DNA from: Mayamaea pseudoterrestris
Taxonomy: Eukaryota
Length of the DNA stretch: 64,000 nt
Direction: 5' to 3'
Assembly (NCBI GenBank): GCA_027923505.1
Contig: BROI01000017.1
Location: 372,001 to 436,000 of the forward strand
The notes below the pieces were generated by a model. It had not been told where the DNA came from. It saw nothing but the letters and a program-made list of their open reading frames with translations, and did no database searches. Within the stretch, counting starts at the first letter, position 1; each line of letters starts with the position of its first letter. Positions 1-64,000 of the stretch are shown here, piece after piece. The position numbers were made by a program, and so were the translations under genes.

Positions 1-3000
1 AGCCAGTCTGAGCAATCGTGATGCAGACGACGCAGAGAAAATGGAATTGGAAGAAGTAAACCCCGTAAAGGATGGAGCTGCTACGGAGAATGAAGACGAG
101 GTCGGCGAACTCTACAAGGCAGAAATTATATGCTGGTCAGAAACGATTCCTAGTGTCATATGTGAGGTCTTGGTGTGTATCGAACGAATGGATAAGAATA
201 AAAACAACGAAACGGTGGCCATTACAACCGTGGTGTCAGCATTCCTGCTGCAGTTGAGCTCACAGTATCCAGAAAAAAGTCCAGTTCTTTTGGCTGGAGT
301 CTTTCAGCGATTGAAGACTGAAATTGACGATTTTTGCGTGGATCCGAATACGCGAGACCAGGCTTTTGCCGCGCTTTGTCACGCTGCAGTGCTTGTCACC
401 CGTGCAATACCAAAGTCACGAGTTTTGGTACTTCAAAATAATTTAATATCTTCGATTGTTGCCGCGGTTAATAGTTCATCTAAGGCACTGACAACGGATA
501 CGAAGACGCCTAGGTGGTTCTCGTCAGCGCTACTGCTACTTGACGTTATGGCCGAACCTTTTGCGGGCTTTGCCGACGAAGAATTTTCAAAGAGCATGTT
601 GAATGGCAACACGTCTAGCGAGAATGATGAATTAAAACGTGTGCAAGCGGAGCACAAAACGCTTGCGACCGCTCTTGGAGAAGCTACCACAAGCTTGTTC
701 TTAGCCATTAATGAAAGTGCTGGAGTTCCGAATTCTGCGGTAAAAGAAATGAATGATGGCTTCGCATCTATCCCCGGTTACTATCCGTTAATACCAATTT
801 CTTTGTCAAACCAATGCCTTGAAATTTGCTTGGATTTGCTAGAAACTGGATCGACGACAGCGCGGCGATGTTTGCTGACGCCAGAGGTTGCACAGGCGTG
901 CCTTTCATTACTCGTCCACCTTCTGCGAAGTCCGAATGCATCTGAGGCATGTCGAAAATTAGGAATTGCCGAAGCTGTGGTGTCGCTCCCAGCCACAAGC
1001 AAATTTACTGGAAACGCGGCTCTTGTGGCAATTCTGTTGCGCCGCTTACTTGAAGACTGCTCAACGCTCCAAGCTGCTATGGAACTTGAAATGAGAGGTA
1101 TTGTCGCAAAACTTCAAGCGAAGAAGCTTCATGGATCTACGGACAAATCAATTAGCGTAATTCTTCGAGTTTTTATGGACGCAACGACTCCGTTAATACG
1201 GCGTGATCCCTTGACTTTTGTGAAGTCCTTGGCACTTGCCGTGAAGATAGAGGCAGCGACAGAAGGTGACCCGCGTGTAGTGCTACTCCCTACTGCTGAA
1301 CGTACTCGGAATCAGGCTCTCGTCGCAAACTTGTCGATGTCGATAGTTGCTAGGTCCTTGGAGACGCCGATTATCCATGCAGGAACTGACGCGAGTAGAA
1401 GTTCACTCCACCAGAAGAAAGAAAAGAGTCGCAGGAGCCTGTCGGCCGGTAGGAAGGTTCAGAAAGATGCAGCATTGGGAATGAAAACCGGGAACAGGAC
1501 TAGTTTCGGTGGCCCAGAATCACCTGCGGCTCATGTGATGGCTGTTCTCGTACAGGCAGTCATCTCGTCACCGCTCAGCAATACAGATGGCAACGGGATC
1601 GATGACAAATTTCTTTGGCTTGGCAGTCTTCTGGAAATAATTGCCGAATTAATATTGGTATTACCAGCTTGTGCGAGCGCAATTCATAATTACCGCCCCA
1701 AAGACAAACTCGCGCGAACGACTTTGACGTCACAACTGCAGCATGCCTTATCAGGGGCACCAAGTCCACCGAAAACATTTGTTAACTTTCTCCTGCATTC
1801 TGTCTTGCCGCAAGACCGCATGTCAGTTCGAAGTGAGACAGAAATCTGGGACAAACAAAAAGGAGCAACTGAGTATGAAAGGCGTGCGATAACAGAAAAA
1901 CGAAAGAAAGCCTTTTGGATTGCAAAATCTTCTCAAGGTGCCGCTCGCGTCATACTTGCTTTGATGATGCGCCCTGGTGAAGGGCGTAAGCGAGTCGTTG
2001 CAGATCTCACGTTCGCCCTCAGTGGCGGTCGACTGGGGCACGCATCAACTATAACTCCTGAAGGACTGGACATTACCCACAAATTTAACATACGCGAACT
2101 GTTTGCGCTTCAGGCATGGGCTGAAATGACAATCGGCATAGCAGCACCACGCAGCTCGGGAAGGTTAGCCGACGGCATGGGAGCCATCAGCATCGAAAAC
2201 ATTCGAATCATGCTGGAAGCAGGCATCGTGCACGCGCTTGTGTATGGCCTTCATCGAATTAAGTTATATCATCCAATGGCTTCGATTACGGTTGCAGCGT
2301 TGTTGCAGCCGTTGGATTGTCTAACTAGAACTAGCGTTTCAACCAGCGTAAATGCCATGGTCTCAAAAGAAAAAGCTAAATTGTTGGATGGAAACCTTGC
2401 TTCGTCGGAAGACGGAGCTCATTCGTTATTTAATGATCCACATCAAGTCGTCGACGAGTCTGGTTCACAGCATGATATGGAAATGAGTATCGATGACAGC
2501 AGTGTTGTCGGAGGAAGTCGTACATTAGATTCAGAGGGCGACGAGAATGATGATGAAGACGACGAGGAGTCCGACGACGAAGACAGTGAAATGGAAGACG
2601 ATTCTGGTGATGAAGGAGAAGATGGTGAAGACCAAGACGAAAACATGGATTCAGAATCCTCAGAATCTGACGAGGCTGACGATGATGAACTTAGCGAAGG
2701 AGACGAGTGGAATGATGACGATTACGGTGATCTAGTCGTTGACGGGGACGAAGCTCAATTGGAATCCGATTTGGCAGATGATGAAGTAACAGACCAAGTC
2801 GAACAGTCAGTCGACGACGGTTGGACAAGAATTGAGTCGTCGAGCATTGGTGGTATAAGAAATCGCCCTATTCTACAGGGCAACAGCGGGGCTCGCATGA
2901 GAGGTTACGTCGATGCTGCAGAAGCCATGATTGGATCGTTACTGCAGAATGGAGAGATTAGCAACGAGGCTATGGATGAGATTGGTGAAACTTTGGGAAT

Positions 3001-6000
3001 TCAGTTAGCGAGCCAAGGTCGTGCGTTTCAGGCAATGCTTGGCCAAACAATGCTCGGCGGCGATCTCAGGCTTGTTTCAGCTACCAACCCACATGGTCAA
3101 CGAGCTATACGCGTCCTTGGCGATAACCGAGCGATCGGGAGCTCTACTGGCGTTCGGGGCGAAATGATTTCATCGTTGCCTTACGTTTCTCAGAGGACCC
3201 AGCCAGATATGAATACTTCAGCATTTAGCGGAGGACAGCGGGGGAATGAAGTAACTGCAATTGAGTTCATTTTTGGTGGACCTACTATCACCGCTGGTAG
3301 CCGATATTTTAATTTAGTATCTTCGGATAGCCAAATCGACGATTCTACCCAGCCTAGTTTGACTCAGCATGATTTGCAGCTTTTTCCTGAAGGCCCAGCA
3401 CCAGCGACAAGCTCTCGCATCCAGCAGCCCATGCATCCTTTGCTTGTCGGCGTGAATTTACCGCCTGTGAACGCCCTTGTGTCGGACTTACCGCTTGATG
3501 ATTCTCAAGGCTTACGAGGCGAGAGTGGGACTGCGAGGTCTGCAGGCTGGATGACAGCACCCGATGGGGGGCTTCTCATGTCGATGACAAGCGGCAATGT
3601 TGTTCGTTCCTTTGCCCGGACTATTTCTGGGGCTACTGGAATCGTTGGGGTGGGAAACAGATCTGCGGCAGCACCAGGGTTGGATGGCATCACTGATTTA
3701 GGCGCACAGAATCTCACCTCAGCGTTGGAGCGTGCCCTTGCGCAGACTGCAAGGCCTGTTTCCCAGTCATCAGTATCGGCAGAGTCCCCAGTCGAGACAG
3801 AGAATGTACAGACAACATTGAGTGATCGTACTGAAATTATTCAGCCAAGTGAGACGGACGCTCACCCAAATGATGGCGATATAGTTGCTTCGTCGCTCGC
3901 TGAAGGGCTTCGCTTGTCCCCAGTGGTGGACAACGACGCGGGTGTGCATCCCTCTCACAGTGGGCCGCATGTATTTGCCAACGCCACAGTATCCGCTTTA
4001 AGTAATGCGGCGCTGCCTAGCGAGAACTCTCCTCTGGATGAAGGAAACGAAAATGGAGCTGAGAACCAGATTGGCTCTTTAACGACTGCTAACGAACCAG
4101 AAGAGCCAACCCAGCCTGCGGTTCTTGCCCATTCACCGCGCATTATTGATGCCGCGATTGAAAATGTACTTGTGTGTCCGCCGGATGTTGACGCCGAAGT
4201 TTTCAGCAGTCTCCCATTGGAGATGCAGCAGGAATGCGTCAACCAATATGATAGTACTCGAGAATTGGCCGATCAGCTAAGTGGTTCGTCATTGGATCCG
4301 GAGGTTCTGGCTGCTCTACCGGAAGATATGCGACGCGAAGTGATTGAACAAGAACGACAGGAGCGCGCCATGAGAGAGCACGCGCAAGCTCCTGCCGATC
4401 CGTCGCATGCTGAAGAGATGGATAATGCTAGTTTCATTGCCTCACTTGCACCAGATTTACGGGAAGAAATACTGTCCACAGCCGACGATGAATTTTTAAA
4501 TAGTCTGCCTCCAAGTATCATTGCTGAAGCTCAATTATTGCGAGAAAGGGCGTCCATGCAGCAAAGAAGAATGCATGGCGATGTCGCCGAAGATGAAGGT
4601 GGAGCTGATGCAGCTGCGCCGCGAGGAAATGAACGCCGCGGGCAAGGTGGCGAACAAATCTTGACGAGAAGGAACAGAAGATTTGGCAAAATAAGAATTG
4701 AACAAGATAAGGCTGGTGTCATTTACCGTCCTGCATCGTTGTCAAGCCCGTTTGGCAAAAGCGACATAATGATGCTTATTGAATTGATGTATCTTCAATC
4801 GCCAGTTCGACCAAGCCGCCTTTTGCAGAAGCTTTTCCATAATGTATTTGCCGATCCGTTGCTCAGAGCAGCCACAACTAGCTGTTTCATCAGGCTTCTC
4901 ATGGAAGATTTAGAAAGTAGTCGACGACTACTCGACGCGCTAGCAAACAACTATGACAACAAGGACGATTGGCGATTTTTGATGGATTTGCTGTTCATCC
5001 CGAGTGATTTTCCTCCAACCCGCTTGTTAGGCAGTATGCCTGAAGCAACGAGTGGTGAGCTGATGACCCTACCGTCTAAACGAAGAATCTGGCAGAGTGC
5101 ATCTGCTTCGATAGCGGCGAATCTGCCAAGATTTACTGGCACAGATGTTGCTATCCCGCCTGTTGTCTCTACTCGGCTTATTGATACGATGCTGCAAATT
5201 TGCAAGGCCTCCCCTCGATATTGTGTCCACTTGCTTCTCCCTAGTGGTAATGAAACCGCATCTGGCTTTGAGTATCTACTGGATCTTCTCGGAAAGCCAT
5301 TGTACAATGGGAGTTCCACCAATCTAGACCAGCTGCTGGGTTTGTTGGAAGCCGCTGTGGCGCCACTTTCGCATATTGCGAAGGTTGGCGATGATGAAGT
5401 CGAGATATCCGAGAAGGATTTAAGTGCAGCTGCTGCAGCAGGCAAGCAATGGATAGATGCACCCCGCATTACGATTTCAAAAGCACGGCTTCAGCTGCTG
5501 TGCTCAATTTTGCGCATGGAAGTGTGTCGCGATTCATCATTCACGAAGGTGAACACGATTGTGCGACGTCTCTGCCGAGTCGAAACAAATCGAGGATTTG
5601 TCCTCGGCGAACTGGCTGCTGTGGCTCATGCGCTCGGTACCGACGCTTGGCGCGACCTTCGCGCACTAAAGATGCGTATGGAGAATGCAGCGATTCAACA
5701 TCAACAGCGCATGTCTGGAGCAAATGTTGCTGCATCTGGAGCCACTGACAATGGTGTAAATCCAGTGGTCGGAAAAGCAAGCTCTGTAACGCTGGCCACT
5801 AGTTCAAGTGAGCTGAAGCTCCTTCGGGTCCTACAGACTTTGCAGTCTTTGTGCGGAGAGAATTGGGACGAATCCGGTAGCAAAAAGAACGACAGCATCA
5901 TTGTGACACAGGAATTGATCCACTTGCTCAAGCAGTTAGATTTTGGTCAACTTTGGGACGAACTTTCAGCATGCCTTGGCCTTGTCCAAGTCCTCGAGGG

Positions 6001-7549
6001 CGTGAAAGCTTTTGAAGACGACGAAAAATGTAAATCCGAAGAGATTGAAGTCCTCGACGATGCCGGCGAGGAGGGAGACGAACCACAGCAACGACAGCGA
6101 AACAAGCTGCGCAATAGCGCGGCTGGGCTTCTCACCAGGTTTATGCCGGCTATAGAGGCTTTCTTTGTCGCCAATGCGAGTGCATCAAGAGCGAGCAAGG
6201 ATACAGGTAGCAACGACGAGGTGCCTACCAAGATTTCCCAAGATGTTGACGTTGATAGCCTAGTCGACGGCAAGCGTGTCCTTGCTTTTGTATCAACCAA
6301 CAGGGTTTTGTTAAATGCTCTTATTCGCAACAATACAAACATTATTGACAAGGGTTTGCGTGCGCTGGTTCAGGTACCGCGATGCCGCCTTTTTCTTGAC
6401 TTTGACATCAAGCGTCAGTGGTTCAAAAGCCAGCTTCGCCGTTTACGCCAGCAAGCGTCACGTCGCCATGGTAGTCTGCGTCTTCACATCCGCCGCAAAT
6501 ACGTTTTCGAGGATGCCTACCATCAGCTCCGACTTCGAAACGCGGAAGAAATGCGAGGTCGTCTGCATGTGACGTTTCGAAACGAAGAAGGAGTTGACGC
6601 TGGCGGACTGTCGCGAGAGTTTTTTGGCATACTGTCAAAGGAGATATTTAATCCGAACTACGCTCTTTTTACGTCAACCGAAGATGGTTGTACGTTTCAA
6701 CCCAATCCAAATAGCAGCATCAACCCGGATCATCTGAGTTATTTTCGATTCGTCGGTCGTATCGTCGGAAAGGCAGTCGCGGATGGATTCCTGTTGGACG
6801 TGCATTTTACAAGAAGCATTTACAAGCACATGCTTGGAATGACTCCGACCTACCATGACATGGAAGCGATTGACCCGGACTATTATCGTAATCTCAAGAC
6901 AATTCTTGAGTACAATTTGGCTGACATTGGTCTGGATTTGACGTTTAGTATTGAAGACCATTCGTTTGGCCGCAGCCGAACAATCGATTTAGTTCCCGAT
7001 GGACGCAACATTCATGTGACGGACGAGGACAAGGAACAGTACGTTCGTTTGGTCTGTCAGCACCGCATGACGACGGCTATCCAGTCGCAGATTAAGGCAT
7101 ACCTCGATGGCTTTTACGAAATGGTTAATCCCGAGCTCATTGTCATTTTTACTCCACGTGAATTGGAGCTACTTATTTCCGGCTTGCCGGACATTGATGT
7201 GACGGATCTCAAGGCCAATACCGACTACGTTGGATACAAATTGACGGATCCAGAAATAGTTTGGTTTTGGAACATTTTGTTTAACTTGTCGCGAAATGAC
7301 AAGGCTACCTTTCTCCAGTTTGTCACCGGTTCGTCCAAGGTGCCACTTACTGGATTTGCGGAGCTACAAGGCATGCGTGGCATTCAAAAGTTTAGTGTTC
7401 ACAAGGTTTCGGGCAAGAAGGGCTCCTTGATGTCAGCGCACACTTGCTTCAACCAATTGGACTTGCCAACGTATGACAGTGAAGAAGAGATGCGTACGAA
7501 GCTTCTTTTAGCAATCAACGAAGGTGGCGGTGCCTTCTTGTTTGCGTAA
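1..7549 (+). CDS. HECT E3 ubiquitin ligase, HUWE1/UPL1/Tom1-like (5' end lies outside the window)
   Basis: 2502-aa ORF whose frame is open back to the window start; acidic tract; UBM/DUF4414-like repeats (LDPEVLAALPEDMRREVIEQ); C-terminal HECT domain (FRNEEGVDAGGLSREFF, FLQFVTGSSKVP, catalytic SAHTCFNQLDLP). Confidence 0.95.
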   Translation, partial: ASLSNRDADDAEKMELEEVNPVKDGAATENEDEVGELYKAEIICWSETIPSVICEVLVCIERMDKNKNNETVAITTVVSAFLLQLSSQYPEKSPVLLAGVFQRLKTEIDDFCVDPNTRDQAFAALCHAAVLVTRAIPKSRVLVLQNNLISSIVAAVNSSSKALTTDTKTPRWFSSALLLLDVMAEPFAGFADEEFSKSMLNGNTSSENDELKRVQAEHKTLATALGEATTSLFLAINESAGVPNSAVKEMNDGFASIPGYYPLIPISLSNQCLEICLDLLETGSTTARRCLLTPEVAQACLSLLVHLLRSPNASEACRKLGIAEAVVSLPATSKFTGNAALVAILLRRLLEDCSTLQAAMELEMRGIVAKLQAKKLHGSTDKSISVILRVFMDATTPLIRRDPLTFVKSLALAVKIEAATEGDPRVVLLPTAERTRNQALVANLSMSIVARSLETPIIHAGTDASRSSLHQKKEKSRRSLSAGRKVQKDAALGMKTGNRTSFGGPESPAAHVMAVLVQAVISSPLSNTDGNGIDDKFLWLGSLLEIIAELILVLPACASAIHNYRPKDKLARTTLTSQLQHALSGAPSPPKTFVNFLLHSVLPQDRMSVRSETEIWDKQKGATEYERRAITEKRKKAFWIAKSSQGAARVILALMMRPGEGRKRVVADLTFALSGGRLGHASTITPEGLDITHKFNIRELFALQAWAEMTIGIAAPRSSGRLADGMGAISIENIRIMLEAGIVHALVYGLHRIKLYHPMASITVAALLQPLDCLTRTSVSTSVNAMVSKEKAKLLDGNLASSEDGAHSLFNDPHQVVDESGSQHDMEMSIDDSSVVGGSRTLDSEGDENDDEDDEESDDEDSEMEDDSGDEGEDGEDQDENMDSESSESDEADDDELSEGDEWNDDDYGDLVVDGDEAQLESDLADDEVTDQVEQSVDDGWTRIESSSIGGIRNRPILQGNSGARMRGYVDAAEAMIGSLLQNGEISNEAMDEIGETLGIQLASQGRAFQAMLGQTMLGGDLRLVSATNPHGQRAIRVLGDNRAIGSSTGVRGEMISSLPYVSQRTQPDMNTSAFSGGQRGNEVTAIEFIFGGPTITAGSRYFNLVSSDSQIDDSTQPSLTQHDLQLFPEGPAPATSSRIQQPMHPLLVGVNLPPVNALVSDLPLDDSQGLRGESGTARSAGWMTAPDGGLLMSMTSGNVVRSFARTISGATGIVGVGNRSAAAPGLDGITDLGAQNLTSALERALAQTARPVSQSSVSAESPVETENVQTTLSDRTEIIQPSETDAHPNDGDIVASSLAEGLRLSPVVDNDAGVHPSHSGPHVFANATVSALSNAALPSENSPLDEGNENGAENQIGSLTTANEPEEPTQPAVLAHSPRIIDAAIENVLVCPPDVDAEVFSSLPLEMQQECVNQYDSTRELADQLSGSSLDPEVLAALPEDMRREVIEQERQERAMREHAQAPADPSHAEEMDNASFIASLAPDLREEILSTADDEFLNSLPPSIIAEAQLLRERASMQQRRMHGDVAEDEGGADAAAPRGNERRGQGGEQILTRRNRRFGKIRIEQDKAGVIYRPASLSSPFGKSDIMMLIELMYLQSPVRPSRLLQKLFHNVFADPLLRAATTSCFIRLLMEDLESSRRLLDALANNYDNKDDWRFLMDLLFIPSDFPPTRLLGSMPEATSGELMTLPSKRRIWQSASASIAANLPRFTGTDVAIPPVVSTRLIDTMLQICKASPRYCVHLLLPSGNETASGFEYLLDLLGKPLYNGSSTNLDQLLGLLEAAVAPLSHIAKVGDDEVEISEKDLSAAAAAGKQWIDAPRITISKARLQLLCSILRMEVCRDSSFTKVNTIVRRLCRVETNRGFVLGELAAVAHALGTDAWRDLRALKMRMENAAIQHQQRMSGANVAASGATDNGVNPVVGKASSVTLATSSSELKLLRVLQTLQSLCGENWDESGSKKNDSIIVTQELIHLLKQLDFGQLWDELSACLGLVQVLEGVKAFEDDEKCKSEEIEVLDDAGEEGDEPQQRQRNKLRNSAAGLLTRFMPAIEAFFVANASASRASKDTGSNDEVPTKISQDVDVDSLVDGKRVLAFVSTNRVLLNALIRNNTNIIDKGLRALVQVPRCRLFLDFDIKRQWFKSQLRRLRQQASRRHGSLRLHIRRKYVFEDAYHQLRLRNAEEMRGRLHVTFRNEEGVDAGGLSREFFGILSKEIFNPNYALFTSTEDGCTFQPNPNSSINPDHLSYFRFVGRIVGKAVADGFLLDVHFTRSIYKHMLGMTPTYHDMEAIDPDYYRNLKTILEYNLADIGLDLTFSIEDHSFGRSRTIDLVPDGRNIHVTDEDKEQYVRLVCQHRMTTAIQSQIKAYLDGFYEMVNPELIVIFTPRELELLISGLPDIDVTDLKANTDYVGYKLTDPEIVWFWNILFNLSRNDKATFLQFVTGSSKVPLTGFAELQGMRGIQKFSVHKVSGKKGSLMSAHTCFNQLDLPTYDSEEEMRTKLLLAINEGGGAFLFA

Positions 7550-7826
7550 GAGGAGGAACGATGAAAAACGAGGCTCGTTATGCAAGAACGCGATGGCTCG
7601 CTTTTATACACAAATACTATAACATTTACTTTTCTACTATACGCATATACAATTCTGGTGGAGGCAAAATCGTGATGTACCGTAGCAGTTAGCTAAACCA
7701 TTGATGTCGCAGTGGTGCTTATCGATCTGGACGAATTCACCATGGCGAAAAGGAGTGGCATGTCGTTCGTTGAATTATCAAGAAGTTTCTCGTAACGATT
7801 GTTAGGTTTTACCCAGGCTCGACTGA

Positions 7827-9146
7827 ATGAGTGATCAAGCAATTAACAGAATAGAAGACAGCCGATGCAACAATGTAATTCTAGGACAAAAAAGCACCTG
7901 CAGCAGCAGCAATGCTCAGGCTGCTGTGCTTACTGTTAATCCGTATGCCGTTAAGCGAACGCCGGCAGCCATGTATAATGGACCTCTTCATCCATTTCCT
8001 GTTACAATACAGCCTCTTGCTGCGCCAATATTGCAGCAAAACCCTTTGAAGAATGAGGACGATGACGAGATCAATCCGACTGTTCGTGCTGCAATTAACA
8101 ATCATCCAGCTGCACCAGATGGAATACAGGAGGAGAAGTCAAGCCGTCCAATGGCACAGCAACAAGGAATTTCCGCGAAAGATTTACCGCAGTGGCAACG
8201 ATTGCCGAGCCGTCACTTGAGCTTTGAATGCTGTGAAATTCTCACAATCCCCGAGTGCGCCGCGTTGCTTCGAGACAATCAGAGGAACCACAATGGCAAG
8301 CCGAAATCCATTTCCGTGACGGGAACGATTCGCTACATTGTCACGCATAATGAAAAAATGCAAGCTCTCAATCCAATGGTTGCTGTAGAGGATGATGGTC
8401 ATGCCCTATCGACTCGAAGGACCGTCTCATTGGTCCTGTCAGATCCACTGGTTGCGCTGACGAATGCAAATCAAGTCGCCAAGACACCACTTGCCGGAAA
8501 ACAAACATCGCACTCACTGTCAATTCATCGACGCGTAAGCACGACGCCTGCGAGAAAACCATGTACGGCGACGAGTAGCAGCAAGACGCCGGCCACAACA
8601 ACGCACCGGCAGAACCATACAGGCTGTACCAACCCAACGCCACTGCAACCTGGGACCATGCTTCGAAAGCGCTCCTTTCGGTCCATAAGTCGAACAAGTC
8701 ATCGCAGCAATCTACTATCATCGGGAATGGGGCGCCGAACGAGTTTGGCGGTTGCAATGGATCCGATGCAAAAACTGGTGACCGAACTGAGCAGCCACAA
8801 ACAAACGACCGTTTGGATACAGGCTGATCCAACCGTCGTTCCGGCGTATTCCTTTCAGGTTGGTCAGCTGCTGACAGTCATGGGAGAAGTTATAATGAAT
8901 GACGAGGATATAAATATTGCGGTCAAGCAGACCTGCGCCAATGACATGGAAGTATCAAAAGAAACGGCTGGTGAGGGTGACGAGACTCTGCAAGACACTG
9001 TGCCCACGACCGCCACGAATGCTGCGATTCTTCCACACATGGCTTGGATTAGAGCTCGCATCTTTAGGAATGCGACGGGAACCAATATGAAACAGTATAC
9101 GGATGCGCTCATGATGAGACGAAAGATGCTTGAACAGATCAGGTGA
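7827..9146 (+). CDS. Putative TEN1-like OB-fold protein (CST complex) with long low-complexity insertions
   Basis: Blocks SISVTGTIRY, FQVGQLLTVMGEV and WIRARIFRNATGTNMKQYTDALMMRRKML resemble the strands and C-terminal helix of plant/animal TEN1. Confidence 0.5.
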   Translation: MSDQAINRIEDSRCNNVILGQKSTCSSSNAQAAVLTVNPYAVKRTPAAMYNGPLHPFPVTIQPLAAPILQQNPLKNEDDDEINPTVRAAINNHPAAPDGIQEEKSSRPMAQQQGISAKDLPQWQRLPSRHLSFECCEILTIPECAALLRDNQRNHNGKPKSISVTGTIRYIVTHNEKMQALNPMVAVEDDGHALSTRRTVSLVLSDPLVALTNANQVAKTPLAGKQTSHSLSIHRRVSTTPARKPCTATSSSKTPATTTHRQNHTGCTNPTPLQPGTMLRKRSFRSISRTSHRSNLLSSGMGRRTSLAVAMDPMQKLVTELSSHKQTTVWIQADPTVVPAYSFQVGQLLTVMGEVIMNDEDINIAVKQTCANDMEVSKETAGEGDETLQDTVPTTATNAAILPHMAWIRARIFRNATGTNMKQYTDALMMRRKMLEQIR

Positions 9147-9662
9147 CCAAGAATATTATAATAAATGCTCAATACTGAATTACTTTATGCATATAATGGC
9201 AGTCAATTACTTACATTTACTGTTAGTCCAGGAGCGGTTCAGTCGATGCGACATTGCGGAAGAGTTTGTGGAAGGCCAGTTAGGCTACGTTAGTAGAACT
9301 TGGTTTCCATGTTTACGTCAACTTCGGTGCTGTGACCTTCAATGCAAGCGAGAAATATACAAGTAGCTATGATGAAAGACGCCGCGTGTGCATCGAATGT
9401 GAACGACCGTCCATGGTCGATCATGCGGATCGCGGAACGATGGAAAAATGACTCATTAAAGTCATTAAATAACGTCATAAATGACCTGCGACATGTTCCG
9501 CGGTCACGGTGTGCCGCTTGATGCCTTTCGAGAATGACCATGAGATTCCAATTCCTTTTCGAGCGGCCGACGTGCCTACAATCAGATCCCTGTCGTCCAC
9601 TGCATTTCTTCATAGTCATCATCGACTAACAGGGAACAAAGAAGACTCTAATCCATTGTATC

Positions 9663-12600
9663 ATGCAGCGATTTGCAGGCAATGGAAGCAGCAGTGGAAA
9701 GAAACTGCCCTCGAGTCATTCATCGAATGGAAGCACAATCAATCAACAACAACATCAGCATCATCATGCTAGCAGTATTTCTTCCAAGGGGCATGCTCGA
9801 TCACATGGCTTGATTCAACGAATGGTGAAAAAATGTCTCGCTATTCGATTACGAACGCTCATGCTCGCTTGTGTCGTTGGATCCATCGTGATTTTCTACT
9901 CCAATAGCAGCCGACGAAGCAAAAGCAGCAAACACTCTTCGACACAAGACGCCATGGACTACCTGAATAGCTTTATGCATGACGGTAGTGGCGGAGTTCC
10001 GAGCAAGGATGCTTTTTTGAGGCAGCAGTCACGAACTGGACGCAAAGAGAAGCAGCAACGAAACGTCAAGCAGTCGACAGCATCCGCAGCAGCAATCACT
10101 GTCGCTCGCCGCTTCGCCCACCAAGACTTTGGTCAAGCCATGACAGACAGCGATTCCTCGTCGCTAGTGCAACTTTCGCAAAAGCTCCCAGTCATTGTGC
10201 TTGGCTTTCCAAAGTCTGGAACGACGAGCATTTGGAGCTACTTTAACTGCAGCAACGTTCGTGCCCAGCACTTTTGCGCCTATGGCGACTTGCAGGATGC
10301 GCCGCCCTGCAGTAAAGCGACGTGAGTACACAGACTATGAATTCTTTGAGTGAGAGAGGCTTGCTTGCGTGTGAATGAATGATGTTTGGAAAAGTTTTGT
10401 CGCGAGATTTGACAAGTTTCTCACATTTATTTTTCCTTCACTTTACTTGTGCTTTCGCATGACTCGCCTTGTTCAAACATACAATCTGCATTTGCTTGGC
10501 AAACTTTATCATTCACAATACAGCATGGCTGAATGCGTGTTATACAACATGGCCGAAGGCCGCAGAATGTTTGACGGCTGCGGCAACTACCAAGTATATG
10601 CTCAGATTGATGGCGAACGACCAAAGAGCCGAGGCTGGGGAACCTTGTACGAGAATGGAACGCGCATCAAGGATGTTGCCTTTGGGCACTTTTTGCCTCA
10701 GCATTTCAATTTAGAGGTTATTCACAACGACTATCCGGAAGCAACCTTTATACTTCCGCTGCGTGATCCAGCCGACTGGGCCAAGAGTGTCATGCATTGG
10801 TTTCAAATGAAGCGGTGGATTTTGAATGAGTACATGGCGCACGATTCAAGTATTACCATTCCAGCCAAGCGAGCAGGCTTTTTGGATGCATTCTTGCAGC
10901 GCGTCTACGTGGAGCATACTCAAGTTGTTCGAGATTTTGTAGCGAAACATCCAAGCCATGCGTATATTGAAGTTAACCTTACCGATCCAAATGCTGGTAG
11001 TGTCATGAGCAAATCTTTTGGCTTGAGCGACAAGTGCTGGGGGCATCACAACAAGAAGGAGTCGCATGACAAGCTTGTCAGATTTCCAAAAGCGAAAGCA
11101 GTCGATTCGATTTCGGCAGAGCAGCAGGCGAATGGATGGAAACCAATCAAATTGGCGTCACCAATCATTAGTCTTGGATATCCGCGGAGCGGATTGGCCG
11201 ACCTTTGGGCGTACTTTACGTGCGAAGGCATGCCGACACAGCGTCGGTGTGCCTATGGCGATGTTTCGGATGCAAGTCCGTGCGACAAGGGAACCATGTC
11301 GGAATGTATACTTAACAACATGGCCGACGAGCGACCCATGCTGGAAGGCTGCGGCGACTATCAAGTCTTTGTGCAAATTGATGGCGAGCGACCAAAGCAG
11401 CCTGGGCTGGGCATGCTCATGAACGATGGAAGCCACCGCAAAGATGCTGCGTTTGGACATTTTCTGCCGCAACATCACCAGCTGGAGCGACTCCATCGCG
11501 AGAATGCCAACGCCACCTTCTTACTACCTGTGAAGGACGCAGAAGAGTGGGCCTTATCAGTTTTGGGCTTCTTTTCAATGAAGCGATGGATCATTAACGA
11601 ATATATGCTCCACGACAGCAGCATTCAATTCCCCGACTATGGCAAGCCACGAAAGGATTTTCTTATGAAAATTTATCAAGAGCACAATGACTACGTTCAG
11701 CACTTCTTTAGAGACAAGCAAAGCACATTGGTTGTAGTAAACACTTCCGATCCAAATGCCGGCAAAATTTTGGCCAGCTCTTTCAATCTGCATTCATCGT
11801 GTTGGGGAACCAACGGAACTCGAACTGAGGAGGAGGACGTGCCGAAGAAGACCAAGCTGAAGAAGCTTGATTTGTCAAAGGTTGGAGAACTCGCCATTGC
11901 AAAGGCAGTGGAGCGTGAAATGAAGGCTGCGGAACGAAAGCGACAAAAAGAGGACGAGTTGGCGGCCGAGCGAATGGTCCATCGAACGAAGCTAAGTCTA
12001 CCCGAGCCTGTCATAGTTGTGGGCTTTCCAAAGTCTGGTACGACAAGTATATGGAATTATTTTAACTGCTCGGACGTTGTGGCTCAGCATTATTGTGCCT
12101 ATGGCGAAATCAATGATGCTCCGCCTTGCCAGCGAGGGACGATGGCGTCATGCATAATCAACAACATGGGACAAAATAAGCCATTATTTGACAAGTGCGG
12201 AGATTATCAGGTGTATGCCCAAATTGATGGAGAGCGGCCTAAGCAACCTGGTCTTGGCATGCGATTTGAAAATGATACTTGGTCGCTTGCAGCTCCATTT
12301 TCGCATTTTCTTCCACAAGTATTCAATTTGGACGACATTCACAGGCACTATCCGGATGCAACTTTCGTTCTTCCTCTTCGAGAACCAATGGTGTGGGCGT
12401 ACTCGGTCATGCACTGGTGTAAGTAATGCATGCTCTACTAGTTTTGTGTTTGGGCGTTCTTGTGACGATGCGCTAAGGACAACGTTTTTTTCTCTATTGC
12501 TTTCAGTTATGATGAAGCGATGGATCATCAACGAGTACATGTCCAAGAATAGCAGTCTTGAGTTTGATATGATTGGGTACGGTGATCAACGGCGAGCCTT

Positions 12601-13639
12601 CCTGGCGAAAGTTTACGACGATCATTCACGCAACGTTCGAGAATTTGTCAAGAAGCATCCATCTCACACGCTTGTCGAAGTAAACATTACTGATCCAAAT
12701 GCTAGCAAGATCATGAGCTACGCTTTCGGGCTAAGCGAGACTTGCTGGGGCCACAAGAATAAGAAGGAGGAGCACGCCAAGATTGCCGATAGAGTCGTTG
12801 GCGCCCTCTCGCAGGGCAAATTTGTCGATGCCGAGTCGGTCGAAGACATTCCTGCGCCAGTTGTTGAATTTAAGAAAAAGCTGCCATTATCGCTTCCAGT
12901 CATTGTTGTCGGTTATCCAAAATCTGGAACTACTAGCATCTATAATTTCTTCACTTGCTCCGACGTTGTCACCCAACATTACTGCGCATATGGAGATACG
13001 AGCGACGCTCCGCCTTGCGAAAAGGGTACAATGGCCGAGTGTATTCTCATGAACATGGCGGAGGGCAACAAGATGCTAGAAGGATGTGGCGACTATCAAG
13101 TGTTCGCGCAAATTGACGGAGAGCGCCCCAGGGACAAGCGCAAACGTATCGGAATGCTGTTTGAAAACGGCACCAGGTCTCTCGATGCGCCCTACGCTCA
13201 CTTTTTGCCCCAACATTTTAGTCTCGATAAGATCCATTCCGATTATCCTGATGCAACGTTTGTTCTCCCTCTCCGGGAGCCACAAGTATGGGCGTATTCC
13301 GTGATGCACTGGTTCATGATGAAACGATGGCTGATGAACGAGTACATGGCGAAGAATAGCAGCATAACTCTCGCCGACATTGGATATGGCGACGAACGGC
13401 GCGATTTTTTTGCAAAGATTTACCAGGAGCACACGGACATGATTCGTGCCTTTGTGAAGAATCATCCGTCGCATCATTTGGTGGAAATAAACATTACGGA
13501 TCCGCTCGCTGGGACTATCATGGCCGATGCCTTTGACCTGGACGCTTCGTGCTGGGCGCATCACAACAAGAAGGAAGAGCATGACAAGATTGCCAACATT
13601 ACGAACTCAAAGTTAACACAGCCCAAGGAGATTCAATAA
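9663..13639 (+). CDS. Type II membrane protein with four tandem sulfotransferase-like P-loop domains; introns 10322-10523 and 12419-12506
   Basis: N-terminal TM (LMLACVVGSIVIFY); repeated VIVxG(F/Y)PKSGTTS...QIDGERP...HFLPQ...TFxLPLRxPxxWAxSVMHW units; GT-AG splicing joins the three ORFs in frame. Confidence 0.8.
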
Positions 13640-14013
13640 ATGATTTCGCAAAGGCTCTGCCAAACGCTTGGTAACAGGACGCGATCTCGCCCAAAAGGTC
13701 ACCGCGTCCCATGCAACCAGTCAAAGATGCAATTAGTAACATATGCAACCAGCGCGTCAGTCGGCTGATACTGATGGTGAAGCCCACGCACAATTGTCGC
13801 TTGTGCAGCAAAACGCTTACAGTAACAAACTACGCCGTTTCAAATTGTTACTCTATCAAGTCAGCACTACTGTTTGATTCATAGTAAAAGTTGCAAGACT
13901 CACAACTCCGGGTTGCTTTTAAGCATGACATCGTTGCGTTGCACCATGGAATCTCGTCGTCCAGTCCACGAGAATTCGACATACGGTAACCTGCTCTTTA
14001 GATGAATTAAAGC

Positions 14014-15135
14014 ATGATGTTACTTGTTCATCGAGGAGCCTTAGTTTGTTTATTGCTGCTGCTGCTGCTTATCGCTGCATCAGCCAAAGAGTTGCCGTCG
14101 CATCGCATCCGACGCGAACCTTCCTTGCGCCTGACCAAACGCAAGTTGACGCGGCTCAAGGAACGCTACATTAGCAAGGCTCGACAACGATCAACGAGCA
14201 GAATACACGAAAAAGCGAATGGTGTGCGGCAAAGGGGAACAGTTCTGTCATTTGGTAAGCCATCGAGGCAACAATTGACAAAGTGGTTTGGAAGCAACTT
14301 TGGAACGGCTTCACCACAAGCTTGCAGTACGCGACGTCAATACTTCAACCACGATATGGTCGGCATGACTAATCCATCCGTTGCAGCATCGATTAGTCAG
14401 GCAGCTAATCTGAGCGAGACTGTTCCAGTGTCTCGCGGTGTTGTGCAGCAAGAGCAAGAACATAAGGAATGGTGGCCAGGGACTGCCATTCCGGAAAGCG
14501 ATCTCGAGCAAGCCGACTGGAATATTTGTCGCGTTCAACAACGAAACATTGGTCATGGTCTGTCTTGCTATGAAAGAATCCGAGACGCTGCGCTGGACTG
14601 GGAATTTAGCACGCACAGCCAAGGAATTGCGCAGGTGCATCCGCCCGAAGCTTTGCGCGGCATATACTCGGTCCGACCTGTTGACAATGACGATTTCATT
14701 AGCAATCACCCATTTGCTGCAACGTCCGAGTCGACGCAGCAAATATGGCAGGGGCCGAGCAAGCGATTGGTGACTTTTGTGCGATCCAAGTTTCTCCCAA
14801 TTGTCTTTGCAGTCAATCCAGTGTCAGTTGTTTACAACGTGGTTGACCAAGACCCTCCTCCGGCTGTCGATGCGTCATGGTCGCCCCTGACGAAAACCTA
14901 CACATCCACGGCGTTTGCGACGCTTCGTGGTCACTGGCTACAGGGAGAGGAGCGCCTGACCGTGGCGCTTCGCAGCGATGAAAGCATTGACCTGGAGGTT
15001 ATGTCAATCTCAAAGCCAAAGACTACCATGGGACGTCTTGTTTGGCCGTTCATCAATGGCATGAAGCGAGAATTCTTTCAGCAGCAGATTCAATCGCTAC
15101 AAAAAATGGGCAAGGACGATGCTAATCTTCATTGA
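14014..15135 (+). CDS. DUF1990-like protein with N-terminal signal peptide
   Basis: Hydrophobic N-terminus; IGHGLSCYERIRDAALDW, AVNPVSVVY, TAFATLRGHWLQGEERLTV and SISKP match the DUF1990 pattern. Confidence 0.7.
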   Translation: MMLLVHRGALVCLLLLLLLIAASAKELPSHRIRREPSLRLTKRKLTRLKERYISKARQRSTSRIHEKANGVRQRGTVLSFGKPSRQQLTKWFGSNFGTASPQACSTRRQYFNHDMVGMTNPSVAASISQAANLSETVPVSRGVVQQEQEHKEWWPGTAIPESDLEQADWNICRVQQRNIGHGLSCYERIRDAALDWEFSTHSQGIAQVHPPEALRGIYSVRPVDNDDFISNHPFAATSESTQQIWQGPSKRLVTFVRSKFLPIVFAVNPVSVVYNVVDQDPPPAVDASWSPLTKTYTSTAFATLRGHWLQGEERLTVALRSDESIDLEVMSISKPKTTMGRLVWPFINGMKREFFQQQIQSLQKMGKDDANLH

Positions 15136-15227
15136 CATATGCTATTTAACTTACAGCTAAACGCTACAGTAACAGCTAAATTTACATGTCTAAACTGAGT
15201 CGCATACTGTGCCGACAAGACACAACA

Positions 15228-16133
15228 TTATGCTGTAAAAGCGAACTCATCAAGAATAGATGCTGCATGACTGGAGATGCTGCAATCAATGTCGCATCCC
15301 AGCAACTCATTGTAGGCACAGCTCAGATAAGCTTCCAAATGCGTGCTGCAAGCACCGCAGGAGCATTTCTTTACAGCTGCGCATACTGCATTTTCCATTT
15401 GATCGCAACTTGACACTTGCTGAGAGAGGGTCTTGGAGATACAGCTATTACAATCGTCCGTCTGTTGCGTCGACAAGTAGTCAGATTGGCACTGCTGCAC
15501 ACGATTGAAGGAACAAAAGCTAGAGGATGTCGGCTGCTCCAAAATTGGTAGCATGGTAGGACTAGACGTTGGGATCGCAGTCAGAGGCATGTCGTTAACG
15601 AACCTGATCTTGTATTGCGAATATGCATAAGTAATGTGATTGTCTGTGAACGTTTTGACGATTGTCACATCCAAAATCGCACTCGCGGTTTCGTCCATGC
15701 GCAGAATGCCCGTCACACCCGGCTTTGACTCCAAGTCAACTGTCCCGATACCAATCACGGGCTCGCCACAATACTTGCTGACTTGTGTCGTGGCATCGCG
15801 GGGCTGCAGCGCACCTGACGTATCGATGTCGTCGCTCAATGGTTCCAGACGAAGAAAAGCGCCTCGAAATCGATCCTCTGCGACCTTGATCCGTACGACA
15901 TAATCCATCCCAACTTGTAACACTGTGTGCCTGTTTGGATCAATAAGTTGATTGGATATAAAAAGCTCGAAGCCATGTTTCGACAGGGGACCTGCATCAA
16001 CATCAAACTCATCATCCTCCAACGTAAGCAAATCATTGATAGCAGCTCGTCCGGCGGAACATGTCCATTCCGACAAAGCCTCCACCGCCCTACCAGCAAC
16101 CACCAAGCTGATAAAGCATAATTTTAAAATCAT
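15228..16133 (-). CDS. Secreted protein, Reeler-like N-terminal domain plus Cys-rich C-terminus
   Basis: Signal peptide MILKLCFISLVVAGRAVEA from ATG 16133; FRGAFLRLE motif; PTSSPT linker; Cys-rich tail. Confidence 0.5.
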   Translation of the reverse strand: MILKLCFISLVVAGRAVEALSEWTCSAGRAAINDLLTLEDDEFDVDAGPLSKHGFELFISNQLIDPNRHTVLQVGMDYVVRIKVAEDRFRGAFLRLEPLSDDIDTSGALQPRDATTQVSKYCGEPVIGIGTVDLESKPGVTGILRMDETASAILDVTIVKTFTDNHITYAYSQYKIRFVNDMPLTAIPTSSPTMLPILEQPTSSSFCSFNRVQQCQSDYLSTQQTDDCNSCISKTLSQQVSSCDQMENAVCAAVKKCSCGACSTHLEAYLSCAYNELLGCDIDCSISSHAASILDEFAFTA

Positions 16134-16543
16134 TGCATCGCTTGTGTTGTAAAGCGTTTCATTTGCATGGTACGTACGGTATCGATTCGCGAAAAAGTTG
16201 TTGGCATTTGGCATGGACGAATTTGTGAGCGCAGGAATGGCCGGCTCGCGGCGAGTCGCCTGCCGCGCCGGACAAGTGGCTAGCTTATGGATGAGAACCA
16301 ATTCAGGCTATCAATGCATTACATTAGTCAGAAATCTACTTACCGTATCAGGAAGATGCATCAGAGAGGTAGCGTTCTACTTTAGGTCTCGTGTCGCGTA
16401 GAAACAGCAGAGCAGGTAACACTCGGTGTGTCCCGCGATCAAGTTTATTCCATGGCATAAGTCCTGTTTGATGGATGACTGGCTCTAATAAGAATAGGCT
16501 AAACGTTGTCACTACTAATTTATTACGCCATGGTCCACTTAGA

Positions 16544-18460
16544 CTACGTTCGAGTTTGGAATGGCTGTGTATCCCTCTCTCTTTCGCCAAACACCTTGGT
16601 CAAGATCGCGACCAGCACGAGCGTCACGACGCTACCAGCGCCGGCCGAGAAAAGCATCACCTTGTGACCAGAACTTGACGAGCTAGTGTTGCAGACAGTT
16701 GTCGCCGGTGAAACCTCCGGACAAACAACTGGAGCCACCGTGGGCCGACCTGACGGGGCATCCGTCGGCGGAGGAACCCAGTACTCACATGCTTCGGCTG
16801 TATAGTTCCACCAACCGTTGTTCGGACAGGCCGGCGGAGGACCCATTGTAGGCGCTAGCGTTCGATCCCCGAGAATAAAATCGGCCTCTGGGCCATTCAA
16901 GCAAGCGGCAGCAATTTCATGAACAGCGGCCTTGTCATCTCCGTCCAACGAAGGAAACAAGCCGGCATCAGCCACATTCTTGAGCGCCAACAACGAAGCT
17001 GGCGAATCGAGCGTCGATCCACTGCTGCTGCTACTCTTATCGCCACCATGCAACTTCCACGTTGCAAAGCTCCAGCCAAGCCCATGCTCGTAGGAAAACA
17101 ACTGCCGGACCGCAAACGAGCTACGGTGCCGACTCCACCAACCGGAATCCACCGTCTCATCGAAACGTCCACATTGCCCATAGTCGACAAACTTTGAGTC
17201 AAAATCTTTGCGAAAGCAATTGTCAATGCTCAAGTCAAAGCCCTTGGCGACAAAAACGGGAATGCGCTTGTAGCAATGCGTAAACTCCAAGGGCGATCTA
17301 GCAACACAGGCTGTCGACTCGTGGTAAAAGAGCTTACTGCGGTCATCCTCCGCGTTGGACGACGCAACATCGGCAACCGTCGATGTGTGATCCACATCCA
17401 GTGCCGCAAAAATGTTGTCATCGCCGTGAAAATCGAGACGCGGCAAGTCGCCCTGACTAACCGGAACCATGAGCTTGAGCGACGACTCGGCCGCACGCGC
17501 CGCTCCAATACTCTGCATGGATGGCACTGTCAGTGCAAAGACGGTCGACGAGTGATCCGCCGCATAGTGCGCCGCAGCTGCAACGGCGTCGTCATTGTCT
17601 TCTCCCACAAGCATTAAAATGGCTTGAAGGTCAGCCTTGCCAACCTCGTGCAACAGGTCTGCGAGTCTCGACTTGACTTTGTCTCGATCACGTTCCGAAA
17701 AGGCTTCCATTGGCACTGGAATCTGCACCGTGTTCAAACCGAGCGAGCGCATGTCGTCAAAGTCGCGTCTCGTGTAAAAGTCGTCTTGCTCGTCAATGCT
17801 CAGTTCCTTGCCATTGGTCGCCCACAGCGCTGGCACGTACAAGCCAGCCAATGTCACGGCTCGAATGGTGCGAATCGTATTGACAGGCTCACACTGCAAG
17901 GTCGCCAAACCGTTCACGTTGCAGGCGTATGGATCCATGTCTTTGCCAGGCGTGCTATGGTAGACGGATTTAATCAAGTAGTCCAAGAGTTGAACCGTTT
18001 CGTTGGCTGTGATGTTGTGCATCTGGTATGTTTCCTTGATGGCGTTGGCATCCTTGATGATTAAATCGTAAGGAACTTCTTTCGTGACTTCTTTCGTTGT
18101 TGCAGTGCTGTTGTCATCCGATGACTTGCTGCTGCTGCCATCCGTCACGTTCACTTGACTGGTCACATTCATGAAACGGTGCTTGTCGACCCCAGCCAAG
18201 GATGGAAAATGTTTTGGAAAATGTAGACAACTGTACGTCTGATTGTCACTTGGCTGCAAGACAAAGGCTCCTCGGTTCATTCCGCAGAGGGAGGCGAAAA
18301 AGCTCAAACCAATATCCTTCATGAGCGGCAGCGTGTCGGCGTTGACGACGGTTTGATCCAAGACGCAGGTTGGTGCGGAGGAAGAGGATGAATCTTTCAT
18401 CGCGTCGGTAGAAGATGAATGCCTGATACCTTCTACTCGATTTTCTCTGTATTTACGGTA
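16544..18460 (-). CDS. GH5 exo-1,3-beta-glucanase-like membrane protein, probably non-catalytic; start uncertain
   Basis: IRAVTLAGLYVP, FYTRRDFDDMRSLGLNTVQIPVP and QLFSYEHGLGWSFATWK follow the GH5 EXG pattern; PT linker and C-terminal TM. Confidence 0.7.
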   Translation of the reverse strand, partial: YRKYRENRVEGIRHSSSTDAMKDSSSSSAPTCVLDQTVVNADTLPLMKDIGLSFFASLCGMNRGAFVLQPSDNQTYSCLHFPKHFPSLAGVDKHRFMNVTSQVNVTDGSSSKSSDDNSTATTKEVTKEVPYDLIIKDANAIKETYQMHNITANETVQLLDYLIKSVYHSTPGKDMDPYACNVNGLATLQCEPVNTIRTIRAVTLAGLYVPALWATNGKELSIDEQDDFYTRRDFDDMRSLGLNTVQIPVPMEAFSERDRDKVKSRLADLLHEVGKADLQAILMLVGEDNDDAVAAAAHYAADHSSTVFALTVPSMQSIGAARAAESSLKLMVPVSQGDLPRLDFHGDDNIFAALDVDHTSTVADVASSNAEDDRSKLFYHESTACVARSPLEFTHCYKRIPVFVAKGFDLSIDNCFRKDFDSKFVDYGQCGRFDETVDSGWWSRHRSSFAVRQLFSYEHGLGWSFATWKLHGGDKSSSSSGSTLDSPASLLALKNVADAGLFPSLDGDDKAAVHEIAAACLNGPEADFILGDRTLAPTMGPPPACPNNGWWNYTAEACEYWVPPPTDAPSGRPTVAPVVCPEVSPATTVCNTSSSSSGHKVMLFSAGAGSVVTLVLVAILTKVFGERERDTQPFQTRT

Positions 18461-18735
18461 ATAGTAGCAGTTTGGATATGCAGCAGATGAGACGATGAAT
18501 GAATGAATGAATGAATGAATGAGTTGACTTTCGTTGAAGAAAATCAAGATCGCAAAAGATTCGAATGATGTCGTCGTCCATTCGCGGCGGTGGCTCGCCT
18601 GGCGCGGAGTGAGTACCGGTACGATTTCTGGAAACGTCGCTGCACTGCCGCGCCATGCCATGGACGCCTCCGACGACAACCGACAACCGACGACCGAACA
18701 ATATACTAATACAACCGCAGCATCTCGTAAATATC

Positions 18736-19239
18736 ATGTCCACTGGTCCAGAAGGTTGTTTCGTCCGCGTCAACGCTGCGATGCTTCTTTCGCAAAAGAT
18801 TGACGCAAGCCTGATTGTTTCCGTCGTTGGCCGTTACTTCAAAAGTTCCACTCAGTTTCAATGCAGTGACGGCGGAACCATTGCATTGAGTACGCAATAC
18901 ATTGAACCGCCGGCAGATCTTGATGTTTCGGGGCAAGGCATGGTGATGGAAATGGTGGGACAGTATGCGGATAATGCACTGACGGTGAGTGATGAATATT
19001 GATGATACACAGCAAGAGCAAGGAAACGAACCAGTCTATGAGTGATTTATTGATTGATTGACTCTCTGTCATAATATCGTTTCTAATGTTTCCATGCTTT
19101 GTTGCGTTCATCGCCACTACGTCAGGTCTTTGTCGTTCGAGAGCTCTCGCCGGATGTTGACCTATCCGTCTACGAAAAGATGATCGAGGTGCAGCATCAC
19201 CCCAAGTACCAGCAGTACTTTTACCTTGGAACTTCCTAA
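18736..19239 (+). CDS. RPA3: Replication protein A 14-kDa subunit-like; intron 18985-19125
   Basis: RVNAAML...IVSVVGR...FQCSDGGTI...VMEMVGQ; spliced exon 2 VFVVRELSPDVDLSVYEKMIEVQHHPKYQQYF matches the RPA14 C-terminal helix. Confidence 0.7.
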
Positions 19240-19603
19240 TTGCGCGAGAGTGATGTAAGGCAGCGCGTCGTTCTATTCAAGTGCAAGTGCAATTTGTCGG
19301 TGCCGGTGGGCGAATGCATGATTTGCAAAATGGCGACGCTTTGTTTTTTATAGCAGCAAATTTACCGTATACCGGTAGTCGTTTAATATAATCTTTCCTG
19401 ATCCAATGTAAGTGGCATATCGTAGACAAGGAGTACAAACTTCTTCAGCTAGCTCAGGCAATACTACAAATTTAGATAGCGCAAGCGTCAAAAACAAGGC
19501 AAAATTACTAAATTGTTTTCCTTCAAGATAATACGATCCACAAAATAATCTTCAAAACAAAAATGAACATGCGCAAGAGAATTGCGCACTGCCCGTCGCT
19601 CAA

Positions 19604-22383
19604 TTAGGCATCCACAACCTTTTCAACGCTGTCGTCCTCATCAACCTTGAGTGGCGCTTCCTCGACAGCTTCCGTACTCTCGATACCGGGCTTGGGGCCG
19701 CGAATATCTGGCTCACGACCCATGACCTTGTTAAACATGCCCGACAAGACGCGGTTGATATCTTCGGCACTCTCCGTGAGAGGGAGAATGGTGATGATGA
19801 TGGCCGCGGCAAAACCCCAAGCGACGGATACGAGGACCCAGAATGCAAAGTAAGACTTGGTAAAGACTCCAGCCGGAATGGAAAGGACTGGCCAGACGAC
19901 GATGAGAATGAGACTAATGGCGTATCCGCGGTGCTTGATCCAACGCTCGGTGCGACGCAAGAGCACTGGATCGCGTTCCTCCTCCGTCAAGCCGCGATTG
20001 TCTTCCTCGACCAGAGAAATGCGCTTATCGAGTTCGGAAAAATCGTAATCTTGAGGGTCAATCCACATGCTCCAGACAAAGTGGATGGTGCCCGACATGC
20101 AAATGGCGACCAAGTTGCCGGCGAGCATGACCTCGTTCGTGCCGAGGGTGGCGACCGTTATCTCCCCGCCTTGGATCTTGGCAGCGACGAGCCACGTGAT
20201 CAGGGCGAGTGCAAAGCCACCCCAGGCAGCAACGACTGCGCCGGTGCCACTGGCCTTCTTCCAGGTCATCATGTTCCACAATGGGCAGACAGCGGATCCA
20301 ATGACAATGCCCCTGAGAAAGCAAAACGATGAGAATGTGTGCTCTTGACGTCGAAGACTCCTTAGCTAACATGCACTTACATGAAGAGATAGACCCATCC
20401 AAGAGTTAAGCCAATCGTCTGCAAGATGATGGCAAAGGCACCACTGAAAATGCCAAAGACGACGATGCAGATTTGCGAGACGCGAAGAATCTGGTCCCCC
20501 GTGGCATCCGGATTAAAGTATGTCCGGTAGATGTCGTACGTAATCAGGGAGGCGACTGCAATGGACTCCGAAGCTCCAGTGGCAGTAATAGCCATGAAAA
20601 GCATGACAAGAATCAGGACAGACCCAGCATTACCAAGAAGCTGGTAGGCGACAGCAGGTGGCACCAAGCCGCTGCCCGCTTCGTCCTTTGTCAAGGGTAG
20701 CATCAGGGCAACCGAAGTCAAACCGAGCGAAGTGGCAAGGGAGAAGGGAATGGCAAACCAACAGAGTCTATAATAGAAGAGAAAGATACAAAAGTTGAGG
20801 CATGGTATTAATGAAATACCACACCATAACACGTCCCTCCACTTACCCGCCTAGCAAGTACCCACGAGCAGCTGATGACGGACGAGCCGCGATACCCGAT
20901 TGCCAGTACACTTGATCCACGAAAACAGTGCCGAAGTTACCAACGAGATTAATCTTTGGAGGAGAATAAGCGCGAATAGCTGTTAGCTTGTTCTTTGTGT
21001 GCAGCGGAATGAAGATGACTGGGTACTTACCACACCGAACATCAATCCACCGCCGGACAGCATGGTCAAGTAGGATCCTTCGTTGTTGCCCGGAACAGGT
21101 CCGCAGGCGTACGTATCTGCTTCAAAGAAAGTGGAATCCACCGTTCCGTTCGACGAGAAGATGGCCTTGCACTCATTTTCAGTGTAGCTGACGGTCTGTT
21201 GGAGAAAATCGTAGATCTGATCGCTCGAGTAGAGTTTGATGTAGACAAGAAAGACCATAATGACCAAGACTGCGTAAATGACAACAGTATGAACGTAGGC
21301 AGAAAGCATGGCAGCCTGGAGCCCACCACTGGCCGTGTACAAGATTACTCCCCACGGAATGAGGAAGGCAGCGAGACGGTAGTCAATGCCAGTGAGCGCC
21401 TCGATGGTGGCGGCGCCACCGAGCAACAGCATGGACGTGACAATAATGTTGGCGCTAATGGCGGAAGAAGTTAAGCAGATCAATGAGCAAAGTGACGAAT
21501 ATTAAGCGACACTGCCAGCGCTGTCACTTACGCGAAGCAAAAGCAGAGGAAAGTGATGTGAGCCGCCTTGCCCCAACGGGCATTGACAATCTCACAGACG
21601 GTATGGGAGCTTGGAGCAACCTTCTTGATGTTGACAGCAAGGACACCAAACAAAAGTACTTGAATGGTAGCTCCTGAAGCGTACCTGTTCGTAGAAAGCG
21701 AAGAGAGGGTTAGCTAATCACGAAAGTTCCCTCTCTCACGACGGCACTTGACATTTCCAACCATGCATGGATCGCCATCGCGCTTGCTCAACGTACCAGA
21801 AAGGTCCCGAGACACCATACTCCCAGGCAACGTTGGAGGACTGAAGAATGGTCGCAGCCCATGTCCAGTTGGAGACAACGACAGAGGCAGTCAAACCCGT
21901 CTTGATCATGCGCCCAGCGGTGCTGTAGAACGAAGGGAAAAATGATGTGAGCATCAGCAAGTTAGATAAAGAAAGCCCGTAAAGGCAGCCTGAAGTAGTC
22001 CTACTTTTGAGAGGAGCCAATGTAGACTTACTTGAAATGTTCGGAGGTCACATTTCCCTGATCACTGAACCAACGGTTGATGTAAACGAGAAGAGTCGTA
22101 AGGACGGAGAAGGCAACACCGAAGCCTAACACTACCGCGTATCCGACCCCTTGAGAGACTGTTAATACAGGCAAGAAGAGCGTTGGTAAGACATGATGCA
22201 CGTTCGATGATGTGGTCGCCATGAAACTTCTCTCTGGATCTTCGGAAGAAGAGCATCGCGCGACACAACGGGTAATTCCTTCGATCTTCACTTACGCGGA
22301 GGGCTCCCTTCAAAGAACGATTCCTGCCCGGCATAGGTGCTAAACTCTGGTGGAGTTTGAAAGTCGGCAACAGAGAGCGACAT
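19604..22383 (-). CDS. DUR3: High-affinity urea transporter (sodium:solute symporter family), multi-exon
   Basis: [97 protein letters not shown]. Confidence 0.95.
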
Positions 22384-23068
22384 GGTGTTGTTCAATCCTT
22401 GGGGTTGCTGTTGTTTCGCAAGCGAGGATCGAAAATTGTGATCGATCTGTCGAGTGAGAAAAATGCTTCAAGGTGAGCGAGCAGGTGCGGAAGATCCAAA
22501 AGCCTTTCAGTACTCTTTCGTTTATACTAATGATGCAACGTCAAGTATTCAATATTGAATGATGTCAAGCTATTGACTTGACTTCAAGGGCTATAAAATC
22601 CTCTTCCGGCACTTGCAGTTTTCCTGAATGACAAATATCATTTGGCATCATGCGTTTCCGTTGAAGCAAATGTCAATTGATATTTACAACTGCCTTGTGG
22701 ATAGGCAATGCCATGACCACGCTGTAGAGACTGGCATTGACGCTGTTGCGTTTAGTCGCCTACCGGTAGCTATGCGTCAAGTACAAGTATACACTCACGT
22801 TGCCTGATCATCGTACTTTGTACTGTTACAGCATTTGAAGTCGTTAGGCGGCATTGCCAACCATCAGCAACTTAGCTTCGACGCAAATTAGTGCCTTCGT
22901 GATACTTAACCGGTCCATACATTACTCTACCTAACCGGTAGTCGCCGTCGTACCACGACTAAAACCATTACCGATACGACGAGACATTGCAGCCGCACGT
23001 CACAAGGTTCCATGAACCGATCCAAACATCAACTTGGCCTTGCTCTTTTATACAACCCGAGACCGGCC

Positions 23069-24542
23069 ATGGCAACCATGTCGTCTAAAATCGTGCTTCT
23101 TCTTCTACTAGCTGTTGGAGCAAATGGCTTTCAGAGTTTCGCGTCAAAATTGACGAGCCGATCGTCATGGTCCAAAGTTTCACTGCTTCCCGGACGACAA
23201 GATTCGTTCTTTCCCTTCCAACAAGAACCATCACCTCGTTCCAGTGAAACGCTGTTGCAAGCGAAGCAAGATGCAGACAATAACGGAAATCTTCGACAAT
23301 TGTTGGGAGTCAAAGGAGCTGCTTCAGAGACGAATATTTGGAAGATTCGACTGCAATTGACTAAGCCTGTCACATGGGTTCCACTCGTCTGGTGCGTCAG
23401 AAATGGACACTATCACGGAGTACAATGATATGCTGAGGTTTCGTTCTAACACTTACTTGTGACGCAACTACAGGGGTGTCATGTGCGGGGCAGCCGCGTC
23501 TGGCAACTATCATTGGATCTGGAATCCATTTGACCCAAACGATCGCGACGTCATGCTCGGCTTGACGGATGCGGCGAAAGGATTCGTCGCCATGGTACGT
23601 CAAGCGTTGCGCTTGCCGCAACAAATTTAATTTCGTATATCGCATCCAGTTCTCACCCATTCGTTTGATATCCTGCACTGCCGTAGATTCTCGCTGGTCC
23701 ATTTCTGACTGGATACACACAAACCATCAACGACTGGTACGACCGCGAGATTGACGCTATTAACGAACCTTACCGTCCGATTCCCAGTGGCGCCATTTCA
23801 GAGGGAGAAGTAATTGCGCAGATTTGGTTCTTGCTGCTTGGAGGTCTAGGAATTGCCTATGGCCTTGACGTGTGGGCTGGTCACGACGTTCCAACCGTCC
23901 TGTTGCTGTCCATCTTTGGTTCATTCATTAGTTACATTTACTCAGCTCCTCCGCTAAAGCTGAAGCAGAATGGATGGGCTGGTAACTTTGCGCTTGGTGC
24001 GTCCTACATTTCCTTGCCTTGGTGGTGTGGGCAGGCAGTCTTTGGAGAGCTAGACCGGCCAGTCTACTTTATTCTGTATGTACCAAGTTCACGAGTCGTA
24101 TTGCTTGGTTTGCAAAATCCCAGATGTGCGTATCGCTTACACAAGCATATTATATTCTCGCTATTACAGTCCAATTCTCTACTCCATTGCGGGTTTGTCG
24201 GTAGCCATCGTCAACGATTTTAAATCGATTGAAGGTGATCGCGCACTTGGTTTGCAATCACTTCCAGTCGCCTTTGGCGTCGACACTGCCAAGTACATAT
24301 GCGCCGGAGGCCTTACCCTCACCCAGCTGGGCGTTGCTGCTTATTTGCTGAGCATTGGAGAACCTACGTATGCAGCCATTATGCTCGCTTTGCTTTTGCC
24401 GCAAGTTTACTTCCAAGCGACGCTCTTGCTGCCCGATCCAATCAACAATGATGTCAAGTACCAAGCGAGCTCACAACCCTTCCTTGTCTTTGGAATCTTG
24501 GCAACTGCGCTATGTGTCGGACATCACGACTTTGGGCCATAA
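23069..24542 (+). CDS. chlG: Chlorophyll synthase (UbiA prenyltransferase), plastid-targeted, 3 introns
   Basis: WKIRLQLTKPVTWVPLVW, YTQTINDWYDREIDAINEPYRPIPSG, YSAPPLKLKQNGW, IVNDFKSIEGDRALGLQSLPV; signal peptide plus ANG-F (ASAFAP-type) presequence. Confidence 0.95.
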
Positions 24543-24605
24543 ATAAATGTCGTAAAATAATTGGAAGAGGTTATCAATAGACTTTGACGTTTAACTTTAT
24601 TATGG

Positions 24606-26690
24606 CTAGCCTATCGTAATCGTCTGTATGGATCGCGGCGGTATCATGCCAGTCACAAGAACTTCATTCTCATCCTGCAGAGCATAGTTTGCCGACTGAC
24701 TTGCTTCGTTGAGTAATACGACAGTCTGAGGCGCATCGCCTTCGGGAGTCAAGAATGCTCCTACCTGCAGGAAGGGCCAACCAGTCGTCATACAAACCCT
24801 GTTTTCAGCCTCTTCACTTTTAAAGTACAACGAAGAAGCTTCACCAGTGACAGGATTGATAATCCACTCGGCAGACGGATGAGAGCATTTACCAAGACTG
24901 ACTTGAGCCCCGCCGGTACGTCCGTACGATCCACCGTCATTGCCAAGGTGCTCAATTACTAAACAATGGTCTTTCGAAGTTCGAAGGCCACTCTCCAGCA
25001 GCACTTGAAACGTACTATTGCCAATGTCTCTGAATCCAAATTTTCCCGCTTTGTCGTCACATTCAACGAGTCGCAAACCATGAAAGTCGCTGTCAACTGT
25101 TCCCCCAACGCAAGAAGCAGTCGGATTGCCCAGCCAGTCATGGCCATGCACTTTGATATTCCTCGTAACGTCATCCCATTTGAACTGCTGGCGTGTCGAT
25201 CCTTCACATGGCCAAACAGTCAGCTCTATACCGGTTTTCGCCAGATCGTTCAAGCCTCCACCTGGGACGCCTTGCCCCTCTGGCATGAAGATATCACCAC
25301 CATCTCCAGATGCAGGATGGACCAAGCCCATGACAGCAGTCGATCCGGGTCGAACATAGCGAGAAATGTGCCCCATGTAAAAGTAAATTGGCTGCACAGC
25401 AATGCCCACGTCCAGAAAGCTGGCTGGAAATCCAAGCGCGTTCAACTCTTCGCGCGTCCGGCCATCGCCCATACTAATGTTACCCATGGGTTGCTGCAAC
25501 TCAAAATGAGGTAGAGGAGACGCGTCAATGGTCGCATCCATCGCTCGGTGTGGGACTGACAAGAGGGTCGTCTCGCAAAGATTTCCGAGATGGTTTGGTC
25601 CACCGATGCCATCCAGTATCAGGTTCCATTCCATCCAACCTTGATAATTGAGTAGAAGAGGATGAATGAGTTTTATTAATCTAATCATTGAACGAAAAAG
25701 GCATTGACATGTCACTGTACATACCGTGACTCCCCGCTGCCAAGTCGGCAAGTATTGTATGCGCATATCGCTCCGCCCGCGCCCAAGAGATCTCCTTGCT
25801 GCCACCAGCATACGCCGTCGTTGGACAGTGACAGGACTCGGATCCAATTACAATGTGGTCATTGTGGATACCAAGTTTCTGAAGCTTGTGCTGGAGGCGA
25901 TGCATGTTTGGCGTCCCTAGCGCACCATCTAGCAAGCGATCCATGCCACCCGCGTACCAATGATAGGCGGTGCCATCAACAAATTCAGCGGCGCTACTGC
26001 TCGCATTCATAATTTCCTCGACCCAGTCATTCACATGATCCTTATTGTGGTCAAAGATCAAAATTTTCACGTCCGGATGGTCATCCTTGAGTCGCGGTCC
26101 AAGGTGATGCGCGACAAAGTCCTTCTGCACCTCGGCCGTATACGCGCAAGCCTCCCATGGCGCGGCAAACTCTGGTTCGTTCTGCACTGTGAGCGACCAA
26201 AAGGGCAAGCCCAGCGCCTCGTAGGCTGTCAGAAACTTGCTCATTGCACCTCGCTGACGCTGCGTGCCAGTTCTTCTTTCCACCACGCACATCTCGTAGA
26301 CAGGATGGCTCGTGTGACCCCGTCATTTTAGCCGCATGAACGGCATGCTTGGAGTCTTGTTGGGTGGGATGCTTCATCCAGGCTGGAGGCGACCATGGAC
26401 TGCCCATGAGTTTCAAATCAAGATTCCAGTCCGTCTTGAGCTTGCTTGATGCCCGCATGATCATGTCAACCATGCCATTCTCGACATTCTGCGTGACGGC
26501 CAGGTCAAAATCTACCAAATCAAAGTCGTCCACCGTTTCGTCGAACGAGTAGCTGTCGACAGAAAAGTCGCACGAATTGATAGGAACTCGCCCCAAGCTG
26601 TAACGTTGCCGATAAAGAGTTCAGTTTTGATCCTTGCCGCGATTGGAGGCGGTGAGTTTCAATGCTGCTTTGTCGGTGAACGCTATCTGA
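24606..26690 (-). CDS. GH30 glucosylceramidase-like protein with ricin-like C-terminal region; 5' end missing or degraded, frameshift near 26240-26290
   Basis: LGRVPINSCDFS, GSPWSPPAWMK, TVQNEPEF, FDHNK, GTAYHWY, GWMEWNLILD..GGPNH, YMGHISRYVRPG. Confidence 0.85.
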
Positions 26691-26739
26691 TCAACACCGA
26701 ATGATTAGACGGCGTCTTGCTAAAATCCACCATGATTCT

Positions 26740-27347
26740 CGCGTCGGGCGCCGGGTATCATTGAGCGTCCACACGCCTTTGCGCGGCAGGTAGGGCGCAG
26801 CAACGGAGCCATTGTCAGGATGGTTCATCCAACGACGCTGCAACTACTCGAGTATGGCGCCAAGCAAGCCAACTTGCAATCAATAATATCGACGCAAGTA
26901 TTGGACTTGTACAATCACAAGCACCATCCACTGCCCGCATGTGATGTAATGATTGTGGCTGACGTCTTGTACAATGATCAGCTGGCGGAGCAAGTCATTC
27001 AACGATGCGTCGAAGCGCGACTCTTGCCGCAACCTCCCGTGGTGCTAGTATCTGATTCCCAGCGCTTTGTCCATGACTTTGAGCGGCAACTCAACCAACG
27101 CCTCAAGGCTGCCTTGCCGCAACATGCTCGCGTCGCCTGGATGAGTCGGCGGTTGCCAAAGTTTACTGGCAGTGGAGTCTGCATTGATGCCGATCAAACC
27201 TATGACGTCAAGGCTCGTGTCATGTGGATTGGACTGTTGGAGCAGCAGCAGCAGCAGCTGTCGAATAAACAGAGTTCAGATGCAGAGCAGGATGGTAAAG
27301 ACTGCAAAGACGACGACAGCAACGATGACGTGGACGAGGAGAGATGA
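26740..27347 (+). CDS. SAM-dependent methyltransferase (Methyltransf_16-like), 5' part degraded or missing
   Basis: CDVMIVADVLYND motif; the GAGxG motif I survives only as frameshifted remnants at about 26745-26765. Confidence 0.6.
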
Positions 27348-27422
27348 CAATGCAATACACTCGCACATATAGATCTTATACACTAGTTGTAGTTGTAGTT
27401 CTTACTTGTTAAAAGCATTGTT

Positions 27423-27816
27423 TTACCATTCAGACGTCTGATTATTATTTCCGTCTCCATCCGCATCCGCACTCATCTCTCTCGGCGCATCAATTGCATC
27501 ATCCATGACTTGCTTTAATGACAAATGAGGACATCCCAGCTGAACTGTTAACAGCTTGAACTTGGCTCGTATTCGTTGAATCTCAACTCGGACACTGCGC
27601 GAGTCGTTGGGTCGCTCCGAGTCGGCGACCTCCTCGTTGGCCAAGTCTCGTTGTCGTTCGCGTTCCTGCTCTCGAAAAACTTGATCAACAGTTGGAAAAT
27701 CATTGATAAGCTCTTGCAGCTCTCGTATTGTTCTTTCTGCTCGTTGGCTCGGAGTAGTCGAAGAAGATGATGATGATGCGTCGTCATTGCCAGCAGTCAA
27801 ACGGGCTGTCGAAATG
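27423..27816 (-). pseudogene. C-terminal half of an LTO1/ORAOV1-like gene, cut by the YR element
   Basis: RTIRELQELINDFP...EIQRIRAKFKLLTVQLG resembles the ORAOV1/Lto1 C-terminus; the frame runs into the element boundary with no ATG or deca-GX3 N-terminus. Confidence 0.5.
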
Positions 27817-28018
27817 ATGTGGGATTCTGGAGAGCCGGAGGAAAGCGGTGATTTGATTGGCCAATGGTGACGTCATCGGATGACGGCATTGGCGCATTGG
27901 TTCCAGAGGTCATGGGTCCTCTCCAAGGATTGCGAAGCAAGCTTGCAGCTTGCTTGTCATTCTTTTGGTCTGTTTGCCTCGAAGCTCTTGTTCGAGGACT
28001 GTAAGATAGATTAAAGTT
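27817..28018 (+). repeat. Split direct repeat A1 (202 bp)
   Basis: Identical to 34988-35187 except for a short patch at about 27934-27948. Confidence 0.95.
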
Positions 28019-28036
28019 TCTTGACTAATCAAGATA

Positions 28037-30190
28037 ATGTCATCCTTCAATACTTGGAACAGCTTCTATTCGCCTGATCGCCGCGAGCGTATCTTCACGC
28101 CGAAATGCTACCAGCGTCTTTCGTTCAATGCCAAGATCTTTTCAAATGGATCCATTCCGGAGCGTTTGCAGACGCTGAGCGATACGCCTTTCTCTCCTTG
28201 GCTTCTAGCGGGAGTGATGGGAGGACGAGTCAATGTTCATCTTTACCATCATCCGCTCATTCCTCTCCAGTATCAAGGCGATCCAAGCGAGGCGTCGAGC
28301 GTTTTCATGTTGCAGGGGAGCTCCGACTCGCTCTTGGTATCGGAGCTCAACGCAAGCTGCCTTCGGCTGATCACTGATCCTGGCGATCCCATCAAAACGC
28401 CTTCCTTTGAGTCTCTATTCGACGACGATGTTTTGGAAGCGGAGGATGTCTCCAAGATCCTTGGATTGCAAGCGGACGACAACACGTTCTTGAACATGTC
28501 AGCATTGATTCCAATTCCTCCTTTTGCCTTTGCGATTATTGACAAGTTTGCGCCAGGACGACACATCAAGGACATGCTCTTTAGCATCATGCGCGCCTTG
28601 AGTACTTGGGACGTTCAATACGGAAGCAATATCCCCTGTCAAGATATCAAGGCGGCCAGCTTCCAGCTTGTTCAATTCCTTTGGACCCTCGCGACCACAG
28701 GAGATTCACCGTCTTCCGTCGTTCAGAAGTTTATCAAATCCTTTCCAGACGTACCAGTCGTCTTGGTCAAGGAAGACGTCCCCAAGGAAACGTTCATGGA
28801 TTTTGAGTCGATCATCAGTCAAGAGTTTCCAGCCGCTGCGACCACCCAGCCCAGTACGACAGTGTCGCCGCCTTCCTCGTCTCCTACAGTTCCCACGCCG
28901 TCCGGCAGTCCCACTCCCGACGGGGTTCCTCCGATTATGACGACTGTACTCCAGGAGATTCTGCAGACGATTCAATCGACATCAGCTCATTCGTCGGAGC
29001 AAAGCAAGGCATTTATCGAAGCGCTTCACAAGCACTCGGAGGAGACTTCACGCGTTGGCTTCCACAAGCTTTTGGAAGAAACTCAACGGATGCTGCTTCG
29101 TTTGGCGACTGATATTGACGGCAACGTTCCCTCGCATCCATCACGTTTCATGCTCAAGCTCTACGGCGACAAGAAGGACATGGCGCACAAGATTCTCCAG
29201 GCGGCCTTTGACAGTCGCAGCTCCACTTACAGTATCCCCAAATCCTTGGCGATGCATATCCATCATGGAGACTTTACAAGCAAGATTCGTGGTGAAGGCG
29301 TGCGCGTATCGGTAATGGCGTTTGCCGCGACTGCCGAGATTTACAACACGGACGAAAGCATGATCCTCGACATGAAACTGGCTGATACCAATATCAGCGA
29401 TGAGACATACAAGAAGGCCTGTACACTCAAGCTTGACTTTCCTTCTTCCGTTGATGCGCTCTCCACTAGTATCTACGATATGGCGACCCTTTTCGATGTT
29501 CTGGGTGGATTTGATGGGGACGACGACGACGCCTGCTACTTTAGCCATCGCCTTCGCCACTTGGCCTACGAGATCAAGCAGCGCACTAAACAAATCATGG
29601 CTTTTATGGTAACCGATCAAGACTACTTGGCTCACTTGAGCAACGCCATTGATGCGCTCATTAACCGCCACATGACGGCGTGTCGCGACAGCCCGTCTTT
29701 GTCCCTCCGTTACGCCGACAAACTGAGCGATATTTTGGATTCAATTGATTCTGAAGCTGGCATTCAAACAGCCATTCCTCATTGCTTGGTAGCTCGCCTT
29801 CCTTCAAAGCGCAAGTATGGCGGTGGCAACGACGGTCCTTCACCCAAGCATCACCATCATGGCGATGGCGGCGGCAACGGCGGCGGCAATGGCGGCGGCA
29901 ATGGTGGTTCTTCTTCTTTTGCTTCCAAAGCTGGTGGAACTAATCCAAATCCTGATCCTGCTTTGACCATCTCCAAGGATTATAACGTGGTCTTTCCGCC
30001 CGATTGCTGGACCAAGGTTCCCAAGGTTTCCGTCAAAGGCAAGCAGGTCGCTCTCTGCCTCAAGTTCTACTGCTTGAACAAGTGCACGATCAAGAAGTGC
30101 AACCGCGCTCACGTCACTTTGAATGGCGCTAAAATGATTGAGCTCAAGGCGTTTGTCAAGATTCAAAAGGAGGCAGCTGGCGACGCCTGA
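28037..30190 (+). CDS. ORF1, gag-like protein of the YR retrotransposon
   Basis: 717 aa, starting 19 nt after A1; Gly-rich tract and C-terminal CCCH finger C-x8-C-x4-C-x3-H (CLKFYCLNKCTIKKCNRAH). Confidence 0.8.
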   Translation: MSSFNTWNSFYSPDRRERIFTPKCYQRLSFNAKIFSNGSIPERLQTLSDTPFSPWLLAGVMGGRVNVHLYHHPLIPLQYQGDPSEASSVFMLQGSSDSLLVSELNASCLRLITDPGDPIKTPSFESLFDDDVLEAEDVSKILGLQADDNTFLNMSALIPIPPFAFAIIDKFAPGRHIKDMLFSIMRALSTWDVQYGSNIPCQDIKAASFQLVQFLWTLATTGDSPSSVVQKFIKSFPDVPVVLVKEDVPKETFMDFESIISQEFPAAATTQPSTTVSPPSSSPTVPTPSGSPTPDGVPPIMTTVLQEILQTIQSTSAHSSEQSKAFIEALHKHSEETSRVGFHKLLEETQRMLLRLATDIDGNVPSHPSRFMLKLYGDKKDMAHKILQAAFDSRSSTYSIPKSLAMHIHHGDFTSKIRGEGVRVSVMAFAATAEIYNTDESMILDMKLADTNISDETYKKACTLKLDFPSSVDALSTSIYDMATLFDVLGGFDGDDDDACYFSHRLRHLAYEIKQRTKQIMAFMVTDQDYLAHLSNAIDALINRHMTACRDSPSLSLRYADKLSDILDSIDSEAGIQTAIPHCLVARLPSKRKYGGGNDGPSPKHHHHGDGGGNGGGNGGGNGGSSSFASKAGGTNPNPDPALTISKDYNVVFPPDCWTKVPKVSVKGKQVALCLKFYCLNKCTIKKCNRAHVTLNGAKMIELKAFVKIQKEAAGDA

Positions 30191-33100
30191 GTAGCCTCCT
30201 CCACGTGGCCGGCGGGAATCCACGTTGGAGGACCTCCTACTAGTTATGACTCGTCTAACTTAGTAGCGTCCAGTTCCAATGCTTCTTTAAACGCTACGAG
30301 TAGGCTAGTGACTCCTACAAACCTCGAGCTGGCGCCACTTTATAATCAATTGCACGCCTTTCGCCAACAACTCGAAACCGCAACGACTTCTCTAACGACA
30401 TCGGTGCGCAGCCCATCATTAACTACAAACCGTCCCCCCAACTCGCCATCAACATCTATAATGGCAACCGACACAACACTCGCGTGTCATGCGGAGGTTT
30501 CTTCTTTCACTGGAGATAGCAGACGGAGCACTGGAGGGCGCTCCAAAGCCAGTTTTCGCGTCATGACGGGATCCTCAATCCCTGAGAGCGACACTGCGCC
30601 TTTGGAGCCTCTTTATGTTCCAACTCGCCGTCTTCCACGTGGAGCGATTTTAAATCAACTAGGAGGCTCTCCTCCATTACCAAGTGGCTCTCCACTTGGA
30701 TCCGGAGGCTCTCCTCCATCGAGCGGCTCTCTGCTCAACCCCGGAGGCTCTCCTCCACCCCCAGGTAGCTCTCTGCCTGGTTCAAGAGGCTCTCCTCTTC
30801 CTTCCGGGAATTCACTCCCAAATCCAGTTGGCTCTCTAACTGGCCGCAGAGGCTCTCCTCTACCCTTTGGAGGCTCTCCTCCTTCTTCTTCGCAGCCACG
30901 TGGCTCCTTGTTGCATCATTCTTTCAAGCCACGAGGAACGCCTCTGTGGGACCGCCTCGTTCCTCCATCAGCGCCACCTGAGAAACCAATACTGGATCCA
31001 ACGGAAGGGGATCCTCCCCGTTCACGCTCCAATTACCGTCATCCAATGTCTCTCCATTTGAGCCAAGACAAGATTGACAACGATTTGAGTAAGTTGCCTC
31101 TGGCGTCGCCAGAGTCTCCATTATCCAGTCCCTTTTCCAAGCCTCCATCCCTCTTCTGGAACACTTTTCAAGCGCTTCACTGTCAACCCTCTTCAGATTC
31201 AATTCATCCTTCTTCTACAGCTCCGTCTGTCCCTCCGTCAGTCGAGCAGCCTACCCTTTACGACGCCATCACCATCGCCGACCCACCATCCTCCATCACC
31301 TTTCACCTTGACGCTACACCAACTGATGAGCTCTCCATTCCATTTGAAGTAATGGATCCTGGCCTTGATTATGCTCCCGCTCCATGGCCAGCCGTCGAGT
31401 CGTCTTGGTTTCAATCCCTGCAACGCGCTCTGCAATGGACGCCTCCTCCTTTGGTTCCATCACCTTTTCGATTTGAGCTAACTGATGCGGCTGCTAACCA
31501 TAACCTGGCCATCCTTTCGGCCAATCACATGGACTTGCGCCACTTGCTCTTCTCCAACAAGGATTTGCCAACTTGCCCCGGCTCCAATTTCCGCCCGATT
31601 GAGCTACTTGATCCGCTCTTTAACGGCCACCCGCGCTGGCTTCGTGTTCGCCAAACTCTTACCACTGGAGCCTCCTTTCCATTGTATCCTATTAATGAGG
31701 CAACGCGCCAGGAAGAATTGGACGCAATCATCGAGTACGGAAACCACAAGTCGGCAACCAAGGAACGCGCAGCGGTACTCGAAACTCTCCAAGAGGAAAC
31801 GGAAAAAGGCTGGCATCTCCCGTTGCCAGTCGACGCTTTACACCAGCTTCCTAATGTAGCTGCTGCTCCTTTTGGATATGTCAAACAACTCAAGCTACAA
31901 GCTGACGGATCCCGCAAGGAAGCCGGTCGAATTACGCACGATCAAACGTTCTGTCAACGGCACGCCGGCACCTCTGTCAACAAGCGAGTCCGGGAGGATG
32001 AATTGCCACCCGTCTTCTACGGATTTGCTCTACAACGCCTATTGAATCGCCTCATTGCAACCAGATTGATCTACAACCAGCTTCCTATCTATTTACCCAA
32101 GTATGATTGGAAATCGGCCTACAAAAACTGCCATTTTGGCCTCGAAACGCTTGTCCAAGCGGCAACCACCACCAAAGGTATCACGACTGACTCCACGCTG
32201 GCGCTTTTAGCACTGAGAATGACGTTTGGCGGGTCTCCCTGCCCTACAATTTTCAGTGATCTATCAGAGACAGTTACAGACGCAGCAAACCATTTGGTTA
32301 GAGACCAGTCCTGGGATCCGGCTTTGGTTCAGTCGCAATTTATTGCACACATTGACACCAATCCAGTCGTGTATTCCGATGCCTCCACGCCGTTCGCTAT
32401 CGCTCGACAAACCACGGTCCAGCAGCTCATTCCAGTTGACGGTCTTCCTTTCTTTGACGTCTTCCTTGACGATCATCTGGGGCTCATTGTTCATACTAGT
32501 AACGACGCCGTTCTTTGTGGTGCTCATGCTATCCCTTTGATGCTCGATGTGATGGGTCGACCGTTGCGAGCGGACGAACCTCTACCGCGCAACGCTTTAA
32601 TTGCAGTCTCCAAGCTCATTGCAGAAGGGTGTTTAACGGAGACTCAAGTAATCCTTGGATGGGAGGTTGATTCGCGCACTCTTATCATCCGTCTACCAGC
32701 TGACAAGCATCGCATCTATTCAGAGGATATTCAGCTCCTCCTGGATCGTCAAGGCTACTCAGTTGCGGCAGCAATCCTCGCCACGCTCTACGGACGACTC
32801 GTCCACGTTGCTGTGGTTGTCACTGAAATGCGGCCTTTCCTTGGCCGTATCCACTCGGCAAAATCTCGCGCTGAAGCTACCACTGGCAAGCATCGCAAAA
32901 GCACGCGATTGACTCGAGCCGAGCGCCAGGATTTGACAGAATGTTTGCGCTTTCTTTCCGTCGCTCGCGACGGCATTGATATCAATCTACTCGTTCCTCG
33001 CTACCCTGACCTCATCGTTCCTACGGACGCTTGCTTGGCTCAGGTTGGAGGCCACGATATGCCTGGTGGTTTTGGCTGGCGTCTGCCAGTGCCGCCAGGG

Positions 33101-33844
33101 TCGCCAGCGCATCATATAAACTTTCTCGAGTTCCTCGGCCCCGTCTGCGGCATTTGGCTCGCCGTGGCAGAAGGCCGATTGAAACGAGGCGATTGCGTTC
33201 TCGCTATTGGAGACAACACTACCGCAGCAGGATGGATGCGTCGGTCGAACTTTTCGGATGAAACGTCAACGCCACAAACACTTTTGTTGGCACGACTCCT
33301 CTCCGCTATCTGCTCGCACCAAGGCATCTGCTTCTACTCGCAATGGAAGATGGGACTGGATAACGTCGTACCTGATCTTATATCACGCGATACATCCAGC
33401 TCAGATGAGTCTCTCACCCAGCTCATCCTCTCTTCATCTCTGGCGCTGCAGGTACCGGCATCCTTCACGATGCGACCCCTGCCCGACAAGATTTTGTCCG
33501 CTCTCTCCTCGTTGATGCATCTAAATCCGAGTTTGTTGGAGTCACACGCGCCACTCACGTTCGAGAAGACATGGCTTGGAAACGCTGGTTGCTCTTCCTT
33601 GAGCGAGTTGGTCTCCAGCACGATCCATTCCTCGTCGACGGAACGCCAACGGACAGAGCGAATCTCTTTATCGCCTTTGTTCAATCCGTCCGTCGAGGCG
33701 ACTATTCAAAGCCAGTTAAAGGACCAAGTACCTTGGTGGCCGGATCTGTCTCTACCACCGTCGGAGGTGTGGCTAAGGCCTTTACGGCCGCTGGTTATCC
33801 CGATCCCCGTCACAACGCGCAAGGAGAGACTCTCCCAGTGTTAG
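30191..33844 (+). CDS. ORF2, reverse transcriptase plus RNase H (in frame with ORF1 after a single TGA)
   Basis: RT motifs RITHD, KYDWKSAY, RMTFGGSPCPTIF, FLDD, ILGWEVD; RNase H motifs TDAC, HINFLEFL, GDNTTA, NVVPDLISR. Confidence 0.92.
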   Translation, partial: VASSTWPAGIHVGGPPTSYDSSNLVASSSNASLNATSRLVTPTNLELAPLYNQLHAFRQQLETATTSLTTSVRSPSLTTNRPPNSPSTSIMATDTTLACHAEVSSFTGDSRRSTGGRSKASFRVMTGSSIPESDTAPLEPLYVPTRRLPRGAILNQLGGSPPLPSGSPLGSGGSPPSSGSLLNPGGSPPPPGSSLPGSRGSPLPSGNSLPNPVGSLTGRRGSPLPFGGSPPSSSQPRGSLLHHSFKPRGTPLWDRLVPPSAPPEKPILDPTEGDPPRSRSNYRHPMSLHLSQDKIDNDLSKLPLASPESPLSSPFSKPPSLFWNTFQALHCQPSSDSIHPSSTAPSVPPSVEQPTLYDAITIADPPSSITFHLDATPTDELSIPFEVMDPGLDYAPAPWPAVESSWFQSLQRALQWTPPPLVPSPFRFELTDAAANHNLAILSANHMDLRHLLFSNKDLPTCPGSNFRPIELLDPLFNGHPRWLRVRQTLTTGASFPLYPINEATRQEELDAIIEYGNHKSATKERAAVLETLQEETEKGWHLPLPVDALHQLPNVAAAPFGYVKQLKLQADGSRKEAGRITHDQTFCQRHAGTSVNKRVREDELPPVFYGFALQRLLNRLIATRLIYNQLPIYLPKYDWKSAYKNCHFGLETLVQAATTTKGITTDSTLALLALRMTFGGSPCPTIFSDLSETVTDAANHLVRDQSWDPALVQSQFIAHIDTNPVVYSDASTPFAIARQTTVQQLIPVDGLPFFDVFLDDHLGLIVHTSNDAVLCGAHAIPLMLDVMGRPLRADEPLPRNALIAVSKLIAEGCLTETQVILGWEVDSRTLIIRLPADKHRIYSEDIQLLLDRQGYSVAAAILATLYGRLVHVAVVVTEMRPFLGRIHSAKSRAEATTGKHRKSTRLTRAERQDLTECLRFLSVARDGIDINLLVPRYPDLIVPTDACLAQVGGHDMPGGFGWRLPVPPGSPAHHINFLEFLGPVCGIWLAVAEGRLKRGDCVLAIGDNTTAAGWMRRSNFSDETSTPQTLLLARLLSAICSHQGICFYSQWKMGLDNVVPDLISRDTSSSDESLTQLILSSSLALQVPASFTMRPLPDKILSALSSLMHLNPSLLESHAPLTFEKTWLGNAGCSSLSELVSSTIHSSSTERQRTERISLSPLFNPSVEATIQSQLKDQVPWWPDLSLPPSEVWLRPLRPLVIPIPVTTRKERLSQC
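30660..30910 (+). repeat. Degenerate coding minisatellite (core GGAGGCTCTCCT; GGSP-P/L peptide repeat) in the ORF2 N-terminal linker
   Basis: About six copies of (G/A)GAGGCTCTCCT at roughly 20-60 bp spacing. Confidence 0.75.
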
Positions 33845-34776
33845 CACGTTTGTTTCGCGGCTATAATAACGAGGATCCTACCACGGGGCATCAACAGGCG
33901 ATTCCGTTGGCGTTGCTCATGAAGATGGCGGCTGAGCATGCCACCTCGGCTGGCTACCGTCATTTTCAATGGATTATTACGCTCGCTTTCTTCTTCGCTC
34001 TTCGCTCTTGTGAATACCTCAAGATCCATAAAGGAGACAAAGTTGAAAGAAGGACTCTTCCTATTCGAGTTTGCGATACGCGGTTCTGGAAAGATGGCGT
34101 GCTCGTGTCACACTCTTCACCTTCGCTCCATCTTTCCAATTCCGTCTCCCTTGTTTTTCGAGCGCAAAAGAATCAAGTGAAGGATGATAGCGTTACGACT
34201 CATAGCTCTGGCGATCCTCGCTTCTGCCCCGTGGTTGCAGCTGCAGAATTAGTACGCTCTGCTCGCCGCCTCATTGACAAGGGACTCATGAGTGAGGATG
34301 ACGACTACTTCTACTATTACGAGGCAGACGACGGCAAGCTTGCTGCTCTCCATACCAAGATGGCGCTAGCCTTTCTACGCGACTTTATCAGCTTTAACAA
34401 TCCCGAGTCCATTGGTTTATCAGTTGACACGATTGGCCTTCATTCTATCCGCGCCTCTGCCGCCATGGCAATGTACATGTCGGGCGTCCCTATTACAACC
34501 ATTCAGCTACAAGGACGCTGGCGCAGTGAGGCCTTTATGGAATACATACGCAAACAAGTTGATCTATTCTCCGCCGGCGTCTCCAAGAAGATGCTCACTG
34601 TCACCAACTTCAACACCATTAGCGCTACTCGCTTTCAACCCTCCACGACTACCACCAACAACAACAACAACAACAACATCCAGTCCACCAGTCCTTCGCC
34701 AGTCTCCACCACCGTTCCATTTACGGGCTACAGGCATTCCTCTTCCTCTGGTCTACGCAAAGCCTGGGGCGCTTAG
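33571..34776 (+). CDS. ORF3, tyrosine recombinase (overlaps the ORF2 3' end by 274 nt)
   Basis: Full catalytic set: FFFALRSCEY (R), RAQKNQ (K), HSIR (HxxR), GRWRSEAFMEY (W, Y). Confidence 0.95.
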   Translation: MAWKRWLLFLERVGLQHDPFLVDGTPTDRANLFIAFVQSVRRGDYSKPVKGPSTLVAGSVSTTVGGVAKAFTAAGYPDPRHNAQGETLPVLARLFRGYNNEDPTTGHQQAIPLALLMKMAAEHATSAGYRHFQWIITLAFFFALRSCEYLKIHKGDKVERRTLPIRVCDTRFWKDGVLVSHSSPSLHLSNSVSLVFRAQKNQVKDDSVTTHSSGDPRFCPVVAAAELVRSARRLIDKGLMSEDDDYFYYYEADDGKLAALHTKMALAFLRDFISFNNPESIGLSVDTIGLHSIRASAAMAMYMSGVPITTIQLQGRWRSEAFMEYIRKQVDLFSAGVSKKMLTVTNFNTISATRFQPSTTTTNNNNNNNIQSTSPSPVSTTVPFTGYRHSSSSGLRKAWGA

Positions 34777-34807
34777 CTCCTGGCGCGGCCTCCTTGCATT
34801 TCCTTCA

Positions 34808-35385
34808 TGGGTTCAGCAGCAGCACACTGCAGCTGGCAAGCATCCCGCTCTCTAGCGCGGATCTAGCCCTGCTCTGCTAGCCCAGCGGGGGTGCTTGGGT
34901 TGCTACACATAGCTACCCAAGTTTTAGCAATCGCCGTCTTTGCGTAGTAAGCGGAAGAATCTGTGGCTGGATATTTAGTTTTTGTTCATGTGGGATTCTG
35001 GAGAGCCGGAGGAAAGCGGTGATTTGATTGGCCAATGGTGACGTCATCGGATGACGGCATTGGCGCATTGGTTCCAGAGGTCATGGGTCCTCTCCAAGGA
35101 TTGCTTCGCAATCTTTGCTTGCTTGTCATTCTTTTGGTCTGTTTGCCTCGAAGCTCTTGTTCGAGGACTGTAAGATAGATTAAAGTTCCCACCCTAGCCC
35201 ATCCCTGGGTTCAGCAGCAGCACACTGCAGCTGGCAAGCATCCCGCCCTTTGGCGCGGATCTGGCCCTGCTCTGCTAGCCCAGCGGGGGTGCTTGGGTTG
35301 CTACACATAGCTACCCAAGTTTTAGCAATCGCCGTCTTTGTGTAGTAAGCGGAAGAATCTGTGGCTGGATATTTAGTTTTTGTTC
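34808..35385 (+). repeat. Terminal repeat block B1-A2-(18-nt spacer)-B2
   Basis: B1 34808-34987 and B2 35206-35385 are each 180 bp and differ by 5 transitions; A2 abuts B1 directly. Confidence 0.95.
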
Positions 35386-35387
35386 TC

Positions 35388-36116
35388 ATGTCGACTGTCG
35401 AGGCCTCATGGGATCTACTTGGTAGTCTTTTGCAAGCATGTGATTCCATCACTCGTACGGCAGTAAGGAAGCGTCATGCTGTTTCACCGCTCCGTACCTA
35501 TTCGTCGGCCCCATTGGTCGACCAGATTGCTCGCGAACGAGAAATCGCAGCCTGGATCCATCGACAAATCCTGCAGCATGAACGCTCATCACAAGTATTG
35601 ACCATTGATAGCAAAGGTGATGATGATGCGCCACAGAAAGCTGTTAATGAAGCAAACCGCAGTAATCTTTTGATGGAAGCATGCGCGAAACTCCAATGGG
35701 AGCATACATGCTTGTCACACATTCACAAGACCAAGGCATTAAGCGCAACATGCTTTAACGAACATGTTGCCAATGACAATGATCGACTGTTGCGAATAAA
35801 AGTTTTGAAACATAGAAACGAGCTGGTGGGCCAAGTGTTAACGTCGAGTCGGAAATTAACTCACACGAAGCAGCAAATTCAACAGTTGGAGATGCAACTG
35901 CACCAGCTTCGCCTAGACTGTCACAATATTTATCATCAGTTGGAGCAGCGAAACAGTACGAGAGAGCGTGATAACAGTGGAGCACCGGAACACCAAGTGC
36001 AACGAAGGGAATCGCAAATGATGGAGCATGTCATCACTGATTTACTCGCAGCATGCGATTTTGGCACTATTAACGACGAGCGAGTGAATCAAATTCTTTC
36101 ACGTCGAAATAGATAA
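35388..36116 (+). CDS. Coiled-coil protein, possibly CENP-H/Fta3-like
   Basis: ATG 35388 (MSTVEASW); long heptad region; C-terminal MMEHVITDLLAACDFGTINDERVNQIL. Confidence 0.45.
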   Translation: MSTVEASWDLLGSLLQACDSITRTAVRKRHAVSPLRTYSSAPLVDQIAREREIAAWIHRQILQHERSSQVLTIDSKGDDDAPQKAVNEANRSNLLMEACAKLQWEHTCLSHIHKTKALSATCFNEHVANDNDRLLRIKVLKHRNELVGQVLTSSRKLTHTKQQIQQLEMQLHQLRLDCHNIYHQLEQRNSTRERDNSGAPEHQVQRRESQMMEHVITDLLAACDFGTINDERVNQILSRRNR

Positions 36117-36189
36117 CGCGGTGACGCTGCTATAAAACACTTGTATTGTGACTACCACCTCCAACAATAAACAAGCCAACCTTTTGCCC

Positions 36190-36490
36190 GTCGCCTAATT
36201 CATTTGAGTCATACGTATATCCTTTTCCTTTAGAACCACTGCCAGCGAGCTTAGTTCTTCCTTTTTAGCCTTGCTTTTCGCTAGCCGCGGAGTGTTTTCG
36301 GCTTGGCCCGACTCGCTGAGTGCGTGCCCAATAACGAGCGCATACTTGGCCTTGTTGGAACCGATCACGAAAGTGTATGTGACACCATGCTTACCCCTCG
36401 TCCTTCCCACCTGATGTACGTACGCCTCCAAGTGGATGGGTGCACAATAGTTTATGACAGAGGAACAGGCCACGGAACGTCTAAAACGTT
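36190..36490 (-). pseudogene. Degenerate fragment of a DEAD-box helicase C-terminus (Prp5/DDX46-like)
   Basis: LDV..., VINYCAPIHLEAYVHQVGRT(RG)KHGVTYTFV (broken motif VI), then frameshifted LAGSGSKGKGYTYDSNE. Confidence 0.7.
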
Positions 36491-36820
36491 ACCGGGAACA
36501 ACAATGCGATGAAAACATTGAAAAAGTAAAACTAGTGTGACAAAACTTATATCGGTACGACACGCACAAAAGATGCATGCTTCACATCCATGAGTGAAAA
36601 GCCAAAACAGCTGCGTTCCGGCATGAAGAAACAACACAAAGCGGGATTGCATCTGGTTAAAAAAAATCGAAATGCACGACAAGATCTTGCTTTACTTGCA
36701 AGCCGGAAGTTGAGACCATGCATGACATGCAGATATGATCTGGCAAAAACAATGGAGTCTTTTTGTTTGGCTCACAAATCGAAAAACGATCTCACAGTCA
36801 ACCGAACCGACAAAGCAATT

Positions 36821-37678
36821 ATGACCATCAACCCTCGCGACCCCATCTACCAAGTCTCAAAAGACTTTGCACCAGACAAAGAATCTACATGGCCACATCC
36901 AAAGGAGCAGGACGGCTGGGTATTGGCCCATAACTCGCTTCGCAGCGAGATTACCGCCTTGAAGTCTGCCTTGATGGCCATTCAGAAGCGCGGAGGCATC
37001 AAGACGCAGTGGGAAACCAAAGCCTTGCAGGGTGCATCAGCGGCGCACTTGGAGCATATCCATGCGCATCACTCCAACGAGGATGAAATCATGACTCCTT
37101 TCATTACGACGCGCGCCAAGTATCCGGACAGGGTGAGTGTTGAAATGCTACATGCTTTCGTCTTTCTGATTTGGAATCACTGTCAACATTACGATACCAA
37201 GCACTGACACTCTGCCCTACACCTCACTCCTCTACAGCTCACGGAAGACCATGACGGCATTGTCAAGCAACTCCGATTGCTTGAAAGCATGATCATGGCG
37301 CTCAAGGTCAATGATAGTGTCGAGAAGCTCCTCAAGGAATTCATTGCCTACGAAGAGGACCTTTTGCCGCACTTGGCCGAGGAGGAAGAGATTGGCCTCC
37401 CACTAATGCGCGCCTACTTTACACCCGAGGACCTCAAGCCAGCCATTGCTCGCATTGTCAAGCAATCGACCAAGCTCGAGTTGGGCAGTTTGGTGGGGGC
37501 TGCCGGAGAAGACTACATTCGCAACACGTTCATGCCGAACGAAGGTATCCCATTTTTCGTATGGCACATTGACTTTTACTGGAAGTACCGTCTCTTTCGC
37601 CAGCAGTTTTCCAACAATGTGCAGGCCTTGGTGGAAGGCCAGGAGCAGAAGAGGAGCTTTATGCGCACGTTGTTGTAG
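36821..37678 (+). CDS. Hemerythrin/HHE cation-binding domain protein; intron 37133-37237
   Basis: LAHNSLRSE, IHAHHSNEDEI, LTEDHDGI, LLPHLAEEEEIGLP (HxxxE motifs). Confidence 0.85.
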
Positions 37679-38009
37679 CGCGAGCGGATCGATTCAACCA
37701 TACTGTCCCGGTTTTACGTGAATTCATGTCAGGAGAGTCATTAACTCTTTCAAGTAAAACATTATTTATTTGTCACCATCTTCTTATCTACCTTCTACTA
37801 GCATCATTCAAACGTTGGAAGCCATTGAGCAGCAAATCAAAAATCTACATGTGAGCCAAACCTACCACACAGGTTTAACTTTCATATAAAGCAGCCGCGT
37901 CGAAGTTGTTGCGCGGTTGCGGAATGCGAGCGCTCGGCATGATCCGAAAGCATTTCATTGCAGCAATAGTAAGGCAAAGTAGACAACACTTCTGTACATA
38001 CAGCGAAGT

Positions 38010-38855
38010 TCACCCCGCTTCCTCGATATCTTCCGTACTTGCTGCCGCGTTTAAGTCAACGTCTGCCGCCACAAGCGTATCAGCGGTGGCATCAGCAGCA
38101 ACTTGATCCGGATCGGAGGGGCCAACAATCAAATTATCGGCGGTAGGATTGGTTACATTGGTGCCAAGAACATTTGCATGTTCCGTGTATGTAGCATTTT
38201 GCGTCGCTGCCATCACCGATTCCTCTACAGCTGAAGTCGCATCTGGCAAACCGATTGATTTCGACCGACTTGCCTCCGCATCAACAGGCCCAACGGCAAT
38301 CACATTGTCTGCCTCACTGATCGTAACATTATTGACTGACTCTTGAACATTCATATCTGCACTGTTCGTCAGCAAGTGCTCCTCCATCCAGTTCGAGTCT
38401 TGCCGTGCCTGCGCATCGCTTCGACGCAACCGGACGGTATGCGTTTGCTCCTGCTGCAGCTTGAGCTTGTTTGGCAAATGCGTCTCCTTCCATCCAAAAA
38501 CCAAAATAGGAATGATTAAAAATACTGCCAGAACAGTATACATGAGCCGAACTGGAATTTGGACGCGAAACGTGCGTTTCGCCGTTGCGTCCGTCTTGTC
38601 ACGCATCGAATAAAGTTCCACGGCGGCTCCTGCATTTGAAGCATTCAATTTTTGCTTTCGACTTGCAGTTCCAGAATAGGAAAAGGACGGAGCATATCGA
38701 CGCATCATTGTCGAGAAGGAACTAGCCGCTGCACCGGCCGCCGTCGAGTTGCTGCTTGACAATCCACTGCCGGATGCATGCAGCGGCGTGTACTGACGCC
38801 CATGACGCTTGTGCGCCGCAACATCTCCTCGATCGCTAGTCTTGTCGTCAAGCAT
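38010..38855 (-). CDS. Hypothetical single-pass membrane protein
   Basis: 281-aa ORF with TM segment LMYTVLAVFLIIPILVFGW; the 3' end may be spliced further. Confidence 0.55.
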   Translation of the reverse strand: MLDDKTSDRGDVAAHKRHGRQYTPLHASGSGLSSSNSTAAGAAASSFSTMMRRYAPSFSYSGTASRKQKLNASNAGAAVELYSMRDKTDATAKRTFRVQIPVRLMYTVLAVFLIIPILVFGWKETHLPNKLKLQQEQTHTVRLRRSDAQARQDSNWMEEHLLTNSADMNVQESVNNVTISEADNVIAVGPVDAEASRSKSIGLPDATSAVEESVMAATQNATYTEHANVLGTNVTNPTADNLIVGPSDPDQVAADATADTLVAADVDLNAAASTEDIEEAG

Positions 38856-39641
38856 ATTGTCGTCAATCGTCTAATGAAAAGTCTTGGTTTTCTCTCTGGT
38901 GCATGTTGCCTTTTGCAATGCAGGATGAATGGATTCGCTTGCAGCGTTAAGACGCCGCGTTCACGTCGTAGTGAGACTGCCTGAGATGTCGGAGCGTGAC
39001 TGACTGTCACTTCGGTCGTGCAGACTTTGGTGATGGCGCGTCATCGAGGTACGTTCACGACAGCTGCGTCCGATTTGCTATGCCCCTCGCGATAGCAAGT
39101 TGCCTCGAGAAAGTGATACAACGTTGTGTACGAGCTGTTTTCCGAACGCCTAAGTACCTTTGATCCTCGGACCGTTTGGCAAAACGTCCGAGCAACGACT
39201 GCGATTGCGTTATCGAAGATATCAAACGTTGGACGAGCTTTCCAGTCCGTTTTTATTCACGTGGCGACGCGATAGCCAATTGCCTGCGAGCAATCCTCGG
39301 AAGTTCAAATGTCATTGCGAGCGTCGGACACTTACACATGGACGCAGGCGAGAATTGAGCGACGAAGAATTAACGGTGAACCAGCGCTATCGACCAGAGA
39401 GCACATTTTTCAAGCAGAAAAGTCTTTTCATTCACACTTACCGGCTGTTTTGATTGCAAACACATGCTAAGTTTATGTTTGATTGGTGGATTTTCAGTTC
39501 ACGTTAATTTACAAAGGCTTTCCATGCGCAAGTCACCAACGGCTTCGCATGCGGATCCAACCCGATGACAAGCGCCGACTAAAAAATCGCACACAATTCG
39601 AAAAAGCGCATACGAATTCACCAGCCAACTACTTCGAAAGG

Positions 39642-40849
39642 ATGAAGATCTCCCAAGTGTATTCGACTCTCCTGTTCCTCGCCAGCGCGACGTTGGCGCG
39701 CAGCGTTGATTGCGATTCAGCTTACGCTCTCTGTGGCCAAGGCACGACACCCCAGTGTTTCCTTGAAGATTCACGATTGCCCAAGCCCAAGAAGTGGGGT
39801 TGGCACAACCAGATCACTGGTACGTTCGATGCGACGACAGAAATCACGTGTACCCTGTGGGCAGGCGCGGCAAAGTGCAATACCGACGACAAAACAAATG
39901 TGGGAACTGCAACCATTACATCCGACTCCTTTTCTATCGATTGGGCGGCGGGTTATGATATCGGCGAAGTGCACTTTTACCATGGCACTGTCCCATACCC
40001 AAAGCTCAACGGAGTGAACACCGTCGCGCCCGGTCAGTTTTCCAATGGCTTGGTCTATCCGGCTACGCAGACTTCTTGGGACATTTTTGGTGATCCACTG
40101 ACAATGGGTAATTACTTTATCCTTCACGCAAAAATCTGCCCAGCTGTAAGTAATGTTGTTGAGATGATTAGAACACCGCATATCTTACTCTGCGATCGTA
40201 CTAACTGCCTCTATCTTCATCGCAGGCTCCAAGTGGATCCCCTTCGGCCGTTCCAAGCCCTGGACCTTCCGCCGTTCCAAGCCCTGGACCTTCCGCTGTT
40301 CCAAGCCCAAGTCCTTCCGCCGTCCCAAGCCCATCGCCTTCTGCCGTTCCAAGCCCATCGCCTTCCGCCGTACCAAGCCCAACCCCCTCCAATGTCCCGA
40401 GTCGCACTCCTTCGTTGCGCCCGGTTGGCACATGCCAGGAAGACACAGCCTACGCCAAGTGCGAATTGGCCAATAACCCCGTTTGTTTTACGGATGCACA
40501 GCACTGGGGTTGGACTCACGGAGTGCCAAACATTGGTACCTTCAGCTGCACGCTCTGGGCTGGAGCGGCGCAATGCGACACAAGCGACTTGAAGAAACAA
40601 GCTGGTACCGCCATTTCCACCGACGGTAAGGAGTTTACGATTAGTTTGAACCCCCAGTGGCGCTTGTTGGAGGTTCATTTCTATCACGACGATGTACTCC
40701 CGACCAACGGTGCTGGCAAGGTTGTTTACGCGCCGGGCACGTGGACGGGATACACTGTCGATAACGTGGACTTTACCTTTGATATCGACGAAGGAGGTTT
40801 GCAGACCAACGAATATTTCATCTTGCACACGAAGGTTTGCAAGTATTAG
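39642..40849 (+). CDS. Secreted protein with two copies of a WGW...LWAGAAxC...EVHFYH...APG...FILH domain joined by a PSAVPSP linker; intron 40146-40225
   Basis: Signal peptide MKISQVYSTLLFLASATLA; splicing joins the two ORFs in frame. Confidence 0.8.
40240..40400 (+). repeat. 24-bp coding tandem repeat (CCTTCCGCCGTTCCAAGCCC...), about 6 copies
   Basis: Encodes (PSAVPSP[G/S])n. Confidence 0.9.
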
Positions 40850-41113
40850 TGAAGAGGCTGCATACAGATCACTCTAGGGTAACTAATAGCGATTTAGCGC
40901 ATCGGTTACGACATCCTTGCTCTCAAGTAGCTTTCAAATATACCGTAATATGTGCACTGCATAGGCTATACTTTGCAACTTAGCGCAAGCTAGCAACATC
41001 TGGCAACCCGAATTCCAGCTTTGCAGTCGTCGGTGCGACATGCGCGTCTGTCGTTCATCCGTTCCACCGCGCCGCTTCCATCCATCTCGTGTTCACATTC
41101 TTTCAAAGTCACC

Positions 41114-42976
41114 ATGGCGAGTCTGTTTCAACAACAGCCAGCTACATTGGCCATTCGCGGACAGTTTGATGATGCAGTTGAAGATGATGAAGATGAACTA
41201 GTGTCGCTAAGATTAGCAAAGGATTTTGATAAAAGGGCAACCTTGCCGGTCAATTTGCAGCAACAATCGACCGATCGACAACGTTATCTGCATCATGCTG
41301 TTGATGAAACGAGCGACGACGACGATGACGATTGGTACGACGACCAAGACGATGCCATGGATCCAAATTCCATGAGTCATGTTCGTCTCACTAGCAACAC
41401 GAATAGCGCCGGCACGAGCATGTCGACCAAGCAACTGAATCTGAGTCATGCCGTTGCCAATCGCGTCAATCAGCTGCAGCACTTGGAACTCTCCAAATCA
41501 AGCAAAACGCAGGGCCGAGATGACCGAGCGACGAGTGAGCAAGTCATGGATCCGCGGACGCGCATGATATTGTTCAAGCTACTGTCGAGAGGCTTTTTGA
41601 AAAGGATTGACGGGTGTCTGTCGACGGGCAAGGAAGCCAATGTTTATTACGCAACCTCTGGAGCAACTGCAACTGCCACTGGCAGTATGGCAGACGCTTC
41701 AGAAACCACAACAACAGCCATTTCAGAATACGCCATTAAGATTTATAAAACCTCCATTCTCGTCTTCAAGGACCGTGATCGCTACGTTTCCGGCGAAAAC
41801 CGTTGGAAGCGAGGCTACTGCAAAAGCAATCCCCGCAAAATGGTCAAGGTTTGGGCCGAAAAAGAAATGCGCAACTACAAGCGCATTTACGGTGCCAACA
41901 TTCCCACGCCATGTCCAATATTGTTAAAGAGTCATGTACTCGTCATGGAGTTTCTTGGCCGCGACGGATGGCCGTCGCCTCGACTCAAGGATGCCATATT
42001 GTCGGAGAAGCGATTGCGGGAAGCCTACGTGCAGTGTATACTGATACTGAGACGCTTGTACCAACGTTGTCGGCTGGTGCATGGCGACTTGAGCGAATAC
42101 AATCTACTGTGGCATGATGAGCAAATTTACGTCATTGACGTTTCACAATCGGTGGAGACGGATCATCCTTCCGCCATTGACTTTTTGCGCAAGGACATAT
42201 CCAATGTCAATGACTATTTTCGCAAGATTGGTAACTTGAATGTCATGACGACGAGACAGCTCTTTGAGTTTACGACCATGCCACTGGATGATGATTCGGA
42301 AGCGACCGAGCTGGCATGCTTGGATAAGATGATGCACTTTGTTGACGATCATGCCGAGCAGTTGGCGCAGGCGACGGATCAAGATCGCCGACGGACGGAG
42401 CAACAAGAGTCGGTTGACGAAGCCGTGTTTATGAGCAGCTTTTTGCCACGCAGCTTGAACCAAGTGTCCGAAGTCGAGATTCAAAAACTTGCCAAAGGCG
42501 AGGTGGAAGATACGTATGCACACGCGGTTGCCTCGTTGACGGGTAACAAGGACGTTGTCGATGCCGTGGCCGAAAAGTTGGGACGGGAGAATGGCATGAC
42601 CAAGACGATGCAGTCTATACTACAAACGTCCGACGATGTAGATAACGATGGTAGCCGTGATGGACGCGTCAAACATGTTCAAATCAATGTCGATCAGTCG
42701 AACGAATCAAATAGCAATCCTGCCGAGGACTCGGACGGCGATAGCGACGATGATAGTGAGTCGGACGATGACGGAGTGAGCGACGGAAGCACCGACTTTG
42801 TCAGGAAACCAATGACACCCGAGGAACACGAAGCAACGCGAGCAGCGAGGCGCGCGGAGCGACGAGAAAACAAAAAGAATGTCAAGGAGTCGCAGAAGGA
42901 CAAGAGAAAGGAAAAGATTAAGAAGAAGGACAAGAAACGAGCTATTAAAAAGTCGAAAGCCGGAAGTAAAAAGTAG
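41114..42976 (+). CDS. RIO1: RIO1 atypical Ser/Thr kinase
   Basis: DRATSEQVMDPRT, STGKEANVY, AIKIYKTSILVFKDRDRY, LVHGDLSEYNLL, IDVSQSVE; Lys-rich tail. Confidence 0.95.
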   Translation: MASLFQQQPATLAIRGQFDDAVEDDEDELVSLRLAKDFDKRATLPVNLQQQSTDRQRYLHHAVDETSDDDDDDWYDDQDDAMDPNSMSHVRLTSNTNSAGTSMSTKQLNLSHAVANRVNQLQHLELSKSSKTQGRDDRATSEQVMDPRTRMILFKLLSRGFLKRIDGCLSTGKEANVYYATSGATATATGSMADASETTTTAISEYAIKIYKTSILVFKDRDRYVSGENRWKRGYCKSNPRKMVKVWAEKEMRNYKRIYGANIPTPCPILLKSHVLVMEFLGRDGWPSPRLKDAILSEKRLREAYVQCILILRRLYQRCRLVHGDLSEYNLLWHDEQIYVIDVSQSVETDHPSAIDFLRKDISNVNDYFRKIGNLNVMTTRQLFEFTTMPLDDDSEATELACLDKMMHFVDDHAEQLAQATDQDRRRTEQQESVDEAVFMSSFLPRSLNQVSEVEIQKLAKGEVEDTYAHAVASLTGNKDVVDAVAEKLGRENGMTKTMQSILQTSDDVDNDGSRDGRVKHVQINVDQSNESNSNPAEDSDGDSDDDSESDDDGVSDGSTDFVRKPMTPEEHEATRAARRAERRENKKNVKESQKDKRKEKIKKKDKKRAIKKSKAGSKK

Positions 42977-43229
42977 GAGCTTGTCAATAGCATAGTCAGC
43001 AACCTTTTGCTTGTGTTTTAATGACAGAACATGTTTACAGTTAGTACGTTTACATGACACCACGCGATGCAATATCACCACTTTAATAAAATATGTATAC
43101 TAATAGACGTAGTTCACCGTGAACTATTCTACTCGCATTATTCTTCCTTCTCAGCAAACATCTTACGTAAACATCCATTCGCAATTTCAAAAAACAAAGC
43201 AACCTGTTCCGACCCAGCACTAGACCAAA

Positions 43230-44983
43230 TCACGCCTCATTGGCCCGCTTTTCCTCCAACTTTTCAATCTGTCCGGTCGACACAAACTCGAGAATTTTCT
43301 CCGCACTCTTTGCCCCAATATTCGCAACTTTGGTCTTAGCGCCTTTGCCTAAACTCATGGCATTCTCCGGAGTCACGACAAAGTCAAGGTTCTGAAGCGC
43401 AGTGGCAACTTTCGAGTGGACGACACCGCCATTGCGATTGCCTTCCTTGAAATAAAACTCAGCAAGTGCCTGAAAGGCGCTCACCACCGGAAGATTCTCT
43501 GGACACTTGCAACTGTCTTTCAGCGCCGCTTGCTTCTTCGCAGCCTTGTCGTCCTTGGCCTCGCGGAATCCAAGCTCGTTGACAAGGCTACGCACAATAT
43601 CAGCCACTGGCTGCGAGCGATTGGCCGCCACCATGGCGCCAACCTTGTGCTTGGCATCGCCTTCGTCATCCGGCAAGTCAATCAGCTTGGAGCACGACTT
43701 GAGCAATTTGTAAATTGCAGCCGTTGCCTTTTTAATGCCTTCATTGTTATGCAGCTCCAAATCAAGTTTATTTGCTTGTTTGATCAAACCGGCAATTGCT
43801 GGATCGCTGTCGGAAGCAGATGGCACCTCGCCCTTGGCTTCGGCAATGAGACGATCCATTTCTTCATCTTCCTCCTTGGTCGGCATCTGCATAAGCCTGT
43901 AGAGTAAGCCAAATTATTAGTAAAAGAGTGAGAATCATCAAGTCATAGTCAAAAGCAACAATGGATCGACCAAAAGAAACGTACCATGGTTGCCAGCGCG
44001 GGGCACTCTCCGCTTTGCCATGATACTGACATGCAACTCGGACATTCCGCTCCTCGTCAAAGGCTCCGCTGCAAGTCACCGTCGCGCCGTCGTCATGCAG
44101 CTTCAATCGGCCACCCTCGCAAAGAGTGCATCGAGCCAGTCGTCCTCGCAAAGCTCCGTCCAAGACGCGAATCATGAGAACTGGCTTGGTTCCAGTCACA
44201 TGCTGACGGTTCCACTGTAGAATTTCCTTCAAATCAGCGATTGAAAGCTTGTGAATGGCTCCATACGTTTCAACGAGAATACTCATGTCATCCTTGGCCT
44301 TTTTTGAGGCCGACGGGTTATCGTCCTGCGTCGCATCGTATCGAATCTTGATGTCAGCCAGCCACGTTTTACCAGCCGACGACTCGCTGTCACCATCCTC
44401 CTTGCTCTTGGCAACGGCTGCTTTTTTCGCTTCCAGTGCCTCTGCAATCTCATCAGCGCGACTTGGCAAAATGTCTCCGCTTTCATCGCGCAAATTGTCG
44501 CGCACAAAGTCATGGGCCGTGACGCCTTGCTGCACCATTTTGCGAGGAAGCGTAAAGCACTCCAAGTGGTTCCACGAAGTCATGTCAAAGTCGTCGCGAG
44601 GAGTGTGCGTGCCAATGCGCATCGCATCCTTTTCAATCTTGGTCTTGCACTTTTTGCACGAGGCGCGGCTGCTCTTGGCGAGCTATAACATGAGCGAAAC
44701 CATTGTGAATGAGTGGAAGGAAAGCGAAGCGCAGTCGTAGCAAGATGAGAAATTTTAGAGTTCATTTTCATAATCAGTTATATGCAATATTGGAAGAAGG
44801 AGAAGGAGATTGTCGAAACGTGTCAGAATGTTTGACTTTGCGAACAGAGTCATTGGGACGAGCAAATGCAAGCAAGCCATGCACCCCATCGTCGAGGGGC
44901 TGGAAGACGCATGATGCATGCAAAGTCTTTCCTCTTTGCTCAGACATATTTCTTACCTCGACCGAGTACGTTGTACTGCTCAT
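43230..44983 (-). CDS. zf-PARP + SAP-like + PADR1 zinc finger + Pol-X-type HhH domain protein; introns about 44684-44956 and 43898-43982
   Basis: Spliced N-terminus MSSTTYSVE/LAKSSRASCKKCKTKIEKDAMRIG...WNHLECF; LKEILQWNRQHVTGTKPVL; GRLARCTLCEGG...CSGAFDE...ACQ; KVANIGAKSAEKILEFVSTGQIEKLEE. Confidence 0.8.
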
Positions 44984-45447
44984 GGTTGCTCAGAAAACGA
45001 TAGTCAAGGGTACGTCTCGCAATGCTTGGGCAACGCAAGGTTGCTTTCGTGCATTTTGTGTGTTGCAGCTTCGCGTGCGGATCCAAGGCGCGCCAAAAGT
45101 ACGTCTTAGCGGTACTCAGTTGCGACTAACAGAAAAGATCCAATGCGTTTTGGCGATGTTGCCGTTGTCACGAGCTTGAAGTTAGCAATTAAATTGTTGA
45201 ACAAAGCGATTTGAACTTGTGAATTTAGGTCTTCTGTTCGTGTGCTGTTTGAACTACTCAAAGGATGGCAAGAATATTGCACACAATTGATTGGAAACAT
45301 AACCTTTGGTGTAGCGTATGGCGCGGGCTGTGATGACACGCATGACTTATGTAGATACATAATGATCAAGACGATCCATACGATTAGCAAATGAAAAATA
45401 ATGTACATCTTATGTAGTTATAATATCGACAAGTAGAAAAAGAACGT

Positions 45448-46278
45448 TTACGCCGCAGCCGCACCTCTACTAGTGCACGACAATGGTCCACCACCACTGG
45501 AGCAATCCAGCAGCTGCAGCTGCTGATGAAGCTTTTGTAAGTGTTGACAGCAATGGTTCTGCGCCATTACGGCTGACGGCGTCGTAACTGACGGATCAGC
45601 TTGTTGTTGCTGCCTTTTCAGCAGGGTGGCTTGCACCAAACTGCACGTGGCAACGTAGGCGACGGCCATGATGCAGTGACACTGTGTTACGTTGGCGACG
45701 CGGTTGTCTGCCTCCGCGGCAGCCATGGTTTGCTCGTATCGTTTGGATAGCATGGTTAAACACAGTCGCAATAGTTTTCTAGCAGATGGTGATGACGACT
45801 TGGCGTCTTGACTTTTGCGAACATTGCTGCTGCAAAGGAGCGACGCAGCGTAGTTTTGCAGCGCAATGCAGGAATCAATCTCCAAGTCTCGTTCACCTTG
45901 ATTCTCGCGTCCGTAGTCTTCAATGCGAATCAGAGTGGTTTGCTTCACGCGGATGCTGCCATGGTCGTGAACGAACGCCGAGCTGCAAGCGTCATCAGAC
46001 ACAATGACAAACATGCCAAGTTCTTTGGAGTCTCGTCGCGGCTTGGTCATTCGTTGCATGGCGCGATGAACCGTTTGGTCAACCTTTTTCGCTCCCTCGT
46101 CCGACTGGCCTGACGATGCAATCTTGAGCAAGACAATCACGTCACGAAAGGTTGCCTTGGCTTGACTGTGGCATCCCTTCTCCATCAAGGAGCATCCAAT
46201 GTTGTTGAGCGCGACTGCGCCTCTGTAAGCATGGTTCATCATGATTAGTATATGGTAGGTTTGAGCTATTGACTGCAC
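45448..46278 (-). CDS. Hypothetical helical (TPR-like) protein
   Basis: AVALNNIGCSLMEKG...AKATFRD and IALQNYA motifs in a 276-aa ORF. Confidence 0.55.
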   Translation of the reverse strand: MQSIAQTYHILIMMNHAYRGAVALNNIGCSLMEKGCHSQAKATFRDVIVLLKIASSGQSDEGAKKVDQTVHRAMQRMTKPRRDSKELGMFVIVSDDACSSAFVHDHGSIRVKQTTLIRIEDYGRENQGERDLEIDSCIALQNYAASLLCSSNVRKSQDAKSSSPSARKLLRLCLTMLSKRYEQTMAAAEADNRVANVTQCHCIMAVAYVATCSLVQATLLKRQQQQADPSVTTPSAVMAQNHCCQHLQKLHQQLQLLDCSSGGGPLSCTSRGAAAA

Positions 46279-46625
46279 GAATTAAAATTGTGAGAGGAGA
46301 GAAGAAGATGCTTGTCGACAAACGCTCGAGCGATTAGTCCGCATGCAAACGTGACTTCGTTTTCTCGGACTTTCGTTTTCCGTTCTTCGCATCATATGGC
46401 AGATGTTTTGTGTGTCAATGGCAAATAAAGTACGTTTTCCTACAACCTGACGCACAGTGACGCTTTGGAAAGTACGTGAGTGATCTTGGTCTGACTCGAC
46501 CAGATTTTTACTCACCGTTTGCCAAGCTATAAGCAGGTTGAAGTACAGTAAAGAGTCCGACCATGGCGATAGGTAAACGTACTCGGAAAGGCACAGCATG
46601 CAATCGGAGTAATTGTGGTTCACAG

Positions 46626-47077
46626 TGAAGTACCTATCGTAGGATGATATGTAAATGGAAATTATGATGGTATTTTAAAAGACTGCAATTGAAGATTGCC
46701 TCCATGGCGAGCCATCGCTTTAAAAGAGCGAGGATCGCAGATGTCGCAACAGGATCGCCCATCTTCGCTAATACCCGACGGGCGTGTCCGTTGACTGTCC
46801 GGCTCGCCGTTGAGGCTGGGCCGGTGCATGTGAATCGTGTCAGATAGCACATGAAGTACCTATCGTAGGATGATATGTAAATGGAAATTATGATGGTATT
46901 TTAAAAGACTGCAATTGAAGATTGCCTCCATGGCGAGCCATCGCTTTAAAAGAGCGAGGATCGCAGATGTCGCAACAGGATCGCCCATCTTCGCTAATAC
47001 CCGACGGGCGTGTCCGTTGACTGTCCGGCTCGCCGTTGAGGCTGGGCCGGTGCATGTGAATCGTGTCAGATAGCACA
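46626..47077 (-). repeat. Two identical 226-bp LTRs head-to-tail
   Basis: Direct junction ...TAGCACA|TGAAGTA... with no spacer. Confidence 0.95.
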
Positions 47078-47222
47078 CTCTCCCACACTAAGAGCGACCA
47101 TGAGGGTAGCTGGGGTAAAATGTCTTCCTTCTTGTTTATAAAGTAGCAGCGGCCTTCCTGTCGCACAGGGTGCCGTAATTTAGCTCGATCTTGATGAATC
47201 GAACAAGGGAGCTGCGCAAACC

Positions 47223-50200
47223 TTAAGCGTCTTGCCGATACGGCTTGATACGCCGAATATTAACTCGGTCAGTCACCATAGGCGAGAGGCGAATGGTAAC
47301 CGTTCCATTAACGTGGACTTGTTCAATTGAATAAGGACCGATCCATCGTTCTTCGAGCTTGTTAGGGTCGTATACCTTCTTGAGGATCTGCTCGTCAACT
47401 TTAAAGTCATGAGTCAGTCTCGAACGGTTCGCTTGGAGCAAACGTTCATTGACAATCGCTTCTCGTTTAACAGAGATAGCTAGAATGTCGGCAACCAAAG
47501 GTATATCCAGAAACATGTCGCGTTGAAAGACGACGGCGCCGGGAGAAAGGTTATCAAGAGCTCCACTTGATACAACTCGTGTTGCATGCATTGCTGTCGC
47601 GAGGCATTGATCGATTATATCGTCAGCTTCCATCAAATCCTCGGGCGGATGAGCGTGTACAAGTGTACGAAGCACGTTGCCAATAACGAGGTGACAGCGC
47701 TCGCAAATGCTGTTAGCAGTGGGCGTCTTGGGCGAAGCGGCATGCCATTCAATCCCATTGTGTTCAAGGATGGTTCCAAATGCTCCTTTAAACTCACTGC
47801 CTTGGTCGGCAACGAGTCGCATTGGTCGAGGATAGCGAGAGAGCCAGTTGTCTTCAAAGAGACGGCCGATATGATACGCCGACTTGTCCTGATAGCGAAC
47901 AATTTCGACAAGGTTAGTAACTGGGTCAATCATCGTTAACGCTCTGAAATAACAGTCAATGCCGTTCACTGATACTTTCCATGGGCCGATGAGGTCAACG
48001 TGGACTTCATACCAAGGAGCGACGCGCACGTCTCTCGCTGGCAGCTCTCCATATTGGCGACTGCCTCCTTTGTTGCGTTGGCAAGTATCGCAAGCACCAA
48101 CAAGATGCTCGACGCGCTGCTTGAGCTTAGGATGGTAAAAGTGCTGTTTGATGCTCGTTGTGAGGCGAGTCATTCCAGCGTGGGCCATTGAGAGGTGGTA
48201 CCAAAGAATCAAGCGATCGAGGATCGCACTGGGGATGCAGATTCGCCAGCGTTCGTCTGCTTGGAATACAACAATCTGAACGTCTCCAAGTTGTTTGTAT
48301 TGTATTGTTGTCGCGTCTTGGTTTTGGACTGCGGCCATTAGCGTTGCATCTTCTTGTTGATACTCGGCAATGGTTGAATACGACAGGGGATATCGCCCTT
48401 GTTCGTCGAACTCCGGATGGAGGAGCAGGCACTCTGCAAGCTCTGGTTCGTCCCGTAGGAGACAGTAACCTTCATTAGCAATTGATAGCTCTTCAATTTG
48501 CCTTTCCCCATGGTCGTTTGTTGTTGATTCAATTGAATGTGCAAGAACGCCGCCATCGTGATGGCCATCGTTGACACCGTGTAAGTTGTCATCGTGATGG
48601 GTATGTCGCATGGGCACTGCTGCCTCTTGCGCTTCCTTTTGTCGGGCATCCTGTTGTTGCTTTAAAACATCAACAGGGCTCTCCCCCACGAGAGAGGTTT
48701 CCCTTGCCGTTGGAACCCTTGAAAGAGCATCTGCGACAGTATTAAGCTCCCCTTTGAGGTAAAGGAACTCGGGTCCGAATTCCTCCAAGTACAGACGCCA
48801 TCGAAGGACGCGCTGCGTTTGAAAGGCGGTCAATTCGTGGGTGAGATTTTTATGGTCCGTATGGATTTGCAAACGCGCACCAAGCAGCATCGAACGAAAC
48901 GTTTTGAGCGTTTCAACAATACTTAGCAATTCCTTTTCAATGGTTGTGTAATTGACTTGGGCGCTGTTGAGTTTGCGCGAGAAATAGGCGACCGGAACGC
49001 CATCTTGAAGGATGACGGCGCCAAGTTGATAATCAGACGCATCCGTTTTAATAACGAATGGTTTGTTATGATCAGGATAGCGAAGAAGAACATCGCTTGC
49101 TGCAACTGCTTTCATTTCCTCGAATGCTTTTTGTTGAGGCGCACCCCATTGAAAAGACTTTTTGCCGACGAGATTCGTCAAAGGAGCAAGCATGTGCGAC
49201 CGACGAGGCCACATGGTTCGATAGTAAGTTACAAGACCAAGGAATGAGCGCAACTGCTTGAGATTAGTAGGAGGCTTCATATCCACAATTGCTTGGACTT
49301 TCTTGGGCCAGGGTTTGAGTCCTGTCGGCGTGAGCCAGTACCCAAGCCAGTCGGTTTCCTTGACGCCCCATTCGCACTTGCTTGGATTGATTGTGAAGCC
49401 GCTATCCTCGAGACGCTTTAAAACTGCCTCTAAGAGAGTTAAATGCTCCTTCCAAGTGTCGCTAAAGCAACCGACGTCGTCAAGGTACTTTTCAACGTCG
49501 CGCAATCCTTGTAAAACTTTCTCCATCACCTCTTGAGCAATATCGGGGCTTGATTGACGCCCGCCATTGGCAAGCGCAAGTAACGAAATAAACCGAACGG
49601 CGTTGCAATCGTACAGAGCTCTGCTGCTTTCCTTGTCCAACTGGAAGGTGTAATACTGCATTGAAATATCAAGCTTTGTGAAGAACTTGTACCCGCTGCG
49701 CCTCGCCAGTAGCTCATGGATACGCGGCATTGGGAACGTGCGCCTTTTAATCACTTTATTCAACGCCCGAAAGTCAGAAACAAAGCGTACAGTCTTGTCT
49801 TTCTTTGGTATAATAAAGGTGGGCGCCGCCCATTCGCTGCGGCCGCAAGGCTCAAGTACACCGAGTTCGACGAGTCGATCAAGCTCTTCCTTGAAGGTTT
49901 GCTCATGCACTCGAGGCACTGGATAGTGTCTTTTATGGACTGGTTTAGCTTGTGGATCAATGTCAATGTGGACTAGCTCGTTTGGATATTTGCCAAGCTT
50001 GCCTGAAAAGAGAGCGGGAAAGCGTCGTAAGAGACGTTTTAAATCGGTACGTTGCTCCTCATTTAAATGAGTTGATTGATCGGCAACCTCGTCTGTCGAC
50101 ACTTTGTTATACTTAGCTGATAAAATCTCCTCGCTTGTATGCAGATCTGGTTCAGTATCAGAGAATAGAACAAACCGCTCAATCAAAGAGTCTCTGATTT

Positions 50201-50708
50201 GTTTTGGCCGATTGCTCAAATCCTCCATCGTCACCATTGGAGTCGATTGATTACCCCAATTGATTTGCTTGTCCCCAAAATCAATGGTCAATCCGAGCGC
50301 CGTTAAGACGTCTCGCCCCAGCAGCATGTCATACCTTATATCCTGCTGGAAGACTCGCACTGGAAAGGCGCCGATCCTTTTTGAAGTACTAAACTCGGGA
50401 AGGAACGACTCGGCAAAATCAATCTTGGTAGAGCTCTCCAATTTGCCAACTGCAGTCTGTGATACTAAACGTGGCGCTTTGCACTGAGGCAATCCATGTG
50501 CCGCTCTTTGGCTAATCCAACTTGTCGAGGCTCCTGAGTCGCAAAGGGCGGTAAGCGTGCGTTTGCAACGACTGCCATTAGCTTTACCAACGACAATAAG
50601 TACAACAGGAATGTAATCCGTAACTTTGTCGCTAGTAGCTTGATTAACTTCGTCCGCTACAAGAGCGTCTTCCGTCGCACTGGCTGCCGCTGAGACCGCC
50701 GCCGTATC
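47223..50708 (-). CDS. Gypsy pol (protease, RT, RNase H, integrase); compensating indels in RT at about 49545-49625
   Basis: ALCDSGAS protease upstream of the annotated ORF start, in the same frame; WAAPTF, KLDISMQYY, YLDD; TDASDYQLGA; H..AHAG...CDTC; VDLIGP, DQGSEF, CERCH; GPY. Confidence 0.93.
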   Translation of the reverse strand, partial: DTAAVSAAASATEDALVADEVNQATSDKVTDYIPVVLIVVGKANGSRCKRTLTALCDSGASTSWISQRAAHGLPQCKAPRLVSQTAVGKLESSTKIDFAESFLPEFSTSKRIGAFPVRVFQQDIRYDMLLGRDVLTALGLTIDFGDKQINWGNQSTPMVTMEDLSNRPKQIRDSLIERFVLFSDTEPDLHTSEEILSAKYNKVSTDEVADQSTHLNEEQRTDLKRLLRRFPALFSGKLGKYPNELVHIDIDPQAKPVHKRHYPVPRVHEQTFKEELDRLVELGVLEPCGRSEWAAPTFIIPKKDKTVRFVSDFRALNKVIKRRTFPMPRIHELLARRSGYKFFTKLDISMQYYTFQLDKESSRALYDCNAVRFISLLALANGGRQSSPDIAQEVMEKVLQGLRDVEKYLDDVGCFSDTWKEHLTLLEAVLKRLEDSGFTINPSKCEWGVKETDWLGYWLTPTGLKPWPKKVQAIVDMKPPTNLKQLRSFLGLVTYYRTMWPRRSHMLAPLTNLVGKKSFQWGAPQQKAFEEMKAVAASDVLLRYPDHNKPFVIKTDASDYQLGAVILQDGVPVAYFSRKLNSAQVNYTTIEKELLSIVETLKTFRSMLLGARLQIHTDHKNLTHELTAFQTQRVLRWRLYLEEFGPEFLYLKGELNTVADALSRVPTARETSLVGESPVDVLKQQQDARQKEAQEAAVPMRHTHHDDNLHGVNDGHHDGGVLAHSIESTTNDHGERQIEELSIANEGYCLLRDEPELAECLLLHPEFDEQGRYPLSYSTIAEYQQEDATLMAAVQNQDATTIQYKQLGDVQIVVFQADERWRICIPSAILDRLILWYHLSMAHAGMTRLTTSIKQHFYHPKLKQRVEHLVGACDTCQRNKGGSRQYGELPARDVRVAPWYEVHVDLIGPWKVSVNGIDCYFRALTMIDPVTNLVEIVRYQDKSAYHIGRLFEDNWLSRYPRPMRLVADQGSEFKGAFGTILEHNGIEWHAASPKTPTANSICERCHLVIGNVLRTLVHAHPPEDLMEADDIIDQCLATAMHATRVVSSGALDNLSPGAVVFQRDMFLDIPLVADILAISVKREAIVNERLLQANRSRLTHDFKVDEQILKKVYDPNKLEERWIGPYSIEQVHVNGTVTIRLSPMVTDRVNIRRIKPYRQDA

Positions 50709-51806
50709 TCATTCTTCAAAGACCGCTCCAATTGCTTGATCCCAATCAACCTCCGACTCGCTGTCTTGCACTTGCGCTGGCGCTGGTTCCTCTGCTGTAA
50801 CATCCACTATCATGTGCTGGTCTCCGTCAGACTCTTGAGCAGCTCCGCCTCCATTGTTGCCGCCTCCATTGTTGTTTTTCTTTTTCAATTTCGACTTGTC
50901 GAGTTTGAAACCCGGCTTGTAGCGCGGGCCCTTGGGGTTGCCGAAACACTGCTCCCAAGTGTGGCCGCCATGGTATTTGCACACGTTGGCATCGTTGTTT
51001 GCTTTATGCTTTTTCTTTTGGTTACCGTTCCCATGGTCGTTGCCTTGGCCGCCATTGCCACCGTTGCGACGAGAGCGTTTACCGCTCCGACGGCTGCCGC
51101 CATTGTCGTTCGAGTCGACTGGAGTCCTGTTGCTTGCCTTTAAGTTGATCATGTTATCCAACCATCTTGCAAACTGAATCAAAGAGAGGTCAGCCAAACG
51201 ACTCGTTAAAGATTGTTCCTCGAACTTGCCTTGCAGCCAAGTAGGGACCATCGCGAGCAGGAGATCTTTGATGTCCTCGTCCGTATACTGGACCGCCGTT
51301 GGGTAAACCGCCTCGTCTTCTTGCGGCATATAAGCCATCAACTTGAACATGTTGCGCAGTAGACTGATCGATTGAGTAACCGTGTATCCATCTGGCAACT
51401 TGAGGTTCTTGAGGTACTCTTTTTGTCGACGCAAATCGTCGTCGACGACCATGAGCTCAGAAAGAAAAGCCTTGAGCGACTGGTTCCACGCTGCGATGGT
51501 ATCGTCTGGTAGAACTGATTGATCCCAAGTATCACGAGGCGCTCCAAGGAGACAGAGTCGAAAGGATTCCTTGCGAACCCGCATACGATGAGCCGCTGCT
51601 CCATCGAAGGCGAGTTGCTCCATCGCTCCAATTACCTCCCCGATGACACGAAGGACGGTCACGACGTCTTCATCACTAGCAATCTGTATCTTGCGCTTGT
51701 GCTTGGATCCATCTTGCTTGGTGAACGTGAGATCTTGTTTCGGTAGCGACTCAAACTTGACGCGAGGCACCAAAGGGATCTTGACGTCGACTCCTCTAAT
51801 CAACAT
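50709..51806 (-). CDS. Gypsy gag
   Basis: 365 aa just downstream of the 5' LTR; CKYHGGHTWEQC zinc knuckle; basic/Gly-rich tracts. Confidence 0.85.
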   Translation of the reverse strand: MLIRGVDVKIPLVPRVKFESLPKQDLTFTKQDGSKHKRKIQIASDEDVVTVLRVIGEVIGAMEQLAFDGAAAHRMRVRKESFRLCLLGAPRDTWDQSVLPDDTIAAWNQSLKAFLSELMVVDDDLRRQKEYLKNLKLPDGYTVTQSISLLRNMFKLMAYMPQEDEAVYPTAVQYTDEDIKDLLLAMVPTWLQGKFEEQSLTSRLADLSLIQFARWLDNMINLKASNRTPVDSNDNGGSRRSGKRSRRNGGNGGQGNDHGNGNQKKKHKANNDANVCKYHGGHTWEQCFGNPKGPRYKPGFKLDKSKLKKKNNNGGGNNGGGAAQESDGDQHMIVDVTAEEPAPAQVQDSESEVDWDQAIGAVFEE

Positions 51807-51855
51807 GTTGTTTGTTTCCGTTTTCGATAGACAGTTGTCTATTTTGAATTCAAAG

Positions 51856-52081
51856 TGAAGTACCTATCGTAGGATGATATGTAAATGGAAATTATGATGG
51901 TATTTTAAAAGACTGCAATTGAAGATTGCCTCCATGGCGAGCCATCGCTTTAAAAGAGCGAGGATCGCAGATGTCGCAACAGGATCACCCATCTTCGCTA
52001 ATACCCGACGGGCGTGTCCGTTGACTGTCCGGCTCGCCGTTGAGGACGGGCCGGTGCATGTGAATCGTGTCAGATAGCACA
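51856..52081 (-). repeat. 5' LTR (226 bp)
   Basis: Differs from the two 3' copies by 3 substitutions. Confidence 0.95.
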
Positions 52082-52431
52082 GACGCACTCTCGAAAAAGT
52101 TCCAGTCGTGCTCTGTATCAATGTGAGCGTATCATTATTGACGTGGTATGCGGAGTAATTAGTAGCTAAACTGACGTTTCTTGGCGTGACTTCTCTTCCA
52201 GACGCCGATATCGCGCAAGCACACGCAGTTGCGAGAGGGGTGTTGCAATGAGCATGCAGATTTATTCGAGGAGATATTGGCGGAGTATGATGTGCAACCG
52301 TGACTATCAGGTATCTCTAGCTTGACGACTACTGGAGTACCGGTACTGCATTGACATGAAAAAAGTAACAGACCGGGCTATCGGGCTGCCTGCGGGCTAC
52401 CTGTGCTGGCTACCTGTGCATCGACTTCAAA

Positions 52432-53961
52432 TTAGTCGAGACATACTTTGGCCTTGCCAATCTTCCATGTCCGCGAGTCTTCGCCATGTGGCATTCTCAT
52501 TTGTTCCGTCAAAGACTTGTCGCTTGGCGCCGAAAGGTGGCTCAAGCTGTGGTAGGTGGATGAATGTGCCGTCACAAGCCAGGCAAAAAGCATAATGGAG
52601 CTCGATTGCATGAGTGCAGTTCCAATGGAAATGGTTGGATGCCGGACGTGGTATGGCATAAATATATTGACTCCCATGGTCAAAAGTGGGAGAGACTGAA
52701 ACCATATAAAGCCCAAGATTCCCAATTTTTTGTAGAAGGCCCGCAGCTGCTTGGCCTTGCACCGTATTCTTGTTTGAATTGTTGTTAAAGCAAAGAGAAA
52801 CCCCAAGATAACTCGCATTCCCATGAGAGTCCTGCCCGGCCAATGTTCAAACTGATGGTAACTATTGAAATCTTCGTTAAACGTTCTTCCAAGCTGCGCC
52901 AGTACAATGTGAGCAACCGTGATGAAGATCGCGAGCAATCCGGCTGCATTAAAGTGCCGCAGATTCGCCATGGGGCGACCCATTTCGCGCAGCAGCCGTT
53001 GAAAGTGATTGGCAGTGGCAGCGTTCACTGCAATGACATCACTCGGCAGCGTCCACCCCGATGCAATGCTCAGCAGCAAAATGACAAGCATCGAGTCGCA
53101 AATAGCTTCGGCATGCGCCGACATGGCATCAATAAAGTACGAGCCGACGCCATTGGCCTTGTATATTTGAAGATGCATGATTTCAAAAAAGCTGCTGCAG
53201 GCATCCAGTCCAGCGGATGCCGCCACCCACAAGACGGCCGCGTGAATCGACTGATTCTTGCCAGCCGTGGCCGACAGGACGATGAGAAACAGCAGCAAGG
53301 CTGCGACGCCGCCAGAAACGAGCAAACAAACCGTATGTAGTGTTGTCATGTCATGTTCGTCGGCCGAAAGATGGCTCAAGTCTTGTCCGGAGCTACTCAA
53401 GTGATTGAATAAAAGCAAATCGTAGTGCATGAGTGGTACTTTATTGTCTTGAAAGTATTCCTCGAGTGAGCAGTCGTCCAAGACAAAGTACCAGTAGTGC
53501 GATCGCGGTTTGGCGCCGTCGTCTGGCGAATTGAACAGCATGACATTGACAGTCGCCTTGTACTTGTCGTCCTCCAAATCCTTGACAAAGCTAACATTCT
53601 GCGTAATCTTTGCATGCTTGATGCGATCCATGCAGGTGGTGGCTTGCAAATACGCTGGCCATTCCACGTCGCGATACAAGCGAAACTTGAGGTGCGACTC
53701 GTCCTCGTACATGCCGTGCGATACAAGGTGTAGCTTGACCCGACCACCCGATGGCATGACGGAAAATGTGGATAAGACATACTCGGACTTCAGACCCGAC
53801 AAACGAAAGTCGCCTGATATCGCCTTGCTTTCAGCTAATTGTATTTGTAAAAGTAAGAGAAGCAGAAGATACAGTGCGCATCCGCGCCGCCGAAGCATTG
53901 CAAATTGATTTGCCGCATCATTTCGCATGACGACTTTTTCGCTACCTGATAAGAAAGACAA
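52432..53961 (-). CDS. GPR180/TMEM145-like 7-TM protein
   Basis: Signal peptide; RSHYWYFVLDDC, HLSADE, HLQIYKANGVG, LLSIASGWTL, YHQFEHWPG; seven hydrophobic segments. Confidence 0.85.
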   Translation of the reverse strand: MSFLSGSEKVVMRNDAANQFAMLRRRGCALYLLLLLLLQIQLAESKAISGDFRLSGLKSEYVLSTFSVMPSGGRVKLHLVSHGMYEDESHLKFRLYRDVEWPAYLQATTCMDRIKHAKITQNVSFVKDLEDDKYKATVNVMLFNSPDDGAKPRSHYWYFVLDDCSLEEYFQDNKVPLMHYDLLLFNHLSSSGQDLSHLSADEHDMTTLHTVCLLVSGGVAALLLFLIVLSATAGKNQSIHAAVLWVAASAGLDACSSFFEIMHLQIYKANGVGSYFIDAMSAHAEAICDSMLVILLLSIASGWTLPSDVIAVNAATANHFQRLLREMGRPMANLRHFNAAGLLAIFITVAHIVLAQLGRTFNEDFNSYHQFEHWPGRTLMGMRVILGFLFALTTIQTRIRCKAKQLRAFYKKLGILGFIWFQSLPLLTMGVNIFMPYHVRHPTISIGTALMQSSSIMLFAWLVTAHSSTYHSLSHLSAPSDKSLTEQMRMPHGEDSRTWKIGKAKVCLD

Positions 53962-54200
53962 CCAAAATGGGTCGCTTTGGATATATGTTTCTATGAATTG
54001 CAGCAGGAACAGGGTTGAAGAAGATGCAAAGGCTCGTCATGGTCGAACGCGCCACCGCGAGTTTCAGTCGTGTCCCTTTGCGACACAGACTACCTCGAGC
54101 AACGTGTGTGTGCTTTCGCATTCAAGTACCTACGGTAGTAGAATAGAATGTGCGCCTTGCCATGCAAAAACAATTGGTTATTATAAAATAGGCTAGTTTG

Positions 54201-56332
54201 CTATATACTACTGCCATCTGATACATCGCCTCGCGTCGGAGTGCTTGGATTTGATGCATCTGCAGTGCGCGGGGTGTCAGTGCTGCCGCCGTTACTTTCG
54301 GCGTCCTGGTCGTCCTTGGATGGCGTTTCAATCATTGATGGAATCCAGTCTTGTCGAGGCTGATCCTTTGATGACGTTGCTTTTGTGACGCGCCTCGTGG
54401 CGGCCTTGCTAAGTTGGCGGCGTCGGAGGCGGTAAATGAGGTAGAGTGCGACGAGGAACAATATCCCGACAACGCCCCAAACAATGCCGATGACTGGATT
54501 CGTTTTCGATTTTTCCGACGACGAAATATCTTCGGTTATTGAAAGTGGTCCGGTTGAGTTAAAGAGACTGGTCGTGTTCATCGGATACGTATTCGATGCC
54601 GTTTGTCGCTCCAACGTGGATACGCCGCAGTTTGATTTTTGTATTCCATCCTCAATGTACATGCTGACGACGGCGTAATCCAACGAACCAGTCATTTGAT
54701 CACAAACCTCAATGACGAGGGTATCATAGCCCGAGAAATTGGGGTAAAAGTAGGATTGTCCCTTGGCTAGCGCCGCGACAAAGTTTGACAGCTCCAAGTC
54801 GCCCGTGCTTTCGGCAATGACCACTCGGTCCTTGTAGGCGCTTGGCGTGTCAACATTGTATCCCTTGGCTCGGTTGTAATGCATGTACAAGTTACCTGCT
54901 CGCATCAAAACGACATCGTTTGTTTGCATTTCAGAGTCTCCATAATCGACAAAGCTCACAAGGTTGCCAACAATTGGTCCATTCTCTGGATACACCTCCT
55001 CGGCGCGGTCGGTGAACCATCCTGATACCCAGTGTTTGTGTGCGTTAAAGGCCTTGATCGGATATCCAAATTCACTGAAAAATCATAAACAGGTGGCGTG
55101 TTAGCTATTGTTCCGGCAAAAATATGAAGTCATATATGAATTGCTCGCGTGACTTACTTGATTGCGTATCCCTGTAAAATCAAGTTGGGTCAATGCAATT
55201 TTTAGTGTGAGCTGGCTCTGCAGTTTAATGTGTAAAAACACAACTCAAGAGGTACGAACCATGTATCCGGACTCATCAGCGTATTCATTGCCTGCGTAAC
55301 CCGAGTGTCGAAAGCCCAAGCTATGACCAAGCTCATGCATGACGACGCTGAGCTTGGTACATCGTGACTGCTGGTAGTAGCTGTACTGTTGGATAGATAA
55401 GTGCGCAAAGCAGGTTGTTAGCGTTAATAGACAGAGCCTTATACGGAAGACGACTCATCGCGACTTACTGGCTCGAACAAATTTGTAAAGGCAGTCCATG
55501 AATCTTTTCCATTCAGCAAACTGTCGTTGGGTAGGCAAAAGATGAAATGCTCGGCAACCTCGCTCAAGTCCATTCCCAACGCTGCTCGAGTCGCAGCAAG
55601 TATTTCCGATGTTAGGTCGCGTTGAATCTCCTTACCAGAGACAGTTTCGTTCAACTGCACTTGTATAATGCCATTCGAAATGCCATTTCCTACTGCTTGA
55701 ATCAACTGTAGTTGCCCGTGCGAAACTGCTTCATACTGCTCCACAACAGTCACTGACGGCTGCGACAAGGTTGAGGCATCCCAGTTGGTCCCAAAAATGG
55801 CGCGACCAATCTCTTCGGTTGTTTCGTTTGGTTCCTCTCCCGAGGACGACGTGACGCGAACCGTCAAGACACGCTTCGTGCCAACAGTGTAATCCTTGTG
55901 CGACTGGAGCTTGCGCCTCCTAGAATCAGGTTTTAACAAGACGTCTTGTGGAACGACGAGCAATCTGCCTTCTTGATACTTGCTAGGAACGCAAAAGTTG
56001 GCTGCTCCTGACTGAATTAACGCCTCATACTGGTTTAGTGTAGGTTGCGAAAGGGATATCGAAAGCGAGTCTCGAAAGCCCAGTGGATTGTCATAGTGGC
56101 AGGCATATTGGGCGCCGTCGGCGCCTTCCGTGCCAGGTACGTCAAAGATGGCTTCCACTTCAGTAATGTGACAGGCGATGCAATCGTCGTCCTCATTCTG
56201 AATTTGATTTGTGCCTCGTAGGCTGATTGTGCTTGACATTGTCATATTTGAAAGGTTGGAGGGTGCAGGTTGCAGTGGCACTCGTCTAACAAGCTTCAAT
56301 GATGACGGTAGTAGAACCGTAGATAACAACAA
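54201..56332 (-). CDS. M11 (gametolysin-like) metallopeptidase with C-terminal TM, multi-exon; start uncertain
   Basis: Small exon at about 55259-55390 reads VVMHELGHSLGFRHSG..NEYADESGYM (HExGHxxGxxH plus Met-turn); FNAHKHWVSGWF; LYMHYNRAKGYN; TM IVWGVVGILFLVALYLIY. Confidence 0.85.
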
Positions 56333-57284
56333 AATCTCGCGACAACCAAAGTCTTGGATCTTGGTCGAAAGTGAGTTTGTTTCGGAGGACTTTCATCGCT
56401 TTCCATGAGCTCCTCATCCGTAAGCCATTTTTTGTCGAAGACTCCGGTGGGTCATGCTCGTTGCGAGGTTGGAACGACCGAAATTGACATCGCAACGGAA
56501 TAGTTGTGACTATTTTGTCCTCATACTCGGCTATAGTGTACACATTTTTTGGCATTCAGTCCAGCTGACTGGCGCGCCCACTCGCCGATTGAATTTTCGG
56601 AACGACCGCAAGCGACACCACGTTTGACAAGTTTGAGATACTATTATAGACCTCTCCAACTGCCAGCTGCAATTACACAAGCTAGTAACTGTCAGGAGAT
56701 GAAAGAGAGTGCACTATCGTGACATCCTCTGCGAAACTGCCGTGGCAAAACTGACGTTGAAGCACCGCGCAAGGTAGTGCCACTGCAAGTTGGGCGTGCC
56801 GCTATAACGAAGGGTCAAATTCATGTTTACCTCGTTATTTATTGCTCGTGGGGGAGCAGAATCGTTGGTTCCGCTACCTTAGATTCGCTGAAGCTTGGAT
56901 AGCTTTAGATCATGATTCGACAGCAGACGCACGATTCGTTTGTATTATTGCCCTACTACTGCCCTCTGACATTTCAGTCATTCGACGCAAAACTCCGGCC
57001 ATGCGCAAGGAACAATTGAACCACGACAAGGGCAGAGCCTCGCATCCCCCATTACTTCCACTCTTACATCTTGATACTACAGCATTATCGACTCCCTTTA
57101 AGAGAAAGGTGAGGCTAGAGCAAGAATTGCTGCTTACCGAATTGTTGCTCCTCCCGATTGTGACGAACGTCTCGAGTCTCGAAGCTCAGAAATTGCTCTA
57201 CATTCCCCAGCAGATCTTTTCTAGAAATCGATCAACAAGAACGTCATCTCGAACCAACTAAGTACTTGGTAGAAAGGTATAATC

Positions 57285-59230
57285 ATGTCATCGGAACAAG
57301 CACGCAACGCTGGGTCGGCACTCTTTCGTCAATGCTATGAAACAGCCGCAACTTCATCCAGCAACATTAGCTCCACCTCTATCGACGATGTCATGCTTTG
57401 CGTCGTTAATGGCTTGGAGGCGCAGCAGGCGGAATATGTCAAGGATACACACCAATGGATGTTTGTCATTTGTGGAGCGCTCGTCTTGCTCATGCAGGTA
57501 CGTAAGGTGTACGGAGAGTAAAGAAGCCTTGCGCCTATTGGTTGCAAAACAAACAGCTTTGACTCACTCATTCTTTCAACTCTTTTACTCACAATAGGCT
57601 GGATTTGCAATGCTTTGCGCCGGTTGTGTAAGGCGCAAGAACGTTTCCAATACTCTCCTCAAGAATTTGTTGGATGCGTGCGCCGCTGGCGTCTCCTTCT
57701 TTTCGATTGGCTTTGCCTTTGCGTTTGGAGGTGACGATCCGGAGAATGGATTCACATTTGTTGGCACGCAAAACTTTTTCATGATGGGTGACATTGACTA
57801 CGGATTCTGGTTCTACGAGTTTGCCTTCTCCGCCGCCTGTGTCACAATCATTGCCGGCACCTTGGCCGAGCGCTCGCGCATGAGCGCATACGTTGCATAC
57901 AGTCTCTTCATGACTGCCTTTGTTTATCCAATTGTGGCGCACAGTATTTGGAGTGCGAATGGCTTTCTTTCGGCATTTGCTGGAAATCCATTGTTGGGCA
58001 TTGGCTGCATTGACTTTGCGGGCAGTGGCTGCGTGCACTTGACAGGAGGGACGACTGCAATGATTGCAACACTAATCCTAGGTGCCAGGCGTGGCCGCTT
58101 TACCAACAGCAAGGGAGAGCCGCTGGATCGACCGCGCGACATTGCCGGGCACTCTATTTCCTTGCAAACGCTTGGCACCCTCCTTCTCTGGTTCTCATGG
58201 TGTGTACTGTTGATGTTTGACCCTGTCATCTCTCGTGCAACAATCATATCTCACAAAAGTATTCGAATAACAGGTATGGATTCAATAGTGGCTCAGCGTT
58301 GCTCCTCAACATTCCAAACAAGGGTGAAGTGGCGACCATCGTGGCTGTCAACACGTCCTTGGCAGCGGCCGCTGGTTCCGTGTCGTCTCTGCTCACAAAC
58401 TACTACATTGGAGTTACTTTCTATGGCGAAACTCGCATCGACGTTGCCAAAACACTCAATGGATGCCTTGCTGGATTGGTGGCGGTGACGAGTGCGTGCG
58501 GTACGATTGAGCCTTGGTGTGCACTCATGATTGGCATGATTGCCGGGTGGATCTACTTGGGGGCGTCGGAGCTTCTTGTTCGCCTTCGTATTGACGACGC
58601 TGTGGATGGTATACCTATACACATGTTTTGTGGAGCTTGGGGACTCATTGCCACTGGGCTATTCTCCTCCCCGAACAAGTTGGAGCTCGCGTTTGGTACT
58701 GATTTGCATCCAGGACTCTTCTATTCGATCGGCGCGTTGGAATTTAGTGCCAACTTGTTGGCATGCCAGGTCGCTGGGATGTTTTTCATCGTTGGATGGA
58801 CGACTGCGCTTATGCTACCGGTACGTCTCATCAGTAACTGTGGCTACTTGAGGTTGCTGGGACAATGTGAGCTCACGTTTAATCATGTCGACAGTTTTTC
58901 TTGCTGTTGAACCATTTCGACTGGCTCAGAGTTGCCACTATGGAGGAGCTTGCAGGTCTTGACGCCGCATATGCGCATGCCACTCAGGAAGATCACGAAG
59001 AGCTGAAAGAAAAAATGTAAGTCACGACGAGGGGCGACCCTTATGCGATAACAATGGCACTTCGCTCACGATTTGGCACTTTGTCTAGTTTGAAAGAATT
59101 TAGAACGCACATCGACGAGAGAACTGCCATGGAGAGGAATTCTATCGTCAGCGGCACCAAAAGCCATGCAAGTCGCGGCTATATGCGATCAGAATCGGTT
59201 GCCAGATCCGTCGCGTCGGAAGAGGAGTAG
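57285..59230 (+). CDS. AMT: Ammonium transporter (AMT1 type), multi-exon
   Basis: MQ/AGFAMLCAGCVRRKNV, AGTLAERS, YPIVAHSIWS, DFAGSGCVHLTGG, LNGCLAGLVAVT, IDDAVDGIPIH. Confidence 0.95.
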
Positions 59231-59411
59231 TAGACGTCTCGTGCTGGTGCGGGGTAGACTATCGTGGGTCAATTTTTGGGCAGGTTTTGTAACGTTTTGA
59301 AGATTTTGTATTTACAGCTGTAACCTAATGTAGGATATTACTGTAAATCACTTTAAATTTTGTATAACGTATATATCCCCACAACCCATTAGGAGGTAAT
59401 TTGCATGGAAG

Positions 59412-62024
59412 CTATGCCCAATACACATGGGTCAAAGAGTAAGTGAGCAGTCTATCGCATCCGGTGAGTCGTATAGCCAACTCGACATCTCTTGGCTCCC
59501 CATGAGTCATATTTTTGTTGTCGACAAGCTGGAAAACGTCGACGACTCTCTGGACTGACACTTTATTGGCTTTGAACGTTTCTGCATCCCAAGTGGTGAT
59601 CTCTCCGTCAACAGCAAACTGGAATTTGTAATCTGGGCAAGGCTGCGGTACTTTAGCACCGCCAAGACTTCTTGCAGGACCATTTCGAACATCATCAGGG
59701 CGCTGCATCGTGCCGTACGAGCCCGATGCTTGCAGAAGTCGATCTCCATGGGTGCCTCCAGCTTCGCTATCGCAAACATTATTCTCGCATGTCCAATTTT
59801 CAGTTGCAGGCGACCCTCCGCTTCGCCAAAGTTCCATCTTAATGGCAATGAACCCCTCTTGCACATTGGCCAGATTCATGACCAGCCAGCCGCTGAGTCC
59901 GTCAAACGCCATCCCACCGCGACCATCGTTGTGGTGGTGGAGTAAACAACTCTCCTCCGCGCCTCGATTGCACCAAGAGTCATAGGTTCCATCACAATTG
60001 TCACTTGCAGCTGGCGTGTCAATCAAGGCCAATCCTCGACCCGGTGGCATGAAGTCCTTACTTTTAAACTCGATGGGAGATGCATTCGCCAGCATATCAA
60101 CATGTTTCTTTCGAGCCAGATTGACGGTAAATTCGTGCCCGTTCTCGATAACTTGCAGCGAGTTAACTTCACCAATCGGTGGGTCGGCGAACGAGTACTC
60201 CACGTCGGGTGGATCATATACATTGGGTCTCGTCTTTGGAACGCTGTCGCCCTTCATAATGCTGCGTATTGACGATTGATATCCCAAAGCGCGTGGAGTA
60301 AATTCAGTTCTAGAGTTGATTGGTCGAGTGCAGAAGAGCGGATGAATGTTCATTTCCTCGCATGTGGCAGTCGAGGTCACTTTTGAGCGAATCGCTTCAT
60401 AATGATTAGTAACATGCCAAGCCTCGTCGGGCAGAACGTATCCGTCAGCATTTTGCCATTGCGTTAAAGCCGCATGAGTCGCGCGCAGCAAGGTGAACGC
60501 TTGTGTTCGCCCGAGCAACTGGTGCCACCGCCAGCCAGGGTGCCAACTTGCTTGACCAGACACTTCACTATTCTGATGATTTGGCGAAAAGTCGTCTCGC
60601 TCAATCCAGCATTTCGTATTGTACTTGTTCGCGTTTGATAAGCATCCATCTTTTATTTCACCATCACAATGTAAGAAGCGAGCCGCCCAGGGTAGATTGT
60701 CGGCATCCACAATGCTCGTCATCTTTTCAATACCAGCCATGGCTTCGCCAACGATATTACCAAGATCGGCCCCAGTCTCCAATGCAAAGTTTCGAGCAAA
60801 GTCCCCAGCCACCGAGTTCCAAATAACTGGCACTCTGTTTCCACTGACCAAGCCAGCTCGCAAAAAATATTCCACGAATGGATTTTTCTCCGTCATTTCC
60901 GAGTCCCAATCCAAAATGTCAATCTCGGTACCATAAATATCCTTGGCTCCCATGGCATTGTGCGCCGTCCCAAGCCCGCCCATGCCAACGTTGTGCGCGC
61001 GGAAAAAGACTCCGAGTCGCGCAAAGACTGGTTCAATAATTTTCCCCATTTGCAGCGTGTACGACTGCCAAAAGTGGTTGCCATGTCCCGCCGCCGACGA
61101 ATGCCCGCCCATCAAGTACGTAAAAGAGTCTTGCGTCAAAATGGCGTGCAGAATGCGCCGCTGCAGACCACTCCAACCGTTGGAAAACATCCATCCGGCA
61201 CTGTCGGTTATATCGTGTTTGAGTTGGCTCATGTATTCCTGGTTGGCTATATCGACAATGTTGACGTGAAACATTTTGGAGCGCTCCTCAAAGTCAAGGT
61301 TAGGTTGATCAAACTTGCTGTGTCCGTATTCTCCGAGAATGGCTTCCATGGAGCGCTCCACCAGTTTGATAGATTCGTCGAGAAAGTTGGACAAGAATTC
61401 CGTGTCGAGCTGCCAGGCGTTTGACGGAAAGGCGGATCGAGGGACATCGCGGTTTGGATAATTGGCGTAGTAATCATCCGTCGGACGCTTCTTGGCTTTG
61501 GCGTCTACAAACTTCCACTCTCCCCATTTTGTCGCCAATTCCTTCCGTTCTTCCTTTGACAAGTGCGTTCTAAACAAATACTTTGGTGACAATCGATTTG
61601 GAGATTGCTTGTATCCTGGCTCATTGAAACCTCCAGTGCCAGGTCGAGCACCATTGGTGTGATGCTTGTTGCGGAGTCTCCAGCCTGAACCGCCGCCATC
61701 GTCGCGCCATTCTTTTGCAGACGGTGGAGCGACATAATTGTTTGAGCCGTCGTTGTTCTTGGCAGCGAAAATCAAGCAGACAAAGACGAGAACAAATCCA
61801 AGACTGCTGAAGAGCATGTTGCGTCTGACAAAATCTGACACTTGGTCTTGAATCGTCGTCATGTGAGTGATTTCTGCAAAGTCTTCGTCCATTTCCGCGT
61901 CTGCATCTACGAGCGGCGAAACCAGCTTGTCGTCGTCTCGTTCATTGTCTTGTTGTTGGTGGTGATCGCTGTATGCTTCATCCAAGTCCTCGTCGTCTCG
62001 GTAGGAAGAGTTGATTGTTGACAT
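59412..62024 (-). CDS. Large type II membrane protein, SGNH-hydrolase-like
   Basis: Intronless 870-aa ORF; N-terminal TM; MGGHSSAAGHGN, NVGMGGLG and WHPG motifs. Confidence 0.6.
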   Translation of the reverse strand: MSTINSSYRDDEDLDEAYSDHHQQQDNERDDDKLVSPLVDADAEMDEDFAEITHMTTIQDQVSDFVRRNMLFSSLGFVLVFVCLIFAAKNNDGSNNYVAPPSAKEWRDDGGGSGWRLRNKHHTNGARPGTGGFNEPGYKQSPNRLSPKYLFRTHLSKEERKELATKWGEWKFVDAKAKKRPTDDYYANYPNRDVPRSAFPSNAWQLDTEFLSNFLDESIKLVERSMEAILGEYGHSKFDQPNLDFEERSKMFHVNIVDIANQEYMSQLKHDITDSAGWMFSNGWSGLQRRILHAILTQDSFTYLMGGHSSAAGHGNHFWQSYTLQMGKIIEPVFARLGVFFRAHNVGMGGLGTAHNAMGAKDIYGTEIDILDWDSEMTEKNPFVEYFLRAGLVSGNRVPVIWNSVAGDFARNFALETGADLGNIVGEAMAGIEKMTSIVDADNLPWAARFLHCDGEIKDGCLSNANKYNTKCWIERDDFSPNHQNSEVSGQASWHPGWRWHQLLGRTQAFTLLRATHAALTQWQNADGYVLPDEAWHVTNHYEAIRSKVTSTATCEEMNIHPLFCTRPINSRTEFTPRALGYQSSIRSIMKGDSVPKTRPNVYDPPDVEYSFADPPIGEVNSLQVIENGHEFTVNLARKKHVDMLANASPIEFKSKDFMPPGRGLALIDTPAASDNCDGTYDSWCNRGAEESCLLHHHNDGRGGMAFDGLSGWLVMNLANVQEGFIAIKMELWRSGGSPATENWTCENNVCDSEAGGTHGDRLLQASGSYGTMQRPDDVRNGPARSLGGAKVPQPCPDYKFQFAVDGEITTWDAETFKANKVSVQRVVDVFQLVDNKNMTHGEPRDVELAIRLTGCDRLLTYSLTHVYWA

Positions 62025-63028
62025 GACGACGCTAGTTTCTGTTGTAAAGGAACTCTAATTGAAGAGTAACTTGGCTTTGGCTTGTATACTATGATCCTTG
62101 CAGCTTTTGTGGAATGAACGTCGAAGTGTGATGCTTGCCTTGCTGCGAATGCAATCCTTCCAAGGTCATTTTCCGGTCACGCTCAGCGCGCCATTCTTAA
62201 GTAGAAGCGAGACGGTCATTAATCGTGTTTTATAAATGACTGACTTTGAAAATGCTCAGACTTACAGTTAGCTATCGTTTGTGCGCTGCATTCGCTTGCT
62301 TGTCCTCCTTTCTGTAACAAACTCACGTATATAAAAGCGCAAAGACAAACTCGGGGGTTGAACTTGCGTGGAAAGTGTACACTATCGGTAGTTATTTCTA
62401 ATAGGCTTGCAACTGCAAATTGCTGGCTGCAATGGTCGCCTGAATTTAAAGACTACCATATTTTTTATGTTCCTACTTCTTATACATCCTCCAGACTTGC
62501 GTTTGCAACAACAGGCAAAAATTGGCTGAGCGAAGGGCCTCCTGCAGGTACTTCAAGCCAGACTGGCTTGCCTAGCAACTTTGATAGCAAAAGCAGTGAT
62601 ATAGCTGCAGCTATATTCGTTTAAACATAAGCCACAACCCACATATTGCATGACCAATGCTGAAACATTTCGCCGTATCGGTTGGGTAGCTAAAGGTGTG
62701 ACAGTCGACTACGGTAGCCTCCCAGCTCCAGCAACCTCCAATGGACGAAGCCAATGCAGCCACTGGCAATGCAATGATGCGCGCCAAGGTATTCGACGCC
62801 AGCCGATCCATGAAATTCAAATACATAGACAACGGCAATGTCAGTTTGCGTCTTGACGTTTCGTATTTAGACAGCGTGACGAACCATCCAAGCGTGACAG
62901 TCACGTTACCTCCAATGTCGGTTCGTCCTGATTTTCGCTGGGAACGATTTGCATTGTCACACTTTCTCTCCTGCATTGTGTTTTTTTGCCTCCACCAACC
63001 TTGGATCATCCATTCATCCATTACAGAC

Positions 63029-63724
63029 ATGACCATGACCAACACTTCTCCAGAAGCAGAAGACGACCGCATTCAACGCAAGCGCCATGCCGCCAAGCTC
63101 CGTCAACGTCGCTGCCGCGAAAAGAAGCGACTCATGGCCACCAACAAAGCAACGCCCATGGTTGCGACGGCCGTGTCGCGCCGCAAGAGTCTTCGCACGG
63201 TGGAAGCAGTGTCGTCGTCGTCATCGCCAACGACTGCAACCATGGATCCCTACGATCATCATCATCACCACCAAGCCATGTATCAGCAGCAGCAGTTTCA
63301 TGAGCACGAATGGAATCTTCATCACCACCAGCAGCCTCACTACATTCACCCCAACTACACCATGACATTTTTGCCGCATCCCCGCCGCTTGGAGATTCCC
63401 GACGCTGCGCGTTGGTCGTCTCCAATGCTCGTTAGCGACAACGATGACAGCGTCATTGAAGCAAGCATTGGATGCAGTCGCCGATCGTCACTGTCATCGT
63501 CCAATGACACTGAATCATCGAATACACCAACCTCAGTCTTGGATACGCATGAGGAAGCTGCCATTCGCGCCATGCTGTCGCTGTCGTCAAGCAGTAGTAT
63601 TCACTCGGATGCAGACTCGGCTGCCAGTGACGAAAGTGTGCAAGGTGGTGGTAGCGATGCAACCGAGTGGACAACAACGAATTTGCCATGCGACTCTCCA
63701 GTCCATGAAACGCTGGCACTATAA
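63029..63724 (+). CDS. Protein with a bZIP-like basic region and low-complexity tail (putative transcription factor)
   Basis: RIQRKRHAAKLRQRRCREKKR; His/Gln/Ser tracts; AAIRAMLSLS; no clear leucine zipper. Confidence 0.55.
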   Translation: MTMTNTSPEAEDDRIQRKRHAAKLRQRRCREKKRLMATNKATPMVATAVSRRKSLRTVEAVSSSSSPTTATMDPYDHHHHHQAMYQQQQFHEHEWNLHHHQQPHYIHPNYTMTFLPHPRRLEIPDAARWSSPMLVSDNDDSVIEASIGCSRRSSLSSSNDTESSNTPTSVLDTHEEAAIRAMLSLSSSSSIHSDADSAASDESVQGGGSDATEWTTTNLPCDSPVHETLAL

Positions 63725-64000
63725 GAATCAATGGAGTTCAATTCCTTCTTCGTGTGAAAAAAGGCTCTATAATTAAAGTGTACTCGTTGCTGGTTTCAGA
63801 TGCATGTCACCTGTGCTACCGCAACAGCGCAAGTTTGGCGTACCAAATGAGTCTACTCTTGTCCTTGCCTGCAAATGTGATTAACTAAACAGGTTTTTTA
63901 CTGTCCTCTATGTGTCTTTTGGCTATGGTATGGAACTGTATCGTAGTGCAGCTGGAGGCTGGCGTCAACAGCGATACGAGGCAGACTGAGGCTACCGGTA

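Follow-up and report, generated by a model that had tools for sequence, protein, structure and literature searches.

The window (the whole 64,000-nucleotide stretch of DNA that we analysed) contains a retrotransposon whose gag-like gene and polymerase gene lie in one reading frame and are separated by a single TGA codon, which raises the question of how this element makes its reverse transcriptase (RT). The original prediction was that ribosomes read through the TGA, aided by a hairpin just behind it, so that RT and RNase H are made as a fusion to Gag. We followed this up with analyses of the element itself, of other copies and of distant relatives.

A Ngaro-type retrotransposon of a diatom

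The element (27817-35385; Table 1) is a young, multi-copy, Ngaro-type tyrosine-recombinase (YR) retrotransposon of a diatom. Its initial assignment to the YR retrotransposons is borne out by three features that agree with one another, namely the split repeats, the fold of the RT and the catalytic residues of the YR. The assumed diatom origin is likewise supported, as the closest named proteins belong to the diatom Mayamaea pseudoterrestris. The repeats are direct and follow the order A1 - ORFs - B1 A2 B2, which is the arrangement that defines Ngaro split repeats in the covered part of PMC3783388. The two segments of A1 (27817-27944 and 27948-28018) have second copies at 34988-35115 and 35117-35187, with 97% and 100% identity, respectively. 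Our repeat search returned no inverted repeat pairs at the element, and hence no inverted terminal repeats. Overall, identity between the terminal repeats is 97-100%, and each of the three ORFs is intact.

Table 1. Positions of the features of the element within the window.
Feature	Position	Strand	Basis and remarks
Repeat A1, split direct repeat	27817..28018	+	repeat families D7, D9
ORF1, gag-like, 717 codons	28037..30187	+	ORF list and translation; 28037..30190 with stop
In-frame gag-pol TGA, candidate readthrough codon	30188..30190	+	sequence, translation
Spacer GTAGCC, 6 nt	30191..30196	+	sequence
Post-stop linker, N-terminal part of pol, low-complexity, Pro/Ser/Gly-rich, open in gag frame	30191..31399	+	translation, repeats
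Hairpin, 12 bp, 11-nt loop, one bulged T (30225)	30197..30232	+	sequence, RNAfold
RT/RNase H core of ORF2, stop included	31400..33844	+	AlphaFold and Foldseek
Tyrosine recombinase ORF	33409..34776	+	frame open from 33409, ATG at 33571; overlaps pol end in -1 frame
Repeat B1	34808..34987	+	family D5; 97% identity with 35206-35385
Repeat A2	34988..35187	+	families D7, D9
Repeat B2, 3′ end of element	35206..35385	+	family D5

In a profile search no Pfam family matched ORF1, which is weakly similar to the gag of locus L025 (E 3.6e-4, 19% identity over 440 aa). The RT in ORF2 also went undetected by sequence profiles (Pfam, including RVT_1, and PDB). An AlphaFold model of 31400-33841 (pLDDT 78, pTM 0.77) was matched by Foldseek to the RTs of MMLV, foamy virus, CaMV, Ty3 and HIV-1 (E 2e-10 to 1e-6, probability 1.00), and the modelled fold thus confirms ORF2 as a reverse transcriptase. 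The Asp pair of its FLDD motif (D357, D358) is invariant in the family alignment. The putative RNase H region was covered by the whole-model Foldseek search, where full-length alignments to HIV-1 p66 span about 700 columns; D543, E577 and D605 are invariant in the alignment and positioned in the right region. Past it follows a tail of about 110 residues with low confidence in the AlphaFold model. No Pfam family corresponding to a Dam-like methyltransferase, the mark of DIRS1/PAT-like elements, was found in ORF2 at E-values up to 10, an absence that carries little weight in so diverged a family.

The catalytic residues of the YR (R145, K200, H291, R294, W317 and Y325) are invariant in 11 sequences. 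Nine of these 11 family members were matched by the Pfam family Phage_integrase, weakly and always below the gathering score (best E 0.001), and the best match of the YR profile in the PDB was Cre recombinase (E 0.035). Homologues of the YR lie downstream of RT in 70 of the 80 related loci described below.

The gag-pol junction

Translation of 28037-33844 gives 717 amino acids, a stop, 1217 amino acids and a second stop, so that the region indeed forms one frame of 1936 positions with the TGA at 30188-30190 as its single internal stop, as first claimed. The hairpin, too, is present as first described: 6 nt past the stop, the 5′ arm TCCTCCACGTGG (30197-30208), the loop CCGGCGGGAAT (30209-30219) and the 3′ arm CCACGTTGGAGGA (30220-30232) form 12 Watson-Crick pairs with T30225 bulged. 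RNAfold recovers this structure (53 nt, -22.8 kcal/mol). Set against dinucleotide shuffles it is only moderately out of the ordinary: z is -1.94 over the 53 nt, where 9 of 200 shuffles reach the same stability, and -1.69 over 116 nt. Against the element's own gag-pol frame, the 60 nt past the stop fold at -23.8 kcal/mol, where the background mean is -11.7 (sd 4.5). Only 0.8% of 626 other 60-nt gag-pol segments reach equal stability, so the hairpin is unusual for the coding sequence of this element. Inspection by eye found no convincing complementarity between the loop of this hairpin and downstream sequence that would make a pseudoknot. The base after the stop is G, where most relatives have C, and a CAAUUA-like motif is absent from this context. 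Further downstream, the linker contains repeats of 21-42 nt (30662-30881), and its earliest ATG is at 30461.

Other copies of the element

The in-frame stop could also have arisen by nonsense mutation as the copy decayed, with the hairpin a chance fold: one stop in 1936 codons resembles a single early inactivating mutation, and the z-score of the hairpin against shuffles is modest. However, other copies contradict this reading, as do the 27 distant relatives that have TGA at the end of gag (see below). The hypothetical protein P0013 from Mayamaea pseudoterrestris, which corresponds to the gag of another copy and is 90% identical to ORF1, ends at the same residue, so that the stop is conserved in a sister copy. 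A variant contig (X1 record 2, 29878-30394) has 14 differences from the window, of which 13 are listed, and none of these falls in the TGA. Since the repeats are nearly identical and the ORFs intact, the copy does not look decayed either. We therefore consider a nonsense mutation extremely improbable, and by these comparisons the UGA is not a private mutation.

In the same variant contig, all six listed differences upstream of the stop are at third codon positions, while three synonymous and four non-synonymous changes are found downstream, which indicates weak constraint downstream of the stop in this copy. In addition, both X1 and X2 contain a contig joint, labelled ‘between: not known’, that skips 30085-30195 (111 nt, or 37 codons, with the TGA included), and some copy may be without the stop. 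Such a joint could favour the idea that the stop is bypassed in another way. The UGA might be spliced or edited out, or a non-canonical mechanism might draw on sequences far away or on a factor acting in trans; the latter was proposed for the retrotransposon Tca2 (in the covered part of PMC2194720), which serves as a precedent. Yet the skip has CA..GC rather than GT..AG ends and occurs also in X2, a run labelled ‘DNA?’; this makes it a variant of the DNA, or else a stretch that has diverged, and not an intron.

Stop codon and frame in distant relatives

We identified 80 related metagenomic loci, with RTs 29-43% identical, in 38 of which the C-terminus of gag and its stop could be located. The in-frame TGA, whose conservation across relatives had been suggested as a check of the prediction, is kept: gag ends in TGA in 27 of the 38, and never in TAA or TAG where the arrangement is in-frame. 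In 25 of these 27, the gag frame past the TGA has no further stop for at least 100 codons or as far as the contig reaches, and in 11 loci (10 distinct elements) it is uninterrupted through RT. As the gags of the relatives are just 20-59% identical to each other, the conservation of the in-frame TGA is deep. By contrast, in a derived clade of nine loci gag ends in TAG or TAA (9/9) and never in TGA, and pol overlaps it in the -1 frame. The leakiest stop codon is thus kept exactly where passage through it is needed. The base directly after the stop is C in 7 of the 13 junctions listed (12 relatives and the window).

The fact that UGA alone is ever used at this position could also be explained if it is read as an amino acid, either as selenocysteine or in a variant genetic code. 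Against this, each gag-pol frame contains one in-frame TGA and no more, pol itself ends in TGA in 6 of the 13 relatives listed, and public gene models of Mayamaea pseudoterrestris end gag at this codon. This explanation is highly improbable.

Another possibility is that pol is made separately from gag, through initiation at ATG 30461, through reinitiation once gag has terminated, or from an RNA of its own with a promoter in the junction, in which case the in-frame layout would have no translational meaning. The NCBI gene model P0002 begins pol at the ATG equivalent to 30461, Tca2 has a minor promoter in its gag-pol junction (in the covered part of PMC2194720), and the weak constraint just past the stop in the window's variant copy would fit as well. 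However, this possibility gives no reason for the shared register of gag and pol or for the stop-free stretch, yet the frame is open in 25 of 27 cases; it also leaves unexplained why TGA is used in 27/27 elements of the in-frame type and TAG or TAA in 9/9 of the overlapping type. Moreover, a separate start of the ATG 30461 type finds no conserved counterpart in the relatives, where the first in-frame Met after the stop is 28-250 codons downstream and its position varies. We also calculated dN/dS for seven pairs of relatives, of which five were too diverged and one nearly identical, leaving L069/L062 as the informative pair. Over the 127 codons after the TGA and ahead of the first Met, dN/dS in this pair is 0.35 in the gag frame, compared with 0.86 and 0.89 in the control frames. 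Judged by these ratios, purifying selection acts on this stretch in the gag frame even before the first Met. Independent production of pol is thus unlikely.

RNA structure in distant relatives

Nine relatives have a common stem-loop of 10 bp with a conserved UAGC loop that starts 7-8 nt after the TGA (the spacer in the window is 6 nt). In their alignment 93% of cells are paired, and compensatory changes affect both partners in 6 of the 10 pairs. Covariation scores 0.589, compared with 0.299 for shuffles, and none of 500 shuffles reaches 0.589; if the partners are slid, pairing drops to 32-49%. A covariance model of this stem-loop (R1) matched five more junctions, all with TGA at the expected place, and did not match the window. 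Thus, the expectation that the structure past the stop is conserved and covaries was confirmed for the stem-loop of the relatives, but the hairpin in the window is not homologous to it in sequence.

Other relatives have other arrangements. L056 (the only relative of the window's clade that has the junction), L073 and L016 have different structures at the same place after the stop. In a clade consisting of L050, L051, L054 and L066, the stop is part of TGA-CAA-TTA or TGA-CAA-CTA, after which comes a long-range stem of 11 bp around some 60 nt.

These patterns also bear on splicing, editing or non-canonical bypass of the stop. The YR ORF of the family, which has no conserved start and overlaps pol, implies that unusual expression routes exist in these elements. 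However, a covarying stem-loop at 7-8 nt and a CAA-YTA context in one clade are hallmarks of ribosomal readthrough signals, and a bypass of another kind is unlikely.

Probable programmed readthrough and its implications

We conclude that a Gag-RT/RNase H fusion is probably produced by programmed UGA readthrough. Most ribosomes on the genomic RNA would halt at UGA 30188-30190 and release Gag, while in a minority a near-cognate tRNA would decode the UGA and translation would continue in the same frame. With the UGA in the A site, the hairpin 6 nt downstream would be located at the mRNA entrance and would raise the frequency of readthrough. We infer the ribosomal readthrough, its efficiency and the role of the window hairpin as its stimulator alike. 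The original prediction listed a sense codon in sister copies, a frame or hairpin that is not conserved, and translation of RT from ATG 30461 on a separate or spliced RNA as findings that would speak against it. As far as these could be tested, none was found, and the sequence data support readthrough.

A wider hypothesis, to which we give about an even chance, is that diatoms and other aquatic protists harbour a deep clade of Ngaro-type YR retrotransposons that had gone unrecognised, and that its members, like retroviruses, make RT only as a Gag-Pol fusion through translational recoding. UGA readthrough would be the ancestral and commonest mode, with at least three lineage-specific 3′ signals. 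These would be the stem-loop with a UAGC loop at 7-8 nt, the CAA-YUA context with a long-range stem, and hairpins with a UCCUCC arm (the window and L056). One clade would have switched to -1 frameshifting on a conserved GGAUUUUGC and a stem. The DIRS order would thereby gain its first case of programmed recoding; no description of UGA readthrough in YR retrotransposons was found in the literature covered, with key reviews outside this coverage.

Polymerase expression in YR retrotransposons (DIRS, Ngaro, PAT, VIPER) is essentially unstudied. The conserved gag-UGA-pol arrangement and covarying stem-loop provide a concrete candidate recoding element and suggest that a retrovirus-like stoichiometry of Gag to Gag-Pol is needed. 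If recoding is clade-wide, a fixed Gag:Pol ratio would be important even where integration relies on a tyrosine recombinase, and so probably would particle assembly. The family would further supply new natural stimulators of readthrough, and it seems to have switched naturally between readthrough and -1 frameshifting. In practical terms, public gene models of such elements, in which pol begins at the first ATG, probably miss part of the real product, and the junction offers a compact candidate for a signal that gives controlled readthrough at a low level in diatoms.

Comparison with known systems

The element resembles the Ngaro elements of Cafeteria burkhardae and fungi in its order of gag-like, RT/RNase H and YR ORFs, its A-pol-B-A-B repeats and the lack of a methyltransferase domain (covered parts of PMC3783388 and PMC8547959). 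The RTs of the Cafeteria elements match PF00078 (PMC8547959, in the part covered), whereas the RT described here is too diverged for Pfam RVT_1. In the parts of the Ngaro literature surveyed, ORFs are separate or overlapping, and a readthrough or frameshift signal is not mentioned.

Tca2, a Ty1/copia LTR retrotransposon of Candida albicans, also has gag and pol in one frame with a UGA between them and, downstream, a predicted structure, in its case a pseudoknot, and its pol proteins are made from gag-pol RNA (PMC2194720, in the part covered). The Tca2 junction alone gave no readthrough in a Saccharomyces cerevisiae reporter, and the mechanism was therefore called non-canonical (same source and part). 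By analogy, Tca2 calls for caution in reading gag-UGA-pol and a structure as readthrough. Unlike the Tca2 work, our analysis offers comparative sequence evidence (covariation and exclusive use of TGA).

The layout is also like that of gammaretroviral gag-pol, with one frame, a single stop, a short spacer, a stable coding 3′ structure and, presumably, a minor Gag-Pol fusion as the outcome (PMC13517186, in the part covered). The signal of MoMLV consists of UAG, a spacer of 8 nt and a pseudoknot of the H type, and in MoMLV, alphaviruses and Colorado tick fever virus (CTFV) readthrough is stimulated by structures that start at least 8 nt past the stop, so that the spacing in our family matches that of known signals (same source, in the part covered). 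The stop here is UGA rather than UAG, the spacer in the window is 6 nt rather than 8, and the structures seen are simple hairpins, of 12 bp in the window and of 10 bp, with a conserved UAGC loop, in relatives. The element also differs from gammaretroviruses in being a tyrosine-recombinase element without a protease or DDE integrase, and there is no sequence similarity.

UGA readthrough with extended 3′ stem-loops was reportedly described by Firth et al. in 2011 for alphaviruses, CTFV and plant viruses, with which our family shares a UGA followed by a stem about 8 nt downstream. In contrast to these RNA viruses, the present element is a nuclear retrotransposon, and its own context is UGA-G with no CAAUUA-like motif. 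The consensus of type I readthrough contexts is CARYYA. In L050, L051, L054 and L066, the TGA-CAA-TTA or TGA-CAA-CTA sequence resembles the CAAUUA context of TMV, which is the type I motif (PMC13517186, in the part covered).

A Ngaro-type element with a very diverged reverse transcriptase

The retrotransposon is laid out as A1, ORFs, B1, A2 and B2, with repeat identities of 97-100%, and a repeat search found no inverted repeats in it. This is the same order as the A-pol-B-A-B given for Ngaro elements in the available part of a published account (PMC3783388). The element is multi-copy, as the contigs of the two best-matching sequencing runs split into many variants, with hundreds of differences listed. 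Among named proteins, the nearest are hypothetical ones from the diatom Mayamaea pseudoterrestris (98% for pol, 90% for gag); P0003, P0004 and P0005 are relatives at 63-78%.

A Pfam search of ORF1 (gag-like) and ORF2 (pol) at E up to 10 gave no family, and a PDB sequence-profile search with ORF2 and ten homologues gave no match. Since these searches found nothing, the structure of the ORF2 core was predicted with its alignment (pLDDT 78, pTM 0.77). Foldseek matched this model to the RTs of MMLV, XMRV, foamy virus, CaMV, Ty3, HERV-K and HIV-1 (E 2e-10 to about 1e-6, probability 1.00). Judging from these matches of the predicted fold, ORF2 is a very diverged RT, its identity detected by fold search only, and it likely includes a predicted RNase H portion.

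Nine of the 11 ORF3 family members match Phage_integrase, weakly and with scores under the gathering score (best E 0.001), and the best PDB match of ORF3 is Cre (E 0.035). The recombinase ATG (33571) is not conserved in 18 relatives. Upstream of it the frame is open for 42-71 codons in 17 of the 18, and for 265 in L063. This extension carries a conserved peptide (...GVT.GTH...R.W.RW) overlapping, in another frame, the conserved pol tail QVP..F.I.PLP.EI.SWL (window 33409-33844). No canonical slippery heptamer (X XXY YYZ) is conserved in the pol/YR overlap of the window and related loci. The public protein model P0005 fuses RNase H with the recombinase upstream extension.

Coordinates of features in the window and of the aligned junctions of the -1 clade
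Feature	Position	Description
Repeat A1	27817-28018	direct repeats
Gag-pol frame	28037-33844	ORF1 starts at 28037
Gag terminator	30188-30190	TGA
Hairpin, 5′ arm	30197-30208	TCCTCCACGTGG
Hairpin, 3′ arm	30220-30232	CCACG-T-TGGAGGA
ORF2 core	31400-33841	structure predicted
ORF3, tyrosine recombinase	33571-34776	invariant R, K, H-x-x-R, W, Y in 11 family members
Repeat B1	34808-34987	direct repeats
Repeat A2	34988-35187	direct repeats
Repeat B2	35206-35385	direct repeats
-1 junction, L002	1515-1620	
-1 junction, L004	2326-2431	
-1 junction, L005	2755-2880	
-1 junction, L030	2075-2180	
-1 junction, L041	2505-2610	
-1 junction, L058	3640-3745	

Gag and pol occupy one frame broken by a single TGA

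The original prediction described a gag frame that stops at a TGA, resumes in pol and is followed by a hairpin, and this anatomy was reproduced. After the TGA, the same frame continues with GTA GCC TCC into a long downstream ORF, and translation gives one frame of 1936 positions (717 residues, the stop, 1217 residues and a final stop). The hairpin begins after a 6-nt spacer, with a G directly after the stop, and has 12 bp, a bulged T30225 and an 11-nt loop. RNAfold recovers it (53 nt, -22.8 kcal/mol). Its significance varies with the control. Against dinucleotide shuffles it is modest, with z = -1.94 for the 53 nt (9 of 200 shuffles are equally stable) and z = -1.69 for 116 nt. The 60 nt after the TGA have -23.8 kcal/mol against a mean of -11.7 (sd 4.5), and 0.8% of 626 other 60-nt windows of the gag-pol frame are as stable.

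Towards its N terminus, pol has a Gly/Ser/Pro-rich linker encoded by short tandem repeats of 21-42 nt (window 30662-30881), and a separate array of 24-nt repeats lies at 40205-40413. In the gag of the window, residues 674-692 (30056-30112) form a CCCH-zinc-finger-like motif, C-x8-C-x4-C-x3-H, that lies 25 residues ahead of the stop. We dropped it as a family feature, as the regular expression matched one of 14 gag sequences, that of the window; by eye, the gag ends of L005 and L030 have similar motifs.

The original prediction hinged on sister copies retaining the stop, and P0013, a 90% identical gag that comes from another copy and lacks 28 residues elsewhere, does stop at the same residue (...KEAAGGA vs ...KEAAGDA). 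A variant contig has 14 differences over 29878-30394; none of the 13 listed lies in the TGA and one is unlisted, so this comparison is not airtight. On sequence comparison, the window TGA is not a private mutation. Upstream of the stop, all six listed differences in the variant contig fall at third codon positions, by arithmetic on the difference table. Downstream, five of seven are at third positions and, because three of seven are synonymous, the first 60 codons past the stop are weakly constrained in this pair. Contigs of X1 and X2, two sequencing runs covering the element, join 30084 to 30196 and omit 30085-30195 (111 nt, 37 codons, including the gag TGA; ends CA..GC, intervening sequence not given). 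This joint may be a copy in which an in-frame deletion of the stop fuses gag and pol, or merely a diverged stretch.

The in-frame TGA is conserved among distant relatives

Metagenome contigs were scanned with an RT alignment, which confirmed 227 stretches, and we took the best 80 of 227 as loci (RT identity 29-43%). Because a YR homologue lies downstream of the RT in 70 of these 80, the related loci have the same architecture as the window element. The gag C-terminus and its terminator could be placed by gag homology in 38 loci among the best 80 of 227. In these 38, the terminator is TGA in 27, so that the predicted conservation of frame and stop held, and TAG or TAA with pol in the -1 frame in nine; two loci look decayed. 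Past the TGA, the gag frame runs on for 100 codons or more, or up to the end of the contig, in 25 of the 27 TGA-type loci, and the contigs of the other two end 22 and 56 codons on. Eleven loci (10 distinct elements, L068 being the same element as L069) have a gag of 594-712 codons, TGA and a pol of 965-1196 codons in one frame through the RT. Pairwise identity among the relatives' gags is only 20-59%, and the window gag only just registers as related to them (E 3.6e-4 to L025), so the gag-TGA-pol arrangement has persisted through very long divergence.

One G-to-A change turns TGA into TAA and keeps termination. TGA is found in 27/27 loci of the in-frame type vs 0/9 of the overlapping type, counts that are phylogenetically non-independent, and its exclusive use in the in-frame type is the pattern that selection for a leaky stop would predict. 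In a midpoint-rooted FastTree phylogeny of 42 RT sequences (excluding rows that contained stops or whose best match was shorter than 550 residues), the TGA type is found on every major branch, that of the window among them, and the -1 loci group in a single nested clade, as read from topology alone. That the TGA is a decay mutation is contradicted here and scarcely credible. It is also very improbable that UGA is read as sense or as selenocysteine, as each frame has a single UGA and TGA also terminates pol in six of 13 relatives.

Three observations were set aside. The TGA of L035 at 1001, which had entered earlier junction counts, was rejected as a gag terminator by gag homology. L048 seemed a possible case of a sense codon replacing the TGA, but its contig begins about 68 nt downstream of the junction. 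Over 3011 codons from the TGA to the RT match, a count of stops gave 0 in frame vs 97 and 125 in the two alternative frames; this count is circular, the TGA having been defined as the first upstream stop, and it carries no weight as evidence.

Four loci (L021:6049, L062:6298, L043:5558 and L052:6683) contain a second gag-TGA junction downstream of the first element's recombinase gene; members of the family are therefore often placed head to tail. In L050, L051, L053, L054 and L066 (junctions 1358, 2441, 5078, 2016 and 2097), gag ends in TGA-CAA-YTA, the frame stays open for 108-177 codons and the RT is in the +1 frame in all five, which reflects either a second shift or shared decay.

Structures downstream of the stop

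A stem-loop common to nine relatives (L022, L027, L032, L025, L037, L061, L063, L069 and L077) consists of the TGA, a 7-8-nt spacer and a 10-bp stem with one bulged G; the loop is an invariant UAGC, and a conserved CCNCCNGAY stretch follows. Covariation was tested on the nine-relative alignment with a structure that we had specified. In the stem, 93.3% of cells are paired, and pairing falls to 32-49% when partners are slid by 1-3 columns. The covariation score is 0.589 vs 0.299 ± 0.046 in shuffles, with 0 of 500 shuffles reaching it. Six of the ten pairs in the relatives' stem are changed on both sides, in 16 cells. The window hairpin is not homologous to this stem-loop. R1, the covariance model of the relatives' stem-loop, gives no match to the window, where the hairpin has a different sequence. 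The model re-finds the motif in L021, L062, L043, L052 and L065, each with the TGA at the expected position. In the first four of these, the TGA is preceded by a 644-677-codon ORF of a second, tandem copy, and L062 and L043 show further compensatory variants.

Other junctions have structures of their own. L073 has an 8-nt spacer and a 9-bp stem, and L016 a 6-bp G/C stem. Among the relatives in the window's clade, only L056 has a junction. This locus has a long hairpin 3 nt past the stop whose 5′ arm also begins UCCUCC, and its 60-nt post-stop segment is in the top 3% of its locus for stability. In L050, L051, L054 and L066, TGA-CAA-TTA or TGA-CAA-CTA is followed by CGACTAGR ... YCTAGTCG with GGC/GCC flanks, enclosing about 60 nt, and this long-range stem includes one G:C to A:T exchange. 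The CAA-TTA or CAA-CTA of these four loci resembles CAAUUA, which the available part of one paper names as the type I readthrough motif of TMV (PMC13517186). Overall, in eight of 19 junctions the 60 nt past the stop exceed 90% of background windows in stability (Fisher combined P 1.2e-5), in a test whose junctions are non-independent and include the later reclassified L035, and whose 60-nt window misses long-range stems.

A clade with pol in the -1 frame

In the -1 clade, gag ends in TAG or TAA and overlaps pol by 37-274 nt. In all six aligned members, an invariant AGGAUUUUGC is followed by CAGGGCAG, whose complement CUCUGCCCG lies 20-50 nt further on, and no canonical X XXY YYZ heptamer is conserved in the clade. 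The layout is that of a frameshift site, which makes it a candidate -1 signal with a non-canonical heptamer and an invariant stem without covariation. The clade lends support to the broader idea that pol is produced as a fusion.

A second TGA-interrupted frame in the window

A Ty3/Gypsy-type LTR retrotransposon lies on the minus strand at window 46619-52081, with 233-nt repeats at both ends. Its 1089-aa ORF matches RVT_1, RT_RNaseH, Integrase_H2C2 and rve (Pfam). Here too, a lone TGA (50709-50711) is all that separates gag from pol within one frame. It lies shortly before the protease DSG motif, and the 82 nt past it have no unusual structure (z = +1.5).

Proposed translation past the stop and comparison with known systems

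The original prediction named a separate pol start at ATG 30461 as the competing account. This is the first in-frame Met in the window, 90 codons past the TGA, and the NCBI gene model P0002 starts pol there. In the relatives, however, the first in-frame Met lies 28-250 codons past the TGA and no pol start is conserved. Independent initiation, at this ATG or from a junction promoter, does not account for the shared register, the linker without stops, the exclusive use of TGA or the stem-loop, and we consider it unlikely. Of seven pairs used for dN/dS, five were too diverged and one was nearly identical. In the only informative pair, L069 and L062, the 127 aligned codons past the TGA, all before the first Met, have a dN/dS of 0.35 in the gag frame vs 0.86 and 0.89 in the control frames. 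Four of the five too-diverged pairs reach their highest amino-acid identity in the gag frame.

Programmed UGA readthrough at the gag-pol junction is the best-supported reading of these sequences. Most ribosomes would terminate at the UGA and yield Gag, and a few per cent would insert an amino acid and yield Gag-RT/RH, with the hairpin located at the terminating ribosome's mRNA entry channel. The predicted Gag-RT/RH fusion has comparative support in anatomy, conservation, covariation and one dN/dS result; we infer the readthrough event itself, how often it occurs and what the window's hairpin contributes to it.

Structures that act in this way in MoMLV, alphaviruses and CTFV start at least 8 nt past the stop, according to the available text (PMC13517186), whereas the window spacer is 6 nt. 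Tca2 is a real caution: according to the accessible part of its description, a yeast reporter showed no readthrough of its gag-UGA-pol junction, which has a predicted pseudoknot, and the junction proved to contain a promoter (PMC2194720). We judge another bypass of the stop, by splicing, editing or a Tca2-like mechanism, to be distinctly improbable. Our literature searches, on which novelty rests, found no mention of a readthrough or recoding signal in YR retrotransposons in the available text, including that of the Cafeteria Ngaro, VIPER/TATE, fungal DIRS/Ngaro (PMC3783388), DIRS1 and Xenopus accounts, which give the ORFs as separate or overlapping. Stop-codon readthrough for Gag-Pol is a mechanism known in kind, in a class of retroelements for which we found no description of it, and the family would add to it new RNA motifs that stimulate readthrough and what looks like a switch to frameshifting within the family.
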